The translations under genes and the position numbers were made by a program. From positions 302,178-366,177 of the forward strand of contig JACPKF010000001.1 of NCBI GenBank assembly GCA_016187125.1: a stretch of 64,000 nt of DNA, read 5' to 3'. Source of the stretch: Candidatus Saccharimonadota bacterium. Lineage in GTDB: Bacteria; Patescibacteriota; Saccharimonadia; Saccharimonadales; UBA10212. The notes under the pieces were generated by a model that was not told the DNA's origin, searched no databases, and worked only from the letters and a program-made list of their open reading frames with translations. Positions 1 to 64,000 of the stretch are shown here, piece after piece. The first letter of the stretch is position 1, and each line of letters opens with the position of its first letter.

Positions 1-1404
1 AATGCCGCTACCAAAAACTTGGTTGATTTTGTTGGCGGTGTCGGGCATGAAAGGTACTAAAAGAGCCGCTATTTCTATGAGATTGGCCACAATCGTGGCC
101 AGTACCTCGCGCAGGTGAACTTCATCTTTTCCGCCAGCTGGCGGATTAGCTATTTCCCATGGCTTGGCCTCATCGATATATTGATTAAGTCCTTTGACCT
201 GTTCCCAGACTACATCTAGGGCCTTGTCAAACCGGCAGTTATCAATAGCCCGGCTGTAAGCGGCAACATCATGCTCCGGCGACGGAATATCACCGATCAA
301 ACCATTTTGATACTTAGCTATCATGGCGGCGCTGCGACTTATGGCATTGCCTAGCTGATCGGCCAGTTCATTGTTGTAGGCCGCTTCCATCATCTCCCAA
401 GTAAAATCGCCGTCACTATAACTGGGGATGTGCCTCAGGAAAAAATAGCGGAAGGCCTCAACACCGTACTTATCAACTATGTCCAGCGGGTCCACTACAT
501 TGCCTAGGGTTTTACTCATTTTTTTGCCGCCGCTGGTTACAAAGCCATGGACATAGAGCGCTTTTGGCAAAGCTAGTCCCAGTCCAAGTAGCATTCCTGG
601 CCAAACAGCCGCGTGAAAACGCAAAATATCCTTGCCGATGACCTGCATATCAGCCGGCCAATATTTTTTAAAGTCCGGATGCTCCGGATAACCGATTACG
701 CTAATGTAGTTCATCAGGGCTTCAAACCAGACGTACATAGTTTGGGTCGGGTCACCCGGTACCGCAATACCCCAACCTATCTTGTCTTTAGGGCGGCTGA
801 TGGAAATGTCTTGCAGGCCCTCGCCTATAACTGCCAGAATTTCGTTTTTTCTGGACTTTGGGATAATCCGATACTGATCTTTTTCAATCGCATCTTTGAT
901 TTTAATGGCATATTTACCGAGCGCGAAAAAATAATTTTCTTCCTGGATCTTTTCATATGGCCGATTATGCAGCGGGCAAATACCATTAGTTTCCTTTACG
1001 TAAGCTTCGGTTTTGAATTCTTCGCAGCCGACACAGTACATACCAACGTAAGCTTTTTTATAAATGTCCGCCGCTAGAGCTTTCCAGATCAGCTGGGCTC
1101 TTTGTTCGTGACCGGCGTCGGTGGTTCTGATAAAACGGTCGTTGCTAATTTCCAGTTTTTTAAGTCCTTCGCGGAACTTGGCGCTTATTTCATCGACAAA
1201 TTGTTTGGGCGGCAGGCCGGCTTTTGCTGCGGCTTCGGCAACTTTACCGCCGTGCTCGTCGGTTCCGGCACTAAAAAGTACATCATCGCCGAGCTGCCGG
1301 CGGTAACGAGCCAGCACATCGCCATATAAATGGAGCAAGGCATGGCCAAGATGCGGCTTATCATTGACATATGGAATAGCCGTAGCAATGTAGAATTTTC
1401 TCAT
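1..1404 (-). CDS. metG: methionyl-tRNA synthetase, C-terminal part cut by window edge
   Basis: Absent from the ORF track because it runs off the left edge. The minus frame from the ATG at 1404 reads MRKFYIATAIPYVNDKPHLGHALLH (class I HIGH motif). It also has a CVGCEEF...CPLH zinc knuckle and GGKKMSKTLG (KMSKS loop, about 505-535). The frame stays open to nt 1. Plus-strand ORFs 613..1077, 1102..1329 and 1121..1306 are antisense artefacts. Confidence 0.9.
   Translation of the reverse strand, partial: MRKFYIATAIPYVNDKPHLGHALLHLYGDVLARYRRQLGDDVLFSAGTDEHGGKVAEAAAKAGLPPKQFVDEISAKFREGLKKLEISNDRFIRTTDAGHEQRAQLIWKALAADIYKKAYVGMYCVGCEEFKTEAYVKETNGICPLHNRPYEKIQEENYFFALGKYAIKIKDAIEKDQYRIIPKSRKNEILAVIGEGLQDISISRPKDKIGWGIAVPGDPTQTMYVWFEALMNYISVIGYPEHPDFKKYWPADMQVIGKDILRFHAAVWPGMLLGLGLALPKALYVHGFVTSGGKKMSKTLGNVVDPLDIVDKYGVEAFRYFFLRHIPSYSDGDFTWEMMEAAYNNELADQLGNAISRSAAMIAKYQNGLIGDIPSPEHDVAAYSRAIDNCRFDKALDVVWEQVKGLNQYIDEAKPWEIANPPAGGKDEVHLREVLATIVANLIEIAALLVPFMPDTANKINQVFGSGI
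130..145. repeat. F3 palindrome TCCGCCAGCTGGCGGA (inside metG)
   Basis: Exact 16-mer, translated as NPPAGG on the minus strand. Confidence 0.9.
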
Positions 1405-1449
1405 CCGTCTAATTGTAACCTGTTAAAAACATAAAAAGAAGGCGCCGCT

Positions 1450-1908
1450 TTAAGTTGAGAAAAACTGGCCAACAACTCTTTCAAAGCCCGGCACAAGCTT
1501 GAGCTTGCCAATTTCCCCGGGAGTGAACCAATTGGCCTCCGATGCCTCGGAGTTGAGTTGGAACTTACCCGTTTTTATGCGCACTAAAACCGGCACCACT
1601 ATCCAGGTCTTTTTATAATCGGCCGCCTCTTGCAAAAAAACCGTGCCCTTTTTAATCTCCAGAATATCTGATTTGTTCAGTCCCAACTCCTCGGCCAATT
1701 CTTGAATAACTTTTTGGGCAATATCCAGATCATCGTCCAAAAAGCCAGATATACCATTCCAATAGCTAGGATAAAAACGCATTTTTGGACTGCGTTTTAC
1801 CAGTAGAATTTTATCGTCTTTGCTTACCACCGCATTAACAACCGGGCTGTAGCGAGCACTAGAGTAATCTACTTGGCCAGACTTCGGTGCAAATTTGGGC
1901 TCTGTCAT
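1450..1908 (-). CDS. NUDIX hydrolase
   Basis: 152 aa. Nudix-box-like segment SGFLDDDLDIAQKVIQELAEELGL (GX5EX7..ELXEEXG pattern). Confidence 0.75.
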   Translation of the reverse strand: MTEPKFAPKSGQVDYSSARYSPVVNAVVSKDDKILLVKRSPKMRFYPSYWNGISGFLDDDLDIAQKVIQELAEELGLNKSDILEIKKGTVFLQEAADYKKTWIVVPVLVRIKTGKFQLNSEASEANWFTPGEIGKLKLVPGFERVVGQFFST

Positions 1909-2039
1909 CTTTTATGGTCCTTCGACTTAAAATAATAAGCCCTCCGTCGCCAATCTCCTATACTAAAGTTTCGGAGATCAAGAAGGCTATGGAGGGCATT
2001 CTACTTCTCTAAATTCTACGAAGCTTTAGCGGAGTAGAA

Positions 2040-2115
2040 TGGTGGGATCGGAGGGATTTGAACCCCCGACTTCTTGCGTGTGATGCAAGCACTCTAGCCA
2101 CTGAGTTACGATCCC
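2040..2115 (-). tRNA. tRNA-Val (anticodon CAC), CCA encoded
   Basis: The reverse complement GGGATCGTAACTCAGTGGCTAGAGTGCTTGCATCACACGCAAGAAGTCGGGGGTTCAAATCCCTCCGATCCCACCA folds as a cloverleaf. The acceptor stem is GGGATCG/CGATCCC and the anticodon loop is ATCACAC. Confidence 0.9.
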
Positions 2116-2235
2116 TCGTCGAAATCGACGTATCGGCTTCCGTAAGTACAAGTTTATACTTACTTACAGCCTCAGGTCGCTTCCTCCTCTTCAATTTTGC
2201 AAAGATCTGCTAGAGCACGATTTTGTAAAATTGTG
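2116..2235 (-). promoter_or_regulatory. stable-RNA promoter/leader cassette (copy upstream of tRNA-Val)
   Basis: In gene orientation it reads AATTTTACAAAA-N-TTTGCAAAATTGAAGAGGAGG, then hairpin GTAAGTA/TACTTAC, then TTTCGACGA directly before the tRNA 5' end. The layout matches the five other copies. Confidence 0.6.
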
Positions 2236-2311
2236 AGCTGTAAAGGAATTATAGGTTAATCGCGAGTTTTACTCGAGAGGTTTACCTCGAGCTTGTCGCC
2301 ATTCGATAAAC

Positions 2312-2524
2312 TCATGGCGACCCCGAGCCGGTTGAATGGGTCGAGAGGTGCCATAGGCCACAGTAGCGGCATTTGTAAACTTTTAGCTTCGTGCCGCGCC
2401 GCCACCGTAAAACATTGGCCTCTGTTTGAGCTTCACTTTTCGTATCAAAAGCCATTTTATCAGCGCAGGGTAAAAGTTCTGGCGGAGTATTATCCATCAA
2501 TAAACTCCTGAGAATAACATTCAA
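2312..2524 (-). CDS. small hypothetical protein with C-terminal YKCRYCGLWHL motif (zinc-ribbon-like)
   Basis: 70-aa ORF from the track. The true start may be an internal Met (MDNTPP or MAFDTK). No family recognised. Confidence 0.35.
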   Translation of the reverse strand: MNVILRSLLMDNTPPELLPCADKMAFDTKSEAQTEANVLRWRRGTKLKVYKCRYCGLWHLSTHSTGSGSP

Positions 2525-2688
2525 AACACGCCGTTATATTTAATGGCCGCCCAAATTCCTAAAATCCCGCCGATGACTCCGCCCAAAATACTCCACGGCG
2601 AGAAAAGTCCTGCGCCAAACAACACCGGCACATATGAACCGACAAAACCGCCGATGGTCAAAAATAAATATATGTAGCCTTTGCTCAA
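2521..2688 (-). CDS. small glycine-zipper membrane protein (55 aa, TTG start)
   Basis: Not in the track. GGAGG lies 7 nt upstream of the TTG. Translation is (M)SKGYIYLFLTIGGFVGSYVPVLFGAGLFSPWSILGGVIGGILGIWAAIKYNGVF, two hydrophobic GxxxG-rich helices. It overlaps the stop of the upstream gene by 4 nt. Confidence 0.5.
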   Translation of the reverse strand: MSKGYIYLFLTIGGFVGSYVPVLFGAGLFSPWSILGGVIGGILGIWAAIKYNGVF

Positions 2689-3299
2689 ACTGATGCCTCC
2701 TTGGCTCTTTTTTTTAAAAAATAGCTAATAACCGGACTATAAAGCGTGATAGCCATAAGTATGCCTGGAATGTGCCCAAATATAGGCATTTTTTTTATTC
2801 TAATGCCGGGGACTATAGTAGGTCGGCTAAAAACTATATTGTCAAACTGTGCTCTGATGTCTAACATTTTATGTTTATCGGCACTTTGCAGCTTGGCCAC
2901 ATTGGCGTCGGACATTATCAGCGACTGCTTAAAGGCTGGGTTTTTAATGTAATAGGAGAGATTCACCCCACGCAGATTCCTAATTTTGCCACACACGTAA
3001 ACCACCCCCGCTATCTTGTCTTTCCTGATCATATAGGTGTTCAAGGCAGCGCTGGCTCCGGCGCTGACGCCAACTAAGGAAACTTGGTTACCACCCGCCG
3101 CCAATTTGTCTACCAGTGCCCCGATTCTTTCCAGCTTTGGCTCAAAAGCTTCGCCGTCGGCCCAACCAATGATGTGAAATTGGGCCCTAACCCCAAATAT
3201 CCGCCATAGTTTAATAATTTTGTCCTGGCCCCATGGTCGGTGGTCGCCAATCCCCGGAAGATAAATAACATGGTGTAGCCTGCTCACTGCTATGAGCAT
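2685..3299 (-). CDS. alpha/beta hydrolase fold protein
   Basis: 204 aa. Nucleophile elbow GVSAGAS (GxSxG) after a beta-strand; HHVIYLPGIGD near the N-terminus. Confidence 0.6.
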   Translation of the reverse strand: MLIAVSRLHHVIYLPGIGDHRPWGQDKIIKLWRIFGVRAQFHIIGWADGEAFEPKLERIGALVDKLAAGGNQVSLVGVSAGASAALNTYMIRKDKIAGVVYVCGKIRNLRGVNLSYYIKNPAFKQSLIMSDANVAKLQSADKHKMLDIRAQFDNIVFSRPTIVPGIRIKKMPIFGHIPGILMAITLYSPVISYFLKKRAKEASV

Positions 3300-3334
3300 A
3301 GCAAAGCTTACGAATGCAAACTATTCCAGTAGAG

Positions 3335-4153
3335 TTATGTTTTAGGTAGAACCCGGTTACCCAAAACCCGACCTTGAGTTTCTTGTTGTATTCTTTCTAC
3401 TTCACCCAAAAGACCAGTTTGTCTCACTCCTTCTGGATCCAACCGCCTAGCAACTAAGAATGATAAAAGTCCTTGCAAGCTAAGTACGTTAACAAGTTCT
3501 CGTGCGCTATCACCAAATTTTGGTTTAAGTACTTTCTCGGCAGTTTGTGCATTAATTTTTCCAGAGAAATTATATCTACTTGAGAAAGAATCCAATAAAC
3601 TCTGTGCGCTTGGCGTTACATTATCTTCTCCTCTGAGAGGATAAAGCCAGTGATTTGCTCGCCAAATATCGTCATGGGTCGTAGCACAAACATGCGGTGC
3701 CGATGTATCACGAATCACTACAGATAAATGCTTAGCAACTTCAGAATGAGCTAAGGCTCGAGAATATTGTCGCCTTCCATCGCTACCCGAGTATCCATAG
3801 TAATCTACATTATCAACGATAATTAAGCCTTGGTTTCCAACGGCTTCAGCGAAGTGGTTCAAAACACTGGTTGCATTTGAAGCACCAGCTCTGCTTCCAC
3901 CACTAATTTGAGCTTTTAGAGTTAAAGTTGGCATTTCTAAAGCATCATTTCTGGCCAACCTGGCAATATCCGATACAAGATGTGTTTTACCAGCACCAAC
4001 ACTAGCTTCAATCAAACAACTACCATTGGCAACAACTAGATCCATCACATTTTGGGCATCAACTGGGAAGAAACCTGGATGCTCATCCAAACCAGTCATC
4101 GGTGCAATGATGCAATAGCCATGCCCATTTCTCATATCTTCAAATGACTTCAT
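3335..4153 (-). CDS. orphan P-loop NTPase
   Basis: 272 aa. Walker A is EASVGAGKTH and Walker B-like is GLIIVDNVD. No further family recognised. Confidence 0.55.
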   Translation of the reverse strand: MKSFEDMRNGHGYCIIAPMTGLDEHPGFFPVDAQNVMDLVVANGSCLIEASVGAGKTHLVSDIARLARNDALEMPTLTLKAQISGGSRAGASNATSVLNHFAEAVGNQGLIIVDNVDYYGYSGSDGRRQYSRALAHSEVAKHLSVVIRDTSAPHVCATTHDDIWRANHWLYPLRGEDNVTPSAQSLLDSFSSRYNFSGKINAQTAEKVLKPKFGDSARELVNVLSLQGLLSFLVARRLDPEGVRQTGLLGEVERIQQETQGRVLGNRVLPKT

Positions 4154-4516
4154 AAAACCTCAAAAATAAAAACGGGACTGTTGTAGTCCGGTTCCTCTTA
4201 ATTGCAATTTGTACTTTTTGGCCAAGCGCGGAACTACAGCATTTTCTCGTCGAGGACAAGAATAATTCTGCTTAGTTCAAGCTTGCGCACCATGGCAACA
4301 ATACTACATCCTAGATAACAGCAATACAAGCTTAATTGGCAAGAAAAATAATTCCCAATACCAGAGCCAGCCCCAAAAGCCCGGTAACAATAATTCCCGA
4401 CCTACCCATAACAGTTCTACTATACACGCAAAAGGATCTTGCAAAAAGTTGCTCACCTCTGTTATACTATTCTCAGTACCTTGAGTTATTACAATCATTC
4501 CCTCTTTGCAGCTTAA

Positions 4517-4631
4517 CAATTTTGTGAAAACACGCATTGCAGGTTTTTACAAAATTGAGAGGAGAAGCATAGCGCTAAGTTGAAGCTTTTGCCCCATAGG
4601 CAAAACAAGACAGGCGCGTAGGCTTCGACGA
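4517..4631 (+). promoter_or_regulatory. stable-RNA promoter/leader cassette (copy upstream of tmRNA)
   Basis: CAATTTTGTGAAAA-N-TTTTTACAAAATTGAGAGGAGAAGCATAGCGCTAAG, then hairpin TTTTGCC-ccat-aGGCAAAA, then GGCGCGTAGGCTTCGACGA immediately before GGGGCTGA. Confidence 0.65.
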
Positions 4632-5227
4632 GGGGCTGAATTTAAGCTCGACGTTGGACTTTAACAACTAGTTTGCAGGTCGTGCGCACTGAACGTGGGA
4701 CCTACCACAGGGTGTTTTGTCAGGGCCGAAATTGAAACAATTTCGAGCGAAACAGGTTTTTTCGATTGAAGCGTAGCTAAGGCTTACGTTGAATGAGAAA
4801 AAACCGGTTGCAGCCGAAACTTGGACAATTTTTAGGCGACTAAATACCGTGTGGTAGGCCCCTAATCCGGTGCAAACCCAACAAATGCAATAGCATTTAT
4901 TTCGGGATTCGGTCTTTTGGCCGCGTTCCGAGCGCGAATTTTGGGCCTTTTCGAAGGTTTTAAATTCGCACCAGCTTACGCCTGAGGGCCTAAGCCACGC
5001 TTACCACGACATCAGATAGTGGCTGCGGCGTGTCATATTATCTGGTTGCGCAGGTTTTTCTTTCCATAAAATCTGTTAAGTTTTAGGAATAGGAGACGCG
5101 ACTTTTTGGCCATTTACCGGCCGTGTTTCCGAACTAGGACGTAAGTCCTATCCTAAATGGCCTAAACCTGTAGACGACTAGTTGAATAATCCGACGGACG
5201 TGGGTGTGATACCCACCAGCTCCACCA
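4632..5227 (+). ncRNA. ssrA: tmRNA (ssrA), unusually long (~596 nt)
   Basis: The 5' end GGGGCTGAATTTAAGCTCGACG and the 3' end GGACGTGGGTGTGATACCCACCAGCTCCACCA form the tRNA-Ala-like acceptor/T-arm. An internal open frame (4866..4982) ends ...GFKFAPAYA followed by TGA at 4983-4985, which is a plausible tag. The resume codon could not be fixed. Confidence 0.85.
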
Positions 5228-5468
5228 CGTAAAATTGCCATCTGTAAAACTTCGCTTTGCTCGTTTTAACATAGGGCAATCACGTGGCGCAGCCCTTTGC
5301 GCATGGCAATTTTACGTGGGACGTGGTCGCTTTAGCGACTTTACGTCCCAAGATCTCGTGGCAAGGCCATGAGATGAATGTTGATGAAGATTTTGAGTGC
5401 CCCGTGGCAAACGAAGTGAGTTTTACGGGGCTTTTTCGCAATTTCCTACATGGCGCAGCCTTTTGCCC

Positions 5469-5726
5469 ATGCACTATGTTTACGTGCTTCAATCAGAACT
5501 AACAGCGGGCTTTTATATAGGATACTCTCTCGACCCGGAACAAAGACTGGTTGGTCATAATTCGGGCAAAAATATATCGACAAAAGCGGGGTGTCCGTGG
5601 AGATTAATATATTTTGAAGCTTATACGGATAAACGTGATGCTCTTAGCCGCGAGAAATTTTTGAAAAGCGGAAGTGGCAGAATTTATCTGCATAAACAAC
5701 TTCGGCATTTTCTGGACACTCCCTAA
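5469..5726 (+). CDS. GIY-YIG domain nuclease family protein (short, stand-alone)
   Basis: Starting at the internal Met: MHYVYVLQSELTAGFYIGYSLDPEQRLVGHNSG...PWRLIYFEAY...ALSREKFLKSGSG. This matches the small GIY-YIG family pattern. Confidence 0.75.
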   Translation: MHYVYVLQSELTAGFYIGYSLDPEQRLVGHNSGKNISTKAGCPWRLIYFEAYTDKRDALSREKFLKSGSGRIYLHKQLRHFLDTP

Positions 5727-5816
5727 CTGGTACTTATTTGATTGATTTTAAGAAGTAAGGTAGGCTAACTCGCGGGGTCGGTCTTAATCTTATCAACTTT
5801 AGCCTTGAAGTCTGCT

Positions 5817-6476
5817 TTAAGACTTACTAGGCAGAAGCTTAGTGGGAAAGCCGCCAAATGTTCGAATGTCTGGATAAACCTGCGTCATCCATACCTTATT
5901 CGGAGTTTTGTTTAGAAGCCAAACAACCTTAAAGGAGTCTGTTGGTACTATTATTTTCTCGGCGATAGGGGCGACATCCGTTTCCATTGAGATTTTATCT
6001 ATCTCTTCCCTTTTCAAATATGGGCCGATTTCAGGGATTACTATCAAACCAGTTTCACCAGTTTTAAACTTCTTGCAAATTGCGTTTATTTCGTCAGCCA
6101 ATTTAGAAGTAAAATCTGACCGAAACTCGCGGCCAACTCTCTTAATTTGAAAAGCGTGACCGGTATTTCTGTACTCGTTTAGTGGTCCAGGGACAATGGC
6201 GAAGTCTACGATGGTGTCCTTTTTAAGATAGTGTCTAAGAACTTTTTGTATATGATCCAAATTCTTCCCATCGAAGTTCGGCATAAGTCGCTTTAGCTCA
6301 TCTTTAAGTTGAAAACTTACAAAATAAGGTTTGTTGTACTTGTGCTTATAAATTCTGCAAGCCCAAACACTCACAGCCAGCTCTAGGTTTTCGCTTGACT
6401 GTTTATGTTCTGCGAAATTAAGAAACTCAACTATCTGCTCTTCAGAGATGAAAAATGCTGCTGACGGTAATTCCAT
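5817..6476 (-). CDS. hypothetical protein (AT-rich accessory gene)
   Basis: 219-aa ORF with no recognised motifs. It appears visibly more AT-rich than the flanking core genes. Confidence 0.5.
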   Translation of the reverse strand: MELPSAAFFISEEQIVEFLNFAEHKQSSENLELAVSVWACRIYKHKYNKPYFVSFQLKDELKRLMPNFDGKNLDHIQKVLRHYLKKDTIVDFAIVPGPLNEYRNTGHAFQIKRVGREFRSDFTSKLADEINAICKKFKTGETGLIVIPEIGPYLKREEIDKISMETDVAPIAEKIIVPTDSFKVVWLLNKTPNKVWMTQVYPDIRTFGGFPTKLLPSKS

Positions 6477-6574
6477 GCTGAATAGTATCAGTAGATATTA
6501 GCTGGGACGCAATAGTCTCCAAGATGATTGGTTATTCTTAGCTCTAAGGCCAAGCCAACACCAATTAAAGAAAA

Positions 6575-6826
6575 CTAAGGGCGTTTTTTAAGCGTTAGTC
6601 TTAGATTGGCCATGTAATGATGCGGATCTAATGAGGGATGTAGTTTCAGGTAAGTTAGATGGAAGTCGACGAAGGAAATTTGATTACCGGGCCATTTTTC
6701 GGCGTTGCCTCGGTAAACCGGTTCAGTCAAGTAAACAGAACTAGCTTTCATAGAATTCAGTTCAGCTATTATCTCATCCTCACTGACACTATTTATAAAA
6801 CCGTCAACTTGGGGAGTTTTCTTCAC
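6575..6826 (-). CDS. hypothetical protein
   Basis: 83-aa ORF with no recognised family. Confidence 0.45.
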   Translation of the reverse strand: MKKTPQVDGFINSVSEDEIIAELNSMKASSVYLTEPVYRGNAEKWPGNQISFVDFHLTYLKLHPSLDPHHYMANLRLTLKKRP

Positions 6827-6905
6827 TAAGTACCATTATCCTCTTATCACCGATCATATCCTAATTAGGTGAAACTCCTCCGGGAAGAGTATGATAAACA
6901 GCTAG

Positions 6906-6952
6906 CTCTCACATGTTTAGTTTTAGGTAACCTAAAACTAAACATGTGAGAG
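6906..6952. repeat. 47-nt near-perfect palindrome (23-nt arms, 1-nt centre)
   Basis: CTCTCACATGTTTAGTTTTAGGT a ACCTAAAACTAAACATGTGAGAG. It lies between the 7052 gene stop and the 6826 gene start, and a T-run follows on the plus strand (caggttttttt). Confidence 0.8.
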
Positions 6953-7051
6953 AATACAGGTTTTTTTGGCCCAGGGATACAAATATGGAAAAGCTGTGGT
7001 AAAAATTGCAGCTAGTATTTTTATAAATAAAAGAGATTTATTTCCGCTTAG

Positions 7052-8053
7052 CTACTTTAGAAATTTGTTTTTAAGGCGTTTAGACCGCGGTAAGTCTTTT
7101 TCGTCTTCGATCTCTTGGCCGATGATTTCTTCTAAAATATCTTCAATCGTAATAATACCAACGATTTTATCATCACGTTCTACCGGTGTTAAGTGGCTGT
7201 GTGAGTTAATAAACTTGCGAAAAGCCGTATCTAGTGCGGTCATGCTGCCGACAATTTTTACCGGTCTAATTGGCAATTCATCTACTCGGTAAGCTCTTTC
7301 ATCAAAATCTATATCTACCAGATCTTTTTGCAACAAAATCCCGTAGCACTCAGTCAGTTTTTTATCAAAAATCGGTATGCGGCTATGGCCGATGCTTTTA
7401 ATCTCGTCAATCTTGTCAGCGTCAATCATTGTGTATGGAGTCAGCCAATAGACTTGCCCTATAGGCATCATTACATCTCGGACTCGTTTCTCGCTGAGGC
7501 CGATGGCCCCTTGCATGATTTCTATTTCGTCTTCATCAAGCTCACTGCTCTTGTGACCGGAGTGTTCGGCAATAATAATACCTAGTTCTTGGCGACTAGC
7601 CAAAGATGTTTTTTCATCGCCCAGCATTTTATCCAGCAAGAGCTGCAGCGGTTTTGATACAGGATACGTAACAATAATCATCAATCTCAGGAGCGGTGCG
7701 AATAGTGCCGTGAAGGTTAAGGCATAGCGAGCAAAATACGCCTGAGGTACTATCTCGCCAAAAACCACAACTAAAAGTGTGGTTATTATGCCGGCCAGCA
7801 AGCCGTTAAGAGCGTGCTCCAAAAGCAACGAAGTTGTAGAAACAACTGCTACGCCGGTTAATAATATGCTGGCCAGGGCTAGATGCGTTTTTTTACGCAA
7901 CGGCAGCACTAGCTTAGCCCGGTGGTTGCCAAGTTTGACTTTTCTTTTTAGGTCGGCAAAATCAAGCGACAAAAGAGCTACATTTAGGCCCGAACAAATA
8001 CCAGCTAGGCCGATTAGGAAAAAAATCTCTAGTACATAAAGGCCGATACTCAT
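7052..8053 (-). CDS. CNNM/DUF21 transmembrane domain + CBS pair protein (CorB/TlyC-like)
   Basis: 333 aa. Four N-terminal TM helices with SGLNVALLSL, followed by a CBS-pair-like region (VRDVMMPIGQV...IPIFDK...VGIITIEDILEEI). Confidence 0.8.
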   Translation of the reverse strand: MSIGLYVLEIFFLIGLAGICSGLNVALLSLDFADLKRKVKLGNHRAKLVLPLRKKTHLALASILLTGVAVVSTTSLLLEHALNGLLAGIITTLLVVVFGEIVPQAYFARYALTFTALFAPLLRLMIIVTYPVSKPLQLLLDKMLGDEKTSLASRQELGIIIAEHSGHKSSELDEDEIEIMQGAIGLSEKRVRDVMMPIGQVYWLTPYTMIDADKIDEIKSIGHSRIPIFDKKLTECYGILLQKDLVDIDFDERAYRVDELPIRPVKIVGSMTALDTAFRKFINSHSHLTPVERDDKIVGIITIEDILEEIIGQEIEDEKDLPRSKRLKNKFLK

Positions 8054-16351: not shown

Positions 16352-17653
16352 TTACTTATCCAAAAGCGCCTCTATACCTGGAAGCTTTTTACCAGCCATG
16401 AGGTCCAGACTGGCGCTTCCCCCGGTTGACACATGATTAAAATCGTCTAGCCAGCCCTCCGAGGATATATATCTGACGCTGTCACCGCCGCCAACCACAC
16501 TAAAAGGCTTGTTTTTATGACTATTACTCTGCCCAATCATGGCTTCGGCCACAGTTTTTGAACCATGAGCAAAGGGGTCTGCCCCGCCGGCAATACCTTT
16601 AGTTTCGGTAACGCCGCAAGTACCGGCCCAAACGACTGTGCGAGCAATTTTAATAGCGCCAACGATCTCGGCAGCACTAATCGGACCAATGTCCAAAATT
16701 AGTTCATCGGCTCGGACGCTGTAAGAATCCGGTTTGGGCAGTTTTGGATAAGCCTCGATGTCAGCTAAGCTATGACTGGCAATATCAACGATGCGGGTCG
16801 GGCTCCGCCCGTCGAGGCTTTTAGAAACTACGACGTCAACTGGTACCAAAAAATTAAACGGCCTTTTTTGTTCTTCAGCCTGAGCCCGGTGCCAAATCTC
16901 GCTAGCCTCGGCACCGGCATCCGGATCAATCAGACTTTTACCAATTCTAACTCCTTGACCGGCCAAAAAATTATTAGCCAAAGCTCCCGTAACCGCCACG
17001 CAATCGGCCAGCTCAATAAATTTATTCAGCACATCTATTTTGTCGCTGATTTTAGCGCCGCCGACTACCGCCACCAAAGGACGAGCCGGCTTATTCATGA
17101 CTCCGACAATAGTCTCAACTTCTTTTTCCAGTAGTAAGCCACCGACCGAGGGCAGAATTTTAGTAATGGCCTGGGTTGAAGCATGGGCCCGATGGACTAC
17201 ACCAAAACCGTCCTGCACAAAAATTTCAGCGCTCGTAGCGGCTACGATGGCTTTGGCAAAATCCGGGTCGTTGGTTTCCTCGCCGGCGCGAAAACGCAGA
17301 TTTTCTAATAGCAATATTCCGTCGCTACTTAGTTTTGCGACGAGTTCTTTAACAGCATCACCTGTGCACTGGGGCGCAAAGCCAACAGGGCGTCCTAGCA
17401 GTTGCGCCAAACGTTTAGCCACCGGGGACAGGCTAAGCGCTTTATCGGGTTTGCCTTTTGGCCGTCCTAGGTGCGCAATAATTATCAGGCTGGCTGGACC
17501 ATTTTTTAAGATGTACTCAATAGTCGGCAAAGACTGGCGGATCCGGTAGTCATCGGCTATCTTGCCATCTACTAGTGGCACGTTATAGTCAGTCCGCAGC
17601 AGCACTCGCTTGCCGGATAAATTGATATCTTTGACAGTTTTAAACATCCCCAC
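16352..17653 (-). CDS. pgk: phosphoglycerate kinase
   Basis: 433 aa: KRVLLRTDYNVPL, IIAHLGRPKG, VVGGAKISDKI, STGGGASL-like STGGSASLD. Confidence 0.92.
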   Translation of the reverse strand: MGMFKTVKDINLSGKRVLLRTDYNVPLVDGKIADDYRIRQSLPTIEYILKNGPASLIIIAHLGRPKGKPDKALSLSPVAKRLAQLLGRPVGFAPQCTGDAVKELVAKLSSDGILLLENLRFRAGEETNDPDFAKAIVAATSAEIFVQDGFGVVHRAHASTQAITKILPSVGGLLLEKEVETIVGVMNKPARPLVAVVGGAKISDKIDVLNKFIELADCVAVTGALANNFLAGQGVRIGKSLIDPDAGAEASEIWHRAQAEEQKRPFNFLVPVDVVVSKSLDGRSPTRIVDIASHSLADIEAYPKLPKPDSYSVRADELILDIGPISAAEIVGAIKIARTVVWAGTCGVTETKGIAGGADPFAHGSKTVAEAMIGQSNSHKNKPFSVVGGGDSVRYISSEGWLDDFNHVSTGGSASLDLMAGKKLPGIEALLDK

Positions 17654-17815
17654 CCTCAGGCATTACTTGGTAGTAGTTCTCATTACTGTTTAGTTTATCA
17701 TCGCCGCTTCCTCAAAAAAACTTGGGTTTAACCAAAGAGCAGAAATGCCCTTTTGCTCCAAGGCGCTTGTCGTTATACTATCAATGTATTAAATGTATTA
17801 AAGAAAGGAGAAATT

Positions 17816-18040
17816 ATGGACGGACAAGACGACAAGCCAATGGGCCCGCCAGCACCGGCACCAATGCCTGGTGGCGACAACCCACCGACAACTCCACCGG
17901 CACCAATGCCTGGTGGTGGAGATCAGGGTGACGACACGGGCGGTATGCCTGGAATGCCCCCCAAAGAAGATGGCGGCATGGGCGAAACACCTCCCCCCAG
18001 CGGCAACGAGCCGCCAATGCAGCCACCCACCTCAATGTAA
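17816..18040 (+). CDS. small acidic Pro/Gly-rich protein (74 aa)
   Basis: AAAGGAG lies 6 nt before the ATG at 17816. Translation: MDGQDDKPMGPPAPAPMPGGDNPP...; low complexity. Three overlapping track ORFs in other frames were rejected. Confidence 0.5.
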   Translation: MDGQDDKPMGPPAPAPMPGGDNPPTTPPAPMPGGGDQGDDTGGMPGMPPKEDGGMGETPPPSGNEPPMQPPTSM

Positions 18041-18432
18041 AACTCCGCGGGCTTGCCAACCAGGGCTTTTGAAATCCATGGTGATCCCTGGCAGAATTCG
18101 ACCCACGCGTCAAAAACCTTGGGTTTTTGCGTTCGGGCCCGGCTTACGGTTTACTTAGTTTATGGAGCCCCCACGGCTGAAAGCCGTGGCACCTCCAATT
18201 ACCCTCCTTCGTCCGCCGGCTGGCGGACTACGGAAGGTTATCCGCCAGCCCTCAACCAGTTGATAGACTTTCCTTAGCGACATCCGCTCAAAGCCTAAGA
18301 CCGCGCATTCAACCACGGCTAAAGCCGTGGTCCTCTGCGAAGGCGGATAAACATCGCTCCGGCTGTTCGATACCCTTAGTAGCTACTAGCGAATTCAAAA
18401 AGCCCACCTCAACGGTGAACTTATCGAATGTG
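18041..18432. repeat. GC-rich cluster of palindromic units (BIME-like)
   Basis: Contains ACGCGTCAAAAACC/GGTTTTTGCGT, CCACGGCTGAAAGCCGTGG (18171-18189), TCCGCCGGCTGGCGGA (18212-18227) and CCACGGCTAAAGCCGTGG (18313-18330). Confidence 0.75.
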
Positions 18433-18508
18433 TGGTGACCCCAAGGGGAATCGAACCCCTGTTGCCAGGATGAAAACCTGGTGTCCTAGGCCACTAGACG
18501 ATGGGGCC
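18433..18508 (-). tRNA. tRNA-Glu (anticodon TTC), CCA encoded
   Basis: The reverse complement is GGCCCCATCGTCTAGTGGCCTAGGACACCAGGTTTTCATCCTGGCAACAGGGGTTCGATTCCCCTTGGGGTCACCA. The anticodon loop is TTTTCAT. Confidence 0.9.
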
Positions 18509-18551
18509 GTCTTGCGACTATTTTATCCTATCATAAGGAGTTGACACCTGT

Positions 18552-18578
18552 CTGCTACAAGGATTATCCTTGTAGCAG
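18552..18578. repeat. REP family F1 palindrome, left flank of RAYT-1
   Basis: CTGCTACAAGGATTATCCTTGTAGCAG ends on the base before the ATG at 18579. Confidence 0.9.
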
Positions 18579-19208
18579 ATGCCGCTAAAAAATGTCGTTA
18601 AGGAGTTTGTGGCTGAAAGCTACTACCATGTTTACAATCGTGGTGTCTATAAACAGAATATTTTTACCCAGGAAAGAGACTATACTGCCTTTTTAAGTCT
18701 TCCTAAACGACATCTATCTAGAGAACCAGCTCAAGATCACACTAGGCGACCACTCCCTCATTTACGTAATGATGTGGAATTATTAGCATATTGCCTAATG
18801 CCAAGCCACTTTCATCTCCTTATATACAACAAAAAAGAGTCTGGTCTGACCGACCTGATGAGAAGCATGATGACAGCCTATAGCAGATACTTTAACAAAA
18901 CCCATAAACGAAAAGGCGCCCTGTTTGAGTCGTCATATAAGGCTAGCTTGATTGATAATGAAGCTTACCTATGGCATATCAGCCGTTATATTCACCTTAA
19001 TCCTCAAGACCTAGGCTCCAAATATATTTCTTACCCCTACTCTAGTTATGCTTATTACATGGGTAATAAAAAAGCCGAATGGATTAACCCAGAAAGAATA
19101 TTAAAGATGCATGGCGACGAATTGAGTGATTATGCGAGTTTTGTAAAGGATTACGAATCAATGCGCGCTGAGCTCCAGCAACTTAAACTTTATCTAGCAG
19201 ACCACTAG
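18579..19208 (+). mobile_element. IS200/RAYT-type HUH-Y1 transposase-like protein (RAYT-1)
   Basis: 209 aa: YYHVYNRGVYKQNIF..RDY..FL, LAYCLMPSHFHLLIY (HUH), FESSYKASLID, SRYIHLNPQDLG (Tyr region). Flanked on both sides by the F1 palindrome. Confidence 0.8.
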
Positions 19209-19251
19209 TTGCTACAAGGATTATCCTTGTAGCAATTGTAGCAACTAGTGG
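19202..19251. repeat. REP family F1 palindrome, right flank of RAYT-1 (nested hairpins)
   Basis: GCTACAAGGATTATCCTTGTAGC at 19211-19233 sits within CCACTAGTTGCTACA ... TGTAGCAACTAGTGG. Confidence 0.9.
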
Positions 19252-19270
19252 TCTCGCTTCCTTGAGCAAC

Positions 19271-19305
19271 AAAAATCCCCCGTTATAGACCCGCGGGGGA
19301 TTTTT
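19271..19305. terminator. bidirectional rho-independent terminator-like hairpin
   Basis: AAAAATCCCCCG-ttatagacc-CGCGGGGGATTTTTG, with A/T runs on both sides. Confidence 0.7.
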
Positions 19306-19397
19306 GTTTATCAAGTTTTGTTTTTCCCATCCCAAGCCCCAAAGATACCTTGGCGGATGAAGAAAGAGAGCGGTCAGTCACGACTTGTCCCGTCGGA

Positions 19398-19444
19398 TTT
19401 CCGCTTCCGAGCAGTCTGTAATCAGATTGCGAGGAAGAGCGAAA
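19398..19444. repeat. structured repeat family F5 (copy 2, short form)
   Basis: TTTCCGCTTCCGAGCAGTCTGTAATCAGATTGCGAGGAAGAGCGAAA, with inner motif GCAGTCTGTAATCAGATTGC. Confidence 0.6.
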
Positions 19445-19630
19445 CCCTGTGGGATTACTCTATTGATCCTATCTGTTAGGCTAGCACAGTTTGGCTAATT
19501 CCGCAAGCCCAGTAATAGACTTTCGCGCATTCACCTCTAGTGAACTATATCCACAAAGTGGATAATCGCGAAAGCTCACTCCTGGGCAAGTGCTTATCCA
19601 TGGATTGGTCCGCTAAAAACAGCAGCTAGT

Positions 19631-20794
19631 TTAGCTGCGTCGGCGAGTCACAAAGTAGTGACTCACGCCGGCAAAGGTGCTTACCCCGGCGAACAAAGCA
19701 GCAAGGCTGCCAGTACCCGTGTTAGGCAAAGTTTTGCCTACTTGGGGAGTGGTAGGAGGATAGCTAGGAGGACTAGGAGGATAAGTGGGAGGAGTCGTTG
19801 GGGGAGCAGGCTTGGCAGGAGGCGGAGTTACAGGAGGTGTTGAAGGAGGTGGGGGCGGCGTGGCAAAGCTTACTTGATTTGAACAATAGTCGTATTGGAC
19901 AGCACCACCGACATTGAAGGCCAAAGTGGACCAAATGGTATATGTACCATCCTGTGTGTAAGTGTGGCTGGCCGAAGGGCTGCTGGTAAGCAGTGGGGTG
20001 CTGCCATCTCCCCAGTCAAAAGTGACGCTATTTAAAACTGCACCGCCAGTAGCTGTATAGTCTACGCTAGCGTTAACCTTACGATTTGGCAGAACTGCCA
20101 CGTTCAGCAAGTTACAAGAGTAAGCTGGTATAACTTGAGGCTGCACGTGTACTCGAACGCGGAGGGCTACCCAGCCGCTAAATTCTGCGCAACCGGGTAC
20201 GTCACCATTAACTGCATTGTAGCCAATTTGGGCGCCGCTGCCGGTAACAATACTGTCACTAAGCTGCACGTCATTAAGTGCGTTGGTTCGAAGTATGGCT
20301 GTGCCAGGCTCGTATTCAAGCGAAAATGGCTGGGAGCCGGTAAAGCCAACCGTATCAGTAACAGTGCCAGGGTTAGCATTATCAGCCGAAATAGAGGCAA
20401 TGCTCATTAGACTTGTAGCGGTATTTTGTGGCAGATTAATTTTAACTCTAGTGTTATGAGCAACTAGGCCAAGATTGGCCCCGGCATTATTGTGGAAGTA
20501 AATCCTAAGAACTAATTCTTGGTTATTGCTCACCGAGATGCTGTCAGCGTAAGTGCTAGTGCTAGCGGCGGCATCTCGAACCGTGTAAAACGCTCTTTCG
20601 TCACCGACAACTGGGTTATCGGTAATTGAGTTAAAGGTTATATAAGACGCCGGATTTTGCCAAGTAAAAGTTGTACGGTCTGGGGTCCAGCCGGCCAATA
20701 CTGATTTGCCGGTTAAGACAAAAACCAGCGTAGCAACCACCAACAAAGCACTAAGACTGCCGCGCTTGCTCTTTAAAGTTTTAAGTATATTCAT
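19631..20794 (-). CDS. LPXTG-anchored surface protein with PKD-like domain
   Basis: 387 aa. Signal peptide; FDWGDGS...HTYTQDGTYTI (PKD-like); Pro-rich stalk; C-terminal LPNTG followed by a hydrophobic segment and RRRS. Confidence 0.8.
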   Translation of the reverse strand: MNILKTLKSKRGSLSALLVVATLVFVLTGKSVLAGWTPDRTTFTWQNPASYITFNSITDNPVVGDERAFYTVRDAAASTSTYADSISVSNNQELVLRIYFHNNAGANLGLVAHNTRVKINLPQNTATSLMSIASISADNANPGTVTDTVGFTGSQPFSLEYEPGTAILRTNALNDVQLSDSIVTGSGAQIGYNAVNGDVPGCAEFSGWVALRVRVHVQPQVIPAYSCNLLNVAVLPNRKVNASVDYTATGGAVLNSVTFDWGDGSTPLLTSSPSASHTYTQDGTYTIWSTLAFNVGGAVQYDYCSNQVSFATPPPPPSTPPVTPPPAKPAPPTTPPTYPPSPPSYPPTTPQVGKTLPNTGTGSLAALFAGVSTFAGVSHYFVTRRRS

Positions 20795-20820
20795 ATTATT
20801 ATCCTTTATTCAATTTATTC

Positions 20821-22722
20821 TTATGGTGAGGGCGGGATTTGACTAGGGGGTTGCTTTGGAGCTGGTTGTTCAGGTGCAGGGGCTGGGGCTGGGGCTGGTG
20901 CGGGTGCGGGTGCGGGTGCGGGAGTTTGGGGAGTTTGGGGAGTCTGAGGAGTTTGGGGAGTTTGGGGAGTCTGAGGAGTTTGGGGAGTTTGGGGAGTCTG
21001 AGGAGTTTGGGGAGTCTGAGGAGTTTGGGGAGTTTGGGGAGTTTGGGGAGTCTGAGGAGTTTGGGGAGTTTGGGGAGTCTGAGATGGGGCGGGAGCAAGT
21101 TGAGTAGGGGTCTCTGCAGGAGGAGCAGGTTTAGCGGCCGCCTCGCCAACTTGGAATTTTGCTACACATTCAGCCAGTCCTTCCACAGGTACAACGGATC
21201 CGTCATGGAGCCTAAATACGGCTCTGCCGTCATTGATAGCGTTAGCATATTTATGGCTGATGCCTTGCAATTGCAATTTTCCAGCCTCGGTTGAAGGATC
21301 AATCCTGACCGACTGACCATCACCAAAGTCAAGAATGATTTCCGGTTTTTTGACATTATTGAACTCGTTAGTTCTGAGGCTGAATGTGATTTCTTTTTGT
21401 CCGGTCGCAGCTGCTTCCGCAGCAGTACACTTGGCTGTCGCAGCAGGACTCGGGGTAGGCCCTGGTTTGGGAGTAGGTGCCGGTTTAGGTTTCGGTTGCG
21501 GCTTGGGTTTGGGAGTAGGTGCCGGTTTAGGTGGCTTAACCTCTTTTTCAACGTTTTTGAGTTCTACTGTAAGATCAACAGTTTTTGGATTAGAGTCGCC
21601 GTGTATGTTCAGATACACTAAGTGGGGATTTTTCTCATCGTAGTCCGGCAAATCAGTTTCATCAATAACTAATCTTGAGCCGTCTGGACAAGATGGACCT
21701 CTCTGAGGGTTTCTGAGTATTTTAACTAGCTTGTCTAAGATAAGTACGCCGTTTCTATAGCATCTTTCACGTGCTGAAAATACACCACTAGGCGCTGGTA
21801 TTGGAAACTCACGAGTAGTCACCAATGTTTTGTGAAATTCAGGAGTAACAGGAGCGGGCACCTTGGCGGCTGGACCTTGTGGACCGGGTTTGCCCTGTTT
21901 ACCCTGTGGGCCAGTTTTGCCAGCTGGACCCTGTGGGCCAGGTTTGCCAGCTGGACCTTGTGGACCGGGTTTGCCCTGTTTACCCTGTGGGCCAGTTTTG
22001 CCAGCTGGACCCTGTGGGCCAGGTTTGCCTGAAGGGCCAGGTTTGCCTGGAGGACCCTGTGGGCCAGATTTGCCGGGTGCAGAAGGGGTTTGTGTTTTTT
22101 TGACAGGAACGTAGACCCATACAGGGACTTCTTTGCCTGTCCGTGGATTTGAACTCTCATCACTAGCACCCTCGCCGACAATTCTTTCAACTCTTTTGGA
22201 GCCTTCACGAGGGGTAAGAGAAAAACCTTCAGGAAACTCTCCTTTCAAGGAATCGATTCTAACCCATTCTGTAGAACCATCTGGCAGAGTTTTGTTACCA
22301 ACCGGTACAATCTTGCCATCCTTACAGCCTGTGTTTTGAACTACGGCACCACCAGCAAGGGTAGCCCGGCCGAAATGATTTTTTACATATCCTAGTACAG
22401 ACTCATCAACGGTTGGAATTTTATAGAATCTCACGACATCATCTAAAATACCTTTTTGCCGCCAGTGATTAACTAAAATTTCTGCCGTCGGTGCAAAGCC
22501 GCCGCAACGATCAGCCAAGAGACTAGGCGTAGCTTCTTTCAAAGGAGCGGCTTCAGCATTGCCGCTAAATTTGCCAACACCTGCTATAGTAGCAACGGCT
22601 GCTAGCCCACTAGCCATAAACATCGCTAGCTTACCTCTGCGGTCGGGAGTGGCTGTCGGTTCAGTCTCAAAAGCAGGAACCAGAGTTAAGACTGGTGCAG
22701 CTTCCATAGTAGGATGATTCAC
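20821..22722 (-). CDS. secreted collagen-like / TPQ-repeat surface protein
   Basis: 633 aa with a GTG start 10 nt after AGAGGA. It has 23 uninterrupted G-X-Y triplets, PKPxP tracts, DFGDGQS (PKD-like), 18 TPQ repeats and a (PA)n tract. Confidence 0.8.
20923..21084. repeat. 18 tandem 9-bp repeats (AGTTTGGGG / AGTCTGAGG) encoding (TPQ)18
   Basis: Counted directly. The two unit variants are interspersed. Hexamer repeats GGGGCT/GGTGCG (about 20877-20922) lie adjacent. Confidence 0.95.
21868..22074. repeat. collagen-like G-X-Y coding repeat (23 triplets)
   Basis: [69 protein letters not shown]. It contains an internal duplication of about 63 nt. Confidence 0.9.
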
Positions 22723-23008
22723 TTTAATAATTTCCTCTTATTAATCTTGCCTATTTCTCCACCCTGCGCTTTTCCCAAGCGAGGATTACTCACACCTTAA
22801 CACTAAGGTTAGAGTTTGTCAACGATTATATAACCTTTTTTGCTAAGCACAAGCATTTTACCCTCAAAATCCCCCTAAAAATGTTAGTTATTTCACAACA
22901 TTTTATAAAATTATCAAAGCCGTCATGACGCCTGACCAGCTAGCCGATTTGCTAAGAACTCAGCTGAAAACAATAGCAGTTGCGCGGTTTCTATCAAATA
23001 CAGCCATT

Positions 23009-23056
23009 TGTGATAGCTTGTGATAGGTTGAACCTATCACAAGACCTATCACAAAT
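23009..23056. repeat. REP family F2 palindrome, flank of RAYT-2 (stop side)
   Basis: TGTGATAGCTTGTGATAGGTTGAACCTATCACAAGACCTATCACA, with the core at 23020-23040. It overlaps the RAYT-2 stop codon. Confidence 0.9.
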
Positions 23057-23669
23057 CATTAGCTAACTGATGCTTAAGCACAGCCAGTTCAGCTTTTGTC
23101 TCAACATAATCATCTAAGAATTGTTGATATTCCAAGGAGTTATTACTAAATAAGCTCAGAATAGGCTCTGGATTTACCCACGTAGTTTTTTTAATGCCCA
23201 TGTAAACCGGATAGCTTGAATATGGCCAGTGTTTGTAATCATTAGGATTGAGATGTATGTAGCGTGATATATGATGCAGATAAGCATCTGCGTCAATCCG
23301 AGAAGCTCTGTACACACCTTGAAAGAGACCGCCCACTCTTTGGTATCGGTTGTTGAAATACATAACGTAACCTGTATTAACACGTCGCATTAGTTCTATA
23401 ATGGCCGACTCTGATGACTGATAAAAAAGCAGGTGTAGGTGGTTGGGCATCAGACAATATGCCAGCAGCTTAAGCTCGCTTTGAAAATTCTTAAAAATAT
23501 GTCTGTTTTGTTTGTTAGTAGATTCCCCTGATAAGTATTTCTTCAGGAGCCCCAGAAAAATAATGTAGTCCTGCTCGTCAGTAAAAATTACCCGCTTTTC
23601 TATACCTCGATTGTAAACATGGTAATAACTATCCGGCGCAAACTCTCTAACAACATTTCTACTTGGCAT
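23049..23669 (-). mobile_element. IS200/RAYT-type HUH-Y1 transposase-like protein (RAYT-2)
   Basis: The start is taken at MPSRNVV (ATG 23669); the track GTG start lies inside the palindrome. Motifs: YYHVYNRGIEKRVIF, LAYCLMPNHLHLLFY (HUH), SRYIHLNPNDYK. Confidence 0.8.
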
Positions 23670-23690
23670 GTGATAGGTTAAACCTATCAC
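23670..23690. repeat. REP family F2 palindrome, flank of RAYT-2 (start side)
   Basis: GTGATAGGTTAAACCTATCAC lies immediately adjacent to the ATG at 23669. Confidence 0.9.
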
Positions 23691-23729
23691 AAAATAGGCT
23701 GGCTGTCATTTATGAGTTAGAGCAATTTT

Positions 23730-23767
23730 CCATGTGATAGATGTGATAGGTTTAACCTATCACATGG
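23730..23767. repeat. REP family F2 palindrome (second start-side copy)
   Basis: CCATGTGATAGATGTGATAGGTTTAACCTATCACATGG, with the core at 23743-23763. Confidence 0.9.
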
Positions 23768-23789
23768 AAATGTCGGTTATTATTAGGAG

Positions 23790-25148
23790 ATGAAGATTGG
23801 AATTGTTGGCTGGGGCGTGGAGGGGCAAAGTGCCTACCGCTATTTTGGTCCCGAGCACCAGTACTTGATTGTCAACGAACATCCCCGGGATGATTTTCCA
23901 CCAGAGTCTGATAAGTTACAAATTAAGTTTCTAACAGAGGAGCGGCCGCCAGGTGTTACCAGTAATGTCACTGACCTATCTTATCTGGAAGGCATCGATA
24001 AGTGCGACAAAATTATTTACTCTGTTACCTCTGTTAAAAACCTCGAGCGGCGTTTTGGCGAAGACAAGAAATTTTGGCAAAAAGCCACCACTAGTCAACA
24101 CATCTTTTTTGAAGAGGTAAAGACTAAAAACATTATCGGCGTGACTGGCACTAAAGGCAAAGGCACGACTGCCACACTGATTTACCAGATGCTGAAAGCC
24201 AGTGGCTTAAAAGTATTCTTGGGTGGCAACATCGGCACCAGCATCCTAGATTTTGTGAACGATGTTAAGCCGAACGATTGGGTAGTGCTGGAGTTATCTA
24301 ATTTTCAGCTCTATAACTTTCCTTACAGCCCGCACATCGGCGTTTGTCTGATGATTACCGACGAACACCAAGACTGGCACACCAGTGTAGACGAGTATAT
24401 AAAAACTAAAATTAACCTCTTTTCGCACCAGTCTAAAGACGATATCGCCATCTATTTTGCCGATGGTGAGCTGTCAAAACAGATCGCTGGCACCTCGCCG
24501 GGGATAAAAATTCCCTACTTTGCCAAGCCCGGCGCAGTCGTTAAAGACGAGGGGGTTATTGTGGTTGGCGACCCAGAGACTGAGGTTATAAAAACTGATC
24601 AACTAAAACTGATTGGGCGGCACAATCTGGAAAATATTTGCGCTGCCGTAACAACCGTTTGGCAAGTTGTCCAAGACAAAGAAGCTATTCAAAAAGTCTT
24701 AAGCACTTTTACCGGCCTAGAGCACCGCTTAGAGTTTATTCGTGAACTTGGCAATGTCAAATATTATGATGACTCGTTTGGCACCACGCCTCAGACAGCC
24801 ATTACTGCCATGAAGGCTTTTACGCAGCCAAAAGTTATGATTTTGGGTGGTATTGATAAGGGGCTTAGCTTTGACTCTCTTGCCAACGAAGTTGTAAAAA
24901 ATAGAGTCCGTCATGCCATATTAATTGGCCATGTTGCCCCTAAGATTGCGACTTTGCTCAGGGATAACAACTTCAGCCAAATTACGACTGGGCTAAAAAA
25001 TATGGATGAGATAGTAAAAACAGCTCGTGAAGTAGCCGAACCCGGTGACGTAGTACTTCTGTCTCCAGCGTCGTCCAGTTTTGATATGTTCAAAGATTAT
25101 AAGCAAAGAGGCGAAAAATTTAAGGCCGCCGTGCGAGCCCTAGCTTAA
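23790..25148 (+). CDS. murD: UDP-N-acetylmuramoylalanine--D-glutamate ligase
   Basis: 452 aa: IGVTGTKGKGTT P-loop, Mur ligase middle and C-terminal features (HRLEF, DSFGTTP-like, SPASSSFDMF). Confidence 0.88.
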   Translation: MKIGIVGWGVEGQSAYRYFGPEHQYLIVNEHPRDDFPPESDKLQIKFLTEERPPGVTSNVTDLSYLEGIDKCDKIIYSVTSVKNLERRFGEDKKFWQKATTSQHIFFEEVKTKNIIGVTGTKGKGTTATLIYQMLKASGLKVFLGGNIGTSILDFVNDVKPNDWVVLELSNFQLYNFPYSPHIGVCLMITDEHQDWHTSVDEYIKTKINLFSHQSKDDIAIYFADGELSKQIAGTSPGIKIPYFAKPGAVVKDEGVIVVGDPETEVIKTDQLKLIGRHNLENICAAVTTVWQVVQDKEAIQKVLSTFTGLEHRLEFIRELGNVKYYDDSFGTTPQTAITAMKAFTQPKVMILGGIDKGLSFDSLANEVVKNRVRHAILIGHVAPKIATLLRDNNFSQITTGLKNMDEIVKTAREVAEPGDVVLLSPASSSFDMFKDYKQRGEKFKAAVRALA

Positions 25149-25170
25149 ATAGTGGATTGTAAACTTTGAT

Positions 25171-25206
25171 ACCCCACTTTTGGTCCGATCGGACCAAAAG
25201 TGGGGT
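25171..25206. terminator. 36-nt perfect palindrome between convergent murD and murI (bidirectional terminator-like)
   Basis: ACCCCACTTTTGGTCCGATCGGACCAAAAGTGGGGT. Confidence 0.75.
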
Positions 25207-25226
25207 AGTTTGATTGCTATCTTAAA

Positions 25227-25871
25227 CTACGGAGAAGCTAGAATTCGTTTGAGCTGTTCAATTACCGGTCCCTCAGGTTGGATGACTTGGGCCCGGTCTT
25301 TGGCTAAATCTTTAATTAATTGTTCGATCCAGTGGTAGTGAGTGCAGCCAAGTACAATTTGGTCGGCTCCCGCATTGCGAGCCTCATTGACTATTTTTGC
25401 GATTTTTTCGCGGTCAACGCTGTTAGTCTCTACCATATAGGCCCAGTCACTGCAGTCTGGCTCTAGTACTTTAACGCTTTTGGCATACTCATCCTTGAGC
25501 CATTTGTAGCGGTCGCTGGCTAGCGTGCGAGGTGTCGCGCAAACGGCGATTACTCCCGTTTTGCTGGCCGCGGCGGCTGGCTTAACCATTGGCTCCATTC
25601 CCACTATCGGCACCGAAAACTCCGCACGTAACTGGCTGGCCAAGTTAGTGGTCACGGTGTTACAGGCAATAACAATCACCCTGCAGCCCTCATCTAAAAA
25701 ACTCTGGAAAATCGGTTTTACAAAACCATGAATTTCCTCAACTGATCTGGTGCCATAAGGCACATGCTCGGCGTCATCTTTATAAACAATTTCTAGATCC
25801 GGCAGTTCTTTTTGAATAGCCTTTACAACTGACAGTCCACCAACCCCCGAATCAAAAACGCCTATCTTCAT
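25227..25871 (-). CDS. murI: glutamate racemase (short form)
   Basis: 214 aa: MKIGVFDSGVGGLSV, IACNTVT, LGCTHY. Confidence 0.85.
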   Translation of the reverse strand: MKIGVFDSGVGGLSVVKAIQKELPDLEIVYKDDAEHVPYGTRSVEEIHGFVKPIFQSFLDEGCRVIVIACNTVTTNLASQLRAEFSVPIVGMEPMVKPAAAASKTGVIAVCATPRTLASDRYKWLKDEYAKSVKVLEPDCSDWAYMVETNSVDREKIAKIVNEARNAGADQIVLGCTHYHWIEQLIKDLAKDRAQVIQPEGPVIEQLKRILASP

Positions 25872-25972
25872 CCCGTTAGAGTCTTTACAGTTATTTGCAA
25901 AACGATAAATGTAGTTTGAGTGCTTGACATAGTTTTATATGTAATACACACGGCGTCAGGAACTCTAACGGG
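25872..25972. repeat. TIR element, copy B (diverged interior)
   Basis: The ends are CCCGTTAGAGTC ... ACTCTAACGGG. The left end touches the murI ATG (CAT|CCCGTTAGA). Confidence 0.7.
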
Positions 25973-26041
25973 ATTAACTCTTGGCACCCCAGCACCAAAG
26001 TCTTGATATTCCGAAATAGGATTATTCATCCTTTTCTCCAT

Positions 26042-26854
26042 TCATGATTTGGTACGGGGCAAGTTTTGAGCTGCTCGAATAACATTTTCGAATAACGCGC
26101 AGACCGTTAAAGGCCCTACCCCGCCCTTTTTTGGGGTGATGGTGATATCATCGCGCTCATAAAGATCGGCCGCGGCATTGCCGACGGTTTTGCCTTCTTC
26201 GTTGGCAGTGCCAGCGTCCACTATTATCACTCCCTGTTTTACCATATCGGCAGTCAAAATGCCCGCGGCGTTGGCAGCGGCAATAATTACATCGGCTCTT
26301 TTGCTCAACTCCTTGGTATTAGTAGTGTTTATATCGGCCACGTCAAGATCAATACCCGAATTTTTTAGGATTTGCTCGAGCGGTCCTCCGACTAATTTGC
26401 CCCGGCCTATCAGCAGAACTTTTTTGTCTTTTAGCTCAACGTTGTGGCCAGCCAGTAACCAAAGTATAGCCGTCGGGGTGGCAGGTTGAAATTTTGAGTT
26501 TTTGCCAAGGGCGTCAACATCTTTCTGGGGCGCAATCAGATTAACTATTTCGTCGGTTTCGTCCGGATCCTCGAGCGGTAGCTGCACAATAATCCCATAA
26601 ACACTTTTGTCGGCGTTAAGTTTGCTTAGCAAATTTGGTACTTCTTTTTGCGCAGGTCTATAGATATCTACTTCAACTCCTATATCTGTGCCGTACTTTT
26701 TCTTGAGCCGGACGTAGGTGTTGATAACCGGGTCGTCCTTAACTTGCACAATCGCCAGCTTTGGAAAAATCTTAGACTCGCGCAGCTGACGCACTTGCTG
26801 GGCGTGCCTCTGCTTTATAAAGCCTGCTAGTTCGCTGCCACTAAGAAGTTTCAT
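26042..26854 (-). CDS. folD: bifunctional methylenetetrahydrofolate dehydrogenase/cyclohydrolase
   Basis: 270 aa: YVRLKKK, GIIVQLPL, LIGRGKLVGGP, GGVGPLTVCALFENV. Confidence 0.88.
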   Translation of the reverse strand: MKLLSGSELAGFIKQRHAQQVRQLRESKIFPKLAIVQVKDDPVINTYVRLKKKYGTDIGVEVDIYRPAQKEVPNLLSKLNADKSVYGIIVQLPLEDPDETDEIVNLIAPQKDVDALGKNSKFQPATPTAILWLLAGHNVELKDKKVLLIGRGKLVGGPLEQILKNSGIDLDVADINTTNTKELSKRADVIIAAANAAGILTADMVKQGVIIVDAGTANEEGKTVGNAAADLYERDDITITPKKGGVGPLTVCALFENVIRAAQNLPRTKS

Positions 26855-26961
26855 CCTGTTATTCTAACTTATAAAATTGGGCTCCCCAAGCCGAGAGAGT
26901 TGATCTAGCTAACGCGCAGGGCTAACCCAAGATGTCCTTTGGTCCAAATCTAGCAAACTTT

Positions 26962-27004
26962 CCAATGAAAATGTCTCAACCTTTGGCTGAGACATTTTCA
27001 TTGG
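26962..27004. terminator. 17-bp stem hairpin abutting the 3' CCA of tRNA-Lys
   Basis: CCAATGAAAATGTCTCA-acctttggc-TGAGACATTTTCATTGG. The tRNA CCA is part of the stem. Confidence 0.65.
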
Positions 27005-27078
27005 AGGGCCCACTGGGACTTGAACCCAGGACACTCTGCTTAAGAGGCAGATGCTCTAACCAACTGAGCTATGGGCCC
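27002..27078 (-). tRNA. tRNA-Lys (anticodon CTT), CCA encoded
   Basis: The reverse complement is GGGCCCATAGCTCAGTTGGTTAGAGCATCTGCCTCTTAAGCAGAGTGTCCTGGGTTCAAGTCCCAGTGGGCCCTCCA. Confidence 0.9.
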
Positions 27079-27194
27079 TCGTTGCGACTTACGCGCCTAC
27101 CTCGTTTTACATAATCAGTAAAAACTTCAGTCTAGCGCTACGAGTGCTCCTCTCAATTTTGCAAAAACCTGCACTGCGTGTTTTTGCAAAATCG
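27079..27194 (-). promoter_or_regulatory. stable-RNA promoter/leader cassette (tRNA-Lys copy)
   Basis: In gene orientation: CGATTTTGCAAAAACACGCAGTGCAGGTTTTTGCAAAATTGAGAGGAGCACTCGTAGCGCTAGACTGAAG, hairpin TTTTAC-tgattat-GTAAAA, then GGCGCGTAAGTCGCAACGA. It differs from the 58571..58686 copy by about 1 nt over about 105 nt. Confidence 0.7.
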
Positions 27195-27260
27195 TTTAGC
27201 TGCAAAGCCATCAAATACTAGCACGTTCACCCCTGTTTTGTGAAGCATTATGTACAAAAT

Positions 27261-27349
27261 CCCTTACCTTTTTAGAGTGAAAGTAGTTTGTAATCCACGG
27301 CATGTCGCCATGGCATGCAGATTACGAAAACGCCTGCAAAAGGTGTGGG
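27261..27349. repeat. structured repeat family F5 (copy 3, expanded loop)
   Basis: The outer stem CCCTTACCTTTTTAG / CCTGCAAAAGGTGTGGG encloses GTTTGTAATCC...GCAGATTACGAAAAC. Confidence 0.55.
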
Positions 27350-27372
27350 ATAAACGGTGATACAATTCAGGC

Positions 27373-27894
27373 ATGGATAAATCTGAGCTAAGAGAGCAGC
27401 TAAAAGCGCGGCGGCAAAAGCTTAGTGCACGCGAAGTTAAGCATTTAAGCCAACAGATTATAAATAACTGTTGGCAGATAATTGATTGGAGGGACATTTA
27501 CTCAGTCCATAGCTACTTGCCGATTGCCAAAAACAACGAGATTGACACGCTGTCGCTGTTAAAAGCTGCCAGGCGAGTAAATCCGGAGCTTAAAATAGCC
27601 AGCTCGGACCCAAATAGCCAAACCTACTGGCTGGATTCTGACTTTCAGCCAACAAAAAAAGTTCCAAAAGATTTTCAATATGACCTGATAATTGTGCCTT
27701 TGCTGGCTTTTGATAAGTCCGGTTACCGTCTAGGTTACGGTGGCGGATTTTACGATAAATTTTTAGCCGGTCAGGAACAAGTTTTAACTATCGGCCTCTG
27801 TTATGAGTTCGGCCACTTACTTAAACTCCCACGGGAGAAGCACGATCTGCCTCTCCAAAATATAATTACCGAAAAGAACATTTATAAATTCTAG
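27373..27894 (+). CDS. 5-formyltetrahydrofolate cyclo-ligase
   Basis: 173 aa: LKARRQKLS, YLPIAKNNEIDT, VPLLAFDKSGYRLGYGGGFYDKFL. Confidence 0.85.
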   Translation: MDKSELREQLKARRQKLSAREVKHLSQQIINNCWQIIDWRDIYSVHSYLPIAKNNEIDTLSLLKAARRVNPELKIASSDPNSQTYWLDSDFQPTKKVPKDFQYDLIIVPLLAFDKSGYRLGYGGGFYDKFLAGQEQVLTIGLCYEFGHLLKLPREKHDLPLQNIITEKNIYKF

Positions 27895-27910
27895 AGCAAA
27901 CTGCAATGTT

Positions 27911-27953
27911 GCTACAAGTGCTACAAGAGTGCTACAAGGATTATCCATGTAGC
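27911..27953. repeat. REP family F1 copy with two leading half-sites
   Basis: GCTACAAG (27911), GCTACAAG (27920), then GCTACAAGGATTATCCATGTAGC (27931-27953, 1 mismatch). Confidence 0.85.
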
Positions 27954-28088
27954 ATAAGGTTTTTACACTGGGCAGCGGAGCAGATACAATAAACCCATTA
28001 TGCTGCTGAACAAAAGAGTTACAACTTGGTCCGGCTTTGCCTGCTAATTCCTCTTCCCATTCACCATTAATTTAAGAGGAGAATTCCA

Positions 28089-28763
28089 ATGTTTAAAATT
28101 CAAAAATTTGATCTAGTTGTAGCACTTTTTATTTTTGGTGTTATGACAGCCGAGATATTCGGCTCCAAAACCTTCCCGCTGACTAACTTTAGCTGGATGC
28201 ACCTTAACGCTAGCGTGGCTATTTTTGTGCTGCCACTGCTTTTCACCCTTACTGATGTGGTAGTCGAAGTCCATGGTAGAGCCCGGGCCCGTAGCATGGT
28301 GTGGTCCGGTTTAATAGTCATAGCTCTGTTGTTGCTTTTTTCGCTTCTAGCAACCCATCTGCCACCCTCTAAAAGATTTGCAGCTTCAGAGTCCGCCTAT
28401 GATAAGATTTTTGGCTTAACAGCGCGTATTTCGGCTGCCAGTTTAGCTGCTTTTGCCATATCGGAGTTTTTGGATGTAGCGATTTTTGCTAAGCTGCGCG
28501 AAAAACTGCACAAAAAGGCGCTTTGGCTGCGTAATAATTTGTCTAATTTCATCTCAATGTTTGTCGACTCACTGGTCTTTATTTTTCTGGCCTTTTATTC
28601 GTTCAGTCACGGGCTAGGAGATAACTTGACCTTTTTGTTTGGCCTAATAATTCCCTACTGGCTGATTAAATGTTCTTTGTCTGTTTTGGAGACACCGCTG
28701 GTCTATCTAGGAGTAAGGTGGCTTAAGGAAGATAAAGCAAAAAATGTTAGTAAGACCACTTAA
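28089..28763 (+). CDS. queuosine-precursor transporter (YhhQ/VUT family)
   Basis: 224 aa, multi-TM: LLFTLTDVVVEVHGRARAR, ISEFLDVAIFAKLR, FVDSLVFIFLAF. Confidence 0.75.
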   Translation: MFKIQKFDLVVALFIFGVMTAEIFGSKTFPLTNFSWMHLNASVAIFVLPLLFTLTDVVVEVHGRARARSMVWSGLIVIALLLLFSLLATHLPPSKRFAASESAYDKIFGLTARISAASLAAFAISEFLDVAIFAKLREKLHKKALWLRNNLSNFISMFVDSLVFIFLAFYSFSHGLGDNLTFLFGLIIPYWLIKCSLSVLETPLVYLGVRWLKEDKAKNVSKTT

Positions 28764-29493
28764 GACTAAAAAGATACTGCCCGGCGCTCAATCTATGGTT
28801 GAAGTCTTAGACGAAAGCTTGGAAAAAGTAGAAGAAAAAAACATTCTGGTTGTGACTTCTAAGATTGTGGCGCTATGTGAAGGCAGAGCAGTTCCCATAA
28901 AAGGTAATGATAAAGAAGAGTTAATCAAGCAAGAAGCTGATTATTACTTGCCGCGTCGATCAAGCAAGTGGAATTTTGAGTTCACCATAACCAAAAAGAC
29001 TCTAATAATGTCCGCTGGCATCGATGAATCAAACACTAACGGAAATTATTTGCTGTGGCCTAAAGATCCGCAAAAATCAGTCAATGAGATTCGATCTTAT
29101 CTGAAAAAAAGATTTAGTCTAGAAACCGTAGGCGTAATTATTACCGACAGTTCCTGCACCCCAATGCGCTGGGGGACTGTTGGTGTGCCTATCGCCTACA
29201 GTGGGTTCGAGCCCAAAAAGAACTACATCGGCACAAAAGATCTATTTGGCTATACATTAAAAGTTAGTCAGTCTAATATTGCCGGCGGCTTGGCCGCGGC
29301 GGCAGTTGTAACCATGGGAGAGGGTAAAGAGCAAACACCTTTGGCGTTAATTTCGGATATCCCGTTTGTTAGTTTTTTGGATCATGATCCAACCCAAGAG
29401 GAGTTAGATCAATACTTTATCGGCCATAAGGAAGACGATCTGTTCGAGCCATTCCTCAGTAGCGTCAAGTGGCTCCCCGGCAAAAACAAATAA
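28744..29493 (+). CDS. CofE-like gamma-glutamyl ligase (putative folate-metabolism gamma-glutamate ligase)
   Basis: 249 aa: ILVVTSKIVALCEGRAV, AGIDESN, ITDSSCTPMRWGTVGV, MGEGKEQTPLALI. Sits in a folate gene context. Confidence 0.7.
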   Translation: MLVRPLKTKKILPGAQSMVEVLDESLEKVEEKNILVVTSKIVALCEGRAVPIKGNDKEELIKQEADYYLPRRSSKWNFEFTITKKTLIMSAGIDESNTNGNYLLWPKDPQKSVNEIRSYLKKRFSLETVGVIITDSSCTPMRWGTVGVPIAYSGFEPKKNYIGTKDLFGYTLKVSQSNIAGGLAAAAVVTMGEGKEQTPLALISDIPFVSFLDHDPTQEELDQYFIGHKEDDLFEPFLSSVKWLPGKNK

Positions 29494-29583
29494 ATTTTGG
29501 TACTCCGTGCTAAACGAGACCTGACTGCCGATAGGCAGGTTAGAATCTCGATTATTCAGTTCACTGATGGCTGAACCAGGAGT

Positions 29584-29784
29584 TTAAGCTTGTGTAGCTG
29601 AGCTGACGACAACCGGCGGCTGGCAACCGCAGTGAACATCGGCTTGACTGCAGGCCTTACACTTCATGGTGCAGTAACGGTCCGAGCCAGCGTGCTTGTG
29701 ATTTTCGTCGTGGTTATCGGACTCGCTGCCGCATATAGCACATTTCCAACCCTCGGTTTTGCCATTACATTTTGGACATTCCAT
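29584..29784 (-). CDS. small Cys/His-rich metal-binding protein (66 aa, 11 Cys)
   Basis: MECPKCNGKTEGWKCAICGSESDNHDENHKHAGSDRYCTMKCKACSQADVHCGC. Lies directly downstream of merA. Confidence 0.6.
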   Translation of the reverse strand: MECPKCNGKTEGWKCAICGSESDNHDENHKHAGSDRYCTMKCKACSQADVHCGCQPPVVVSSATQA

Positions 29785-29852
29785 AGCTATTTCCCCTTCT
29801 TATTATGCTTTTATTATAGGCTACGGTAGTTATTTTACTTTTATGATTTTGT

Positions 29853-31256
29853 TTATATGCAGCAACTTAGCTTGGACACATCCTGCGTAAATGACATAGC
29901 GACTAATTTAATAGCTTCGGACATTGTTGGGAATACAGGCAGCATATTTGTTAAATCGTCTATAGTATTCTTGTTTTTAATTAGCACCATTGCCTGGGCA
30001 ATCAAGTCTCCAGCATTTGGGGCGAGTATATGCACACCCATAATCACCTTAGTTTGCGGGTGGATTGCCATTTTAATAACACCTTCTGTTCGTTTGGTTA
30101 TCAATGCTTTGGGCAACTTATCAAAAGTAACTGTGCGGCAGGCACAGACCTTTAGTTCTGCCATTTGTCTGTCTTCGGTATAGCCAACCGAGGCCAGCTG
30201 CGGGTCTGTAAAGACCGCGTAAGGCACGATGTTGTAGTCTATAAATTTACCAGAACCGTTGAGGGCATTTTCTACGGCATACGTGCCTTCACGGCCAGCC
30301 GTCGTTTCCAGCCGCAGCGGTAAGTTAGTCACATCGCCAGCAGCATAGATGTGAGGCTGTGAGGTCTGTAGTGTTGGCTGAGTAACGATAGCTTGCTTAT
30401 CGTCAACTTGAATGCCAGCTACTACTAAGTTCAGTTCAGCTGTATTTGGCGTTTTGCCAGCCGCCAGTAGTATTTCATCTACGTCTATAGGGTGTTCGCC
30501 AGATGTATCATTGTAAAATACTGTCTTCCTGCCATTCTCAGTTGTAACTTTAGTAACTTTGACTCCAGTCTTTATGTTGATACCTTCACTCCCTAGTATC
30601 TGACTTAACTGCTGAGTCAAAACAGGCTCGGCATTAGGCATAACAGAGGTTGCTCTTTGCAAGATGGTTACTTGACTACCAAAACGAGCATACAGCTGTG
30701 CCAATTCTAAGCCTACCGGCCCTGCTCCAATAACCGCCAGCCGTTTGGGAATTGTGTTGAGCCGCATGGCTTCTATGTGAGTTATGTAGCCAGCTTCAGC
30801 TAGCCCCTCAATCTTTGGCAAGGTGGCTGTTGAGCCAGTAGCGATGATGAACTTAGCTGTCTCTAGGTTTTGTTCACCTACTTTAATCTGATTGCTGGAC
30901 ACAAAGCTGGCTTTACCTTTTATGTAGGTTACGTTGCCCAAGTCCCTAAGCACTTGTTCGTATTTCTCTGTCCGCAATTTTTCAACTAGCGCCAGTTCGT
31001 CCGCCACAACAGCGGCATAATCAGTGGCCTTTACAGCTAGTTTAATGCCTGGCACGCCGTGATGTTTAGCGGTATACACTAACTCGGCAGCGTGCAACAG
31101 CGTTTTTGAAGGCACGCAACCAACGTTTACACAGGTGCCGCCCAGCGGCAGACCATCATTAACAAAAGCCGTTTTAGCTCCTAGCTCGTTGGCTTTAATA
31201 GCTGCGGCAAAAGCTCCGGCACCGCCGCCGATGATAACAAGATCAAAGTTACTCAT
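29853..31256 (-). CDS. merA: mercuric reductase core (no NmerA domain)
   Basis: The start is taken at MSNFDLVIIGGG (ATG 31256, an ATGAGTAA overlap with the upstream stop). Redox site GGTCVNVGCVPSK; C-terminal vicinal Cys pair KLSCCI. Confidence 0.8.
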   Translation of the reverse strand: MSNFDLVIIGGGAGAFAAAIKANELGAKTAFVNDGLPLGGTCVNVGCVPSKTLLHAAELVYTAKHHGVPGIKLAVKATDYAAVVADELALVEKLRTEKYEQVLRDLGNVTYIKGKASFVSSNQIKVGEQNLETAKFIIATGSTATLPKIEGLAEAGYITHIEAMRLNTIPKRLAVIGAGPVGLELAQLYARFGSQVTILQRATSVMPNAEPVLTQQLSQILGSEGINIKTGVKVTKVTTENGRKTVFYNDTSGEHPIDVDEILLAAGKTPNTAELNLVVAGIQVDDKQAIVTQPTLQTSQPHIYAAGDVTNLPLRLETTAGREGTYAVENALNGSGKFIDYNIVPYAVFTDPQLASVGYTEDRQMAELKVCACRTVTFDKLPKALITKRTEGVIKMAIHPQTKVIMGVHILAPNAGDLIAQAMVLIKNKNTIDDLTNMLPVFPTMSEAIKLVAMSFTQDVSKLSCCI

Positions 31257-31650
31257 GGTGATGACCCCCTGATTTTTTACTAAATTGTCTTTTGTTAAAA
31301 ACAACAGCTACAATTACAGTAACAGCCCCTGGGGCCCATATCTGCCAGCCGCCAAAACCAGCGCCGCCAAATACATAGCGGCCCAGATAGAGCAATACTC
31401 CACCGACTATCAGTAACAATAGGGGGTACGGATCTCTATGTGAGCGGTAATCAAAAGCAAAACCCACAAGACTCAGAGCGAGTAATAGAGCAATAACCCA
31501 CCGCCACACTGGAATAAGGGCACCTAGACCAAGATAGGTAAGTAGTGAAGCGGAACCCAGCCAACATAAAGGACAGGCTCCTACAGCGCCTGCGCCCAGA
31601 ATCGGAGCTAAAGGGGCTAAAGGATTTTTTGGACTTGAACTCATTGACAC
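31249..31650 (-). CDS. membrane protein with CPLC motif in TM1 and His-rich tail (putative Hg/metal transporter, MerC-like)
   Basis: 133 aa: GAVGACPLCWLGSASLL, 4 predicted TM helices, ends GGHHHE. Translationally coupled to merA. Confidence 0.5.
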   Translation of the reverse strand: MSMSSSPKNPLAPLAPILGAGAVGACPLCWLGSASLLTYLGLGALIPVWRWVIALLLALSLVGFAFDYRSHRDPYPLLLLIVGGVLLYLGRYVFGGAGFGGWQIWAPGAVTVIVAVVFNKRQFSKKSGGHHHE

Positions 31651-31668
31651 TAGCCTTTCCTGGTCAGC

Positions 31669-31986
31669 TTATACACTAAGCAATTCCTTTAATTCACTGC
31701 TAAAACCAGCCTGATTGAGAGAATAAAAAACGGTTTGGGCTTCTTTTCTGGTTTTAACCAAATTAACAGCCCGCAATTTGCTAAGACTGTGCGAGGTATT
31801 AGAAACCGACGTACCGACTAGCTCGGCAATGACCGTAACGCTAAGTTCAGGATGATGGCGAAGTAGGTAGCAAATCTTGAGTTTTGTAACATCGCCAATC
31901 ACCCCGCACTGGCGAGCACATAGTCCAATCGCCTCGTTATCTTGCAGCTCCTGCTTTAATCGTTGAGTATTTGAACGCATATTCAA
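31669..31986 (-). CDS. ArsR/SmtB family metalloregulator
   Basis: 105 aa: GDVTKLKICYLLRHHPELSVTVIAELVGTSVSNTSHSLSKLRAVNLV. The TTG track start may really be the ATG at 31980. Confidence 0.8.
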   Translation of the reverse strand: MNMRSNTQRLKQELQDNEAIGLCARQCGVIGDVTKLKICYLLRHHPELSVTVIAELVGTSVSNTSHSLSKLRAVNLVKTRKEAQTVFYSLNQAGFSSELKELLSV

Positions 31987-31991
31987 ATACT
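31966..31991. promoter_or_regulatory. 10-6-10 inverted repeat over the ArsR start (candidate operator)
   Basis: AGTATTTGAA cgcata TTCAAATACT spans the start codon region of 31669..31986. Confidence 0.45.
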
Positions 31992-32140
31992 ACTATTGCG
32001 TGTTTAGTTTGTAAATGACTTTCTTGTTTCAAATGCATGGATGATTGCGGCTTCTTTTGTTCTTCACACCAAAGAGCACGTTTTTCGTCGGTCTTTTCGT
32101 CCGGGCAGTAGGACCATAGTCTACGAATTGTCTACTCAGT

Positions 32141-32623
32141 TTATTCTACACGGCTCTCTATCAAGTTTAGGCCTATATAGCTTTCAAGCATCAAGATAAG
32201 GTAAGCGGCGTTGCCATACACAAATGACATACCAATAAACCATAAGAGGTAGCTGTCGTAGATTGGATCTTTCAGTATTTTATAAATGCCTTTGTGCGAA
32301 ATCTTTCCACGACCAAACAAGTTGCCGTTCGTTAGCGATTGAACACCTATTTCATGCAGGGCCATCATAAACACTCCAAAAGCCATCAAAAGCAGCACGT
32401 AACCTACAATTGGCAACAAATAGAAATTTATCCCGTAGTGGCCGTTCAAACTTACGAATAAATATATAAAAGCAATCCAAGCCGGCACTATGACAGCACT
32501 ATGGATTAACCAGCCATTTTGCCAGCGATTATAGTATTTATAGCGTCTTTGGGCATAAACACTAACCGAATTTATTGCTACCGCCAGTGCAAAAACCAAA
32601 CAAGTCAGAATAAAATAGATCAT
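32141..32623 (-). CDS. ICMT/PEMT-like membrane protein (tentative methyltransferase family)
   Basis: 160 aa, about 4 TM helices. KGIYKILKDPIYDSY resembles the GxYxxxRHPxY motif, but the C-terminal part of the family signature is missing. Confidence 0.4.
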   Translation of the reverse strand: MIYFILTCLVFALAVAINSVSVYAQRRYKYYNRWQNGWLIHSAVIVPAWIAFIYLFVSLNGHYGINFYLLPIVGYVLLLMAFGVFMMALHEIGVQSLTNGNLFGRGKISHKGIYKILKDPIYDSYLLWFIGMSFVYGNAAYLILMLESYIGLNLIESRVE

Positions 32624-32985
32624 TTTTTTAAACTTTTCTCGTACTCAAGATGTGTACCAACCCGAATCAGTTTGATAACACGAATGATCCGGAGTCCTCT
32701 AAGTAACTGAGCGAAAGTATATGGCAAGGGTATGGCGGCCAGCAGATAAAACCAGTTACTCTTGACGTAACCCCTTTTATTGGTTGTTAACTCTAGCTCA
32801 AGTACAAATTCTCCAATGAAAATAAGCCCCACAGTCACATCGAAAACATCGAGCGCTCTTAACTGAGCCGTGGAAAGATAGCCCAGTTGCTCAATCGCCA
32901 AAAATACCAAACTCAATGCTGCCAAAGTAAGGATTAAGCACTCCTTGGCGTATAGGAATTCTTTTAGTCTTTTGTTTTGTTTCAT
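32620..32985 (-). CDS. stand-alone voltage-sensor-domain-like protein (S1-S4, no pore)
   Basis: 121 aa. S2-like FDVTVGLIFIGEFVLEL, S3-like NWFYLLAAIPLP, and S4 with basic residues every third position (LLRGLRIIRVIKLIRV). It ends 14 aa after S4 and overlaps the next gene by 4 nt. Confidence 0.55.
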   Translation of the reverse strand: MKQNKRLKEFLYAKECLILTLAALSLVFLAIEQLGYLSTAQLRALDVFDVTVGLIFIGEFVLELELTTNKRGYVKSNWFYLLAAIPLPYTFAQLLRGLRIIRVIKLIRVGTHLEYEKSLKK

Positions 32986-33051
32986 TTCTTCCTGTCCTGC
33001 TAACAGCTTACTGCAGCTCCATATTAACCGCCATTTATTTTTTGCGTTTTC

Positions 33052-33480
33052 TTAGTATTTTCCTGCGGGCTGAACGTCTCGCAGTTTTTTACTGAGTAAA
33101 TCCATGAGATCGGATAAACCAGTTGTGCTCTTGAACTCGTCGCTGCTTATAAGCATAGTGATAGAGCCGTTTTGCTCTAAGATTATAGCCGGAAAAGTAA
33201 TATTTTGGTCGGAATAGGCCCGGCTGAACTCATCACGATGCATAAAGATCGATGGCATGCCTAGATTGACCACATATTGTTTCCATAATTTATTCATCGT
33301 TGCACCACTATAAGTCATCATGCACAGTTTACAGGGATATGTTTTTGGGCTGACTGTTTTACGGGCCAAATCTAGCATAGAGTGCATAAATCCACCCTTG
33401 GCATTGTAGACAAAAATAAGTTTTGACCCACACTTATTAATCGCCTCAGTCCCCAAAACTGCAAGATCATACTCCTTCAT
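33052..33480 (-). CDS. hypothetical protein with CKLC (CxxC) motif, thioredoxin-fold-like
   Basis: 142 aa with YPCKLCMMTYSG. No family recognised. Confidence 0.45.
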   Translation of the reverse strand: MKEYDLAVLGTEAINKCGSKLIFVYNAKGGFMHSMLDLARKTVSPKTYPCKLCMMTYSGATMNKLWKQYVVNLGMPSIFMHRDEFSRAYSDQNITFPAIILEQNGSITMLISSDEFKSTTGLSDLMDLLSKKLRDVQPAGKY

Positions 33481-33481
33481 C

Positions 33482-33865
33482 TCAGGTCTCGACTTTTTCT
33501 ACATGGCAATGGCAGCCAAAAGCCACATAATTATGAATGTTCCTATTAACGGCTTTAGCTGACTTTGCTACCGGATAAGGATAAGTCCAGGCTTCGTCTT
33601 TATGCCACTTTTTAGCTTTACCTACGTCAAAATGTAGCTGTTTTTTGCCAAATGGATAGCTCAAGAGGGGGCGTAAAAAGCTGCGGTCAATAGATTCCGG
33701 CGGAAAATACCAATTCCCGTCTCTGTGAACAAGCTCCTGCTGGGGTGCTTCGGCGACAACATGGCCGTTCCAAATAGCCTTAAGTAACTTTTGTTGCTTC
33801 GCATCTTCCCTGTGCCAGCCCTCGTATTTTGCTAATAAGCCTTTTATCAAAAGATTCTCCTTCAT
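33482..33865 (-). CDS. DUF427-like protein
   Basis: 127 aa: AIWNGHVVAEAPQQELVHRDGNWYFPPESI...EAWTYPYP...YVAF. Confidence 0.55.
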   Translation of the reverse strand: MKENLLIKGLLAKYEGWHREDAKQQKLLKAIWNGHVVAEAPQQELVHRDGNWYFPPESIDRSFLRPLLSYPFGKKQLHFDVGKAKKWHKDEAWTYPYPVAKSAKAVNRNIHNYVAFGCHCHVEKVET

Positions 33866-33871
33866 TTTTAT

Positions 33872-35227
33872 TCATGCCACCGAATAAAAAGCTCGCTGCA
33901 CCCATTCCGACAGTGCCGGATGGGCATATACGGCTTTTGTGATGGCATTGGTTTTACCAGTTGCGTTCATAGCAATAACAATCTCATGGATAAGCGTGGT
34001 AGCATCAGGCCCGACTATGTGACCGCCTAAGATCTTATCCTCCTTACCGACTAATATTTTTACCAGGCCATTGTCTTGGAGAGCACTGCCCATACCAGTA
34101 TTTTTAAGTTCATACTTGCCGACTTTATAGTTGATGCCTTTCTGTTTCAACTCATCTTCGGTATAGCCAACTCCGGCTACTTGCGGCGAAGAAAATACGG
34201 CGTGCGGAATTTTGCGGTAATCAACAGTTTCTTTTTGGCCAAAAAAGGCGTTGTGGATTACGGGGCCGACCTGGTCGTTAGCGACATGTTTAAACGGCAT
34301 TAGACCGGTGATATCACCAAAGGCCCAAATGTCTTCAACATTCGTCTCAAAGTAATCATTAACCTTTATATAGCCCTTTTCGTTAGTCTCGATATTGCTG
34401 GCTCTAGCATCTAAGATATCGGCGTTAGATCGAATACCTGTAGCTATCAACAATTGATCGGCCGTAATTACCTCATCGCTATCTTTAAGCTTAATTTTAG
34501 TATTCTTACCTTCTTTATAAAGGCTTTCGGCCTCGGTTCGAAAACGGATGTCATAGCGCTTAGAAAACTCGTCAGTAAACCACCTGGCAATTTCGGAGTC
34601 TTCGTTTCTAATTAAAACTTCATCGCGTACTAGCATGGTTATCTTGGTGCCAAGCGCGCCAAAGAAGTGGGCCAGTTCAGCCGAAATGTAACCGCCGCCA
34701 ATAATTACTAGATGCTCGGGTTGTTTTTGCAGGCGCAGGGCTTCTTTACTTGTCAAATATGGGACACTGTCTAGGCCGTTAATCGGTGGAATAACAGCTC
34801 GCGCGCCGCCGGCAATAATTATTTTATCGGCCGTAATTGTTTCATCATGGACTTGCAACAGTTTTTTACCAATAAACTTTGACTTGGTTTTATAGTGTGT
34901 AATGTATGAGCTTTGGCGGATGCCTGTCTCAATCTGCCGGGCGGCGTTGTCGACATAATCTGATACATGTTTAACAATGGCCGAAAAATCAATCCCCTGA
35001 ATGGTGGCTTTAATGCCAAATTTACGACTGCTATTTATTGTGTCGGCGACATCGGCACTATGAATCAGCATTTTGGAGGGGATGCAGCCTCGATTTAAGC
35101 AAGTTCCACCCATCGGCCCCTCTTCAACCAAAGCCACTTTCATACCCTTGCTGGCGGCAAAAGATGCTACATCGAGGCCGCTGCCAGCCCCAATTACCAA
35201 GACATCAAAGCTTTTTACGGCTTTCAT
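33872..35227 (-). CDS. class I pyridine nucleotide-disulfide oxidoreductase (dihydrolipoamide/glutathione/mycothione reductase-like)
   Basis: 451 aa: FDVLVIGAGSG, redox site GGTCLNRGCIPSK, a second Rossmann fold IIGGGYISAELA, C-terminal HPALSE. Confidence 0.8.
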   Translation of the reverse strand: MKAVKSFDVLVIGAGSGLDVASFAASKGMKVALVEEGPMGGTCLNRGCIPSKMLIHSADVADTINSSRKFGIKATIQGIDFSAIVKHVSDYVDNAARQIETGIRQSSYITHYKTKSKFIGKKLLQVHDETITADKIIIAGGARAVIPPINGLDSVPYLTSKEALRLQKQPEHLVIIGGGYISAELAHFFGALGTKITMLVRDEVLIRNEDSEIARWFTDEFSKRYDIRFRTEAESLYKEGKNTKIKLKDSDEVITADQLLIATGIRSNADILDARASNIETNEKGYIKVNDYFETNVEDIWAFGDITGLMPFKHVANDQVGPVIHNAFFGQKETVDYRKIPHAVFSSPQVAGVGYTEDELKQKGINYKVGKYELKNTGMGSALQDNGLVKILVGKEDKILGGHIVGPDATTLIHEIVIAMNATGKTNAITKAVYAHPALSEWVQRAFYSVA

Positions 35228-35235
35228 GAGATTGT

Positions 35236-35340
35236 TTAGCTCTGTTTAGCTTCTTTTTCATTCTTTTTCTTAACAGACATACGCTGTTTGATGTGTTTTA
35301 AGGGCTTTTTCATTTGGGCGCTGCAAATTTGGCACTTCAT
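35236..35340 (-). CDS. possible 34-aa basic CxxC peptide
   Basis: Not in the track. GGAGAAAATA precedes the ATG. Translation: MKCQICSAQMKKPLKHIKQRMSVKKKNEKEAKQS. Speculative. Confidence 0.3.
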   Translation of the reverse strand: MKCQICSAQMKKPLKHIKQRMSVKKKNEKEAKQS

Positions 35341-35364
35341 TATTTTCTCCTCTTCTTAAGTTCT

Positions 35365-35580
35365 TTACAGATGCTGGCCGTGAGCTTTGTGAGTGTGTTC
35401 ATCAAGCTCCTGCTTGGTGGTGAAAGTTGCGGCGCACATCGGACACTTGAATTCAGCCGTCTCATTGTCGTGGCCGACATGTTCATCAGCATTGGCATGA
35501 TCGGCCATTTTATGTTTATGCAACTCGTCTTCCGTATCGAACCTCGCACTGCACATCGGGCAAGTTGTTGATTGATCCAT
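35365..35580 (-). CDS. small protein with two tandem classical C2H2 zinc fingers
   Basis: AAGGAG lies 7 nt before the ATG at 35580. Fingers: CPMCSARFDTEDELHKHKMADH and CPMCAATFTTKQELDEHTHKAH (C-X2-C-X12-H-X4-H). Confidence 0.65.
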   Translation of the reverse strand: MDQSTTCPMCSARFDTEDELHKHKMADHANADEHVGHDNETAEFKCPMCAATFTTKQELDEHTHKAHGQHL

Positions 35581-35680
35581 AATTACTCCTTTATTAAACA
35601 CATTATTTTGCTTTAAGCTAATCTGTCTATCTATCCCTATTCGATATAACCTCCTCTCCCCTTAGTTTATTTGGCCGTAC

Positions 35681-35932
35681 TTACGCCAGACCTAAAACTT
35701 GGTCGAAGCGTGGTTTGTCAAAGCCGAGGATCTTTTCTTCTCGTCCATCATCAAACACAATATGTGTGCAAGGCACACCCATTGAATTACAAACATGCAT
35801 AGCCTCGACTGCCTTTTCTGGTTGTTCATCGAGTAAGACTTCTTCATAGACAATCTTTTTGCTCTTTAGGTAGTTCTTGAGCATGTTGCAGTACGGGCAT
35901 GTCTTGGTACTATAGATCTTAATTTTTGGCAT
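35681..35932 (-). CDS. glutaredoxin/NrdH-like redoxin
   Basis: 83 aa: KIKIYSTKTCPYCNMLKNYL (CPYC). Confidence 0.8.
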   Translation of the reverse strand: MPKIKIYSTKTCPYCNMLKNYLKSKKIVYEEVLLDEQPEKAVEAMHVCNSMGVPCTHIVFDDGREEKILGFDKPRFDQVLGLA

Positions 35933-35993
35933 ATATCCTCCTTTAAGCTAGCGTTTAGTTTATTTAGGAAAAATCAAAATTATGTAAATTTTT

Positions 35994-36359
35994 TTATTGT
36001 CTTGCAGATGGCCTCATCATGGCGCCCAAGCGAATCGGCATCATAAACAGCACAATTAAAATAGCCACTAATGACGAAAAAATACCAGTCAAAATCTTAC
36101 CAACCCCCACTAGTTTTAACCGAAGTAGCTCTGACGGATAGTTTTGAATTTGGGCCAGCTGGTTATTCAGTTCGGATCCAGTTGGCGCTGAGTCGCGGTC
36201 TGCTTTACTAAGACTGTAGTAACTGGTCTGTAACTGGTGGAATCTCGCCTCCTGAGGCGCTACTTGTTTTTGCATGACATAGCCCTGTCCAGCAAAGATA
36301 ATGCCGGCAATGGTTAGAGCCATAACGATCATGATTATTGGTATCATTTTCTTGTCCAT
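35994..36359 (-). CDS. hypothetical two-TM membrane protein
   Basis: 121 aa with N- and C-terminal hydrophobic helices. Confidence 0.5.
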   Translation of the reverse strand: MDKKMIPIIMIVMALTIAGIIFAGQGYVMQKQVAPQEARFHQLQTSYYSLSKADRDSAPTGSELNNQLAQIQNYPSELLRLKLVGVGKILTGIFSSLVAILIVLFMMPIRLGAMMRPSARQ

Positions 36360-36498
36360 ATTATTCTCCTTATTATTTTCATTCTTACTTTCTTAGTTAC
36401 ATATTTCAGTTACCTAATTTAGGCATAGGATAATCATTTGATTTGTCACTAGCATTGAAAGTTGCAGTTTGGGCACATATTTATCCTCCTTTTTACAT

Positions 36499-36813
36499 CT
36501 ATTGCATAAAACAATTAACCAGTTTTTTAACTAAAGTATGGTCTTTCTTGAGCACGTAGCAGATCATCTTGCCGTAGCGACGCTTGTCTACTAATCCCAC
36601 TAGTTCAAATATCCGAAAATGTTGTGAAGCTGCAGGCACAGAAATTCCAACTTTGTCGGCAACCTCACTGACGCAAAATTCCTCTTTAGATAAGAGAATT
36701 TTGAACATTTTGTAACGAGTCCTATCGCCCAGTAGCTGTAAAACATTAACTAGTTGCTCTTCGCTTCTTGTCAAAGTCATTGGTCTTTTAAGACTTGTTT
36801 TCATATTAATCAT
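36499..36813 (-). CDS. ArsR family transcriptional regulator (second copy)
   Basis: 104 aa: LGDRTRYKMFKILLSKEEFCVSEVADKVGISVPAASQHFRIFELVGLV. Confidence 0.78.
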   Translation of the reverse strand: MINMKTSLKRPMTLTRSEEQLVNVLQLLGDRTRYKMFKILLSKEEFCVSEVADKVGISVPAASQHFRIFELVGLVDKRRYGKMICYVLKKDHTLVKKLVNCFMQ

Positions 36814-36882
36814 TTAAGCAAATACTTAAATTAATGTCAATGGCAAATTGGTATGCTTATCACAAAAGCTTAAATCCAGCGC

Positions 36883-37827
36883 TCAGTTTTTAGCGCTGGC
36901 TGCAGGTTTTTGAATCTTTTGTAGAGCTAGCTTTTTAGCGTCTTTGGCAATCAAGTAAATAGTGCCTGTTAGTAACAGCGCCCCAAAAATCTGCGAGGTA
37001 GTGAGGCCTTGATGCAACCAGACGTAACCGACAAAGACGGCCGAGGCCGGCCAAGCCAGTTCTAAAACCGCAGCCCGTGAAGCCAAAACTCGCTTCAAGC
37101 CAAAATAGTAAATCATTAGTGCTACTAAACCAGTAGAAAAAGTAATGGCCGCGATGTATTTGAATTGACTAAAAGTTAGAGCGCCTAACGAGCCAGTACT
37201 GCCCGATAAAACCACAAACAACAGGGCGAAAATAGGTGTAATCCCAAAGCGGGCGGCCGTGATGTGCAGCGATGAAGTATCTTTTAGAGCATACCGGGAA
37301 AAGGCCGTGGAAACGCCCCAGCTAGCCGCTGCTCCTACGGCAAACAAAGCGGCTATGAGCGTTCCCTTACCCGTGGATAGGTTCACGCTCAGGTCCGGGA
37401 AGGAAACCAAGTAAGCTCCTAAAAGAGCAACTGCGGACAAGCCAAAAAACTTTTTAGTTAAAGGTTCATGAAGCAATGCGGCAGCGGCGCCAATCGCAAA
37501 GATTGGATTGAGCTGTTGCAGTAGCACCACGACCGAGAACGGAATGAAATTAATTCGGCCCAGAGCCGCGGTATAAAGGATTGTGCCAACGGCGCCCGAC
37601 AAAAACGACACGCCGATAATTGCCAGCCATTGTTTACGGGTAAGTTTTTTAAAAGCCCTGTAAGAAGCAATGATAATTGGCGCTAGTAGTACAACCCCAA
37701 AAACATGCTCCCAAAAAACTATTACCGGTGCCGGCAGACTATATAAATGTCGGCGCAACAGGCCGTCCAAGCTCCAAAGAAGCGCGGCCAAAACCACAGC
37801 ACCAGAACCATACTTAATATATTTCAT
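36883..37827 (-). CDS. EamA/DMT superfamily transporter
   Basis: 314 aa, about 10 TM helices, duplicated EamA-like halves. Confidence 0.75.
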   Translation of the reverse strand: MKYIKYGSGAVVLAALLWSLDGLLRRHLYSLPAPVIVFWEHVFGVVLLAPIIIASYRAFKKLTRKQWLAIIGVSFLSGAVGTILYTAALGRINFIPFSVVVLLQQLNPIFAIGAAAALLHEPLTKKFFGLSAVALLGAYLVSFPDLSVNLSTGKGTLIAALFAVGAAASWGVSTAFSRYALKDTSSLHITAARFGITPIFALLFVVLSGSTGSLGALTFSQFKYIAAITFSTGLVALMIYYFGLKRVLASRAAVLELAWPASAVFVGYVWLHQGLTTSQIFGALLLTGTIYLIAKDAKKLALQKIQKPAASAKN

Positions 37828-38199
37828 CGAGTATCCTTTCTGTCCTTTTCAAGACACCCCCTACCTTTTCAGATAAGAAGTCCCGACTATACGGTCGGCG
37901 CATGAGTTTCACATGCTCGTCCCCACCCAATTTGTTGAATCAAATTGGGAAACCCAAATTTCATAAATCTGGGTGGGGTTGATGACTATCACATCCGATT
38001 GGCGAATTTCACGCCACCCTGGAAATTTAATTGTGAATATATTTATCTTACCACGCCACGCTTTAGTTTGTTGCGACGTGGTACGGCTTTACGAAGCCGC
38101 TAGAACTTACTTTATAGCAATAGGTATTCCCTCCACATCTGCACTTCAGGATTCAGTGCGGGGCAGGCCTCCGACCCTTTGTTCCGATCCCGCACCTTT

Positions 38200-38276
38200 T
38201 GGTACCCCCTGAGGGATTTGAACCCCCGGCCTCATCGTCCGAAGCGATGCGCTCTGATCCGCTGAGCTAAGGGGGC
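38200..38276 (-). tRNA. tRNA-Arg (anticodon TCG), CCA encoded
   Basis: The reverse complement is GCCCCCTTAGCTCAGCGGATCAGAGCGCATCGCTTCGGACGATGAGGCCGGGGGTTCAAATCCCTCAGGGGGTACCA. It is flanked by the complementary CCCGCACCTTTT (38189-38200) and AAAAAGGTGCGGG (38279-38291). Confidence 0.88.
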
Positions 38277-38375
38277 ACAAAAAGGTGCGGGACCAATCCA
38301 CTGCCTGTCCGCCACAGTCCGCCTTGACGGACGTCGGCGGAAGCTACGGGCGCACACAGGTCTCATTTTAACAGA

Positions 38376-38885
38376 TTAGGGTGAGTTAATCTCTTGTAGT
38401 TTCTTGTCCACAAATTTCGTGGCTTGAGCTACATCGTGGTCTTTAGGGATATGAATAAAGCCAAATTTAACGTCTTTGTTATTTTTGAGAAAATCTAAAA
38501 TTACGTACATGGAAAAATTGCAGACATATTGGCCCCCGTTATAGGAAACCCAAGAACTGCTGTCTTTTTTGAGCTTCAGGCTAACTTTTATTTTTGAGGG
38601 TCCAGCTCTTAAAATGGTCTGCGGCTTATCTTGTTTATGAAGCTTCCAGAGGTTAAGGGCTTGGCGTTCGATCCGAATTTTATTGCCTCGTGGATATTGG
38701 CCAAGTCCGATTATCAAATCAGGAGCAATGGCTTTTACTTTTTTTAGAAACATTTCCCTGTCAAATCGTACCGGAAAAACAACCCTTATCAAATTCCGGC
38801 GTTTTTTGATATTAGCTAGAACTTCTTGGCTAATATTACTAGGCCGCTTTCCCCACGGTTTAAATGCGTATACTAAAACTTTCAC
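38376..38885 (-). CDS. pcp: pyroglutamyl-peptidase I (peptidase C15)-like
   Basis: 169 aa: MKVLVYAFKPWG, GQYVCNFSMY (Cys), GFIHIP (His). Confidence 0.65.
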   Translation of the reverse strand: MKVLVYAFKPWGKRPSNISQEVLANIKKRRNLIRVVFPVRFDREMFLKKVKAIAPDLIIGLGQYPRGNKIRIERQALNLWKLHKQDKPQTILRAGPSKIKVSLKLKKDSSSWVSYNGGQYVCNFSMYVILDFLKNNKDVKFGFIHIPKDHDVAQATKFVDKKLQEINSP

Positions 38886-38903
38886 TTTCCGAGGTTGAAA
38901 TTA

Positions 38904-39473
38904 TCAGCTGCTCTTGATTTCGTCCGAGCTAGAACTATCCGGGGCGATGAGTTTGTTGGGTAGCTTAAGAATATTCTTTTCGGTTTGGGAAAGCGTCAGC
39001 TGCAAAATTTGCAGGACGCTTTTAGCATGCTCGCGACTCATGCCGATTTTGGCTACTACCGCCGGCTGGGTGCCTGAACCGGTGTTCTGCATAAAGTTCA
39101 TTACAACCCCGTAATTATTGACAATCACATCAACTATATCGGTAAACAAAACGTGATCATTGTTGCCCGCTGCCACTTGGTTATCCAGAGTGCTGGCGCT
39201 GCCCATATGCGACATGGGGATTTTGCTCATATTATAACCAGCCAGATCCCAGAGTTTAATCGCTTCGTCGTCCTTTACGCCAAAGTGACTAAGCAGTAGC
39301 AGTAGCACGTCTTCGCTGGGCCGAGCTTGGCCAAGTTCAAAACTAGCCAGCTGGCGGACATCAATTTCTACGGCTCCGGAGGCCTCGGCTAAAGTTTCAT
39401 TAATTTGACCACGCAGCTCTTTGAGTCGTCTGCCGAGGGGTTTAAACGGACTTGAGGCTTGAGGTTTATCCAT
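38904..39473 (-). CDS. XRE-type HTH domain protein
   Basis: The start is taken at MDKPQAS (ATG 39473, abutting TIR element C). HTH: LGRRLKELRGQINETLAEASGAVEIDVRQLASFELG. Confidence 0.65.
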   Translation of the reverse strand: MDKPQASSPFKPLGRRLKELRGQINETLAEASGAVEIDVRQLASFELGQARPSEDVLLLLLSHFGVKDDEAIKLWDLAGYNMSKIPMSHMGSASTLDNQVAAGNNDHVLFTDIVDVIVNNYGVVMNFMQNTGSGTQPAVVAKIGMSREHAKSVLQILQLTLSQTEKNILKLPNKLIAPDSSSSDEIKSS

Positions 39474-39576
39474 CCCGTTAGAACTCACTCAACTTCCGCA
39501 CCTTTGTTAAGGATTGAACACGTGTGCTTACTTCAACGTATTGATAAATATTGTAGGTCTTTTGAGGTCTAACGGA
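39474..39576. repeat. 103-nt TIR element, copy C (MITE-like)
   Basis: The ends are CCCGTTAGAACTCA ... TGAGGTCTAACGGA. Its reverse complement aligns end to end with copy A. The left end touches the ATG at 39473. Confidence 0.8.
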
Positions 39577-39692
39577 ATCCATGTACTACCATTTTACTAC
39601 ATCTAACCAACTGCTGGGTATAATGAAACTGATGGATTCTATTAGAGATAAGTATTTTATAAAAATCTGCCGATCTACGGTCAGAAGATCGG

Positions 39693-39704
39693 ACTTCTAA
39701 CGGG
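39693..39704 (+). repeat. solo TIR half-site abutting the murB ATG
   Basis: ACTTCTAACGGG|ATG. This is the same junction as in copies A-C. It is preceded by hairpin CCGATCT-acggtcaga-AGATCGG and a TATAAT box at about 39619. Confidence 0.6.
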
Positions 39705-40733
39705 ATGAATATACAGGAAAATGTTGATCTCAAAGCCCACAGTACGATGCGCCTTGGGGGCAAAGCCCACTATTTGGCTGAGGCTGACTCTGAAACCAGA
39801 GTCAAAAATCTAGTCAACTGGGCCAATACCAGAAACTTGCCGGTGATCATGATTGGTGAGGGTAGCAACATCATCTGGCAGGACGAGGGCTACCAAGGAC
39901 TTGTTATTGTCAACAAGATTCCTGGAATCAAAATAGCCGCTGAAGATGATAAGAATCTGACCATAAAAGCCGGCGGCGGCGAAATGTGGGACAAAATTGT
40001 CGAATGGAGTACAAACAAGAATCTCACCGGCATCGAGTTTTTATCTCGGATCCCCGGTTATGTTGGGGCAGCACCAGTCCAGAACATTGGCGCCTACGGC
40101 GCCGAACTTAGTGATGTGCTGGTTGAGCTAGAGGCTTACGATACCAATTTACGAAAATTTGTAACTTTAGCTAACAAAGATTGCGCCTTCGCTTACCGAA
40201 CCAGCCGGTTCAAAACGGTTGATAAAGGCAGATTTCTAATTACCTCTGTTACCATTAAGCTAGCTAAATCCAGTCCCAAACCGCCGTTTTATGAATCGTT
40301 GCAAAATTACTTGGACGAACACAAAATCCGAGACTATAGTCCAAGGACCATACGCCAGGCGGTGACTGAAATCCGTAAAATTAAATTGCCGGATCCATCA
40401 GTGGTAGCCAACAATGGTTCGTTTTTTACCAATCCGATAATCAACAAGCTCAAATACCAGAAGTTAAAAGCTGATTTTCCAGAAATAAAGGGCTGGGGGC
40501 ATAGTGACGGCCAAATAAAAATTGCGGCTGGATGGATGGTTGAGAAAGCTGGTTTTAAAGACTTTCACGATAAAAAGACAGGCATGGGCACTTGGTGGGG
40601 TTCGGCTCTAGTTATGATTAATGAGGAGGCTAGGACGACGGCCGATTTGTTAGCCTTCAAGCAAAAGATTGTCAGTAAAGTCTATGAGATGTTCGGCATT
40701 ATACTTGAGCAAGAACCAGAACTCTTGCCTTAA
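39705..40733 (+). CDS. murB: UDP-N-acetylenolpyruvoylglucosamine reductase
   Basis: 342 aa: HSTMRLGGKA, GEGSNII, FAYRTSRFK, AGWMVEKAGFKD. Confidence 0.88.
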   Translation: MNIQENVDLKAHSTMRLGGKAHYLAEADSETRVKNLVNWANTRNLPVIMIGEGSNIIWQDEGYQGLVIVNKIPGIKIAAEDDKNLTIKAGGGEMWDKIVEWSTNKNLTGIEFLSRIPGYVGAAPVQNIGAYGAELSDVLVELEAYDTNLRKFVTLANKDCAFAYRTSRFKTVDKGRFLITSVTIKLAKSSPKPPFYESLQNYLDEHKIRDYSPRTIRQAVTEIRKIKLPDPSVVANNGSFFTNPIINKLKYQKLKADFPEIKGWGHSDGQIKIAAGWMVEKAGFKDFHDKKTGMGTWWGSALVMINEEARTTADLLAFKQKIVSKVYEMFGIILEQEPELLP

Positions 40734-40754
40734 CTAGTTAAATAACGTTGCTTG

Positions 40755-40894
40755 CCCCGCACCAAAACCTGAGCGAAGCAGTCGGTAATCCAGCACATTT
40801 TCATCTCTTATCGCAATCTGATTGCTGACTGCTCAAAAACAGGAAAATATGCGGGACAGGTCGGATTGTGGAGCATCAAGCTTTTGGTGCGGGG
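40755..40894. repeat. structured repeat family F5 (copy 4, 140-nt expanded form)
   Basis: The outer stem CCCCGCACCAAAAC / CTTTTGGTGCGGGG encloses GCAGTCGGTAATCC ... GCAATCTGATTGCTGACTGC. The right arm encodes the last residues (DPAPKA) of glyA. Confidence 0.7.
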
Positions 40895-42153
40895 TCGCTG
40901 GGTAGCGGGAACTTTTTACAGAATTCGCCGATTTGCTTATTTAGCCTGGTAAGTATTTTTGCGTCACTGGCGCTGCTAATAGCTTCGTCAATCCAGCTGG
41001 CTATTTGGACCATCTCCTTTTCTTTCATGCCTCTGGTGGTTATAGCCGGAGTGCCCATACGGATACCAGACGGACTAAACGGTGACCGAGGATCAAAAGG
41101 CACGGTATTTTTATTAACCGTTATGCCGGCTTTGCTAAGAGCTTTTTCGGCGTCGGCGCCAATAATTTTTTTATTTGTCAGATCAATTAACAACAGATGA
41201 TTATCGGTGCCGCCGGTGACTAATTTGTAGTCCTTTTTAAGAAGTTCTTCGGCTAGGATCTTGGCATTTTTTACAATCTGCCGGCCATATTGCTTGAAGC
41301 TCGGCTGGGCGGCCTCGCGCAGGGCCACGGCAATAGCCGCTGTCTGATGGTTATGAGGACCACCTTGCAAGCCTGGAATAATCGCCCGGTCTATTAAAGT
41401 TGGCAGGTTTTCCGGTCGGCGTTCAGCAGCTTTTAGCGGATTAGAAGGGTTGCCGTTGCATAAGATCATTGCTCCCCTGGGGCCACGCAGCGTTTTATGA
41501 GTAGTAGTCATAACTACATGTGCTTGGCCGACTGGCGAAGGATGGGCTCCAGCTACTACCAGGCCAGCTATATGTGAAATGTCGGCGATTAACCACGCTC
41601 CCGATATGTCGGCGATCTCCCGGAGTCTTGCCCATTCGAATATCCGGGGATAAGCAGTCGCGCCCACAAAAATCAGTTTTGGTTTTTCGGTTTTAACCAT
41701 TTTTGTCATCTCCCCGTAGTCCAGGTAACCGTCTTTTCCGGTATGGTATTGGACTGAGCGGTAGTAGGTGCCGGAAAAATTAACCTTCAGGCCATGTGTC
41801 ATATGGCCGCCGAAATACAAGTGCATACCCATGACTGTATCGCCAGGGTCAACCAAGGCAAAATAGATGGCTTGATTGGCCGGCGAGCCGGAATACGGCT
41901 GAACATTGGCATGAGATACACCAAATAAGGCCTTGGCTCTATCGCGCGCCAGGTTTTCTACGGCGTCCACGTATTCGCAACCTCCGTAGTAACGCATACC
42001 CGGATAGCCCTCCGAATATTTATCAGTCAGACGAGAACCAAGCGCTTTTAGGACATCGGCGGAAGTATGATTCTCGCTGGGAATCATCTCTAAGCCTTCC
42101 CGTTGCCGCTTGCCCTCAGCCGCAATTAACTTTTCTATTTCTTTATCATTCAT
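40876..42153 (-). CDS. glyA: serine hydroxymethyltransferase
   Basis: The start is taken at MNDKEIEKL (ATG 42153). Motifs: LEMIPSENH, RYYGGCE, TTTTHKTLRGPRG (PLP Lys). Confidence 0.9.
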   Translation of the reverse strand: MNDKEIEKLIAAEGKRQREGLEMIPSENHTSADVLKALGSRLTDKYSEGYPGMRYYGGCEYVDAVENLARDRAKALFGVSHANVQPYSGSPANQAIYFALVDPGDTVMGMHLYFGGHMTHGLKVNFSGTYYRSVQYHTGKDGYLDYGEMTKMVKTEKPKLIFVGATAYPRIFEWARLREIADISGAWLIADISHIAGLVVAGAHPSPVGQAHVVMTTTHKTLRGPRGAMILCNGNPSNPLKAAERRPENLPTLIDRAIIPGLQGGPHNHQTAAIAVALREAAQPSFKQYGRQIVKNAKILAEELLKKDYKLVTGGTDNHLLLIDLTNKKIIGADAEKALSKAGITVNKNTVPFDPRSPFSPSGIRMGTPAITTRGMKEKEMVQIASWIDEAISSASDAKILTRLNKQIGEFCKKFPLPSDPAPKA

Positions 42154-42248
42154 AGCAAACTCCCAGGAGCTACATACCGCATCAGCTTGCACAGCTTGTC
42201 AGAGCCAGCAGCTCCGCCGATGCTCTTGGCAAATCGCGTTGTTGCCAT
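42150..42248 (-). CDS. possible 32-aa leader ORF coupled to glyA
   Basis: Not in the track. GAAGGAG lies 8 nt before the ATG at 42248. Translation: MATTRFAKSIGGAAGSDKLCKLMRYVAPGSLL. Its TGA overlaps the glyA ATG (ATGA). Confidence 0.35.
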   Translation of the reverse strand: MATTRFAKSIGGAAGSDKLCKLMRYVAPGSLL

Positions 42249-42437
42249 CTGCGCTGCTCCTTCAATGTATTTGAATACATCTAAGTCCGCTGCTCGCTGG
42301 CGCCTAGCGATTTACCCAAGTATGTACCTCCTCTACCTTTAATCTTTAATATTTGAGTTGATTTTTAGGTAGCTAGATCATAACTTTATTGTACAGCTAA
42401 GTGGCTAGATATTAAGTTGTAATTTATTCTTACCGCC

Positions 42438-42483
42438 TCATTTCCTAATAGATTATGCGATCGCATAATCTATTAGGAAATGA
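42438..42483. promoter_or_regulatory. 46-bp perfect palindrome upstream of the HTH-MurA gene (candidate operator)
   Basis: TCATTTCCTAATAGATTATGCGA|TCGCATAATCTATTAGGAAATGA. It is followed by TTGACG-16 nt-TATCAT and then the ATG at 42550. Confidence 0.6.
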
Positions 42484-42549
42484 TAGTTATGATCGAAGCC
42501 GACGATTTACTTGACGCTTATATCACGTGTGATATCATCATAGGGTTTT

Positions 42550-44073
42550 ATGCACGAAACTAATCAGAAAATTGGCCGGCTTATTTACCAAATCCGCCAA
42601 GAGCGAGGCTTAACTCAAGCCGCTTTTGCTAAAAAACTGGGTACTAGCCAATCAGCCGTTAATCGCATTGAGCATGGCAAGCAGAATTTAAGCCTCGATA
42701 CTCTAGGCCGTATTAGCGATGCTTTGAACAAACAAATTGTCAGCCTTGGCGGCCAGGGTGTAAACCTACGTATTGAAGGTGGACAGGAGCTTAAGGGCGA
42801 AGTTACGCTGAAAAAGAGTAAAAACGCCGCGGTGGCGATTTTGTGCGCTAGCTTGCTCAATAAGGGTACGACTCATCTTAAAAACGTGCCGCGGATTGAA
42901 GAAGTAAACCGGATTGTGGAAGTTTTAACCAGCATTGGAGTCCACGTGCGTTGGGTAGGCACTAGCGATATGGAGATAAAAGTGCCAGCCAGGCTTGACC
43001 TGGATAATATAGACAAAGCGGCGGCCCGTAAAACCAGAATTGTAATCCTGTTGGCCGGCGCCTTGATGCACGACCTGAGCGAGTTTAAAATTCCTTATGC
43101 CGGCGGCTGCGAGATAGGTAAGCGCAGCATCCTGCCGCATATTTACGCTTTGGAAGAATTCGGCGTGCACATTGAGGCCCATAAAGGCAATTACCATATC
43201 AGCGTCAAGCGGCACCTGCCTGATGGCCCGGTAATTTTATATGAATCCGGTGACACCACCACCGAAAATGTTATTTTGGCAGCCGCCCGCATGGAAGGCG
43301 AAACTGTTATAAAAATGGCCAGCGCCAATTACATGGGACAGGAGCTGTGTTTCTTTTTACAAAAACTCGGCGTCAAAATCGAAGGTATCGGTACAACCAC
43401 GCTTCGGATTAGAGGCCTCAAAAATATTAAGCGCCATGTGACTTACTGCCCAAGCGAAGATCCGGTAGAAGCCATGACTTTCATTGCCGCGGCTGTTACT
43501 ACCGATTCTTCTATTACTATTCGGCGGGCGCCAATTGAATTTTTAGAACTTGAGCTTTATAAGCTAGAAAAAATGGGTCTAAAATTTGATGTTTCCAAAA
43601 CATACAAAGCCGAAAACGGCTCGACTGATTTAGTTGATATAACCATTCATAAACACAATGGCGAACTGCAAGCGCCCGAAGAAAAAATTTACGGCCGCCC
43701 CTACCCCGGCCTAAACATTGATCACGTACCCTACTTCGTGCCGATTGTGGCTTGTGCCAAAGGTCGCAGCCTGATTCATGACTGGGTCTATGAGGACCGG
43801 GCTCTGATGTATACCGAGATGAAAAAGATTGGCGTTGATTTAGAGCTGGCTGACCCGCACCGAGTTTTTATAAACGGCCCGACACAGTGGCGGGCGGCGG
43901 ATGTTGTAGCTCCCAGTGGCCTGCGCCCGGCGGTAATTTTGCTGATCGGCATGTTAGCCGCCCCCGGCGTCTCGATGCTGCGCAATGTCTATACCATCAA
44001 CCGCGGCTACGAAGAACTAGCCGCCAGGTTAAATGATCTGGGTGCTCAGATTAGCGTCATGCACGACATCTAA
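42550..44073 (+). CDS. murA: XRE-HTH domain fused to UDP-N-acetylglucosamine 1-carboxyvinyltransferase
   Basis: 507 aa. Residues 1-65 form an HTH: IGRLIYQIRQERGLTQAAFAKKLGTSQSAVNRIEHGKQNLSL. The remainder is MurA-like: LRIEGGQELKGEVTLKKSKNAAVAILCASLL...NVPRIEEV, with catalytic loop YAGGCEIGKRSILPHI. Confidence 0.8.
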   Translation: MHETNQKIGRLIYQIRQERGLTQAAFAKKLGTSQSAVNRIEHGKQNLSLDTLGRISDALNKQIVSLGGQGVNLRIEGGQELKGEVTLKKSKNAAVAILCASLLNKGTTHLKNVPRIEEVNRIVEVLTSIGVHVRWVGTSDMEIKVPARLDLDNIDKAAARKTRIVILLAGALMHDLSEFKIPYAGGCEIGKRSILPHIYALEEFGVHIEAHKGNYHISVKRHLPDGPVILYESGDTTTENVILAAARMEGETVIKMASANYMGQELCFFLQKLGVKIEGIGTTTLRIRGLKNIKRHVTYCPSEDPVEAMTFIAAAVTTDSSITIRRAPIEFLELELYKLEKMGLKFDVSKTYKAENGSTDLVDITIHKHNGELQAPEEKIYGRPYPGLNIDHVPYFVPIVACAKGRSLIHDWVYEDRALMYTEMKKIGVDLELADPHRVFINGPTQWRAADVVAPSGLRPAVILLIGMLAAPGVSMLRNVYTINRGYEELAARLNDLGAQISVMHDI

Positions 44074-44091
44074 ATTGGTACAGCATAGTTG

Positions 44092-44106
44092 ACCAGGTTA
44101 GAACCA
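44092..44106 (+). repeat. direct repeat, left copy (ACCAGGTTAGAACCA)
   Basis: 15-nt exact core within a roughly 36-nt imperfect repeat GGTACAGCATAGTTGACCAGGTTAGAACCACACTGA. The partner is at 45134-45148. Confidence 0.8.
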
Positions 44107-44136
44107 CACTGATTACTACATGATACTATTCCATAG

Positions 44137-44694
44137 ATGAAAATTCTTATTTTTGAAGGTATAGCTACAAGTGGTAAATCGACAGTTATCTCTGGCTTGA
44201 AAGAAGTATTGCCTGGTTTAAATATAGAGGTCGTCGGAGAGTCCGAAACGCATATACCGATCATGAAAGAAAAGGCGGATAAGCATATTGCGTTCTTTGA
44301 GTCACTTATCAATAAACTTATTGCTAATAAACCCGACCTATTAATTTTCGACAGGCTTTATTTAACTCAAGCATTTAGAGCAAAATGTAGCATCAATGAT
44401 TATGCGGAAATAGAGAAACTACTTTCTAAGTACTCCCCTGTAACAATTTTTCTCAAAGTAGACGAATCTGCCATTGCAAGCAGGATTTCAAAAGCAGCAG
44501 AACATAGAAGGTCAGATTATTTTGCATCAAGGGGCGAATCATCAGAGGAAATTGCTCAGTACTACATTGATCAACAACGAAATCAATTGAAGCTACTAGA
44601 ACAATCCAAGCTTCCTTGTAAGATTATTAATACCACCGAGCATAGCTACGAGAAAGTAATTAAAGAAATAAATACGCTTGTTAATGAAAAATGA
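44137..44694 (+). CDS. thymidylate-kinase-like P-loop nucleotide kinase (divergent)
   Basis: 185 aa: ILIFEGIATSGKST (compare the Tmk pattern FEGxDGxGKST) and IFDRLYLTQAFRAK (DRY-like). AT-rich. Confidence 0.5.
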   Translation: MKILIFEGIATSGKSTVISGLKEVLPGLNIEVVGESETHIPIMKEKADKHIAFFESLINKLIANKPDLLIFDRLYLTQAFRAKCSINDYAEIEKLLSKYSPVTIFLKVDESAIASRISKAAEHRRSDYFASRGESSEEIAQYYIDQQRNQLKLLEQSKLPCKIINTTEHSYEKVIKEINTLVNEK

Positions 44695-44799
44695 CCTCAC
44701 TTGAGGCCATTATGTTTATGCTTTGGTACACCCGGCGATGGTTCGACAAGCTTCGGCCTGAGCTCAGTCGAACGGCTCACCATAGCCTGTCGTGATATA

Positions 44800-45090
44800 T
44801 CATCCTTCGCCAGCCCAGGATTTGCTCCTGCTTAATTCTACTAACTTACTCCCGTCTCTATTGGTTAAAGCTTGCTTCTTAGCTTTTGACCAACCCTTGA
44901 GTTGCCGCTCTCTGTTCTCGGCATCAACTCATGTATTGAACTTTTCACTATAAACGTACTCAATTTTAGAATATCTTTTTGTATGTAACGATTGTTTATT
45001 CTGATACTGTGAAACACGTCGCCCTAAATTATCAGTCAGCCCAATATAATAGCTTTGATCGTTACAAAGAAGAATATATATGTAAAACAT
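44800..45090 (-). pseudogene. GIY-YIG family gene with one in-frame TGA
   Basis: MFYIYILLCNDQSYYIGLTDNLGRRVSQYQNKQSLHTKRYSKIEYVYSEKFNT*VDAENRERQLKGWSKAKKQAL... The stop is at 44929-44931. Not in the track because it is split. Confidence 0.7.
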
Positions 45091-45133
45091 GTACCAAATC
45101 CTGAGCCTGTCGAAGGATGGTATAGTGCACTGA

Positions 45134-45148
45134 ACCAGGTTAGAACCA
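45134..45148 (+). repeat. direct repeat, right copy (ACCAGGTTAGAACCA)
   Basis: Lies within GGTATAGTGCACTGAACCAGGTTAGAACCATTTTGA. Confidence 0.8.
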
Positions 45149-45229
45149 TTTTGACAACCAGGAATGCAGCTATGAATTTGTAGGCGGCAGATCTTTTCTG
45201 TCGAGAAGTTTAACAGTACAATAAAGCTA

Positions 45230-46066
45230 ATGGTTAAGAATCAAGAAGGGTTCGCTCATCTGTGGCCAGTGTTGTTGGTCGTGGTTCTAGCGGTTATTGG
45301 TCTTATTGGCTGGCGGGTGTTTGAAAACAATCACAAGCTCACTGGCCAATCTTCTTCAGCGAATTCAGCCCAAGCCGATACGGCTGTAGTTGCCGACGCC
45401 GATAAATTGCCAAAGTTTATCCAAGCTGACTGGATAGATACCAGCCGTATCGGCGCTGTCTCTAAGTTTCGCTCCAGCTCTGGGCATGATTTTTCCGGCA
45501 ACGGGGAAAGCTGCCGTAGCATGAAGCATTATTTTAACGCCTTGCGAACCGCTGAAGACGAAACGCTTGTCAACAACAATCGCGGCTTTCCACCACCGTT
45601 CAGTCTAGAGGGGGCAATCCCGGTTTATAGCCCGGTTGATGGCAAAATCGTTGCGGTTGAAAGCGATAAAGAAGATGTCGGCCAGCAAATTTATATTCAA
45701 CCGCAAAATTATAAAAGCTTTACTGTCCGTCTTTTCCATATTTTCTTGCTTGATGGTTATAATAAAGGCAAATCCGTTAAAGCTGGTGAACAGATTGGTA
45801 ACGTTGGGAAAATCCAAAACAGTGACATTGCGATCAGCAGCGGAGGGCTTGGCAGCCATAATTTTGTTTCTTACTTCGAAGTGATGCCGGATTCAGTCTT
45901 TGCCAAATACCAAGCTCTTGGAATAAAGGACCGCGAAGAATTAATTATTACCAAGGAGTACCGTGATGCCCATCCCTTGCAGTGCAATGGCGAACAGTTT
46001 GCCCAGCACTATGATGGGTCTAACGCCGACGAATTTGTCTTCATTAACGGTTATAGGGGGCGTTAG
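45230..46066 (+). CDS. secreted LytM/M23-like protein (HxH motif degenerate)
   Basis: 278 aa with an N-terminal TM. SSSGHDFSG (HxxxD-like), PVDGKIVAV, VKAGEQIGNVG, and GSHNFVSYFEV in place of GPHLHFE. Confidence 0.5.
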   Translation: MVKNQEGFAHLWPVLLVVVLAVIGLIGWRVFENNHKLTGQSSSANSAQADTAVVADADKLPKFIQADWIDTSRIGAVSKFRSSSGHDFSGNGESCRSMKHYFNALRTAEDETLVNNNRGFPPPFSLEGAIPVYSPVDGKIVAVESDKEDVGQQIYIQPQNYKSFTVRLFHIFLLDGYNKGKSVKAGEQIGNVGKIQNSDIAISSGGLGSHNFVSYFEVMPDSVFAKYQALGIKDREELIITKEYRDAHPLQCNGEQFAQHYDGSNADEFVFINGYRGR

Positions 46067-46132
46067 AGGTTACTGCCGTAAACTTCGCACATTGTACCAG
46101 CGATTGCTGATTGAGTGGAATGCTTCTGGTTT

Positions 46133-46153
46133 TGGTACCCCAGGAGGGATTCG
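46133..46153 (-). other. duplicated 3' end of tRNA-Arg(TCT) (21 nt exact)
   Basis: TGGTACCCCAGGAGGGATTCG is identical to 46351-46371, followed by a further CCCCC match after a 2-nt gap. Confidence 0.85.
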
Positions 46154-46217
46154 CCCCCCAAGTATTTCTCCTGACGGGAAAATCTCGCGGGCCGCGGCTC
46201 GCGGTCTTCGCCTTTCG

Positions 46218-46233
46218 TCCGCCAGCTGGCGGA
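46218..46233. repeat. F3 palindrome TCCGCCAGCTGGCGGA (intergenic)
   Basis: Exact 16-mer. The flanking AATCC matches the metG and tsaB copies. Confidence 0.9.
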
Positions 46234-46350
46234 TTCCAACTCAGACAACGCTGCGCCCGTTCGAATCCCACGCAACTGAAGCAGTTCAGTTGCTTCCAGC
46301 CATGAACAATCCTCCATAGCTAAGTCCATAAAGGACTTTGCGACGGAGGA

Positions 46351-46426
46351 TGGTACCCCAGGAGGGATTCGAACCCCCGACCTTGACGTTAGAACCGTCT
46401 TGCTCTATCCACTGAGCTACTGGGGC
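46351..46426 (-). tRNA. tRNA-Arg (anticodon TCT), CCA encoded
   Basis: The reverse complement is GCCCCAGTAGCTCAGTGGATAGAGCAAGACGGTTCTAACGTCAAGGTCGGGGGTTCGAATCCCTCCTGGGGTACCA. Confidence 0.88.
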
Positions 46427-46608
46427 CCCACTTCGCTCCGGATTTGCACCGGAGCTTCGAGGGGCAAGCAATTTTATTAATCGCTGCTTGTCCTCCGAAG
46501 CTTGAGTGTAAACGAAAGCGAAGGAGGAAACTACGGGGGCGCTATCAAGAGATTATATCAGATATAAATGGAATTGAACCGACTATCTAATATTGATATA
46601 ATGGTATA

Positions 46609-47274
46609 ATGAACAAATATAGAGCAGAGGCGGAGAAGTTGAGAAAAGCGGGCTATTCATACAACATGATTACCAATGCTCTAGGTATATCCAAAGGGAC
46701 TATGAGCTATTGGTTTAAGGATAAACCATTCACACCTAATAAGAAGGTCCTTGAAAGAATTAAATATGGTCCGATAAAATCTGGTGCCAGGAGTCATAAT
46801 AGACGAGTTAAAGAAATTGCAGACTTAAAAGAGCTGGGCAGAAAAGAGCTTGGCGAAATATCAAAGAGGGACTTATGGCTGCTTGGATTAGGATTGTATA
46901 TTGGTGAGGGCAGCAAGACAACCGAGAGTATAAGGATCATAAATTCGGATCCGGCCATTATTATTACTGGTATTAGGTGGCTAAGAGAAATTTGTAATCT
47001 ACCACTAAATAATATCGTTATTAGACTTCATATCTATCCTGATACAAATAAACAAGAGGCTATTAAATTCTGGCGATCTATAACTGACATTCCGAAGAAG
47101 AATTTTCGCAATCCAACAATTGATCATCGAACGGATAAAAAATCAAAAAAAACTGGTAAATTGCCTTACGGTACAGCACACATTATGGTCATTACAAATG
47201 GTGATCCAGAAAAAGGGGTAAAACTGTATAGAAGAATTAATGGCTGGATTGCCGGAGCATTAAATCAGCTATAG
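46609..47274 (+). CDS. HTH + LAGLIDADG-like homing-endonuclease-like protein (tentative)
   Basis: 221 aa, AT-rich. N-terminal HTH: AGYSYNMITNALGISKGTMSYWFK. WLLGLGLYIGEGSK resembles a single LAGLIDADG motif. It ends 13 nt before tRNA-Gly. Confidence 0.4.
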   Translation: MNKYRAEAEKLRKAGYSYNMITNALGISKGTMSYWFKDKPFTPNKKVLERIKYGPIKSGARSHNRRVKEIADLKELGRKELGEISKRDLWLLGLGLYIGEGSKTTESIRIINSDPAIIITGIRWLREICNLPLNNIVIRLHIYPDTNKQEAIKFWRSITDIPKKNFRNPTIDHRTDKKSKKTGKLPYGTAHIMVITNGDPEKGVKLYRRINGWIAGALNQL

Positions 47275-47287
47275 AATAAGTCGAAGA

Positions 47288-47362
47288 GCGGGTGTGGTAT
47301 AACGGCTATTACTTCAGGTTTCCAACCTGAATACGAGGGTTCGACTCCCTCCACCCGCACCA
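47288..47362 (+). tRNA. tRNA-Gly (anticodon TCC), CCA encoded
   Basis: GCGGGTGTGGTATAACGGCTATTACTTCAGGTTTCCAACCTGAATACGAGGGTTCGACTCCCTCCACCCGCACCA. Confidence 0.9.
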
Positions 47363-47436
47363 AATATCAGCCGATACACGAATCCCGCAAGCGTAGAAAT
47401 AACCTCTCGAACTACAGCAAATTTATATCCGCTCCT

Positions 47437-47934
47437 CTATGATTTCAGAAGCTGGGCGATAAAAATCGGGAACATTGTAGCCCCGACAATCAGTTCGGGA
47501 ATAATTCCCCACGGGTACTCGTGTTGAATACCCAGATGAAATTTCATAAACTTGTTTTCTGCCTTTATATCCATATCTCCGCCGTGCCTCAAATAATACG
47601 ACACTACCGAGACATCAGGAAGATAGGCGACAGAGCCGGCAATCAACATATCCCACTTATGAAAAATAGCTGCCGTAACAGCAAGCGCTAGCGCAATAGC
47701 CGTATCACTGAAAACAACTGTTTTATAAGTAGAAGGTATACTATGGTGATTGTGATTAATGCCATAGTGAGGTAGTGCATCGAGTACAAAATGCGAAACT
47801 AAAGCTACCGGTATGGCAACTGGCAAAGCCAAAAAGGCTCCGATCAGCGCACCGGAAAGCGCGTGGTTAGTGGCAGTCACGATTTTATAGTAACTCAAAA
47901 CCAGCCGGTTTGTGCTTATAATTAAATCGTGCAA
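47437..47934 (-). CDS. YdjM-type membrane-bound metal-dependent hydrolase (DUF457-like)
   Basis: 165 aa: TNHALSGALIGAFL, SHFVLDALPHYG. The start is uncertain. Confidence 0.55.
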   Translation of the reverse strand: MHDLIISTNRLVLSYYKIVTATNHALSGALIGAFLALPVAIPVALVSHFVLDALPHYGINHNHHSIPSTYKTVVFSDTAIALALAVTAAIFHKWDMLIAGSVAYLPDVSVVSYYLRHGGDMDIKAENKFMKFHLGIQHEYPWGIIPELIVGATMFPIFIAQLLKS

Positions 47935-48546
47935 CCTTCTGAAGAAAAGATTTACAACCAGCTAGCCCAGTTGCGAACTATGGCTTTTCGGCCGCTCAAT
48001 AAAATTTTGACTAGCCTGGGTATGACAGCCGATTCGCTCAGTTATCTGGCGGTGTTTCTGATGGTCTTATTCGTCTTCGTCAGCCAGCATAATCTAAGAC
48101 TGGGTTTTTGGTTAATTGTGGCCCGGATGTTGGCCGATGTACTGGACGGTCCCCTAGCCCGCTACCAAAAAACGGCTTCTGATCGGGGTAAATTCGTGGA
48201 CGTGTTGATGGATAATTTGGGTTTCGCTCTTTTTATTATAGGTGTAGTCAAAGCCGGCATAATAAACAGCTTGCCGGCTATAACTTACCTTTTTGCTACC
48301 GAGCTAGTGGTTGTACTGATGATTATAAGATTTAATTTAAAACGAAGAAGCAACTGGCTTTTTTACGCCAGTGCTGGCTCATTTCCGTATAATTTCGTCT
48401 ACGGCTCGTACCTGCTTTACGGTCTTTACGCCTTTGGCGGCGGCAATTATCTAAACGGAGCCGCTCAAATATTTTCGATCCTTTTAATAGCTAAGGCGGC
48501 CCTTGATTATTGGATCATTCAAAAAATCCCAGACAAAAAAGCCTAA
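47929..48546 (+). CDS. CDP-alcohol phosphatidyltransferase family protein
   Basis: 205 aa. Signature DVLDGPLARYQKTASDRGKFVDVLMD, matching D-x2-DG-x2-AR-x8-G-x3-D-x3-D. Confidence 0.8.
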   Translation: MQPSEEKIYNQLAQLRTMAFRPLNKILTSLGMTADSLSYLAVFLMVLFVFVSQHNLRLGFWLIVARMLADVLDGPLARYQKTASDRGKFVDVLMDNLGFALFIIGVVKAGIINSLPAITYLFATELVVVLMIIRFNLKRRSNWLFYASAGSFPYNFVYGSYLLYGLYAFGGGNYLNGAAQIFSILLIAKAALDYWIIQKIPDKKA

Positions 48547-48620
48547 AACTCCCTGAACCTCAAAACCCCCAGTCAACGTGTAAAGTTAAGGACCGACTCA
48601 TCCGTTGTTTACAAGGAGTT

Positions 48621-48645
48621 GTTTACAAGGAGCCTCCTTGTAAAC
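48621..48645. terminator. hairpin between convergent genes (F1-related palindrome)
   Basis: GTTTACAAGGAGCCTCCTTGTAAAC, preceded by a TTGTTTACAAGGAG half copy. Confidence 0.55.
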
Positions 48646-48685
48646 GGCAAAAATATTGCCTAATGATTATGTTTTGAGATTCAGG

Positions 48686-49240
48686 TTAAAACTTATTGGA
48701 TTTTATTTTGAGAAAATAGCCTAGCAGATTTATCAGCGGATGCAAGATACCGAATAAAACTATGGCAACTAAAGCTTGTTTCAAAGAAAAGTCGACGACA
48801 GTCATGGACAGCAGCAGGGCGCCGACAATCCAATCAATTTGATCAAATGGCACCCAAGTTCGTCCACTAGCGACCTTTATGCGCCGTTTAAAAAAGCTCT
48901 TGATAAGATCACCGCCTAAGGCGCCAAAGCCTAGTAAAAAGCCCAGCAAAATTGCATTTGCAGAGTTATAATCCACCAGCCAGTAGCTTCTGCTAGGAGT
49001 GATAGCCGTCTGTAAATAAACCGTTAATATGGCAAAAATTATGCCGACGAAAAAGCCGCGGTAAGTTTTATGAGGTCCAAAAATCGGCAGCTCCCCAATT
49101 TTTTTATTAAAGTCTACTGGTGTATTGAACAGGGGTAGCCACTTGAACAGGACTGGGACCATGTTAGCAATTCCAGCCGGCAGAAAAAACCAAAATACAC
49201 TGATAACTAGACTGCTTAACGAATCTACTCCTGTGCCCAC
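48686..49240 (-). CDS. CarS-like protein (CDP-archaeol synthase / DUF46 family)
   Basis: 184 aa: FWFFLPAGIANMVPVLF, FGPHKTYRGFFVG, GGDLIKSFFKRRIKVASG, PFDQIDWIVGALLL. This matches the remembered CarS family pattern. Confidence 0.65.
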   Translation of the reverse strand: MGTGVDSLSSLVISVFWFFLPAGIANMVPVLFKWLPLFNTPVDFNKKIGELPIFGPHKTYRGFFVGIIFAILTVYLQTAITPSRSYWLVDYNSANAILLGFLLGFGALGGDLIKSFFKRRIKVASGRTWVPFDQIDWIVGALLLSMTVVDFSLKQALVAIVLFGILHPLINLLGYFLKIKSNKF

Positions 49241-49382
49241 GGTTTATTTTGCGCCATGTGTCATTGGCAGTAATTATACTCATTGCCCGGCCGCTAAACA
49301 AAAAGGCTTGCATTAAAGCTTGCATGGGCTTAACATACACTTATAAAGTAAACATAACCTCTATAAAATAAAAGGATTTGTT

Positions 49383-51599
49383 ATGAACTTATTTAGTAAA
49401 CTTCCGCTGATCGCTAAAATGGCAGCGGTGATATTGCCATTGGCAACTTTAACCGCCGTTATTGCGGGAGCCGGTGTTTCTACTTATAACAACCATAGAC
49501 CTCTTAAAGTAGCAACTATCGTGACTCCAAGTAACCCAACTGAAATTCTTGGGGACACTACGTATATGCCATCGCCTGAATATACAATGCCAACAACTTG
49601 CCCAGCGCCCTATACCGGCACACCGCCCAACTGCCAACCGCCAGCCGGTAGTACAAGTACTCCACCGCCGACTAGTACCACTCCACCGCCGACTAGTACC
49701 ACTTCACCGCCGACTAGTACCACTCCACCGGCCAGCAGCACCACTTCACCATCTGGTAGCACCATGCCAACATCTTGTCCAGCGCCCTATACCGGCACAC
49801 CGCCCAACTGCCAACCGCCAGCCGGATCAACTACATCACCATCCGGAAATAGTTATCCTTCTACCTGTCCACCGCCAGCTACTGGCACACCGCCCAACTG
49901 CCAACCGCCAGCCGGTAGTACAAGTACTGGAGGAGCACCTAGCAGTAGCCCAACGTCAGGTGGCGGCAACTCCCAACAATATGGAAGTCAGCCCAGTGGC
50001 TCGGGCAGCACACCAATAGCGCCGCCAACTCTGACAGTAAATAATCCATCATCTTGTATCCAGTCGGTGCTTGGATCGGATGCAGCCAATAGATTCCAAT
50101 CTGGAAATTTCGCTCCGACACCGGATCAAATTGCCAAGGCTCAGAGCTGCTTTAGCGCTCAGGTAAATTACGGCCCGCCCCCGTCTGGTTCTCAAGCCAG
50201 GAGTGGTCAGGGCTCAAGCGGTTCAAACAGCTCGTCTGGTTTCCAAGGCGGGCCAAACTCTCAGCAGGCATTCGCTAACATCGCCATAGCTCCGCCACCA
50301 GCCTTTCAAGCCGATTCGCCGATGTTGACCTGCGCTAAATCAATAGTTGGCGACCGTTTTGGTAGTCAGCCAACCCCCGAGCAAATGGCCCAAATCCAAT
50401 CTAAGTGTTTCGCTGCCGCTACATCTGGTCAACAGATCGGTTTTATTGATCCTAGCGGCCAAAACCGAGGCGGTCCGCTGCCGGGCGTGGCGTTGGCTAG
50501 CGGCGGGCCCAACGGACAGTCTGGACAACCGGGCTCCCCACCGGCCATGCCTCCCGAAATCAAAGCCTGCGTGCTTAAAGCCGGCATGAGTGAAACCGAT
50601 ATTAACGCTATCCAGCGCGGTCAATCGCCGACTGCTGCCCAACAAGCTCAAGGCGAAAGCTGTTTTAGCGCTTACGCTAAAGAAAAAGGCTACACGCCGC
50701 CAACCCTAACACCGCCCGATCCGACCCAACCGTTTGATCCAAATAGTAAGCAGAACCAGTGTGCCGATTTAGTTGCCCAAACCCACGGCATTAGGTTTAA
50801 CCAGATGAATCCAGGGATTGTCTCCTCCTGGAGCGCCGATGACGTCGGTAAACTACGCAGCTGCTACGGCGTAGCACCGGCCGGATCGGCTAGCAGTAAC
50901 AGCGTGGCCTTCGCGCCAACTAGCCCGCAGGTTGCCATTTCTAGCTCAAAACTGACCTGCATGCAAACAGCCCTTGGCGCTGACAAAATAGCCGCGGTTG
51001 TGGCTGGAACTGCCAATATTAGTGACGCTGACCGTAAGAATGTTTACGATAAATGTATCAACCCGACTAAAATTGCCGCAGGAGCTAATCCGGCGCTGCT
51101 TGGAGTGCTGGCCGCTATGCCACCATCTGAGCTGGAAAGCCAGTTTATCCCAGTAGACTCCCAAACCTTGCCGACTCCCACAGCCTCTAACGTTAACCAA
51201 GGCTCAAACGGTGAAGTAACCGTTGGCGGTGAGGTTATAGTGGCCGCCGGCGCAACACTGCCCACAAAAGTTGACATCTTTGTTAAATCCACGCCGCAAA
51301 CCTATACGGTCTCCTTGAAGAAAATCAGTGCCACCAAGGCTACCTGGACAGTCAACATTGCTCAAAACAAACTACCTCTGGGTAACCACAAAGCTTACGC
51401 CGTAGCTACTTTGGCTGATGCCACGCAGTTGCGCAGCCCCGAAGCTAAATTCGCCATCGCGGCTTTTAAAGCTGCTAAAAGCCGCTTACCAGTGGTTATT
51501 GAAGGAACAGCCGTCGGACTAGCCGTCATTGTCGGCGGTTGGGCTGGCTGGCGTTGGCACAACAAGAAATCGCTGCTACCTTGGCGCCCCCAACACTAA
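49383..51599 (+). CDS. large secreted Pro/Ser/Thr-rich protein with Cys-containing repeat modules and C-terminal TM anchor
   Basis: 738 aa with a signal/TM at the N-terminus. It has 3 modules of CP(A/P)P(Y)TGTPPNCQPPAGST (the 32-nt exact repeat GGCACACCGCCCAACTGCCAACCGCCAGCCGG occurs 3 times, at 49617-49648, 49794-49825 and 49884-49915) and a C-terminal TM GLAVIVGGWAGW. Confidence 0.75.
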   Translation: MNLFSKLPLIAKMAAVILPLATLTAVIAGAGVSTYNNHRPLKVATIVTPSNPTEILGDTTYMPSPEYTMPTTCPAPYTGTPPNCQPPAGSTSTPPPTSTTPPPTSTTSPPTSTTPPASSTTSPSGSTMPTSCPAPYTGTPPNCQPPAGSTTSPSGNSYPSTCPPPATGTPPNCQPPAGSTSTGGAPSSSPTSGGGNSQQYGSQPSGSGSTPIAPPTLTVNNPSSCIQSVLGSDAANRFQSGNFAPTPDQIAKAQSCFSAQVNYGPPPSGSQARSGQGSSGSNSSSGFQGGPNSQQAFANIAIAPPPAFQADSPMLTCAKSIVGDRFGSQPTPEQMAQIQSKCFAAATSGQQIGFIDPSGQNRGGPLPGVALASGGPNGQSGQPGSPPAMPPEIKACVLKAGMSETDINAIQRGQSPTAAQQAQGESCFSAYAKEKGYTPPTLTPPDPTQPFDPNSKQNQCADLVAQTHGIRFNQMNPGIVSSWSADDVGKLRSCYGVAPAGSASSNSVAFAPTSPQVAISSSKLTCMQTALGADKIAAVVAGTANISDADRKNVYDKCINPTKIAAGANPALLGVLAAMPPSELESQFIPVDSQTLPTPTASNVNQGSNGEVTVGGEVIVAAGATLPTKVDIFVKSTPQTYTVSLKKISATKATWTVNIAQNKLPLGNHKAYAVATLADATQLRSPEAKFAIAAFKAAKSRLPVVIEGTAVGLAVIVGGWAGWRWHNKKSLLPWRPQH

Positions 51600-51658
51600 G
51601 CAAAACCTCTAGTTTCATCTGTTAAACAGTGCTATAATCACCTCTGCTACTGAATACC

Positions 51659-51773
51659 AATTTTGTGAAGTTGTGCATTGCAATACTTCGCGAAATTGAG
51701 AGGAGAAGCATAGCTATAAGCCGAAGCTTTTGCCACTATTGGCAAAACTAGGCAATAGTGCAAGTTTCGACGT
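51659..51773 (+). promoter_or_regulatory. stable-RNA promoter/leader cassette (tRNA-His copy)
   Basis: AATTTTGTGAAG-N-CGCGAAATTGAGAGGAGAAGCATAGCTATAAG, hairpin TTTTGCCA-ctat-TGGCAAAA, then GTTTCGACGT before the tRNA. Confidence 0.65.
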
Positions 51774-51849
51774 GGTGCCTGTGGCTTAGTGGTTAAAGCG
51801 CCGCTCTGTGGAGGCGGATACGAGAGTTCAATTCTCTTCAGGCACCCCA
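51774..51849 (+). tRNA. tRNA-His (anticodon GTG) with encoded G-1 and CCA
   Basis: G-GTGCCTGTGGCTTAGTGGTTAAAGCGCCGCTCTGTGGAGGCGGATACGAGAGTTCAATTCTCTTCAGGCACCCCA. Confidence 0.88.
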
Positions 51850-51892
51850 GATTAACCAATTCAAGACCCATCGTTCGCCCCACATTATAGTC

Positions 51893-52420
51893 ATGAGAAG
51901 TATTAATCCTTTTAAATGGCCGATTAATATTAAGGCCAAAAGAGGTACCCTAGAGCACAACACCTTTATTCTGCAGACTATCCAGCCAGGATTAGCCGGA
52001 CTGATGGATGGTTCAGTTTCAACTTTGGCGCCAATTTTCGCGGCCGCTTTTGCTACCAAGCAGCCGCACATTGCTTTTATAGTTGGCCTGTCAGCGGCTG
52101 TTGGTGCAGCAATTAGCATGGCCTTTGCCGAAGGTTTAAGTGATGATGGCAAGTTGACAGGTAGAGGTCACCCATTTCGTCGAGGAGTTATTATAGGTTT
52201 GATGACCTTCCTGGGTGGTGTTTTTCACACTATTCCTTTTCTTATGTCCAACCTCCACACGGCACTAACCATTGCTTATTTAGTGGTAGGCATAGAACTA
52301 ATAGTTATAGCTTATGTAAGGTTTTACTACTTCCAAATGAGGTTTTGGCTATCAGTTTTACAAGTAATAGTTGGAGGCGGTCTGGTGTTTGCCGCTGGAA
52401 TTTTAATCGGCGCCTCTTAA
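51893..52420 (+). CDS. VIT1/CCC1 family iron/manganese transporter-like membrane protein
   Basis: 175 aa: GLAGLMDGSVSTLAPIFAAAF, SMAFAEGLSDDG, followed by TM helices. Confidence 0.65.
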   Translation: MRSINPFKWPINIKAKRGTLEHNTFILQTIQPGLAGLMDGSVSTLAPIFAAAFATKQPHIAFIVGLSAAVGAAISMAFAEGLSDDGKLTGRGHPFRRGVIIGLMTFLGGVFHTIPFLMSNLHTALTIAYLVVGIELIVIAYVRFYYFQMRFWLSVLQVIVGGGLVFAAGILIGAS

Positions 52421-52431
52421 GATCAAATTTT

Positions 52432-52640
52432 AAATTTTATCCCGTTTTTGGTCCGATTCAGCCTTCGTAGCCTAGCGCTACTACGGCGAAGTAGGCTCGG
52501 ACAAATCTCGGGATAAAATTTATTACCCCACGCACCAGAAGGCCACCGACTCCTGTCGGTGGATGATAGTTGGTGCATTGGCCTTCGGTGCGGGGTTTCG
52601 CACCGTAATCTGAGAAGCCGCCAACTCCTGTTGGCGGTGC
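52432..52640. repeat. cluster of long hairpins / palindromic units
   Basis: A 90-nt hairpin closed by AAATTTTATCCCG/CGGGATAAAATTT (52432-52521), then GGCCACCGACTCCTGTCGGTGG and GCCGCCAACTCCTGTTGGCGGTGC units. Confidence 0.7.
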
Positions 52641-52720
52641 TTCACTTTTGTTATATTTGAAAAATAATCGATCAATTCCCCGCCTATGTTTATCTTGCCT
52701 ATGAGTAATGGCTTATCGAA

Positions 52721-53374
52721 TTATGCAGCTAAACTTAGAGCTGACAAAACAGCCAGCGGCACCAAGATATTATCTGTGCCCCAAAAACCGCCGGCATTTT
52801 CTAAGATTGCCAGTATTGGCGGCAGCCCCAGAATTAAAACCGTGTATTGATGATAGCCAATCAGGTCGCGGGCAAACAGCAGTCCAATGCCGAGTATAAA
52901 AACCGACACTAACCAGAAGGCCATAGTCCCAATAACTGTTTTAGTATAATGGAAAATTTTATAGCCCCAGCGCTTATGTAGTTTCTCGCCAACTATGGCA
53001 GCCAGGCCATCAGCCACCGACAGGTGAAAAATAGCCAGGGCAAAAAATATTTTTTGATCAGTCAGCATAGAGCAAAGTAGAATTGCCACGGCGTACAAGA
53101 TGTTCCCATAAGTCCGGCGCTGAACTGGGGCATTAGAGTGAAAAATCGGACGCCGATCAAATAAATTGACTACCAGCATAAGTAGAGCGATTACTTGAAT
53201 AGCCCGCCAAGAAATCAGCCAAGGCCAAAAGGCTACAAAAATTCCTACGGCAATGTGAACGAATTTGCGGTTATACTCGCCTCTTAGAATCTTATATTTC
53301 CACAAGATTTCCGAGACTACCAAAATAGCCAAGACGCCGGCCAGACAGGCAATAACCGCAAGCATTATGAACAT
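52721..53374 (-). CDS. CTP-dependent polyprenol/diacylglycerol kinase family membrane protein (dolichol/phytol-kinase-like)
   Basis: 217 aa, multi-TM: YNRKFVHIAVG, SVADGLAAIVGEKLHKRWG. Confidence 0.6.
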   Translation of the reverse strand: MFIMLAVIACLAGVLAILVVSEILWKYKILRGEYNRKFVHIAVGIFVAFWPWLISWRAIQVIALLMLVVNLFDRRPIFHSNAPVQRRTYGNILYAVAILLCSMLTDQKIFFALAIFHLSVADGLAAIVGEKLHKRWGYKIFHYTKTVIGTMAFWLVSVFILGIGLLFARDLIGYHQYTVLILGLPPILAILENAGGFWGTDNILVPLAVLSALSLAA

Positions 53375-53415
53375 TTTACTCCTATTTGTTAAAATCAGCC
53401 TGGTGTCTGATTAAC

Positions 53416-53530
53416 AATTTTGCAAGGTCGTGCGTAGCAGACTCTTGTAAAATTGAGAGGAGAGGCATAGCGTTAGGTCGAAGCTTTTGGCGATGTAGCC
53501 AAAACGAGACTTACGCGCAGGCTTCGACGA
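53416..53530 (+). promoter_or_regulatory. stable-RNA promoter/leader cassette (tRNA-Pro CGG copy)
   Basis: AATTTTGCAAGG-N-CTTGTAAAATTGAGAGGAGAGGCATAGCGTTAGG, hairpin TTTTGGC-gatgta-GCCAAAA, then GCGCAGGCTTCGACGA before the tRNA. Confidence 0.65.
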
Positions 53531-53607
53531 CGGAGCGTGGCGCAGCTTGGTAGCGCGCATCGTTCGGGACGATGAGGTCGCCGGTTCAAATCCGGCCGCT
53601 CCGACCA
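53531..53607 (+). tRNA. tRNA-Pro (anticodon CGG), CCA encoded
   Basis: CGGAGCGTGGCGCAGCTTGGTAGCGCGCATCGTTCGGGACGATGAGGTCGCCGGTTCAAATCCGGCCGCTCCGACCA. Confidence 0.9.
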
Positions 53608-53899
53608 AAGTGCTAGGGACGGAGATATTACTACTTGTCCGCTCGAAAGCTTAAGCATCTCGCTAATTAAGTGAAGCGCTCCACGGACTAAAGTCCGTGG
53701 CTTCAGGCTTGCGGCTTTCGGAGCGTGGAACCCCGCACCGAAAGCCAGAACTGGCATTCAGCCCCGAACTAAAGTTCGAGGCTTTCTGGTGCGTGGGTAA
53801 ACTCGAACTGCCACAGGCAGTTCTCCGGTCGTGGGTTAGCGCTGCGCGAGAGCCAGAGCGCTATCCCGCCACCCCGACCATTCAAAACTTAGCGATTTT
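53608..53899. repeat. GC-rich cluster of palindromic units (BIME-like)
   Basis: CCACGGACTAAAGTCCGTGG (53681-53700), CCCGAACTAAAGTTCGAGG, CTGCCACAGGCAG and other hairpins. The track ORFs here were rejected. Confidence 0.7.
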
Positions 53900-55231
53900 T
53901 CATAGGTTCTGAGTAACGCCTGCAAACAGTATTTCTTGTGTTCGACTATCAGTAATTGCATAGAAGAATGGCTGGTTAACTTCCATATAGAAAGTTTTTT
54001 TCTTTACGGGCTCTGCAGTTGCGGAAAGTTCGACAATTTCTACACTCGTAATAGCTGCAGCTTCGGTGCCTTTTTCATCAACGTCTATATAAGATTTGTG
54101 TTTTACCTTACTAATTTTTAGATTTTTGTCTATGCCACTAAAATCCGCGTTATCCTCGAAAGCAGTTTTCATACCAAGACCTTTTAAAGTCTCATTCAGC
54201 TCCTTTTCATATGTTGCTTTGAATTTAGGCATCCAGAGCGTACCTTCGGTGTCTTGGTAGCTGGCCAGCCACTTGCTCCAGTTATTTAGGTCCAAGCTGG
54301 CGACAAAAGATTGAAGATTCTTTGGTAAAAATACTTCCATCCTAAAGTCCCCGCTTTTGCCATACGGAAGAACGACACTTTGGAAATCACTTGTTTCCAG
54401 ATATGACATTTTGTCATGTCTGTACATGAATGGACGGTTCTGTTTTGCAGACGATGAGGAATGGAAATCTTTGTTTTCTGTTAGTTTTTCATTAAATTTC
54501 GACGACCATTCACCTTTAAAATACATGGCATTGATAAGAAACATCATGCTATCACTATTAACTTGGTCTACTATGGTCGGGATTTTACCTTTGGTCTTTT
54601 GATTCACCCAGCTATTAATCTGATCAGCGGCAGCCGGACTATTGAAATCTAGAGCCAAGGCTTCAGCCTGATAGAAGGTTTTTACGTTACTTATAAAGTC
54701 ATTTTTAGGATGAAGGCTTTGCCTGTACCACAAGGAGTTCGCTGCCGAAATTTCAACCCCGGAAGATTGATCATTTAATATTTTTATTAAACCCAGGCTC
54801 TGCTGATTGAGTTCTGAGGTGCTTAAGTTTTTTAGCTGAAGAACTCTAGTCATTTCGTCCTTAGTGGTTGAGTTGGCTCCGTTATAAGCCATGGATAGAG
54901 CTAGCGAAATGCCAGCTGGGGAAATAAAAAAGTTATTTTTAGCTTCTTTTTTACTAAGGGACTTGATGAGATTTAATCCAAACTCATCATGGGCATTTTG
55001 AAGATCTTTGGGCGTCTGATAAGTTGACGCTAGCTCCGACTTACCGTGTGAATTCTTATTTGGGCTGTCTTGCTTGGATTGATAGACCCGGTAACCGGCC
55101 AATCCCATGATTGCAATTATCATGATTATAATTAAGTGCTCGAAGATAGCCATGCCGCTTTGGTTCTTTGTGGTCGGCTTTGTTTGGCTAATCATAAAGA
55201 TAATTATCATGGCCGGCAGATCTTTAGTCAA
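53900..55231 (-). CDS. serpin family protease inhibitor with N-terminal membrane anchor
   Basis: 443 aa: NFFISPAGISLALSMAYNGA, hinge/RCL EKGTEAAAITSVEIVELSA, C-terminal FYMEVNQPFFYAITD. Confidence 0.8.
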   Translation of the reverse strand: MTKDLPAMIIIFMISQTKPTTKNQSGMAIFEHLIIIMIIAIMGLAGYRVYQSKQDSPNKNSHGKSELASTYQTPKDLQNAHDEFGLNLIKSLSKKEAKNNFFISPAGISLALSMAYNGANSTTKDEMTRVLQLKNLSTSELNQQSLGLIKILNDQSSGVEISAANSLWYRQSLHPKNDFISNVKTFYQAEALALDFNSPAAADQINSWVNQKTKGKIPTIVDQVNSDSMMFLINAMYFKGEWSSKFNEKLTENKDFHSSSSAKQNRPFMYRHDKMSYLETSDFQSVVLPYGKSGDFRMEVFLPKNLQSFVASLDLNNWSKWLASYQDTEGTLWMPKFKATYEKELNETLKGLGMKTAFEDNADFSGIDKNLKISKVKHKSYIDVDEKGTEAAAITSVEIVELSATAEPVKKKTFYMEVNQPFFYAITDSRTQEILFAGVTQNL

Positions 55232-55297
55232 TTAATATAAGCATCCTCGTTTTAGATTAAGCTTTACGGTTGAGTTAGGAGCTGCTATAAACCAAAC

Positions 55298-56143
55298 ATG
55301 TCAGTTGTTGATTTTTTTGAATCATTTATCGAAGCTTTCCGTAAGACTAGGGTGGTTGTAAGGCTTAGCTTTAAGTCTCTGCGCAAAGACCCTCAAATTT
55401 TGGTCTACCCATACTTGGCAGTAAGCTTCATACTACTTACTTCACCAATTGTTTCTGGCATCGTATTGTCGATTTGGCGGCGGCTTGATCAACCAGCAGT
55501 AGTTGCCGAAGTAACCCAAAAGGCGCCTGACGTTTTTCTGGCAAAAGTTGGCTTGGTTAGTTTTTCGGTTTTTTATGCCGCATTCATAACCTCTTACTTC
55601 ATTGTGGCCATGTCGGCCGGCGCGTTGGCCAAGTTAGAAAACCGACCAACTTCTCTCCTTTATGGCCTACGGCAGGTGTTTAAACATTTTTTCAGAGTCA
55701 GCCAGTTTGCGCTGTTAGCTATTTTCTTTTTACCACTTGGTGTTGCCGCTCAGTACCGTAAGCTGCGTAGCCCTAAAGCGTTAGTTGAAATTATTGGCAG
55801 TTCATTTTCGCTCAACATGGCCCAGCTGGCCCCGGCGGTCCTAAGTACTGAAAAAAGCCTGCTGGCAATAGTCAGGCACTCCATCAATACTCTAGGGCAG
55901 GCCTGGCGCGAGAATTTAATTATCAAAGGAGGCATGTATCTGACCTTTTTACTCCTGGCCTCTGTCAGTTTTTTGCCTAAAGTCATTGAACACTACTGGT
56001 TTGAGGGCCGCTCGGCTCAAATTATTAGCTGGATAGCCACAGCTCTGCTGGGGGTAACCAGCTATGTGGCCGTCAAAGTTATTGGAGCTGTCTTTACCAC
56101 CACTTTGTACCACCAGGCCAAAAAGCCCGACACCAAAACTTGA
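55298..56143 (+). CDS. hypothetical polytopic membrane protein
   Basis: 281 aa, about 6 TM helices. No family recognised. Confidence 0.6.
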   Translation: MSVVDFFESFIEAFRKTRVVVRLSFKSLRKDPQILVYPYLAVSFILLTSPIVSGIVLSIWRRLDQPAVVAEVTQKAPDVFLAKVGLVSFSVFYAAFITSYFIVAMSAGALAKLENRPTSLLYGLRQVFKHFFRVSQFALLAIFFLPLGVAAQYRKLRSPKALVEIIGSSFSLNMAQLAPAVLSTEKSLLAIVRHSINTLGQAWRENLIIKGGMYLTFLLLASVSFLPKVIEHYWFEGRSAQIISWIATALLGVTSYVAVKVIGAVFTTTLYHQAKKPDTKT

Positions 56144-56354
56144 TGCTTCATAATCCCGACAAAAGTCGGGACTGCTCCGCCCAGCTTTCGACTTCGCTCA
56201 AGCTAAAGGTTCTGGTACGGGGCCACATACCGTATGGTACGTGGCGGGGCAGGCAAAAATAGAGCCGTAATATTTGCGATAAAGTAATAATTATGATATA
56301 CTACCATGTAGTTCGATAGTTTCCCATGGAATTTGTGATATTCGGAGGTAAAAA

Positions 56355-57146
56355 ATGACTGAAGTAATCAGTAGATATGAACAAGGCTTACTAGATAGAT
56401 GCCCAGCTGATCGCGTAGTTGAGGTAGGCCGGGATTTACCCGAAATCGTCCCCAATAGACTTCAGCACCTGCGCCGAACTGCCGTCGCCAGCGGTTGTTT
56501 GATCCTCGCCTCGTTAGGCTTGGTAGCGGCAAATGCTCGGTCAAGTAGCGAACGGCGCCCGGCGTACACCCCGGCACCCCCCGCCATACAAGCTGATTTT
56601 CCGGTACCAGTCCGGTGTTATAAAACAGATTCCGATTTCTACCTTGCTGAAGGCATAGATCCTAACAAACTTATTTTTGAGACACCTGGACTATTAGCAG
56701 GTTTTTATAGATATCCATATGAAACTCCAATCGCTGAAAATCCAATCGTTGGTTTTAGCCCTGGAGAGTGTACCGCTTTAGAAAAGATTAAGAGAGCGGT
56801 CCCTATGTATCCCGAAGACGCAGCAGCAGCCGAATATATTAAAATTCATGAACTGCAGCATGCCACCACCGATATAGATAGAATAGTAGATCCAGTTTAC
56901 GGTGGCGATTTTGAGGGTCAGGCGGACTGCCAAACAGCCAAGACATATTCCGAGTATCTTTACCGGGATGGTTTCCGGGGGCACCGTGTATTTAACTTGT
57001 TAACCTTCCTAGCTCAGCGTAATACCGGATACGATCCACAAAAAACTCGACACTGCTGGCCCGTGTGGCTGACTAAAGATCCTGATCCTGCTTTGATGGT
57101 GGAGAGTGTCGCCATCATAGTCAAGCCCGATCCTGAGTTTAAGTAG
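56355..57146 (+). CDS. hypothetical membrane-anchored protein with HExxH motif
   Basis: 263 aa. TM segment VASGCLILASLGLVAA; IHELQHA (HExxH). Confidence 0.5.
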   Translation: MTEVISRYEQGLLDRCPADRVVEVGRDLPEIVPNRLQHLRRTAVASGCLILASLGLVAANARSSSERRPAYTPAPPAIQADFPVPVRCYKTDSDFYLAEGIDPNKLIFETPGLLAGFYRYPYETPIAENPIVGFSPGECTALEKIKRAVPMYPEDAAAAEYIKIHELQHATTDIDRIVDPVYGGDFEGQADCQTAKTYSEYLYRDGFRGHRVFNLLTFLAQRNTGYDPQKTRHCWPVWLTKDPDPALMVESVAIIVKPDPEFK

Positions 57147-57342
57147 CCAACCCCTATTTTATACTGGCACTATTTTACAATCTAAATGGTCGAGATTTAC
57201 AGAGAAGTTAGAACTGCTTTCTGCAAGCTTAACCTTTAACCGAGCTTCAGTCGCGCCGCCTTCCACCTGCGCCAAGGCTTCGGCGGACAGATCGGCGGCG
57301 CTCCAGCAGCTCGGCACGGCGCACCTCGCCCGCCGTGCCTCC

Positions 57343-57358
57343 TCCGCCAGCTGGCGGA
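57343..57358. repeat. F3 palindrome TCCGCCAGCTGGCGGA (intergenic)
   Basis: Exact 16-mer in a GC-rich spacer. Confidence 0.9.
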
Positions 57359-57407
57359 TATTTTTTGCCCGCGCGATTTTTGCAAGTTGTTAGTGAAGCT
57401 GTATTTT

Positions 57408-57671
57408 TTATGTATCGAACTCGCTGGCGAGTCTCGTAACTAAACGAACAGTTGGTGGTACGATAGCTTGCATTACAACAGCTTCGGCCGGTGTCTCGAC
57501 TACTTTTCTGGAATATACATGACGGTCAAATGGGTATGGAAAACTGATTCTAGTAAGTTTATCAACAGCTTGCTGTCCTAGATTCTCGACAAGGGCAGCT
57601 CGACACTCTTCTGGTGTCAAGCCTTCACAAAGCTCTGCCGCCGCATCCATTAACTCAAAGCGGTCCATCAT
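57408..57671 (-). CDS. hypothetical protein (87 aa)
   Basis: Second gene of a two-gene unit, with a 4-nt ATGA-type overlap with 57668..58198. Confidence 0.5.
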   Translation of the reverse strand: MMDRFELMDAAAELCEGLTPEECRAALVENLGQQAVDKLTRISFPYPFDRHVYSRKVVETPAEAVVMQAIVPPTVRLVTRLASEFDT

Positions 57672-58198
57672 TCCACAGCACGTTCTAGAGATGCACGAGC
57701 AATATCGTCGTAAAATTCAGTACGAGGTGCCAGCGGAGTTTCTATGCCCCTCAATGGAACTAAACTTACACCGGCTCCTTCTGTGTCTGTCGCTGGGCAT
57801 TCGATTGATGCACACACCGCAAAGCGTTCTGGTTCAATGCCCTGAAGTTTAAAACCTGACATATTACGCACATAAGCTCCGTTTGTATCTAGAACCGTAA
57901 GCCCATTGAACTTTCCGTAGATTGTCTGTAAACGGACGCTGCCGGTGACACCATAGAAATTATACTGCAAACCTAAAGAAGTAGGCGTAAATTCTTCGGT
58001 GGTCTCAAATCGCACATACGAGCCTACAAGACCTTGTTCTTCCAATTCTGCATTTTTTGCAGCTACTTCTGTCTCCAATTGCTCCCTCGTAGCATCAGCA
58101 ACCTCAACTGCTGAAATTGCCAGCCTTCTGCTTTTATTAAATTCAGCGGATTTTGGTAGTTGCTCCGCAAACTCTTGCCCCGTTAATCTCTCTGCCAT
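57668..58198 (-). CDS. hypothetical protein (176 aa)
   Basis: AAAGGAG lies 7 nt before the ATG. No recognisable motif. Confidence 0.55.
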   Translation of the reverse strand: MAERLTGQEFAEQLPKSAEFNKSRRLAISAVEVADATREQLETEVAAKNAELEEQGLVGSYVRFETTEEFTPTSLGLQYNFYGVTGSVRLQTIYGKFNGLTVLDTNGAYVRNMSGFKLQGIEPERFAVCASIECPATDTEGAGVSLVPLRGIETPLAPRTEFYDDIARASLERAVE

Positions 58199-58493
58199 AA
58201 TTACTCCTTTAATTTAATATTTTGTTCTTTTTGTCCAAAAATGCAAGCATTACCGAAATGGCAAACACGATCAATACTAAAATATTGTTGGACTCAGCTC
58301 AGAATCACTTTTTTAATTGGCGCATTCGGACAGTTGGAAGTGATTCAAAATAACTTCTTAAGATTTCAGCTACATTGGCCCTTCGACTCACTATGTTCGC
58401 TCAGGGTCATTCGACTCGGCATAATGGTTTACTCTTCGATTAAACTCAGGGCAAGACCATGAGCGAGGCAGAATTTATTTCTGCCGAGTCGAA

Positions 58494-58570
58494 TGGTCGG
58501 GGATGCCAGATTTGAACTGGCGACCTCCGCGTCCCAAACGCGGCGCGCTACCAGACTGTGCTAATCCCCG
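58494..58570 (-). tRNA. tRNA-Pro (anticodon TGG), CCA encoded
   Basis: The reverse complement is CGGGGATTAGCACAGTCTGGTAGCGCGCCGCGTTTGGGACGCGGAGGTCGCCAGTTCAAATCTGGCATCCCCGACCA. Confidence 0.9.
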
Positions 58571-58686
58571 TCGTCGTGACTTACGCGCCTACCTCGTTTT
58601 ACATAATCAGTAAAAGCTTCAGTCTAGCGCTACGAGTGCTCCTCTCAATTTTGCAAAAACCTGCACTGCGTGTTTTTGCAAAATTG
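58571..58686 (-). promoter_or_regulatory. stable-RNA promoter/leader cassette (tRNA-Pro TGG copy)
   Basis: Nearly identical to 27079..27194 (1 mismatch seen in the shared ~105 nt). Confidence 0.7.
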
Positions 58687-58710
58687 GAAATAAACCAAAT
58701 AACAGACTAA

Positions 58711-59265
58711 TTATACCTTAACTTTTTCTTTGATTATCTCAACGAGTTTGGGAAATTTTTTATATCTCGGGTCGATGTGGGAACTGAAGTGCTGTCCACC
58801 CGGAATTAATACAAACTCTGCCTCCAATTTTTCGGCTATCCATTTGGCTCCTTCTAGTGGGCAGTATGGATCATTATCGGAGTGAATGACGATAAACTTT
58901 TTAGCTTTTTGATTTAGCCTTTCGTAGTCAAAATCAATGTCAACACCTTTTAAATCTTCCCTGCCTAAATCACCACGGAAGGTGCCCACCAAAACCGCAG
59001 TATCAACTTTAGTGCCAGCTGGCAGAGCTTGCAGCAAACCTATAACGGCTACCGCACCCGACGAGTGACCTATAACCAAATTATCTTGAAAATCCCAGCC
59101 GCTGTCCAGCAGAAACTTATTGTACCGGGCGATGTTTGGCTCTTGGGCCTGAGGTAAATCTGGCACCCAAACTTCAAAAGCTAATTTTTCTAGCTCCTTT
59201 TTCAGCCAAGGAAACCAGTTACTGGCATGGCTCGAGCCTGTTCCATGAAGAATGACGGCTTTCAC
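58711..59265 (-). CDS. YdeN/RBBP9-type serine hydrolase (alpha/beta fold)
   Basis: 184 aa: AVILHGTGSSHASNWFPWL, GHSSGAV, IHSDNDPYCP. Confidence 0.7.
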   Translation of the reverse strand: MKAVILHGTGSSHASNWFPWLKKELEKLAFEVWVPDLPQAQEPNIARYNKFLLDSGWDFQDNLVIGHSSGAVAVIGLLQALPAGTKVDTAVLVGTFRGDLGREDLKGVDIDFDYERLNQKAKKFIVIHSDNDPYCPLEGAKWIAEKLEAEFVLIPGGQHFSSHIDPRYKKFPKLVEIIKEKVKV

Positions 59266-59798
59266 AGTGAAAATTCGTATATTGCTCCATTGGGGAACCG
59301 ATCTATCCGATACATTTCAGTAAATGGTAGTTCTTGATGAATTATCCTCAGTATTCTACTTACTCCTCCGTGACTTACAACCAATATCCGATCTTCTTTT
59401 AAATTTTTTAACCAGTCTAGTCCTTTGCTAATCCGTGCATGCATCACTTCAGCAGTTTCGGCGCTTTCATGTAAAGTATCGGCCAAGGCATCCGCTAGGT
59501 AGATTTTATCTGGTTTATGGGAATAAACTCCGTATGCCCGCTCGATAAAGTAAGGACTGGTTATTATTTTCTTGGGGTCATAGCCCATTTCTTTGGCTAT
59601 GATCGTTGCCGTATCTACGGTTCTACTTAACGGTGAACATATGATGAGTTGGATTTGTTTATGTTTGAGATCTTTACCGGCCTTTTTTGCTTGTGCCCGA
59701 CCATTATCAGTTAGTGGGGTGTCAAACTCAGATCCAGAACCAAGACTAGCAACGTTTGCCTCACTCTCCCCATGGCGCACGAAATAAATTGTTTTCAT
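59262..59798 (-). CDS. histidine phosphatase family protein (phosphoglycerate-mutase-like)
   Basis: 178 aa: IYFVRHGESEAN, VVSHGG. Confidence 0.8.
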   Translation of the reverse strand: MKTIYFVRHGESEANVASLGSGSEFDTPLTDNGRAQAKKAGKDLKHKQIQLIICSPLSRTVDTATIIAKEMGYDPKKIITSPYFIERAYGVYSHKPDKIYLADALADTLHESAETAEVMHARISKGLDWLKNLKEDRILVVSHGGVSRILRIIHQELPFTEMYRIDRFPNGAIYEFSL

Positions 59799-61309
59799 TT
59801 AGCAAATTCGATGGCGCGGGTTTCACGGATAACATTAACCTTGATTGTGCCTGGATACTGCATAGTGGATTCGATTTTATTAGCCACGTCACGGGCCAGT
59901 TTAATAGCCTGCAGATCATTGATTTCTTTGGGCTGCACAATCACTCGGACTTCGCGACCGGCGCTGATAGCGTAAACTTTTTCTACGCCGTCGAAGCCTT
60001 TGGCAGTATTCTCTAAGTCCTTTAAGCGCTCCACAAAGCCTTCGGCGCTGATGTTACGGGCGCCCGGACGGGCACCGCTTATGGCATCGCAGACCCTGAC
60101 AATCAGAGCTTCTAAGCTAGTAGCCTCGACATCATCATGATGCGCTTCAGCGGCATGAGCTACTTCTTCCGGCGCCCCATACTTACGTAGCATCTCGCCG
60201 CTGATGTGATGATGCTTACCTTCAATTCTATGGGAAAGCGCCTTGCCAATATCATGCATCAAGGCGGCGTATTTGGCAATTTTAGCATCAGCCCCCAGTT
60301 CTTCGGCCAACACTCCGGCCAGCTGAGCCATTTCGGTACTATGTTTAAGAACATTTTGGCCATAACTGGTACGGTATTTAAGCTCACCAAGCAGTTGCAG
60401 GATTTCTTTGGGTACGCCGACAATTCCGACTTCACGAGCGGCATCTTCGCCAGCCCGAACAACTTCTTTTTGAACTAGGGCTTGGGCTTTTTCAACCACT
60501 TCTTCAATGCGGCCTGGATGTACACGACCGTCTTTCAGTAGCATTTCCATGGCTTGGCGGGCCACCTCACGGCGTACCGGGTCAAAACTGGAAAGTACAA
60601 TCATGCCAGGCGTTTCATCTACTAAAATATCTACGCCAGTAGCCCGTTGAAAAGCTTGAATATTGCGGCCTTCTTTGCCGATAATTCGGCCTTTCATTTC
60701 CTCGTCTTCAAGTTTTACAGCCGTAACCGTCCGCTCGGCCGTGACTTCGGAAGCCAGGCGTTCCATGGTTCCGACCAAAATCGTAGACGCCATTTCCTCG
60801 GCATTTTCTTTGGCTTCATTTTGCAGCTTAACGATGAGTCCTTCCAGATCATGAGCGATGTCACGTTCTGTCATTTGCATGAGCTTCTCGGTTGCGTCAG
60901 CTTTAGTCAGTTTGGCGATTTTTTCCAGCTTGTCTTGCTGCTTGGAGCGAATCTCGCGAATTTCATTTTTAAGGGCTTCGACTTCGTCTTCGTCCTTACG
61001 TAAACCTTGACTGCGCTTATCAAGTTCATCTAGTTTTTTGTCAAGTGACTCTTGGCGATCGAGTAATTTTTGTTCGAGTTCTTTAAGCTCGGCCCGGCGT
61101 CTTTGTTCGTCCTTACGGGCTTCGTCAACTCGCCTGTCAGCTTCCTCTTGAGCTTTATGTACCAGTGCTTCTGATTCTTTTTTGGCTTTGGTTAGTTCCT
61201 TTTTGACCTCATCGGCAGCTTTGCCTTGCGTCCGGCGGTTGTAATAAAAGCTCCCGCCAGCACCCACAAAAAGCCCGGCTATTGCCACTGCAATAGTAAG
61301 TACTATCAT
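59795..61309 (-). CDS. rny: ribonuclease Y
   Basis: 504 aa. N-terminal TM, long coiled coil, KH domain (GRIIGKEGRNIQAF), HD domain (LMHDIGKA...HHD). Confidence 0.92.
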   Translation of the reverse strand: MIVLTIAVAIAGLFVGAGGSFYYNRRTQGKAADEVKKELTKAKKESEALVHKAQEEADRRVDEARKDEQRRRAELKELEQKLLDRQESLDKKLDELDKRSQGLRKDEDEVEALKNEIREIRSKQQDKLEKIAKLTKADATEKLMQMTERDIAHDLEGLIVKLQNEAKENAEEMASTILVGTMERLASEVTAERTVTAVKLEDEEMKGRIIGKEGRNIQAFQRATGVDILVDETPGMIVLSSFDPVRREVARQAMEMLLKDGRVHPGRIEEVVEKAQALVQKEVVRAGEDAAREVGIVGVPKEILQLLGELKYRTSYGQNVLKHSTEMAQLAGVLAEELGADAKIAKYAALMHDIGKALSHRIEGKHHHISGEMLRKYGAPEEVAHAAEAHHDDVEATSLEALIVRVCDAISGARPGARNISAEGFVERLKDLENTAKGFDGVEKVYAISAGREVRVIVQPKEINDLQAIKLARDVANKIESTMQYPGTIKVNVIRETRAIEFAK

Positions 61310-61434
61310 CCTGTCCTCCTACGTGCTAGCCGCGTCGGTTTTGAGCGTTCACTATCACTTCTTTAGCTAAAACCAGGTGCGGCTATTATTCGTTCAAAAT
61401 TAATATAAGATGGATTGTTCCCAGCCCACCGAAG

Positions 61435-61450
61435 TCCGCCGGCTGGCGGA
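61435..61450. repeat. F3 variant TCCGCCGGCTGGCGGA in a longer hairpin
   Basis: CCCACCGAAGTCCGCCGGCTGGCGGACGAAGGTGGG. The same variant occurs at 18212-18227. Confidence 0.85.
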
Positions 61451-61610
61451 CGAAGGTGGGCAAAACACCAGAAAATCCTACTTATAATATACCTGCCTGG
61501 GCCTGAATTGGTCAATTACGGAATTTAAGACATGGACCCAAGAAGACTGCAGGCGTTAAATATTCCCTGAAGCTAGTCCCGATGATCAAAAATGATAAGC
61601 TAGACAAAGA

Positions 61611-62471
61611 ATGACTTGGCAACTGCTTCTAACTATTAGCATTCTGAGTGGTTCAGCGGCAGTGGTACTGCAACGTTATACCCAAAAGAACAGCCAATTA
61701 AATCCACTGGGGTTTATCTTTTGGCCATGTGCTATTGCGTCAGTGCTGCTGATAGGCCTGGCGCTGATTCGTGGTTTTGACACTAACTGGGCCCTGTTGC
61801 CCAAATTCAATTTGTTTTTATCCTTAATACTCTGGCCTATTTCTAACTACTTTTATGTATACGCCATGAAGCATTCGGAAGCTTCACAGTATAGCATTCT
61901 ATATACAACTAGAGTTTTTTGGACCATTTTGGTGGCGATAGTTTTTTTGCACGAACGTTTCCCAGAGGCAGTAGCAGTAGGGGCAATCTTTTTGTTTGTT
62001 AGCTGCGTTTTGGCACTTTGGGAAGAAGGGCTATCGCTACGCAACTACGGCACCATTTATCCTTTATCAAATGCTTTCCTGGCGGGCACCGCTATTGCTA
62101 ATGACGGCATTGCTTTGTCGCACGGCTACGATGTTATAAGTTACTTCACTCTATCTTTTATGGGTACGCCGGTTTTGTTTGGTTTACTTTCGTCTGCAGC
62201 GCGCTCATCGGCTATATCTATTGCCCGCAACTCCAGACAATTTTTAGGTACAGCCATGCTGGCGGCTTTATATGTAACCAGCGCAGTTACGCTTTATTAC
62301 GCATTTGGCAAGGGCCAGGAGCTGAGTATTTTAATCTCACTTAGTCAGATCGGGACAATTTTGGTGGTTATCAGTGCCGCCATCTTACTAAAAGAACGAC
62401 GCTACTTAACTCGTCGACTAGCAGCAGCGGTTGTCAGCTTCATCGGCGTTTTGTTCATTATCAACGCTTAG
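61611..62471 (+). CDS. EamA/DMT superfamily transporter
   Basis: 286 aa, about 10 TM helices. Confidence 0.7.
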   Translation: MTWQLLLTISILSGSAAVVLQRYTQKNSQLNPLGFIFWPCAIASVLLIGLALIRGFDTNWALLPKFNLFLSLILWPISNYFYVYAMKHSEASQYSILYTTRVFWTILVAIVFLHERFPEAVAVGAIFLFVSCVLALWEEGLSLRNYGTIYPLSNAFLAGTAIANDGIALSHGYDVISYFTLSFMGTPVLFGLLSSAARSSAISIARNSRQFLGTAMLAALYVTSAVTLYYAFGKGQELSILISLSQIGTILVVISAAILLKERRYLTRRLAAAVVSFIGVLFIINA

Positions 62472-62474
62472 GTT

Positions 62475-62978
62475 TTATTTTTTGGGTTTAGTTATATTTG
62501 GCGGCGAGCCATATGCAGGTACAGCGATTTTGTCTCCGCCAGCTGGCGGATTGCCGGCAAGTAAATCTTCAATCCCTTCCTGTATCCAACCTTGGCCTCT
62601 ACGCGCGACTATCGGAATATGGTTGGCAGAAGCCAAGGCATTGGCGACAGTCAGGCCAATCCGCAGGCCTGTAAAACTGCCCGGGCCTTTGAAGCAAACG
62701 ATTCCCTGGATATCATTCCAACAAACATTTGATTTGTTAAGTAATCTCTTAATTTGGGAATGAATAGTCTTGGATAACTCCAGATGGGCTTGCCATTTAA
62801 GCTGGCCGAGCTTTTTTTTGTCGTCATTGTGAAAGGTCCGTCCTTTCACACTATATAAATACAGCTCGGCCTGATGCTTATCGGTCCTAATTCCTAAGAT
62901 AGCTGTGCCCCGCTCCTTTTCAGGGTGGAGCAGTCGGTAATCAGATTGTGGAACACCTTGAAAAGGTGCGCGGGTCAT
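62475..62978 (-). CDS. tsaB: tRNA t6A biosynthesis protein TsaB (N-terminal domain type)
   Basis: KGPGSFTGLRIGLTVANALA. The ATG at 62978 overlaps the tsaE stop (ATGA). The first ~24 codons are encoded by an F5 repeat, and the C-terminus contains the F3 palindrome. Confidence 0.8.
   Translation of the reverse strand: MTRAPFQGVPQSDYRLLHPEKERGTAILGIRTDKHQAELYLYSVKGRTFHNDDKKKLGQLKWQAHLELSKTIHSQIKRLLNKSNVCWNDIQGIVCFKGPGSFTGLRIGLTVANALASANHIPIVARRGQGWIQEGIEDLLAGNPPAGGDKIAVPAYGSPPNITKPKK
62535..62550. repeat. F3 palindrome TCCGCCAGCTGGCGGA (inside tsaB)
   Basis: Exact 16-mer, translated as NPPAGG on the minus strand. Confidence 0.9.
62908..62974. repeat. structured repeat family F5 (copy 5) inside the tsaB 5' end
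   Basis: CCCCGCTCCTTTTCAGG-GTGGAGCAGTCGGTAATCAGATTGTGGAAC-ACCTTGAAAAGGTGCGCGGG. Confidence 0.7.
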
Positions 62979-63634
62979 GGGCGCAGCTCCTGCCAGCTAG
63001 TTTCCAGTTTTCGCACAAGTGCGGCTTTTGTTTCCGGATAACTGATCTTAATCTCCCTTTCCTCGGAATCATTGGCGATGGGTTTAAATTCAATTGTTAG
63101 TCTTTGCTCGGGTAAAACGTTTTGGACGATGTCGCTCCACTCCACGACCGTGACAACACACGGATTCTTTAATGATTCCACCAATTGGTCGGCCATTATG
63201 CCGGCGTCGTTCAGTCGGTAAAAATCAAAGTGGTGCAGCTCAACCCCTTTTTTACATTTATAAATTTGATTAAGGGTAAAGGTCGGACTGGAAACTATGT
63301 CTTGGCTACCCAAACCGCGGACCAGGCCACGCACAAATGTGGTTTTGCCGCCGCCTAAATCCGACCGAAGTTCTATAACCTCTTCGCCTATCGCACCGCT
63401 ACCCGGCCATCTACCCGAGGCAGATGCACCGGCAGCTCTTGGCAGATTGGTGTGTTGCCTGCTGTGGTACTCAGTCCCTGTACCAATTTGTATAGTTCCT
63501 TCCGTTCCTCGTCGGCGTCTTGCACTGCGCTCAAGTGCGACAGGCTCATGCTCATTAGTCTTAAGAAGGCTTCCTAGCAGTTCGCCGAGTCTCTCGGTAT
63601 CTTCTGAACTGGTAGAAACGGTTTGCCAAATCAT
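62975..63634 (-). CDS. tsaE: tRNA t6A biosynthesis ATPase TsaE with a ~56-aa in-frame insertion
   Basis: SSEDTERLGELLG ... (insertion) ... VIELRSDLGGGKTTFVRGL. The start is taken at MIWQT and is uncertain. Confidence 0.75.
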   Translation of the reverse strand: MIWQTVSTSSEDTERLGELLGSLLKTNEHEPVALERSARRRRGTEGTIQIGTGTEYHSRQHTNLPRAAGASASGRWPGSGAIGEEVIELRSDLGGGKTTFVRGLVRGLGSQDIVSSPTFTLNQIYKCKKGVELHHFDFYRLNDAGIMADQLVESLKNPCVVTVVEWSDIVQNVLPEQRLTIEFKPIANDSEEREIKISYPETKAALVRKLETSWQELRP

Positions 63635-63998
63635 CGCGGTACTCATATGCTGCATATGCTACTGCCAGAGCCCCGACTCCGGCAAGTACCAAGGGGTGAA
63701 GATTCCGAGAAGTTGTGGCCGGTGTTAATTTATTATTGCTAAGGGTACTAGAGGTATTAGTCGGGCTAGTAGCTTTGGCTTTCGGAGCAGCGGCCGCGTT
63801 AGTTTTTGCTGCCGGTGTAGCGGACTTCTTAGTAGCTGAGGCTACAGATGAAGGAGTAGTAGAAGGAGAACCAACGCTAAGAGATTTAATGCTCAACGGT
63901 TGGACAATAATATTGGCGGCGTTGGGCGTCGCACTACTTGTCCAATACCATTTGCCGTTTGCCAGTGACCAGCTTTGGCCGTCTTTGGCAGAGCTATA
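63561..63998 (-). CDS. hypothetical protein, N-terminus beyond window edge
   Basis: The frame is open from the right edge: ...YSSAKDGQSWSLANGKWYWTSSATP...; Ala/Thr/Ser-rich linker; TM segment HPLVLAGVGALAVAYAAY. The track shows only the TTG-started part (63561..63896). Confidence 0.55.
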   Translation of the reverse strand, partial: YSSAKDGQSWSLANGKWYWTSSATPNAANIIVQPLSIKSLSVGSPSTTPSSVASATKKSATPAAKTNAAAAPKAKATSPTNTSSTLSNNKLTPATTSRNLHPLVLAGVGALAVAYAAYEYRDDLANRFYQFRRYRETRRTARKPS

Positions 63999-64000
63999 AA

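Follow-up and report, generated by a model that had tools for sequence, protein, structure and literature searches.

An 8.5-kb add-on block adjoins a tRNA gene in a small-genome bacterium of the Saccharibacteria (CPR), raising the question of whether its genes form a single mercury and thiol-redox system and of how they came to lie there. The block comprises 15 minus-strand ORFs, confirmed at the coordinates listed by the earlier note, in a window (i.e. the whole stretch of DNA analysed) of 64 kb. The family assignments made for them hold against Pfam and NCBIfam, i.e. two ArsR proteins, MerC, MerA, a PEMT/ICMT protein, the S1-S4 part of Ion_trans, DUF427, a class I pyridine-nucleotide disulfide reductase, two C2H2 fingers, a glutaredoxin and EamA. 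The reading of the whole block as one system does not. We think it probable, taking the three elements of our reading together, that window positions 29,494-38,145 are a lineage-specific accessory segment of the Candidatus Saccharibacteria (CPR) chromosome, occupying a variable slot between a CofE-like gene and tRNA-Arg(TCG); that the segment is a mosaic, pieced together from three units (A, B and C) that circulate among CPR bacteria and are each under separate control; and that it arrived by transfer.

The left limit is the backbone gene for a CofE-like folate gamma-glutamate ligase (28744..29493, plus strand; PF01996; TIGR04132, 262 bits), which is convergent with the block and keeps its synteny in L004, L058, L059 and L064. 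The right limit is the backbone segment of tRNA-Arg(TCG) with its leader and 54-nt trailer (38146..38317, tRNA 38200-38276, minus strand; ARAGORN and Rfam). The 3′ end of the tRNA faces the block as the earlier note had it, but the two do not abut; a 372-nt spacer lies between them and contains an FMN-riboswitch-like element (37861-38030). The tRNA segment is 84% identical over 172 nt to that of L064, a relative that lacks the block, with leader and trailer both conserved, which places the junction outside the tRNA. Three relatives offered four syntenic loci for comparison (L004, L064 and L058/L059). The backbone order in all of them is FTHF-ligase/(Vut_1)/CofE-(0-1 unrelated gene)-tRNA-Arg(tcg)-...-HTH-MurB-GlyA; the slot contains a DoxX-like gene, a LigT-like gene or nothing, and none of the block genes. 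Since zero or one unrelated gene stands in place of the block, the block is accessory, in keeping with the earlier proposal of an accessory block beside this tRNA. Assemblies made independently from several sequencing runs contain both junctions.

The position of the block on the 3′ side of the tRNA, in a slot that varies among relatives, would suit a classical tRNA-targeted island, inserted whole into the 3′ end of tRNA-Arg(TCG) by a tyrosine integrase that was later deleted, with a duplicated tRNA-end repeat (TTTTGGTAC) left at the far border. A related mer element (L138) has a phage-type integrase, and ~115 nt downstream of the tRNA-Arg(tcg) of L064 lies a fragment resembling a tRNA 3′ end, hinting at past integration events. 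The TTTTGGTAC repeat is present, but it extends over only 9 nt (13/15), 9.6% of shuffles score as well in local alignment, and the word recurs in longer form at 46130 and 11131; the border that it had been taken to mark is thus at chance level. A tblastn search with three recombinases from related elements found no recombinase, integrase or remnant in the 64 kb, in agreement with the integrase-free block described before, and no att repeat or other mobility scar was found at the block. The chance-level repeat, the intact native trailer shared with L064, and a GC3 and tetranucleotide content like that of the genome all rule against this scheme, which the sequence indicates to be largely refuted and which we regard as very improbable.

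Unit A (31980-29584, minus strand) encodes ArsR, a MerC-like protein, MerA and a Cys-rich peptide, and has the appearance of an ArsR-repressed mer cassette of archaeal/actinobacterial style. In Sulfolobus and Streptomyces, mer operons are known to be repressed by regulators of the ArsR type (PMC3466566). The repressor ArsR1 (31669..31980; ArsR/SmtB type, NF033788, 63.6 bits with a cut-off of 55) has three Cys residues, C21, C25 and C37, all invariant, and probably starts at the conserved ATG at 31980; the listed ORF begins at TTG 31986. A consensus scan placed a promoter-like TTTACA-17-TAGTAT (31987..32015, minus strand) 6 nt before this ATG, in a leaderless-type arrangement; L140 and L138 have kept TAGTAT-TTGAAT-ATG, and L139 part of it. 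We infer that this is the promoter, and that ArsR1 would leave an operator overlapping it once the three Cys bind Hg(II).

The MerC-like membrane protein (31249..31650, 133 aa) has 3-4 hydrophobic segments, the first containing C26-P-L-C29. Its gene overlaps merA by 8 nt (ATGAGTAA), as reported earlier. The assignment is marginal (PF03203 MerC, 29.1 bits with a cut-off of 27.6); the protein is a putative importer of Hg(II) through the CxxC pair in the membrane, translationally coupled to merA. Identity to the CxxC membrane proteins that take its place in L138/L140 is only ~30%, and the membrane proteins that CPR cassettes have here are not orthologues of one another.

MerA (29853..31256) is by family a mercury(II) reductase, consisting of the MerA core without an NmerA domain. 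It scores 520.8 bits with TIGR02053, above the NCBIfam equivalog cut-off of 454, and its best PDB relatives are the MerA structures 5x1y, 4ywo and 1zk7. The start at 31256 is likely to be the true one, giving 467 aa as in all homologues. The motifs GGTCVNVGCVPSK and, at the C-terminus, KLSCCI are present, and so are the MerA-specific residues on which the earlier note had made its claim depend (C42/C47, Y99, F442 and C465/C466). The protein carries all the residue signatures used in the field (PMC8261052), with the "archaeal" Phe at position 605. As expected for a member of this family, Hg(II) would be received by Cys465/Cys466 at the C-terminus and passed to Cys42/Cys47, after which FAD/NAD(P)H would reduce it to volatile Hg(0).

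The last gene of the unit (29584..29784) encodes a Cys/His-rich protein of 66 aa. We count 9 Cys (CPKC...CAIC...C-x3-C-x2-C...CGC), not 11 as first stated. It matches nothing in Pfam or NCBIfam, and is a putative metal-binding peptide that might, speculatively, act as a soluble carrier of Hg/Zn. Its family comprises 8 clusters of 54-68 aa (74-86% identical); it is contiguous with MerA in L148 (81% nucleotide identity), and stands alone in L143-L145. Six further distinct contexts of MerA were compared, and the peptide goes with MerA in just one of them. Across CPR, only ArsR, a membrane CxxC protein and MerA form the conserved core of mer, i.e. three of the four genes earlier likened to a minimal mer operon.

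Could this MerA serve something other than mercury in vivo? RclA and the streptococcal 'MerA' merely resemble MerA, and on their model the enzyme would belong to a general disulfide and oxidant defence, acting with the second reductase, the glutaredoxin and the CxLC protein (see below) against hypohalous or hypothiocyanous acid, or against another metal. Genes of general thiol-redox function abound in the block, other CPR cassettes have an AhpC/Redoxin gene between ArsR and MerA, and MerP, MerT, MerB and NmerA are all absent. However, the TIGR02053 score is above its own cut-off, whereas scores with the RclA model (245/740 bits) and the hypothiocyanous-acid reductase model (228/650 bits) are far below theirs. 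Ahead of the gene, and coupled to it in translation, lies that of a membrane protein bearing a CxxC pair, and F442 is shared with the biochemically characterised MerA of Metallosphaera sedula (4ywo). The enzyme also has a vicinal C-terminal Cys pair, absent from the second reductase of the block; we know of no such pair in RclA-type enzymes. We consider a role apart from mercury the least probable of the alternatives discussed here.

Unit B (36840-32141, minus strand) appears from its sequence to be a thiol-disulfide maintenance neighbourhood controlled by a second regulator, ArsR2 (36499..36804; ArsR/SmtB, HTH_20; NF033788, 66.6 bits with a cut-off of 55). ArsR2 has invariant C44 and C82, probably starts at the conserved ATG at 36804, and is weakly BigR-like (38/155 bits). 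In L139, L146 and L147, its homologues (56-71%) stand at the head of the same order of genes. Upstream lies the block TTGACA-N17-TTAAAT-N7-ATG (36805..36840, minus strand), which hardly varies between the -35 element and the ATG across four loci, although the ArsR2 proteins there are only 51-69% identical; this conservation suggests a promoter with operator function.

Downstream of ArsR2 is a 121-aa membrane protein with two hydrophobic segments and no match to a known family (35994..36359), followed by a glutaredoxin/NrdH-like redoxin of 83 aa (35681..35932; PF00462, 47.6 bits). The redoxin has the C12-P-Y-C15 motif noted earlier and its best NCBIfam match, the YruB family, is below cut-off; homologues (49-66%) directly follow ArsR2 in L139, L146 and L147. 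A two-finger C2H2 zinc-finger protein (35365..35601, 71-78 aa; two stretches each of zf-C2H2_4, zf-C2H2_6 and zf-C2H2) was not seen in the related loci. It is uncertain whether the 34-aa CxxC ORF (35236..35340) is a real gene; it has no family match, and is called as a gene in independent Logan assemblies too.

The second class I FAD/NAD(P)H disulfide reductase (33872..35227, 451 aa; Pyr_redox_2 and Pyr_redox_dim) contains the motif GGTCLNRGCIPSK, as noted before, with CLNRGC and HPALSE. It reaches no NCBIfam cut-off; the best scores are with a dihydrolipoyl dehydrogenase subfamily (508/634) and mycothione reductase (415/501), the closest PDB entry is mycothione reductase 8qcj (292 bits), and NCBI names it dihydrolipoyl dehydrogenase (MBI2588914.1). 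We describe it as mycothione-reductase-like by sequence; such an FAD enzyme would feed NAD(P)H electrons into disulfides. The reductase is a different paralogue in each locus.

The DUF427 protein (33482..33865, 127 aa; PF04248, 39.7 bits) is matched by DUF427 genes in the corresponding neighbourhood of L139, L146 and L147; the DUF427 fold is the beta-tent, common to MsrB and GFA (PMC4287342). The adjacent CxLC protein (33052..33480, 142 aa) has no Pfam match and belongs to an unnamed family of 67 clusters with invariant K..SPxTYPCxLC, W and FxHRDEF; the CKLC motif reported earlier is C50/C53. Its AF2 model (pLDDT 74.7) gives weak Foldseek matches, mostly to thioredoxin folds (E 6e-3 to 5e-2), so that such a fold is probable. 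Homologues (62-70%) occur in L139, L146 and L147.

The unit ends in a membrane pair, the genes overlapping by 4 nt. The first encodes a stand-alone voltage-sensor-like protein, S1-S4 only (32620..32985, 121 aa; PF00520, 39.5 bits, covering positions 5-112 of 241 of the Ion_trans profile), with LLRGLRIIRVIKLIR as S4. Its family is rare (223 cluster representatives at E<=1e-3 and 44 at 1e-10, among 1.84 billion), and longer matches are ordinary K+ channels. The AF2 model has four helices (pLDDT 80.8); its top Foldseek matches, the KvAP, KCNQ and Ci-VSP sensors, are statistically weak (E>0.1). A homologue (42%) is present in L147. The second is a PEMT/ICMT-like membrane methyltransferase (32141..32623, 160 aa; PF04191, 39.3 bits) with four hydrophobic segments and no PDB relative by sequence; the corresponding neighbourhood of L146 and L147 has homologues at 43-45% identity, and L138 has one at 33%.

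Unit B recurs in three other loci. The order is ArsR2 > Grx > DUF427 > [reductase] > CxLC > ([VSD]) > PEMT in L146 and L147, and ArsR2 > Grx > DUF427 > CxLC > ArsR1 > ... > MerA in L139. Neighbours in these loci also include G6PD/6PGD, FMN reductase, Trx, DsbA and DsbD. A functional link among units A, B and C is suggested by adjacency in two loci only, i.e. the window and L139.

Unit C (38030-36883, minus strand) consists of a gene for an EamA/DMT-family transporter (36883..37827, 314 aa; PF00892, 111 bits, two stretches) and, immediately upstream, a candidate FMN riboswitch (RFN; 37861..38030). The latter scores 48.7 bits with RF00050, under the gathering score of 66.2, with E = 5.3e-8 for the whole window; the full model (1-138) and the conserved core motifs are aligned, a variable loop is lengthened by a 44-nt insertion, and the P1 stem has non-canonical pairs. 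Where an FMN riboswitch precedes a transporter gene, the transporter imports riboflavin (PMC4418817). Given the candidate riboswitch, the transporter is probably an importer of riboflavin (vitamin B2) rather than the exporter proposed earlier, the EamA family itself being upheld.

As to origin, it might be that the block is an ancestral region, inherited vertically in the Saccharibacteria lineage and lost in relatives by the genome reduction typical of CPR, with the identity of MerA and ArsR across CPR due to strong purifying selection. Composition accords with this. GC is marginally lower in the block (43.7% vs 46.1% in the rest; 7th percentile of equal-sized sliding windows), bearing out in part the higher AT content reported by eye, but the tetranucleotide distance is unremarkable (rank 0.44), as is GC3 in long genes (0.456 vs 0.441, p=0.89). 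Genome-like composition together with conservation in all relatives had been named as evidence against the accessory-block reading; the first is found, yet the block is not conserved. Mobility genes and scars are absent, and the relatives are distant (backbone proteins 53-74% identical, CofE 55-62%), leaving room for loss there. Against this, the slot in relatives is filled by differing unrelated genes, suggesting a hot spot of turnover over simple deletion, and backbone DNA is alignable to relatives at the tRNA only, whereas the cassette is 75-89% identical in protein, and 81% in DNA over 1.6 kb, to contigs sharing no other gene. ArsR1 is 75-89% identical to the ArsR ahead of MerA in L138-L142 and MerA 78-82%, in contigs with entirely different neighbours, some labelled Microgenomates or Patescibacteria; backbone proteins, by comparison, reach only 53-74% in the nearest syntenic relatives. 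The same modules adjoin recombinases: a tyrosine integrase in L138, a serine recombinase in L139 and, after MerA and the Cys-rich peptide, a large serine recombinase in L148, the contig with the 1.6-kb DNA match. Published phylogeny also infers lateral acquisition of MerA in CPR (PMC8261052). We therefore think ancestral inheritance unlikely, though less so than a tRNA-targeted island; horizontal acquisition from other CPR bacteria is most likely, on an element whose recombinase would have been lost later or never integrated.

The MerA clade of CPR is already public (PMC8261052). GenBank already annotates the identical protein as mercury(II) reductase (Candidatus Saccharibacteria bacterium), and a mer set of this type is known in the group. 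The block is an ordinary accessory region, a few parts of which are uncharacterised. Beside the mer cassette, unit B would likely repair or buffer thiol damage by oxidants or thiophilic metals, and the FMN-riboswitch-controlled transporter of unit C would import riboflavin, the precursor of the FAD needed by both reductases.

The block (29,494-38,145, minus strand) is a mosaic of three units. All 15 minus-strand open reading frames described in the earlier note exist, and their family assignments hold in profile searches against Pfam and NCBIfam. There are two ArsR/SmtB regulators (NF033788; 63.6 bits for ArsR1 and 66.6 bits for ArsR2, cut-off 55), a MerC-like membrane protein (PF03203; 29.1 bits, cut-off 27.6) and MerA (TIGR02053; 520.8 bits, cut-off 454.45). 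Pfam matches identify a PEMT/ICMT-like membrane protein, an Ion_trans protein comprising S1-S4 only, DUF427, a second class I FAD disulfide reductase, a protein with two C2H2 fingers, a CPYC glutaredoxin and an EamA/DMT transporter. These searches gave no family for the CKLC protein, a 121-aa membrane protein, a 34-aa open reading frame and the Cys-rich protein of 66 aa, the last of which has nine cysteines rather than the 11 originally counted. The overlap of merA with the MerC-like gene (ATGAGTAA) is confirmed, and tRNA-Arg(TCG) is present as claimed at 38200-38276 on the minus strand. The most likely start codons are at 31256 for MerA (giving 467 aa, the same length as all homologues), 31980 for ArsR1 and 36804 for ArsR2. 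Several of the proteins are identical to GenBank MBI2588910-MBI2588919 (locus tags HYW35_017xx, a Candidatus Saccharibacteria MAG), and the nearest relatives of the backbone genes lie in Saccharimonadales and other CPR genomes. The original observation is essentially correct, and the reading of these genes as an accessory mercury and thiol-redox block is supported. What does not survive is its unity: a mer cassette (unit A), a set of thiol-redox genes led by ArsR2 (unit B), and a riboswitch with the EamA gene (unit C) are juxtaposed.

We used the flanking CofE-like protein (28744-29493, plus strand; the left limit of the block) as query against one genome per species together with JGI metagenomes. 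Only distant relatives were found, with 55-62% identity. Four loci keep the backbone order, i.e. L004 (from a Saccharimonadales MAG), L064, L058 and L059, the common order being FTHF cyclo-ligase-(Vut_1)-CofE-like...tRNA-Arg(tcg)...tRNA-Arg(ccg)-HTH-MurB-GlyA. Between CofE and tRNA-Arg(tcg) there is a DoxX-like gene in L004, a LigT-like gene in L064 and nothing in L058 and L059, which carry a different 2.7-kb insert between two tRNA-Arg genes. The same slot in the window holds 15 genes in 8.5 kb. Because the contents differ among the relatives, we take the slot to be a site of turnover and the block to be accessory. All four lack the block at the syntenic site, and its accessory status holds against every syntenic relative available, all of them distant. 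Independent assemblies of several sequencing runs reproduce both junctions, which are therefore not artefacts of binning or assembly. The insert in L058 and L059 (1600-4316) encodes a Crp-like regulator, a STAS-like protein, a Ser/Gly/Asn-rich surface protein and a sortase-like protein; the variable cargo of these loci lies between the tRNA-Arg genes and not on the 3′ side of tRNA-Arg(tcg).

The proximity of the tRNA had suggested integration at that gene, with a weak repeat of the tRNA end marking the other border. This is not borne out. The best local alignment between the tRNA region and the spacer separating the CofE and Cys-rich peptide genes is the proposed repeat, TTTTGGTAC, only 9 nt (13/15), with a score equalled by 9.6% of shuffles. 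Longer copies of the word occur elsewhere in the window, at 46130 and 11131, and we reject it as an att site. The segment 38146-38317 is 84% identical to L064 over the tRNA, a 41-nt leader and a 54-nt trailer. Since the trailer is conserved in L064, the native sequence extends past the end of the tRNA, placing the right limit of the insert between 38031 and 38145. A scan of both borders for partial tRNAs (Rfam, E<=10) revealed no tRNA fragment in the window. The block was also said to be more AT-rich; its GC content is 43.7% against 46.1%, i.e. 2.3 points lower, at the 7th percentile of sliding windows. The tetranucleotide distance has a rank of 0.44 and GC3 is 0.456 against 0.441 (p=0.89), so that composition gives no usable signal of foreignness. 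The reported absence of an integrase is upheld: Pfam reveals no recombinase among the block genes, and tblastn with the serine recombinases of L148 and L139, the tyrosine integrase of L138, and RepA-like and Fic proteins (all from loci discussed below) gave no match in the 64-kb window. The block resembles tRNA-linked genomic islands and integrative elements in having accessory cargo beside a tRNA gene, at a site whose contents vary among relatives, and in that related cargo adjoins recombinases elsewhere. It differs in having no integrase, significant direct repeats or compositional deviation, and in a junction at least 54 nt beyond the tRNA. It is not a tRNA-integrated island.

The surroundings of the tRNA have further features. 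In pre-tRNA-Arg(TCG), 26-nt arms of the leader and trailer are complementary (88%) and extend the acceptor stem (window 38180-38300, minus strand; L064 3646-3817). Two positions are changed on both sides between the window and L064 with the pairing kept, and this may be a conserved stem for pre-tRNA processing. About 115 nt downstream of tRNA-Arg(tcg), L064 (which lacks the block) has a fragment resembling a tRNA 3′ end, GGGTTCGAATCTTGCCGCGGGTACCA (~3560-3590, minus strand); Rfam gives no tRNA match there, and it may have been left by a previous integration here. In relatives tRNA-Arg(ccg) lies between tRNA-Arg(tcg) and the HTH gene (L004 11734-11810, L064 3876-3951). The window has a pyroglutamyl-peptidase-like gene in that position (38376-38885, minus strand), and no tRNA-Arg(ccg) is found in the whole 64 kb. 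A sub-threshold tmRNA match occurs at 5019-5227 on the plus strand (RF00023, 23.1 bits, E 2e-5, only 209 nt for a model of 374 positions). ARAGORN finds no tmRNA anywhere in the window.

Profile comparisons support the assignment of MerA. It passes the TIGR02053 equivalog cut-off, and the other disulfide-reductase models of NCBIfam all score below their own cut-offs. The closest solved structures are the mercuric reductases 5x1y, 4ywo and 1zk7. We applied the residue criteria of Christakis, Barkay and Boyd (PMC8261052). The redox-active cysteine pair (C207/C212 in Bacillus numbering) is C42-VNVG-C47, aligned to the three structures, and the vicinal C-terminal pair (C628/C629) is C465-C466 (KLSCCI), which aligns with CC in all three. 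The equivalent of Tyr264 is Y99, within a conserved KYE motif. At the Tyr605/Tyr535 position there is phenylalanine (F442), as in the characterised MerA of Metallosphaera sedula (4ywo). The MerA-specific residues, including a tyrosine near the active site, are thus present, with the archaeal variant at position 605. Phe605 is a signature of archaeal MerA that is also found in 46 bacterial MerAs, and the CPR lineage (clades K12-K14) is sister to the MerA of Thermococci and Archaeoglobi, lateral acquisition having been inferred (Christakis, Barkay & Boyd 2021, PMC8261052).

The window MerA has over 100 CPR homologues, likewise of 467 aa, with 64-84% identity. Since this CPR lineage is published, the protein is a new member of a known clade, with a predicted function in Hg(II) reduction; it already carries the PGAP annotation mercury(II) reductase. 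It shares with clades K12-K14 a core without NmerA, the length of 467 aa, the CxxxxC motif, the equivalents of Y264 and F605, and the C-terminal CC. Saccharibacteria do not figure in the published survey, nor does ArsR (PMC8261052), whereas the present gene comes from a Saccharibacteria MAG and has a defined operon context (ArsR, MerC-like protein and Cys-rich peptide). No relative was found in IMG/VR by MerA peptide patterns, a weak test of phage carriage based on a single-sequence query.

The order of unit A is ArsR1 > MerC-like > MerA > Cys-rich peptide. The cysteines C21, C25 and C37 of ArsR1, candidates for metal sensing, are all invariant in five homologues. A promoter-like site, TTTACA-17-TAGTAT (31987-32015, minus strand), lies 6 nt upstream of the conserved ArsR1 ATG, an arrangement common to the CPR merA loci L140 and L138. 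We note that the sigma-70-like promoters of both ArsR1 and ArsR2 (36805-36840, minus strand) end 6-7 nt before the ATG, and likewise in other CPR loci, so that the mRNAs are predicted to be leaderless or nearly so. The MerC-like protein passes PF03203 marginally (29.1 against a gathering score of 27.6 bits) and has no NCBIfam match. Its C26-P-L-C29 lies within the first hydrophobic segment, and a simple hydropathy scan gives only three clear segments; in Tn21 MerC the cysteine pair belongs to the first of about four transmembrane segments. Across CPR cassettes the membrane proteins preceding MerA are not orthologous, and cannot be aligned beyond the CxxC pair that most of them carry.

The contexts of MerA homologues define a CPR core of ArsR-[AhpC/Redoxin]-[small membrane or HMA-like CxxC protein]-MerA-[ArsP permease or other]. 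Among the cassettes examined (L138-L142), most have ArsR separated from the membrane protein by an AhpC/Redoxin gene, two have an ArsP-type permease after MerA, and two have DUF3105 and a 211-aa protein of unknown function upstream; the window cassette has none of these. The Cys-rich peptide belongs to a family of eight clusters. It lies beside MerA only in the window and in L148, and in unrelated contexts in L143-L145, so that MerA is absent from three of the four other contexts and the peptide is an occasional partner, not an obligate or conserved mer gene.

In Sulfolobus solfataricus and Streptomyces lividans, the mer operons are under repressors of the ArsR type (Boyd & Barkay 2012, PMC3466566). 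The window cassette is like these in having an ArsR/SmtB-type repressor in place of MerR, a simple gene set and a chromosomal location, with ArsR1 as the predicted regulator. Those operons usually lack Hg transporters (a negative correlation, PMC3466566), whereas the window has the MerC-like protein; it has neither a TRASH-domain protein nor MerB. With the Tn21/Tn501 operon (merR-T-P-(C)-A-D-E) it shares the logic of a predicted sensor, a putative membrane importer with a thiol pair and an NAD(P)H/FAD MerA, the window MerA matching that of Tn501 (1zk7) with 297 bits. It differs in having no MerR, MerT, MerP, MerD, MerE, NmerA domain, transposase or resolvase, and in the phenylalanine at the position of Tyr535.

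ArsR1 and MerA are 75-89% and 78-82% identical, respectively, to copies on contigs that otherwise share no gene with the window. By contrast, the backbone proteins are only 53-74% identical to those of the nearest syntenic relatives. The segment of L148 comprising MerA, spacer and Cys-rich peptide has 81% DNA identity to window 31235-29630, and is followed directly by a large serine recombinase. L139 has copper-resistance genes and a large serine recombinase, and L138 a phage-type (tyrosine) integrase with Fic and RepA-like genes. The high identity of the cassette, its recombinase neighbours and the published phylogeny together favour horizontal circulation of the mer cassette among CPR bacteria. 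We infer that a serine-recombinase vehicle would account for the absence of long direct repeats.

Unit B has the order ArsR2 > membrane protein > Grx > C2H2 protein > 34-aa ORF > reductase > DUF427 > CxLC > voltage-sensor-only > PEMT-like. The gene order recurs in three other CPR loci, i.e. L146 (DsbA-x-DsbA-ArsR2-Grx-DUF427-reductase-CxLC-PEMT), L147 (DsbA-x-ArsR2-Grx-DUF427-Trx-DsbD-DUF427-G6PD/6PGD-FMN reductase-CxLC...Ion_trans-reductase-x-PEMT) and L139 (ArsR2-Grx-DUF427-x-FMN reductase-CxLC-ArsR1-x-AhpC-x-MerA). C44 and C82 of ArsR2 are invariant among homologues. Upstream of ArsR2, the sequence between the -35 element and the start codon is near-invariant in four loci, where the ArsR2 proteins are only 51-69% identical; this fits a putative operator overlapping the promoter.

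The closest solved family to the window reductase is mycothione reductase (8qcj, 292 bits). It falls below the cut-offs for that enzyme (TIGR03452, 362/636 bits; NF005884, 415/501 bits), and these scores allow no closer assignment than class I FAD disulfide reductase. We reject both dihydrolipoyl dehydrogenase (its NCBI name) and a second MerA, since no cut-off is reached and there is no C-terminal cysteine pair. The juxtaposition of a class I FAD disulfide reductase and a small CPYC redoxin gene is like the Mtr-Mrx1 and glutathione reductase/glutaredoxin systems. The window reductase differs in being below every NCBIfam cut-off, and in related loci (L146 and L147) it is replaced by other, unclassified class I paralogues. 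No genes for biosynthesis of low-molecular-weight (LMW) thiols were seen in the neighbourhoods of L139, L146 and L147, and we know of neither such genes nor an LMW thiol in CPR.

The CxLC family comprises 67 clusters with no Pfam match and an invariant K..SPxTYPCxLC. An AF2 model (pLDDT 74.7) matches mostly thioredoxin-fold proteins, weakly, none at E<=1e-3. Members P0142, P0143, P0146 and P0164 have a C-terminal extension of ~50 aa, CPECG...C..WC....C, that is rubredoxin- or zinc-ribbon-like; one source names the extended members rubredoxin. DUF427 has the beta-tent fold, as in MsrB and GFA (PMC4287342).

The 121-aa Ion_trans protein (32620-32985, minus strand) is a pore-less S1-S4, matching only positions 5-112 of the 241 of PF00520. 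Its S4 is canonical, LLRGLRIIRVIKLIR, with Arg or Lys at every third position; the acidic residue of S3 appears to be replaced. The AF2 model has four helices and resembles the sensors of KvAP, KCNQ and Ci-VSP, none at E<=1e-3. The family is rare, with 223 cluster representatives at E<=1e-3 and 44 at <=1e-10 among 1.84 billion. None of the ten longer matches scanned, taken from the best 150 family matches, is a fusion of voltage sensor and PEMT; these are ordinary K+ channels. The PEMT-like protein has no match in the PDB by sequence.

The role of unit B is likely to be NAD(P)H-driven maintenance of thiol-disulfide balance under stress from oxidants or thiophilic metals. A bolder reading is that the redoxin, DUF427, class I FAD disulfide reductase, CxLC family and voltage-sensor/PEMT-ICMT-like membrane pair form an undescribed CPR-wide, ArsR-controlled redox system replacing a missing thiol buffer of the glutathione or mycothiol type, the pore-less voltage sensor coupling membrane potential to a membrane enzyme or conducting protons. 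We consider this improbable; were it so, the system could deliver Hg(II) to the NmerA-less MerA.

Unit C lies next to the tRNA. A candidate FMN riboswitch (37861-38030, minus strand) is located in the spacer of 372 nt that separates the EamA gene (36883-37827, minus strand) from the tRNA, ending 33 nt upstream of the EamA start codon. The match is full-length (model positions 1-138) and scores 48.7 bits, below the RF00050 gathering score of 66.2 (E = 5.3e-8 for the whole window). The core blocks ...CAGGG..GUGAAAUUC.. and ..GUGAAA.UC..GCGCCGACCGUAUAGUCGGGA are conserved, and there is a 44-nt insertion in a variable loop. The default Rfam scan missed this element, which was found only in E-value mode. 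As DMT/EamA-type proteins, ImpX and RibN are riboflavin transporters of the same general kind as the window protein. Transporters encoded downstream of FMN riboswitches import riboflavin (Gutierrez-Preciado et al. 2015, PMC4418817), and the gene is therefore better read as one for riboflavin uptake; the label of exporter that it had been given is not borne out. It is like the systems of ImpX and RibN (PMC4418817) in being a single transporter gene directly after an RFN element. It differs in the sub-threshold score of the riboswitch, its 44-nt insertion and the CPR host, and the likeness considered here is one of position. Riboflavin uptake may plausibly be linked to the two FAD enzymes encoded in the block, though this is speculation.

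These findings do not overturn current understanding. The mercury part is of modest interest, since the lineage is published and the gene already annotated. It adds a Saccharibacteria example to the CPR MerA lineage, and an operon context in which an ArsR-type repressor whose three cysteines are invariant is joined by a membrane protein with CxxC and, in some cases, by the Cys-rich peptide. The less ordinary parts, which merit a note rather than a headline, are the divergent FMN riboswitch and the recurrent, uncharacterised unit B, whose voltage sensor stands alone. The sub-threshold riboswitch indicates that divergent CPR riboswitches escape Rfam gathering cut-offs. That CPR mer cassettes adjoin serine and tyrosine recombinases bears on the exchange of stress genes among ultra-small episymbionts, and also matters for studies of mercury cycling that survey merA in metagenomes. 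Unit B, as a set of thiol-redox genes that recurs, offers a testable entry to CPR redox biology.

Follow-up and report, generated by a model that had tools for sequence, protein, structure and literature searches.

A CPR MurA fused to an XRE-type DNA-binding domain, with a conserved promoter palindrome that suggests transcriptional autoregulation

Introduction

Trigger enzymes, or enzyme-repressors, reportedly include the biotin ligase BirA, which carries a wHTH, PutA, in which an RHH domain is joined to proline dehydrogenase, and NadR. MurA, the UDP-GlcNAc enolpyruvyl transferase, catalyzes the first committed reaction on the way to peptidoglycan. It is the target of fosfomycin, and its known modes of control are feedback inhibition and regulated proteolysis. 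In Firmicutes, MurA is controlled by ClpCP/ReoM proteolysis. Feedback by UDP-MurNAc on the canonical enzyme is represented by PDB entries 3swd, 3su9, and 8d84, all of which were among our Foldseek matches. The MurA body switches between open and closed states on binding of UDP-GlcNAc, PEP, and UDP-MurNAc.

Here we describe a murA locus from Candidatus Saccharibacteria, found in a 64-kb stretch of DNA (the window, meaning the whole sequence analyzed), whose product (HTH-MurA) begins with an XRE-type HTH. The literature searched yielded no description of this fusion or its function. Like BirA, PutA, and NadR, HTH-MurA combines an intact metabolic enzyme with an N-terminal DNA-binding domain in a single polypeptide, and the promoter that drives its gene contains a palindromic, putatively cognate site (for the known cases, this is the promoter of the gene itself or of its pathway), which is the arrangement that characterizes trigger enzymes. 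The ligand state of the enzyme is also proposed to set DNA binding, as in those proteins. It differs from them in its unrelated domains (an XRE HTH and an enolpyruvyl transferase fold), in its target (the first committed peptidoglycan step, with both DNA binding and ligand dependence predicted), and in its distribution, which is phylum-wide in the candidate phyla radiation (CPR) rather than confined to a few model organisms.

The HTH belongs to the same family as the phage 434 and lambda cI repressors, and its helix-3 string TSQSAVNRIEHGKQN parallels what we take to be the equivalent string of 434 repressor, TTQQSIEQLENGK. As with these repressors, the candidate operator is two-fold symmetric (14–17 bp, half-site centers about one helical turn apart) and overlaps the core promoter, and the transcript would be leaderless or nearly so, as is cI from PRM. 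Unlike them, HTH-MurA has no C-terminal dimerization/cleavage domain, the HTH being followed by a linker of ~8 aa and a 436-aa enzyme, and one operator was detected at HTH-murA rather than a tripartite array.

Results and discussion

The HTH-MurA gene occupies positions 42550..44073 on the forward strand (507 aa plus stop codon), and its translation includes both the HTH string given in the preliminary description and the AGGCEIGKR loop. An NCBI protein with 100% identity to the product is named MurA, from Candidatus Saccharibacteria. Residues 12–63 (42583..42738, +) match the XRE/Cro-C1 family HTH_3 (Pfam PF01381; E 4e-16, 59.2 bits versus a cut-off of 23), with TSQSAVNRIEHG as the putative recognition helix, and the AF2 model places four helices at residues 2–59. 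A short variable linker follows (residues 64–71, 42739..42762, +; pLDDT <50 at residues 65–68) and leads into the MurA domain (residues 72–507, 42763..44070, +), where EPSP_synthase (Pfam PF00275) matches residues 76–491 (E 1e-42), covering the enolpyruvyl transferase two-domain fold at full length. The two Pfam domains and the translation bear out the initial view of an XRE-type HTH joined to a full MurA.

Canonical MurA (E. coli, E. cloacae, and Gram-positive MurAA) shares with this domain its fold, the Cys115 loop, and the K22/R120/D305/R397 equivalents. Residues K91, C187 (codon 43108–43110), R192, D391, and R485 align with MurA Lys22, Cys115, Arg120, Asp305, and Arg397, and their equivalents are invariant in 80 of 80 Saccharibacteria species. 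Matches to MurA proteins in the PDB reach E-values down to 5e-50 with GGC aligned, and the AF2 model (pLDDT 86) superposes on MurA structures with Foldseek TM-scores, normalized to target length, of 0.84–0.90. The protein exceeds the threshold of the MurA subfamily model NCBIfam NF006873 (326 bits versus 297); it scores 311 against the TIGR01072 equivalog, under that model's cut-off of 392.7, and 223 against NF009470 (cut-off 552). What distinguishes HTH-MurA from the canonical enzymes, besides the sub-threshold TIGR01072 score, is an identity of about 25–29% in structural alignments and the extra N-terminal HTH: where canonical MurA is controlled by UDP-MurNAc feedback or proteolysis, HTH-MurA has a built-in DNA-binding domain. 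The MurA part is complete and its catalytic site intact, and enolpyruvyl transfer is the predicted activity.

A frameshift or mis-assembly fusing a small XRE gene with murA, the hazard raised early on for the HTH-murA junction, can practically be dismissed. Hundreds of independent assemblies (NCBI, JGI, ENA, and Logan), together with complete Nonomuraea genomes, share the same in-frame junction; no point in support of an artifact was found, and the artifact was rejected on the presence of both domains in 120 of the 120 best database matches, at about 507 aa, and in the best 80 of 472 species genomes. Relatives are encoded by 472 GTDB species genomes in all; the best 80 of these, all Saccharibacteria and all carrying the fusion, align over residues 1–507. 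The same architecture occurs in Parcubacteria, Doudnabacteria, and similar homologues (1,801 matches at E ≤ 1e-30), making the fusion the usual form of MurA in Parcubacteria-type CPR bacteria, and the catalytic Cys, Arg120, and Arg397 are kept in 113 of 120 Parcubacteria-type homologues. A fused protein 56% identical to HTH-MurA, in a 246-member cluster, is also present in the cultured actinomycete genus Nonomuraea (Actinomycetota).

Mean pairwise identity across the 80 species was 81.5% for the HTH, 74.3% for the enzyme domain, and 48.9% for the linker, indicating that the HTH is more strongly constrained than the enzyme it precedes. The fusion is genuine, old, and under strong selection. The preliminary description would have counted an architecture that is common and annotated among relatives against its claim, and in the databases this is the case: thousands of CPR proteins and RefSeq Nonomuraea proteins share it, and it is hence not peculiar to the source genome. 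The databases call these proteins plain MurA. A second, unfused murA, which had also been considered, was found neither in the 64-kb window nor in the flanks of 84 Saccharibacteria loci. The comparison set contains unfused close relatives (P0123 and P0125–P0156).

Transcription of the gene is predicted to start from a promoter at 42511..42538 (+), composed of a −35 TTGACG (42511–16), a TG (42530–31), and a −10 TATCAT (42533–38). This is the TTGACG-16-TATCAT promoter proposed earlier, and in our promoter scan it matched 10 of 12 consensus positions, with the TG preceding the −10; both the −10 and the TG are conserved across loci. Because the −10 ends 11 nt before the ATG, we infer that the murA mRNA is leaderless or nearly so.

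A conserved 16-bp perfect palindrome, ATATCACGTGTGATAT (42520..42535), is located between the −35 and extended −10 elements; it is the proposed operator of HTH-MurA and the sole match to ATAYC-N6-GRTAT in the 64-kb window. Across three lineages, 162 loci carry a palindrome of this kind ~28 nt ahead of the start codon: its position is fixed in 81 Saccharibacteria loci, and the motif was also found in Parcubacteria-type loci, Nonomuraea, L090, and L093. All 49 occurrences of the strict motif in 737 kb fell within 60 nt upstream of HTH-murA, and the remaining 32 Saccharibacteria loci match 8–9 of 10 motif positions at the same place. The motif scored 8/8 at 80 of the 162 loci and 7/8 at another 47, compared with 3 and 37, respectively, of 774 control windows. 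In 1.08 Mb, 63 symmetric sites were detected, none of them outside HTH-murA or its upstream region; in a few Parcubacteria-type loci, a second symmetric site occurs at +142, within the HTH-murA coding region.

Half-site variants change symmetrically (AT/AT, 47; AC/GT, 23; CT/AG, 10; AG/CT, 10), and 26 sites are perfectly palindromic through the center, a combination that fits a two-fold symmetric protein rather than a hairpin. A two-fold symmetric operator at a regulated promoter, as is typical of the XRE family, thus has a candidate at 42520–42535 that is conserved and co-varying in 162 loci. The palindrome in the promoter, on which the preliminary description had not remarked, is the conserved operator-like element of this locus, and within the 1.08 Mb it is gene-specific. 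Allowing one mismatch, the window contained six matches where 4.9 were expected; murB and other cell-wall genes had none of them, and there was thus no sign of a regulon within the window. The residue at recognition-helix position 38 also varies with the site (N or A with AT sites, P with most CT sites, A with AG sites), with Nonomuraea and L036 as exceptions (N despite a CT site); this coupling is suggestive at position 38 but loose and confounded by phylogeny, and we set it aside as evidence.

Could the palindrome be mere promoter architecture, that is, an extended −10 with a favored spacer, or the site of another regulator, with the HTH of MurA serving otherwise, for example in tethering the nucleoid or in contacts between proteins? 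Some of the conservation of the right half-site belongs to the promoter, since this half shares positions with the extended −10 (TGnTATAAT), and the link between HTH and palindrome is predicted from their co-occurrence in sequence. However, the left half carries 1.0–1.7 bits per position even though it falls in the spacer, a region of little information in sigma-70 promoters, and at ~990 other TGRTAT sites the left half mostly matches at 1–2 of 5 positions. The symmetric co-variation also speaks against this explanation, as does a 2-nt shift of the −10 hexamer relative to the palindrome between lineages (TGATATAAT versus TGAGATATAAT), from which it follows that the palindrome is not simply the −10. 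Finally, the site has accompanied the gene into an actinomycete with a 70% GC genome (in Nonomuraea it is retained as ATCTCATATGTGAGAT, 28 nt before the start) and is confined to HTH-murA loci in the 1.08 Mb. We therefore regard promoter architecture or a foreign regulator as an unlikely explanation and favor an operator of HTH-MurA.

A much longer palindrome had been singled out in the preliminary description. Its 46 bp (42438..42483) are indeed perfectly palindromic, with 23-nt arms (42438–42460 and 42461–42483) that are 100% complementary, no loop, and the center GCGATCGC. It ends 66 nt before the ATG, between the murA promoter and a divergent promoter (TTAATA-16-TACAAT, 42388..42415, −) predicted for glyA, the neighboring serine hydroxymethyltransferase gene (40876..42153, −; SHMT E 8e-160). 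The glyA promoter overlaps a block conserved among relatives, and glyA also neighbors HTH-murA in L084–L087. The 46-mer is unique in the window, 0 of 100 shuffles gave a match, and as single-strand DNA it would form a hairpin of −19.5 kcal/mol (z = −11). The identical gene is present in three independent Logan assemblies, each of which ends within the palindrome, at 96 nt upstream of the ATG; such breaks are k = 31 graph behavior at a perfect palindrome, which indicates that it is independently present in those samples.

That HTH-MurA, or its ligand-bound form, controls transcription through this element, as was originally suggested, now seems very improbable. The palindrome is highly non-random and well placed for such a role (it precedes the murA −35 by 27 nt and the glyA −35 by 22 nt), a 36-bp perfect palindrome with the same GCGATCGC center is found in L007 at the same 65-nt distance, and L005 carries TTAACGATCGTTAA in the corresponding spacer. 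Yet the element is missing from the nearest relatives, L084 (89% protein identity), L004, and L006, and also from L086, although the recognition helix is identical in all four; its arms share only the center with the L007 palindrome and contain no ATAYC/GRTAT half-site like that of the conserved motif. Its 24-nt core had no match in an exact search of the JGI metagenome collection, and the window has five more long perfect palindromes at unrelated positions, two of them flanking an IS200-like transposase. The 46-bp palindrome is a separate, recent, and lineage-specific feature, outside the conserved circuit, in a spacer that is indel-rich among relatives.

As for its origin, we give an about even chance to a REP-like or otherwise mobile palindromic insertion, or palindrome-generating repair at CGATCG, in a hypervariable spacer without a role for murA. 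Relatives whose proteins are 85–89% identical differ by large indels in the stretch from the glyA promoter block to the murA −35, and in L085 and L087 this spacer houses a ~150-nt repeat element. Upstream of murA in L053 there is a 35-bp palindrome with a core, TACAAGGTTGAACCTTGTA, similar to the palindromes that flank the IS200-like Y1 transposase of the window, and the window contains six perfect palindromes whose arms are 13 nt or longer, three or four of them at gene 3′ ends. As in REP/RAYT (Y1/IS200-like) systems, the 46-mer is extragenic and perfectly palindromic, and the genome encodes a palindrome-flanked Y1 transposase. Unlike REP elements, it is single-copy in the window (no second copy at ≤3 mismatches per arm) and unrelated in sequence to the transposase-flanking palindromes; the many related copies typical of REP/REPIN were found neither in the 64-kb window nor in the JGI metagenome collection. 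Neither a target-site duplication nor a clean empty site could be defined, and the GCGATCGC center shared with L007 at the same position would be odd for independent insertions.

Two other identities for the 46-mer were rejected: an intrinsic terminator (its G+C content is 30%, a T run is absent, and divergent promoters lie on both sides) and a HIP1-like iterated GCGATCGC, which occurs once in the window, about the chance expectation. Rfam searches (at the gathering threshold over the whole window, and in E-value mode over 42100–42600, L085, and L087) returned only tRNAs and meaningless miRNA hairpin matches on the palindrome, and both the palindrome and the ~150-nt repeat fall outside the known RNA families. 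One copy of this repeated non-coding element lies in the glyA leader region (42183..42340, −; nhmmer E 4e-39), and others at 63417–63540 of the window and in L031, L085, and L087, in differing orientations and contexts. The palindromes on the two sides of the IS200-like Y1 transposase in the window are near-identical to each other.

With the 16-bp palindrome as operator, HTH-MurA would act as a bifunctional trigger enzyme, in which a catalytically competent MurA carries an XRE-type HTH that binds ATATCA-N4-TGATAT as a dimer. In the promoter of the gene itself, the palindrome takes up the spacer from the −35 to the extended −10, and its occupation would block RNA polymerase, setting the MurA level by negative autoregulation. 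Ligand binding by the MurA body may in turn govern DNA binding of the HTH, which would couple murA transcription, and with it the first committed peptidoglycan step, to the supply of precursors. The comparative evidence favors the autoregulation foreseen in the preliminary description, through this palindrome in place of the 46-bp one, and we think it probable that MurA represses its own transcription in this way, possibly in response to ligands. The HTH of MurA as the binder of the palindrome, repression as the effect, and modulation by ligands are all predictions from the genomic comparisons. MurA enzymes are generally monomeric, which counts against the proposed HTH dimer, and the AF2 monomer offers just a flexible linker.

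A subclade of HTH-MurA without the catalytic loop is encoded divergently from an unfused catalytic murA-murB operon. These proteins keep both HTH and operator beside murA-murB, which suggests a regulatory function linked to the genes for peptidoglycan precursors, and such catalytically dead paralogues look like an enzyme fold made into a sensor domain. We tentatively suggest a broader scheme, in which MurA across CPR is a sensor and repressor of its own gene that reads active-site ligands at a leaderless-promoter operator, the dead paralogues are regulators of murA-murB, and the module has been exchanged between CPR and actinomycetes such as Nonomuraea. If so, host-dependent bacteria could match wall synthesis to scavenged precursors without a separate regulator.

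Autoregulation, if true, would be a third mode of MurA control, direct and transcriptional, and the norm for a very large and mostly uncultured part of the bacterial tree. Nonomuraea offers a cultivable host for the genetics of HTH-MurA, and for annotation, thousands of entries named "MurA" alone are two-domain proteins. Elsewhere in the window, the second XRE gene previously noted as divergent from murB (39705–40733) was recovered at 38904–39488 (−), with an HTH_31 match (E 3e-7).

Architecture and distribution of the HTH-MurA fusion

As the preliminary description had it, a complete XRE-type HTH is joined to a full MurA enzyme in the 507-aa product of the open reading frame at 42550–44073 (+), with Pfam matches to HTH_3 (aa 12–63, E = 4e-16) and EPSP_synthase (aa 76–491, E = 1e-42). 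The C-terminal part of this protein, HTH-MurA, was assigned to the NCBIfam MurA subfamily NF006873 (326 bits, cut-off 297) and scored 311 against the stricter MurA equivalog TIGR01072 (cut-off 392.7); domain criteria place it in the XRE HTH and MurA families, short of the strict MurA equivalog cut-off. Mean pairwise identity across 80 Saccharibacteria species was 81.5% for the HTH, 48.9% for the eight-residue linker and 74.3% for the MurA domain, and the equivalents of E. coli Lys22, Cys115, Arg120, Asp305 and Arg397 were invariant in all 80. The Cys and both Arg residues were retained in 113 of 120 Parcubacteria-type homologues. An AlphaFold model (pLDDT 86, pTM 0.80) predicted an N-terminal domain of four helices, a low-confidence linker (65–68) and a standard MurA body, with TM-scores (normalised to target length) of 0.84–0.90 against MurA crystal structures. 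Both halves of the protein look functional, judging from residue conservation and the predicted fold. Neither the window nor the flanking DNA of 84 related loci yielded a second murA.

The fusion is neither an artefact nor rare. A frameshift or mis-assembly joining two genes, a caveat of the preliminary description, is at odds with its recurrence: the best 120 matches in a collection of 5.8 billion proteins were all ~507 aa long with both domains (the named ones being "UDP-N-acetylglucosamine 1-carboxyvinyltransferase" of Candidatus Saccharibacteria), and a GTDB scan of one genome per species detected a relative in 472 genomes, the match spanning residues 1–507 in the best 80. These 80 are labelled Saccharibacteria, Saccharimonadales or Patescibacteria, barring two or three MAG titles that evidently reflect mis-binning. 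Among representatives of 50%-identity clusters, full-length fused proteins were found down to 32% identity, and the nearest (56% identity) stands for a 246-member cluster from cultured Nonomuraea species (Actinomycetota), named "helix-turn-helix domain-containing protein" or MurA in RefSeq. The further caveat, that the architecture might already be common, holds for the databases: a distant fused protein used as query gave at least 1801 matches at E ≤ 1e-30, and the top 120 all carried both domains and came from Paceibacterota/Parcubacteria, Doudnabacteria and related CPR groups. The architecture is common in databases and no peculiarity of the source genome. The fused form was absent among solved structures in our structure searches, and we found no description of it in the literature searched; the apparently new elements are the conserved candidate operator described below, the distribution across CPR bacteria and actinomycetes, and the pseudo-enzyme paralogues.

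In Nonomuraea phyllanthi (CP045572.1; locus L088, 4282–8657), HTH-murA lies 16 nt after a formyltransferase/enoyl-CoA hydratase fusion gene, and a phage-type integrase comes next. The protein is 56% identical to that of Saccharibacteria, yet fully adapted to 70% G+C, which suggests that CPR bacteria and actinomycetes exchanged the gene long ago.

A conserved palindrome at the murA promoter

The murA promoter named in the preliminary description, TTGACG-16-TATCAT (−35 at 42511–16, TG at 42530–31, −10 at 42533–38, + strand), was also the best sigma-70-like match of the region (10/12, with the TG extension). Situated between the −35 and the extended −10 is a 16-bp perfect palindrome, ATATCACGTGTGATAT (42520–42535), which we consider a candidate operator. 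When the 80 nt preceding the start codons of 81 loci were right-aligned, the motif ATAYC-N6-GRTAT emerged, starting 27–30 nt before the start codon, and ATATCACGTGTGATAT is its sole match in 64 kb. All 49 occurrences of the strict motif in 737 kb of Saccharibacteria loci were at the promoter position, and the remaining 32 loci matched 8–9 of the 10 motif positions in the same place. The maximum motif score was reached in 80 of 162 loci and one below it in 47, compared with 3 and 37 of 774 control windows. The site also occurs well beyond Saccharibacteria: Parcubacteria-type metagenome loci carry it as ATATCATATATGATAT (also the form in locus L090), ATCTCATATATGAGAT, ATAGCATATATGCTAT or ATACCATGCATGATAT; it is ATATCAAATATGATAT in L093 and, in the 70% G+C locus of N. 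phyllanthi, ATCTCATATGTGAGAT, 28 nt before the start.

The right half-site overlaps the TGnTATAAT element; the left half-site, within the promoter spacer, still carried 1.0–1.7 bits per position, and at other TGRTAT sites in the same DNA the left half mostly matched at 1–2 of 5 positions. The two variable positions of each half-site changed together (AT/AT 47, AC/GT 23, CT/AG 10 and AG/CT 10 among 162 loci), and 26 of the 162 sites were perfectly palindromic through the centre, a property needed by a two-fold symmetric protein and not by a hairpin. Strictly symmetric sites numbered 63 in 1.08 Mb, with 52 lying ≤115 nt upstream of HTH-murA, three slightly further upstream (probably owing to start-codon miscalls), eight at +142 or +172 within the stretch encoding the HTH in a few related loci, and none elsewhere. 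The coding-region site, ~170 bp downstream of the promoter candidate operator, has the form ATATCAG(C/T)CTTGATAT at +142 of the HTH-murA start in L153, L161, L164, L165, L169 and L171, and ATTTCA...TGAAAT at +145 and +172 in L148 and L167; it may be a by-product of conserved I-S-x-L-I codons or an auxiliary operator.

The simplest reading is negative autoregulation, in which an HTH dimer would bind the operator occupying the core promoter. With 11 nt between the end of the −10 and the ATG, a leaderless or almost leaderless transcript is predicted. MurA is known to undergo a large domain closure on binding its ligands, namely UDP-GlcNAc, PEP and UDP-MurNAc (the downstream product), and complexes of such kinds were among the structures matched by the HTH-MurA body; ligand control of the putative DNA binding is therefore plausible. 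HTH-MurA would be alike in function, though not homologous, to the trigger enzymes BirA, PutA and NadR, and its 16-bp symmetric candidate operator overlapping the promoter resembles those of phage-type XRE repressors. The known controls of MurA are UDP-MurNAc feedback and ClpCP/ReoM proteolysis; to our knowledge, no known mechanism involves a DNA-binding domain.

Catalytically degenerate paralogues

The HTH is kept in seven homologous proteins (P0128, P0133, P0143, P0146, P0151, P0175 and P0202) from which the Cys loop and other catalytic residues have been lost. At two loci (L090, 1624–4503; L091, 1558–4530), the gene for such a degenerate HTH-MurA lies divergent from a murA-murB operon whose MurA is unfused and catalytically intact, with ddl or mur ligase genes downstream of the degenerate gene. 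The candidate operator in the short shared intergenic region is perfect in L090 and degenerate in L091. This minor subclade supports a regulatory role for HTH-MurA, and its members look like enzymes whose fold has been co-opted as a sensor domain.

The 46-bp palindrome and other palindromes

The preliminary description had proposed autoregulation or substrate-sensing control through a 46-bp palindrome, which is indeed present (42438–42483), perfect, loopless and unique in the window. It never arose in shuffles, folds at −19.5 kcal/mol as single-stranded DNA (z = −11), and lies between divergent promoters, 22 nt from the −35 of the neighbouring glyA and 27 nt from that of murA. The idea of regulation is probably right in outline, but this is the wrong palindrome for a conserved murA operator: nothing was found at its position in L084 (89% protein identity), L004, L006 or L086. 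L005 has only TTAACGATCGTTAA, and L007 carries a perfect palindrome of another sequence, 36 bp long, at an equal distance and sharing the GCGATCGC centre. The spacer is indel-rich.

Five more perfect palindromes (arms 13–23 nt) were found in the window, three of them downstream of gene ends. Those at 6906–6952 (arms 23 nt), 23017–23043 (13 nt) and 25170–25207 (19 nt; between convergent genes, with a CCGATCGG centre) may be terminators lacking a T tract or REP-like elements. An open reading frame matching the IS200-like Y1 transposase family (18579–19208, 209 aa, E = 8e-12) is flanked exactly on both sides by the near-identical perfect palindromes TCTGCTACAAGGATTATCCTTGTAGCAGA and TTGCTACAAGGATTATCCTTGTAGCAA (18551–19235), an arrangement like that of REP-associated transposases (RAYT/REP); the unit adjoins tRNA-Glu. 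In L053, a palindrome upstream of murA resembles these flanking repeats. Given that the 46-bp palindrome is single-copy in the window and unrelated in sequence to the transposase-flanking palindromes, and that its core had no match in JGI metagenomes, we take it for a lineage-specific palindrome of recent origin, either inserted or generated by repair. It stands outside the conserved murA circuit; it may have a local role, for example by binding another protein that acts on the two divergent promoters. Separately, one MAG has a 58-bp perfect palindrome within its murA coding sequence (L023, 3988–4045); the match there exceeds the usual length by ~24 nt, and a fold-back error of assembly is the most likely cause of the palindrome.

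Neighbouring genes and a ~150-nt repeat

A second XRE gene (38904–39488, −; 194 aa) is divergent from murB (39705–40733, +), in keeping with the preliminary description, and the pair is conserved in distant Saccharibacteria-like genomes (L031, 45–1854; L093, 1–1413). No copy of the murA candidate operator was found in the XRE-murB intergenic region, and the 194-aa protein may be a separate regulator of murB. Two small open reading frames beside tRNA genes look homing-endonuclease-like by eye: 46609–47274 (+), with a LAGLIDADG-like GLYIGEGS string and no Pfam match, and 44929–45090 (−), with a GIY-YIG-like start.

A non-coding repeat of ~125–155 nt, with the conserved strings GCGAGnAGCGGAC, GTATTnAAATAC and TTGAAGGAGCAnCGCAG and no Rfam match, recurs in varied orientations and contexts (glyA leader, glyA-murA spacer, XRE-murB spacer). 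Copies were located in the window at 42183–42340 (−) and 63417–63540 (−), in L031 at 658–799, and in the glyA-murA spacer of L085 and L087 at 1293–1450 (+); the window copy adjoining glyA is inverted and bracketed by a 13-nt inverted repeat (42165–42177 / 42320–42332). The repeat could be a MITE-like mobile element or a leader RNA. The second window copy lies inside the tsaE open reading frame (62975–63655, −), which exceeds the Pfam TsaE model by ~75 aa, and the nhmmer envelope of this copy, at 156 nt, is divisible by three. This looks like an in-frame insertion, calling to mind the Rickettsia palindromic elements.
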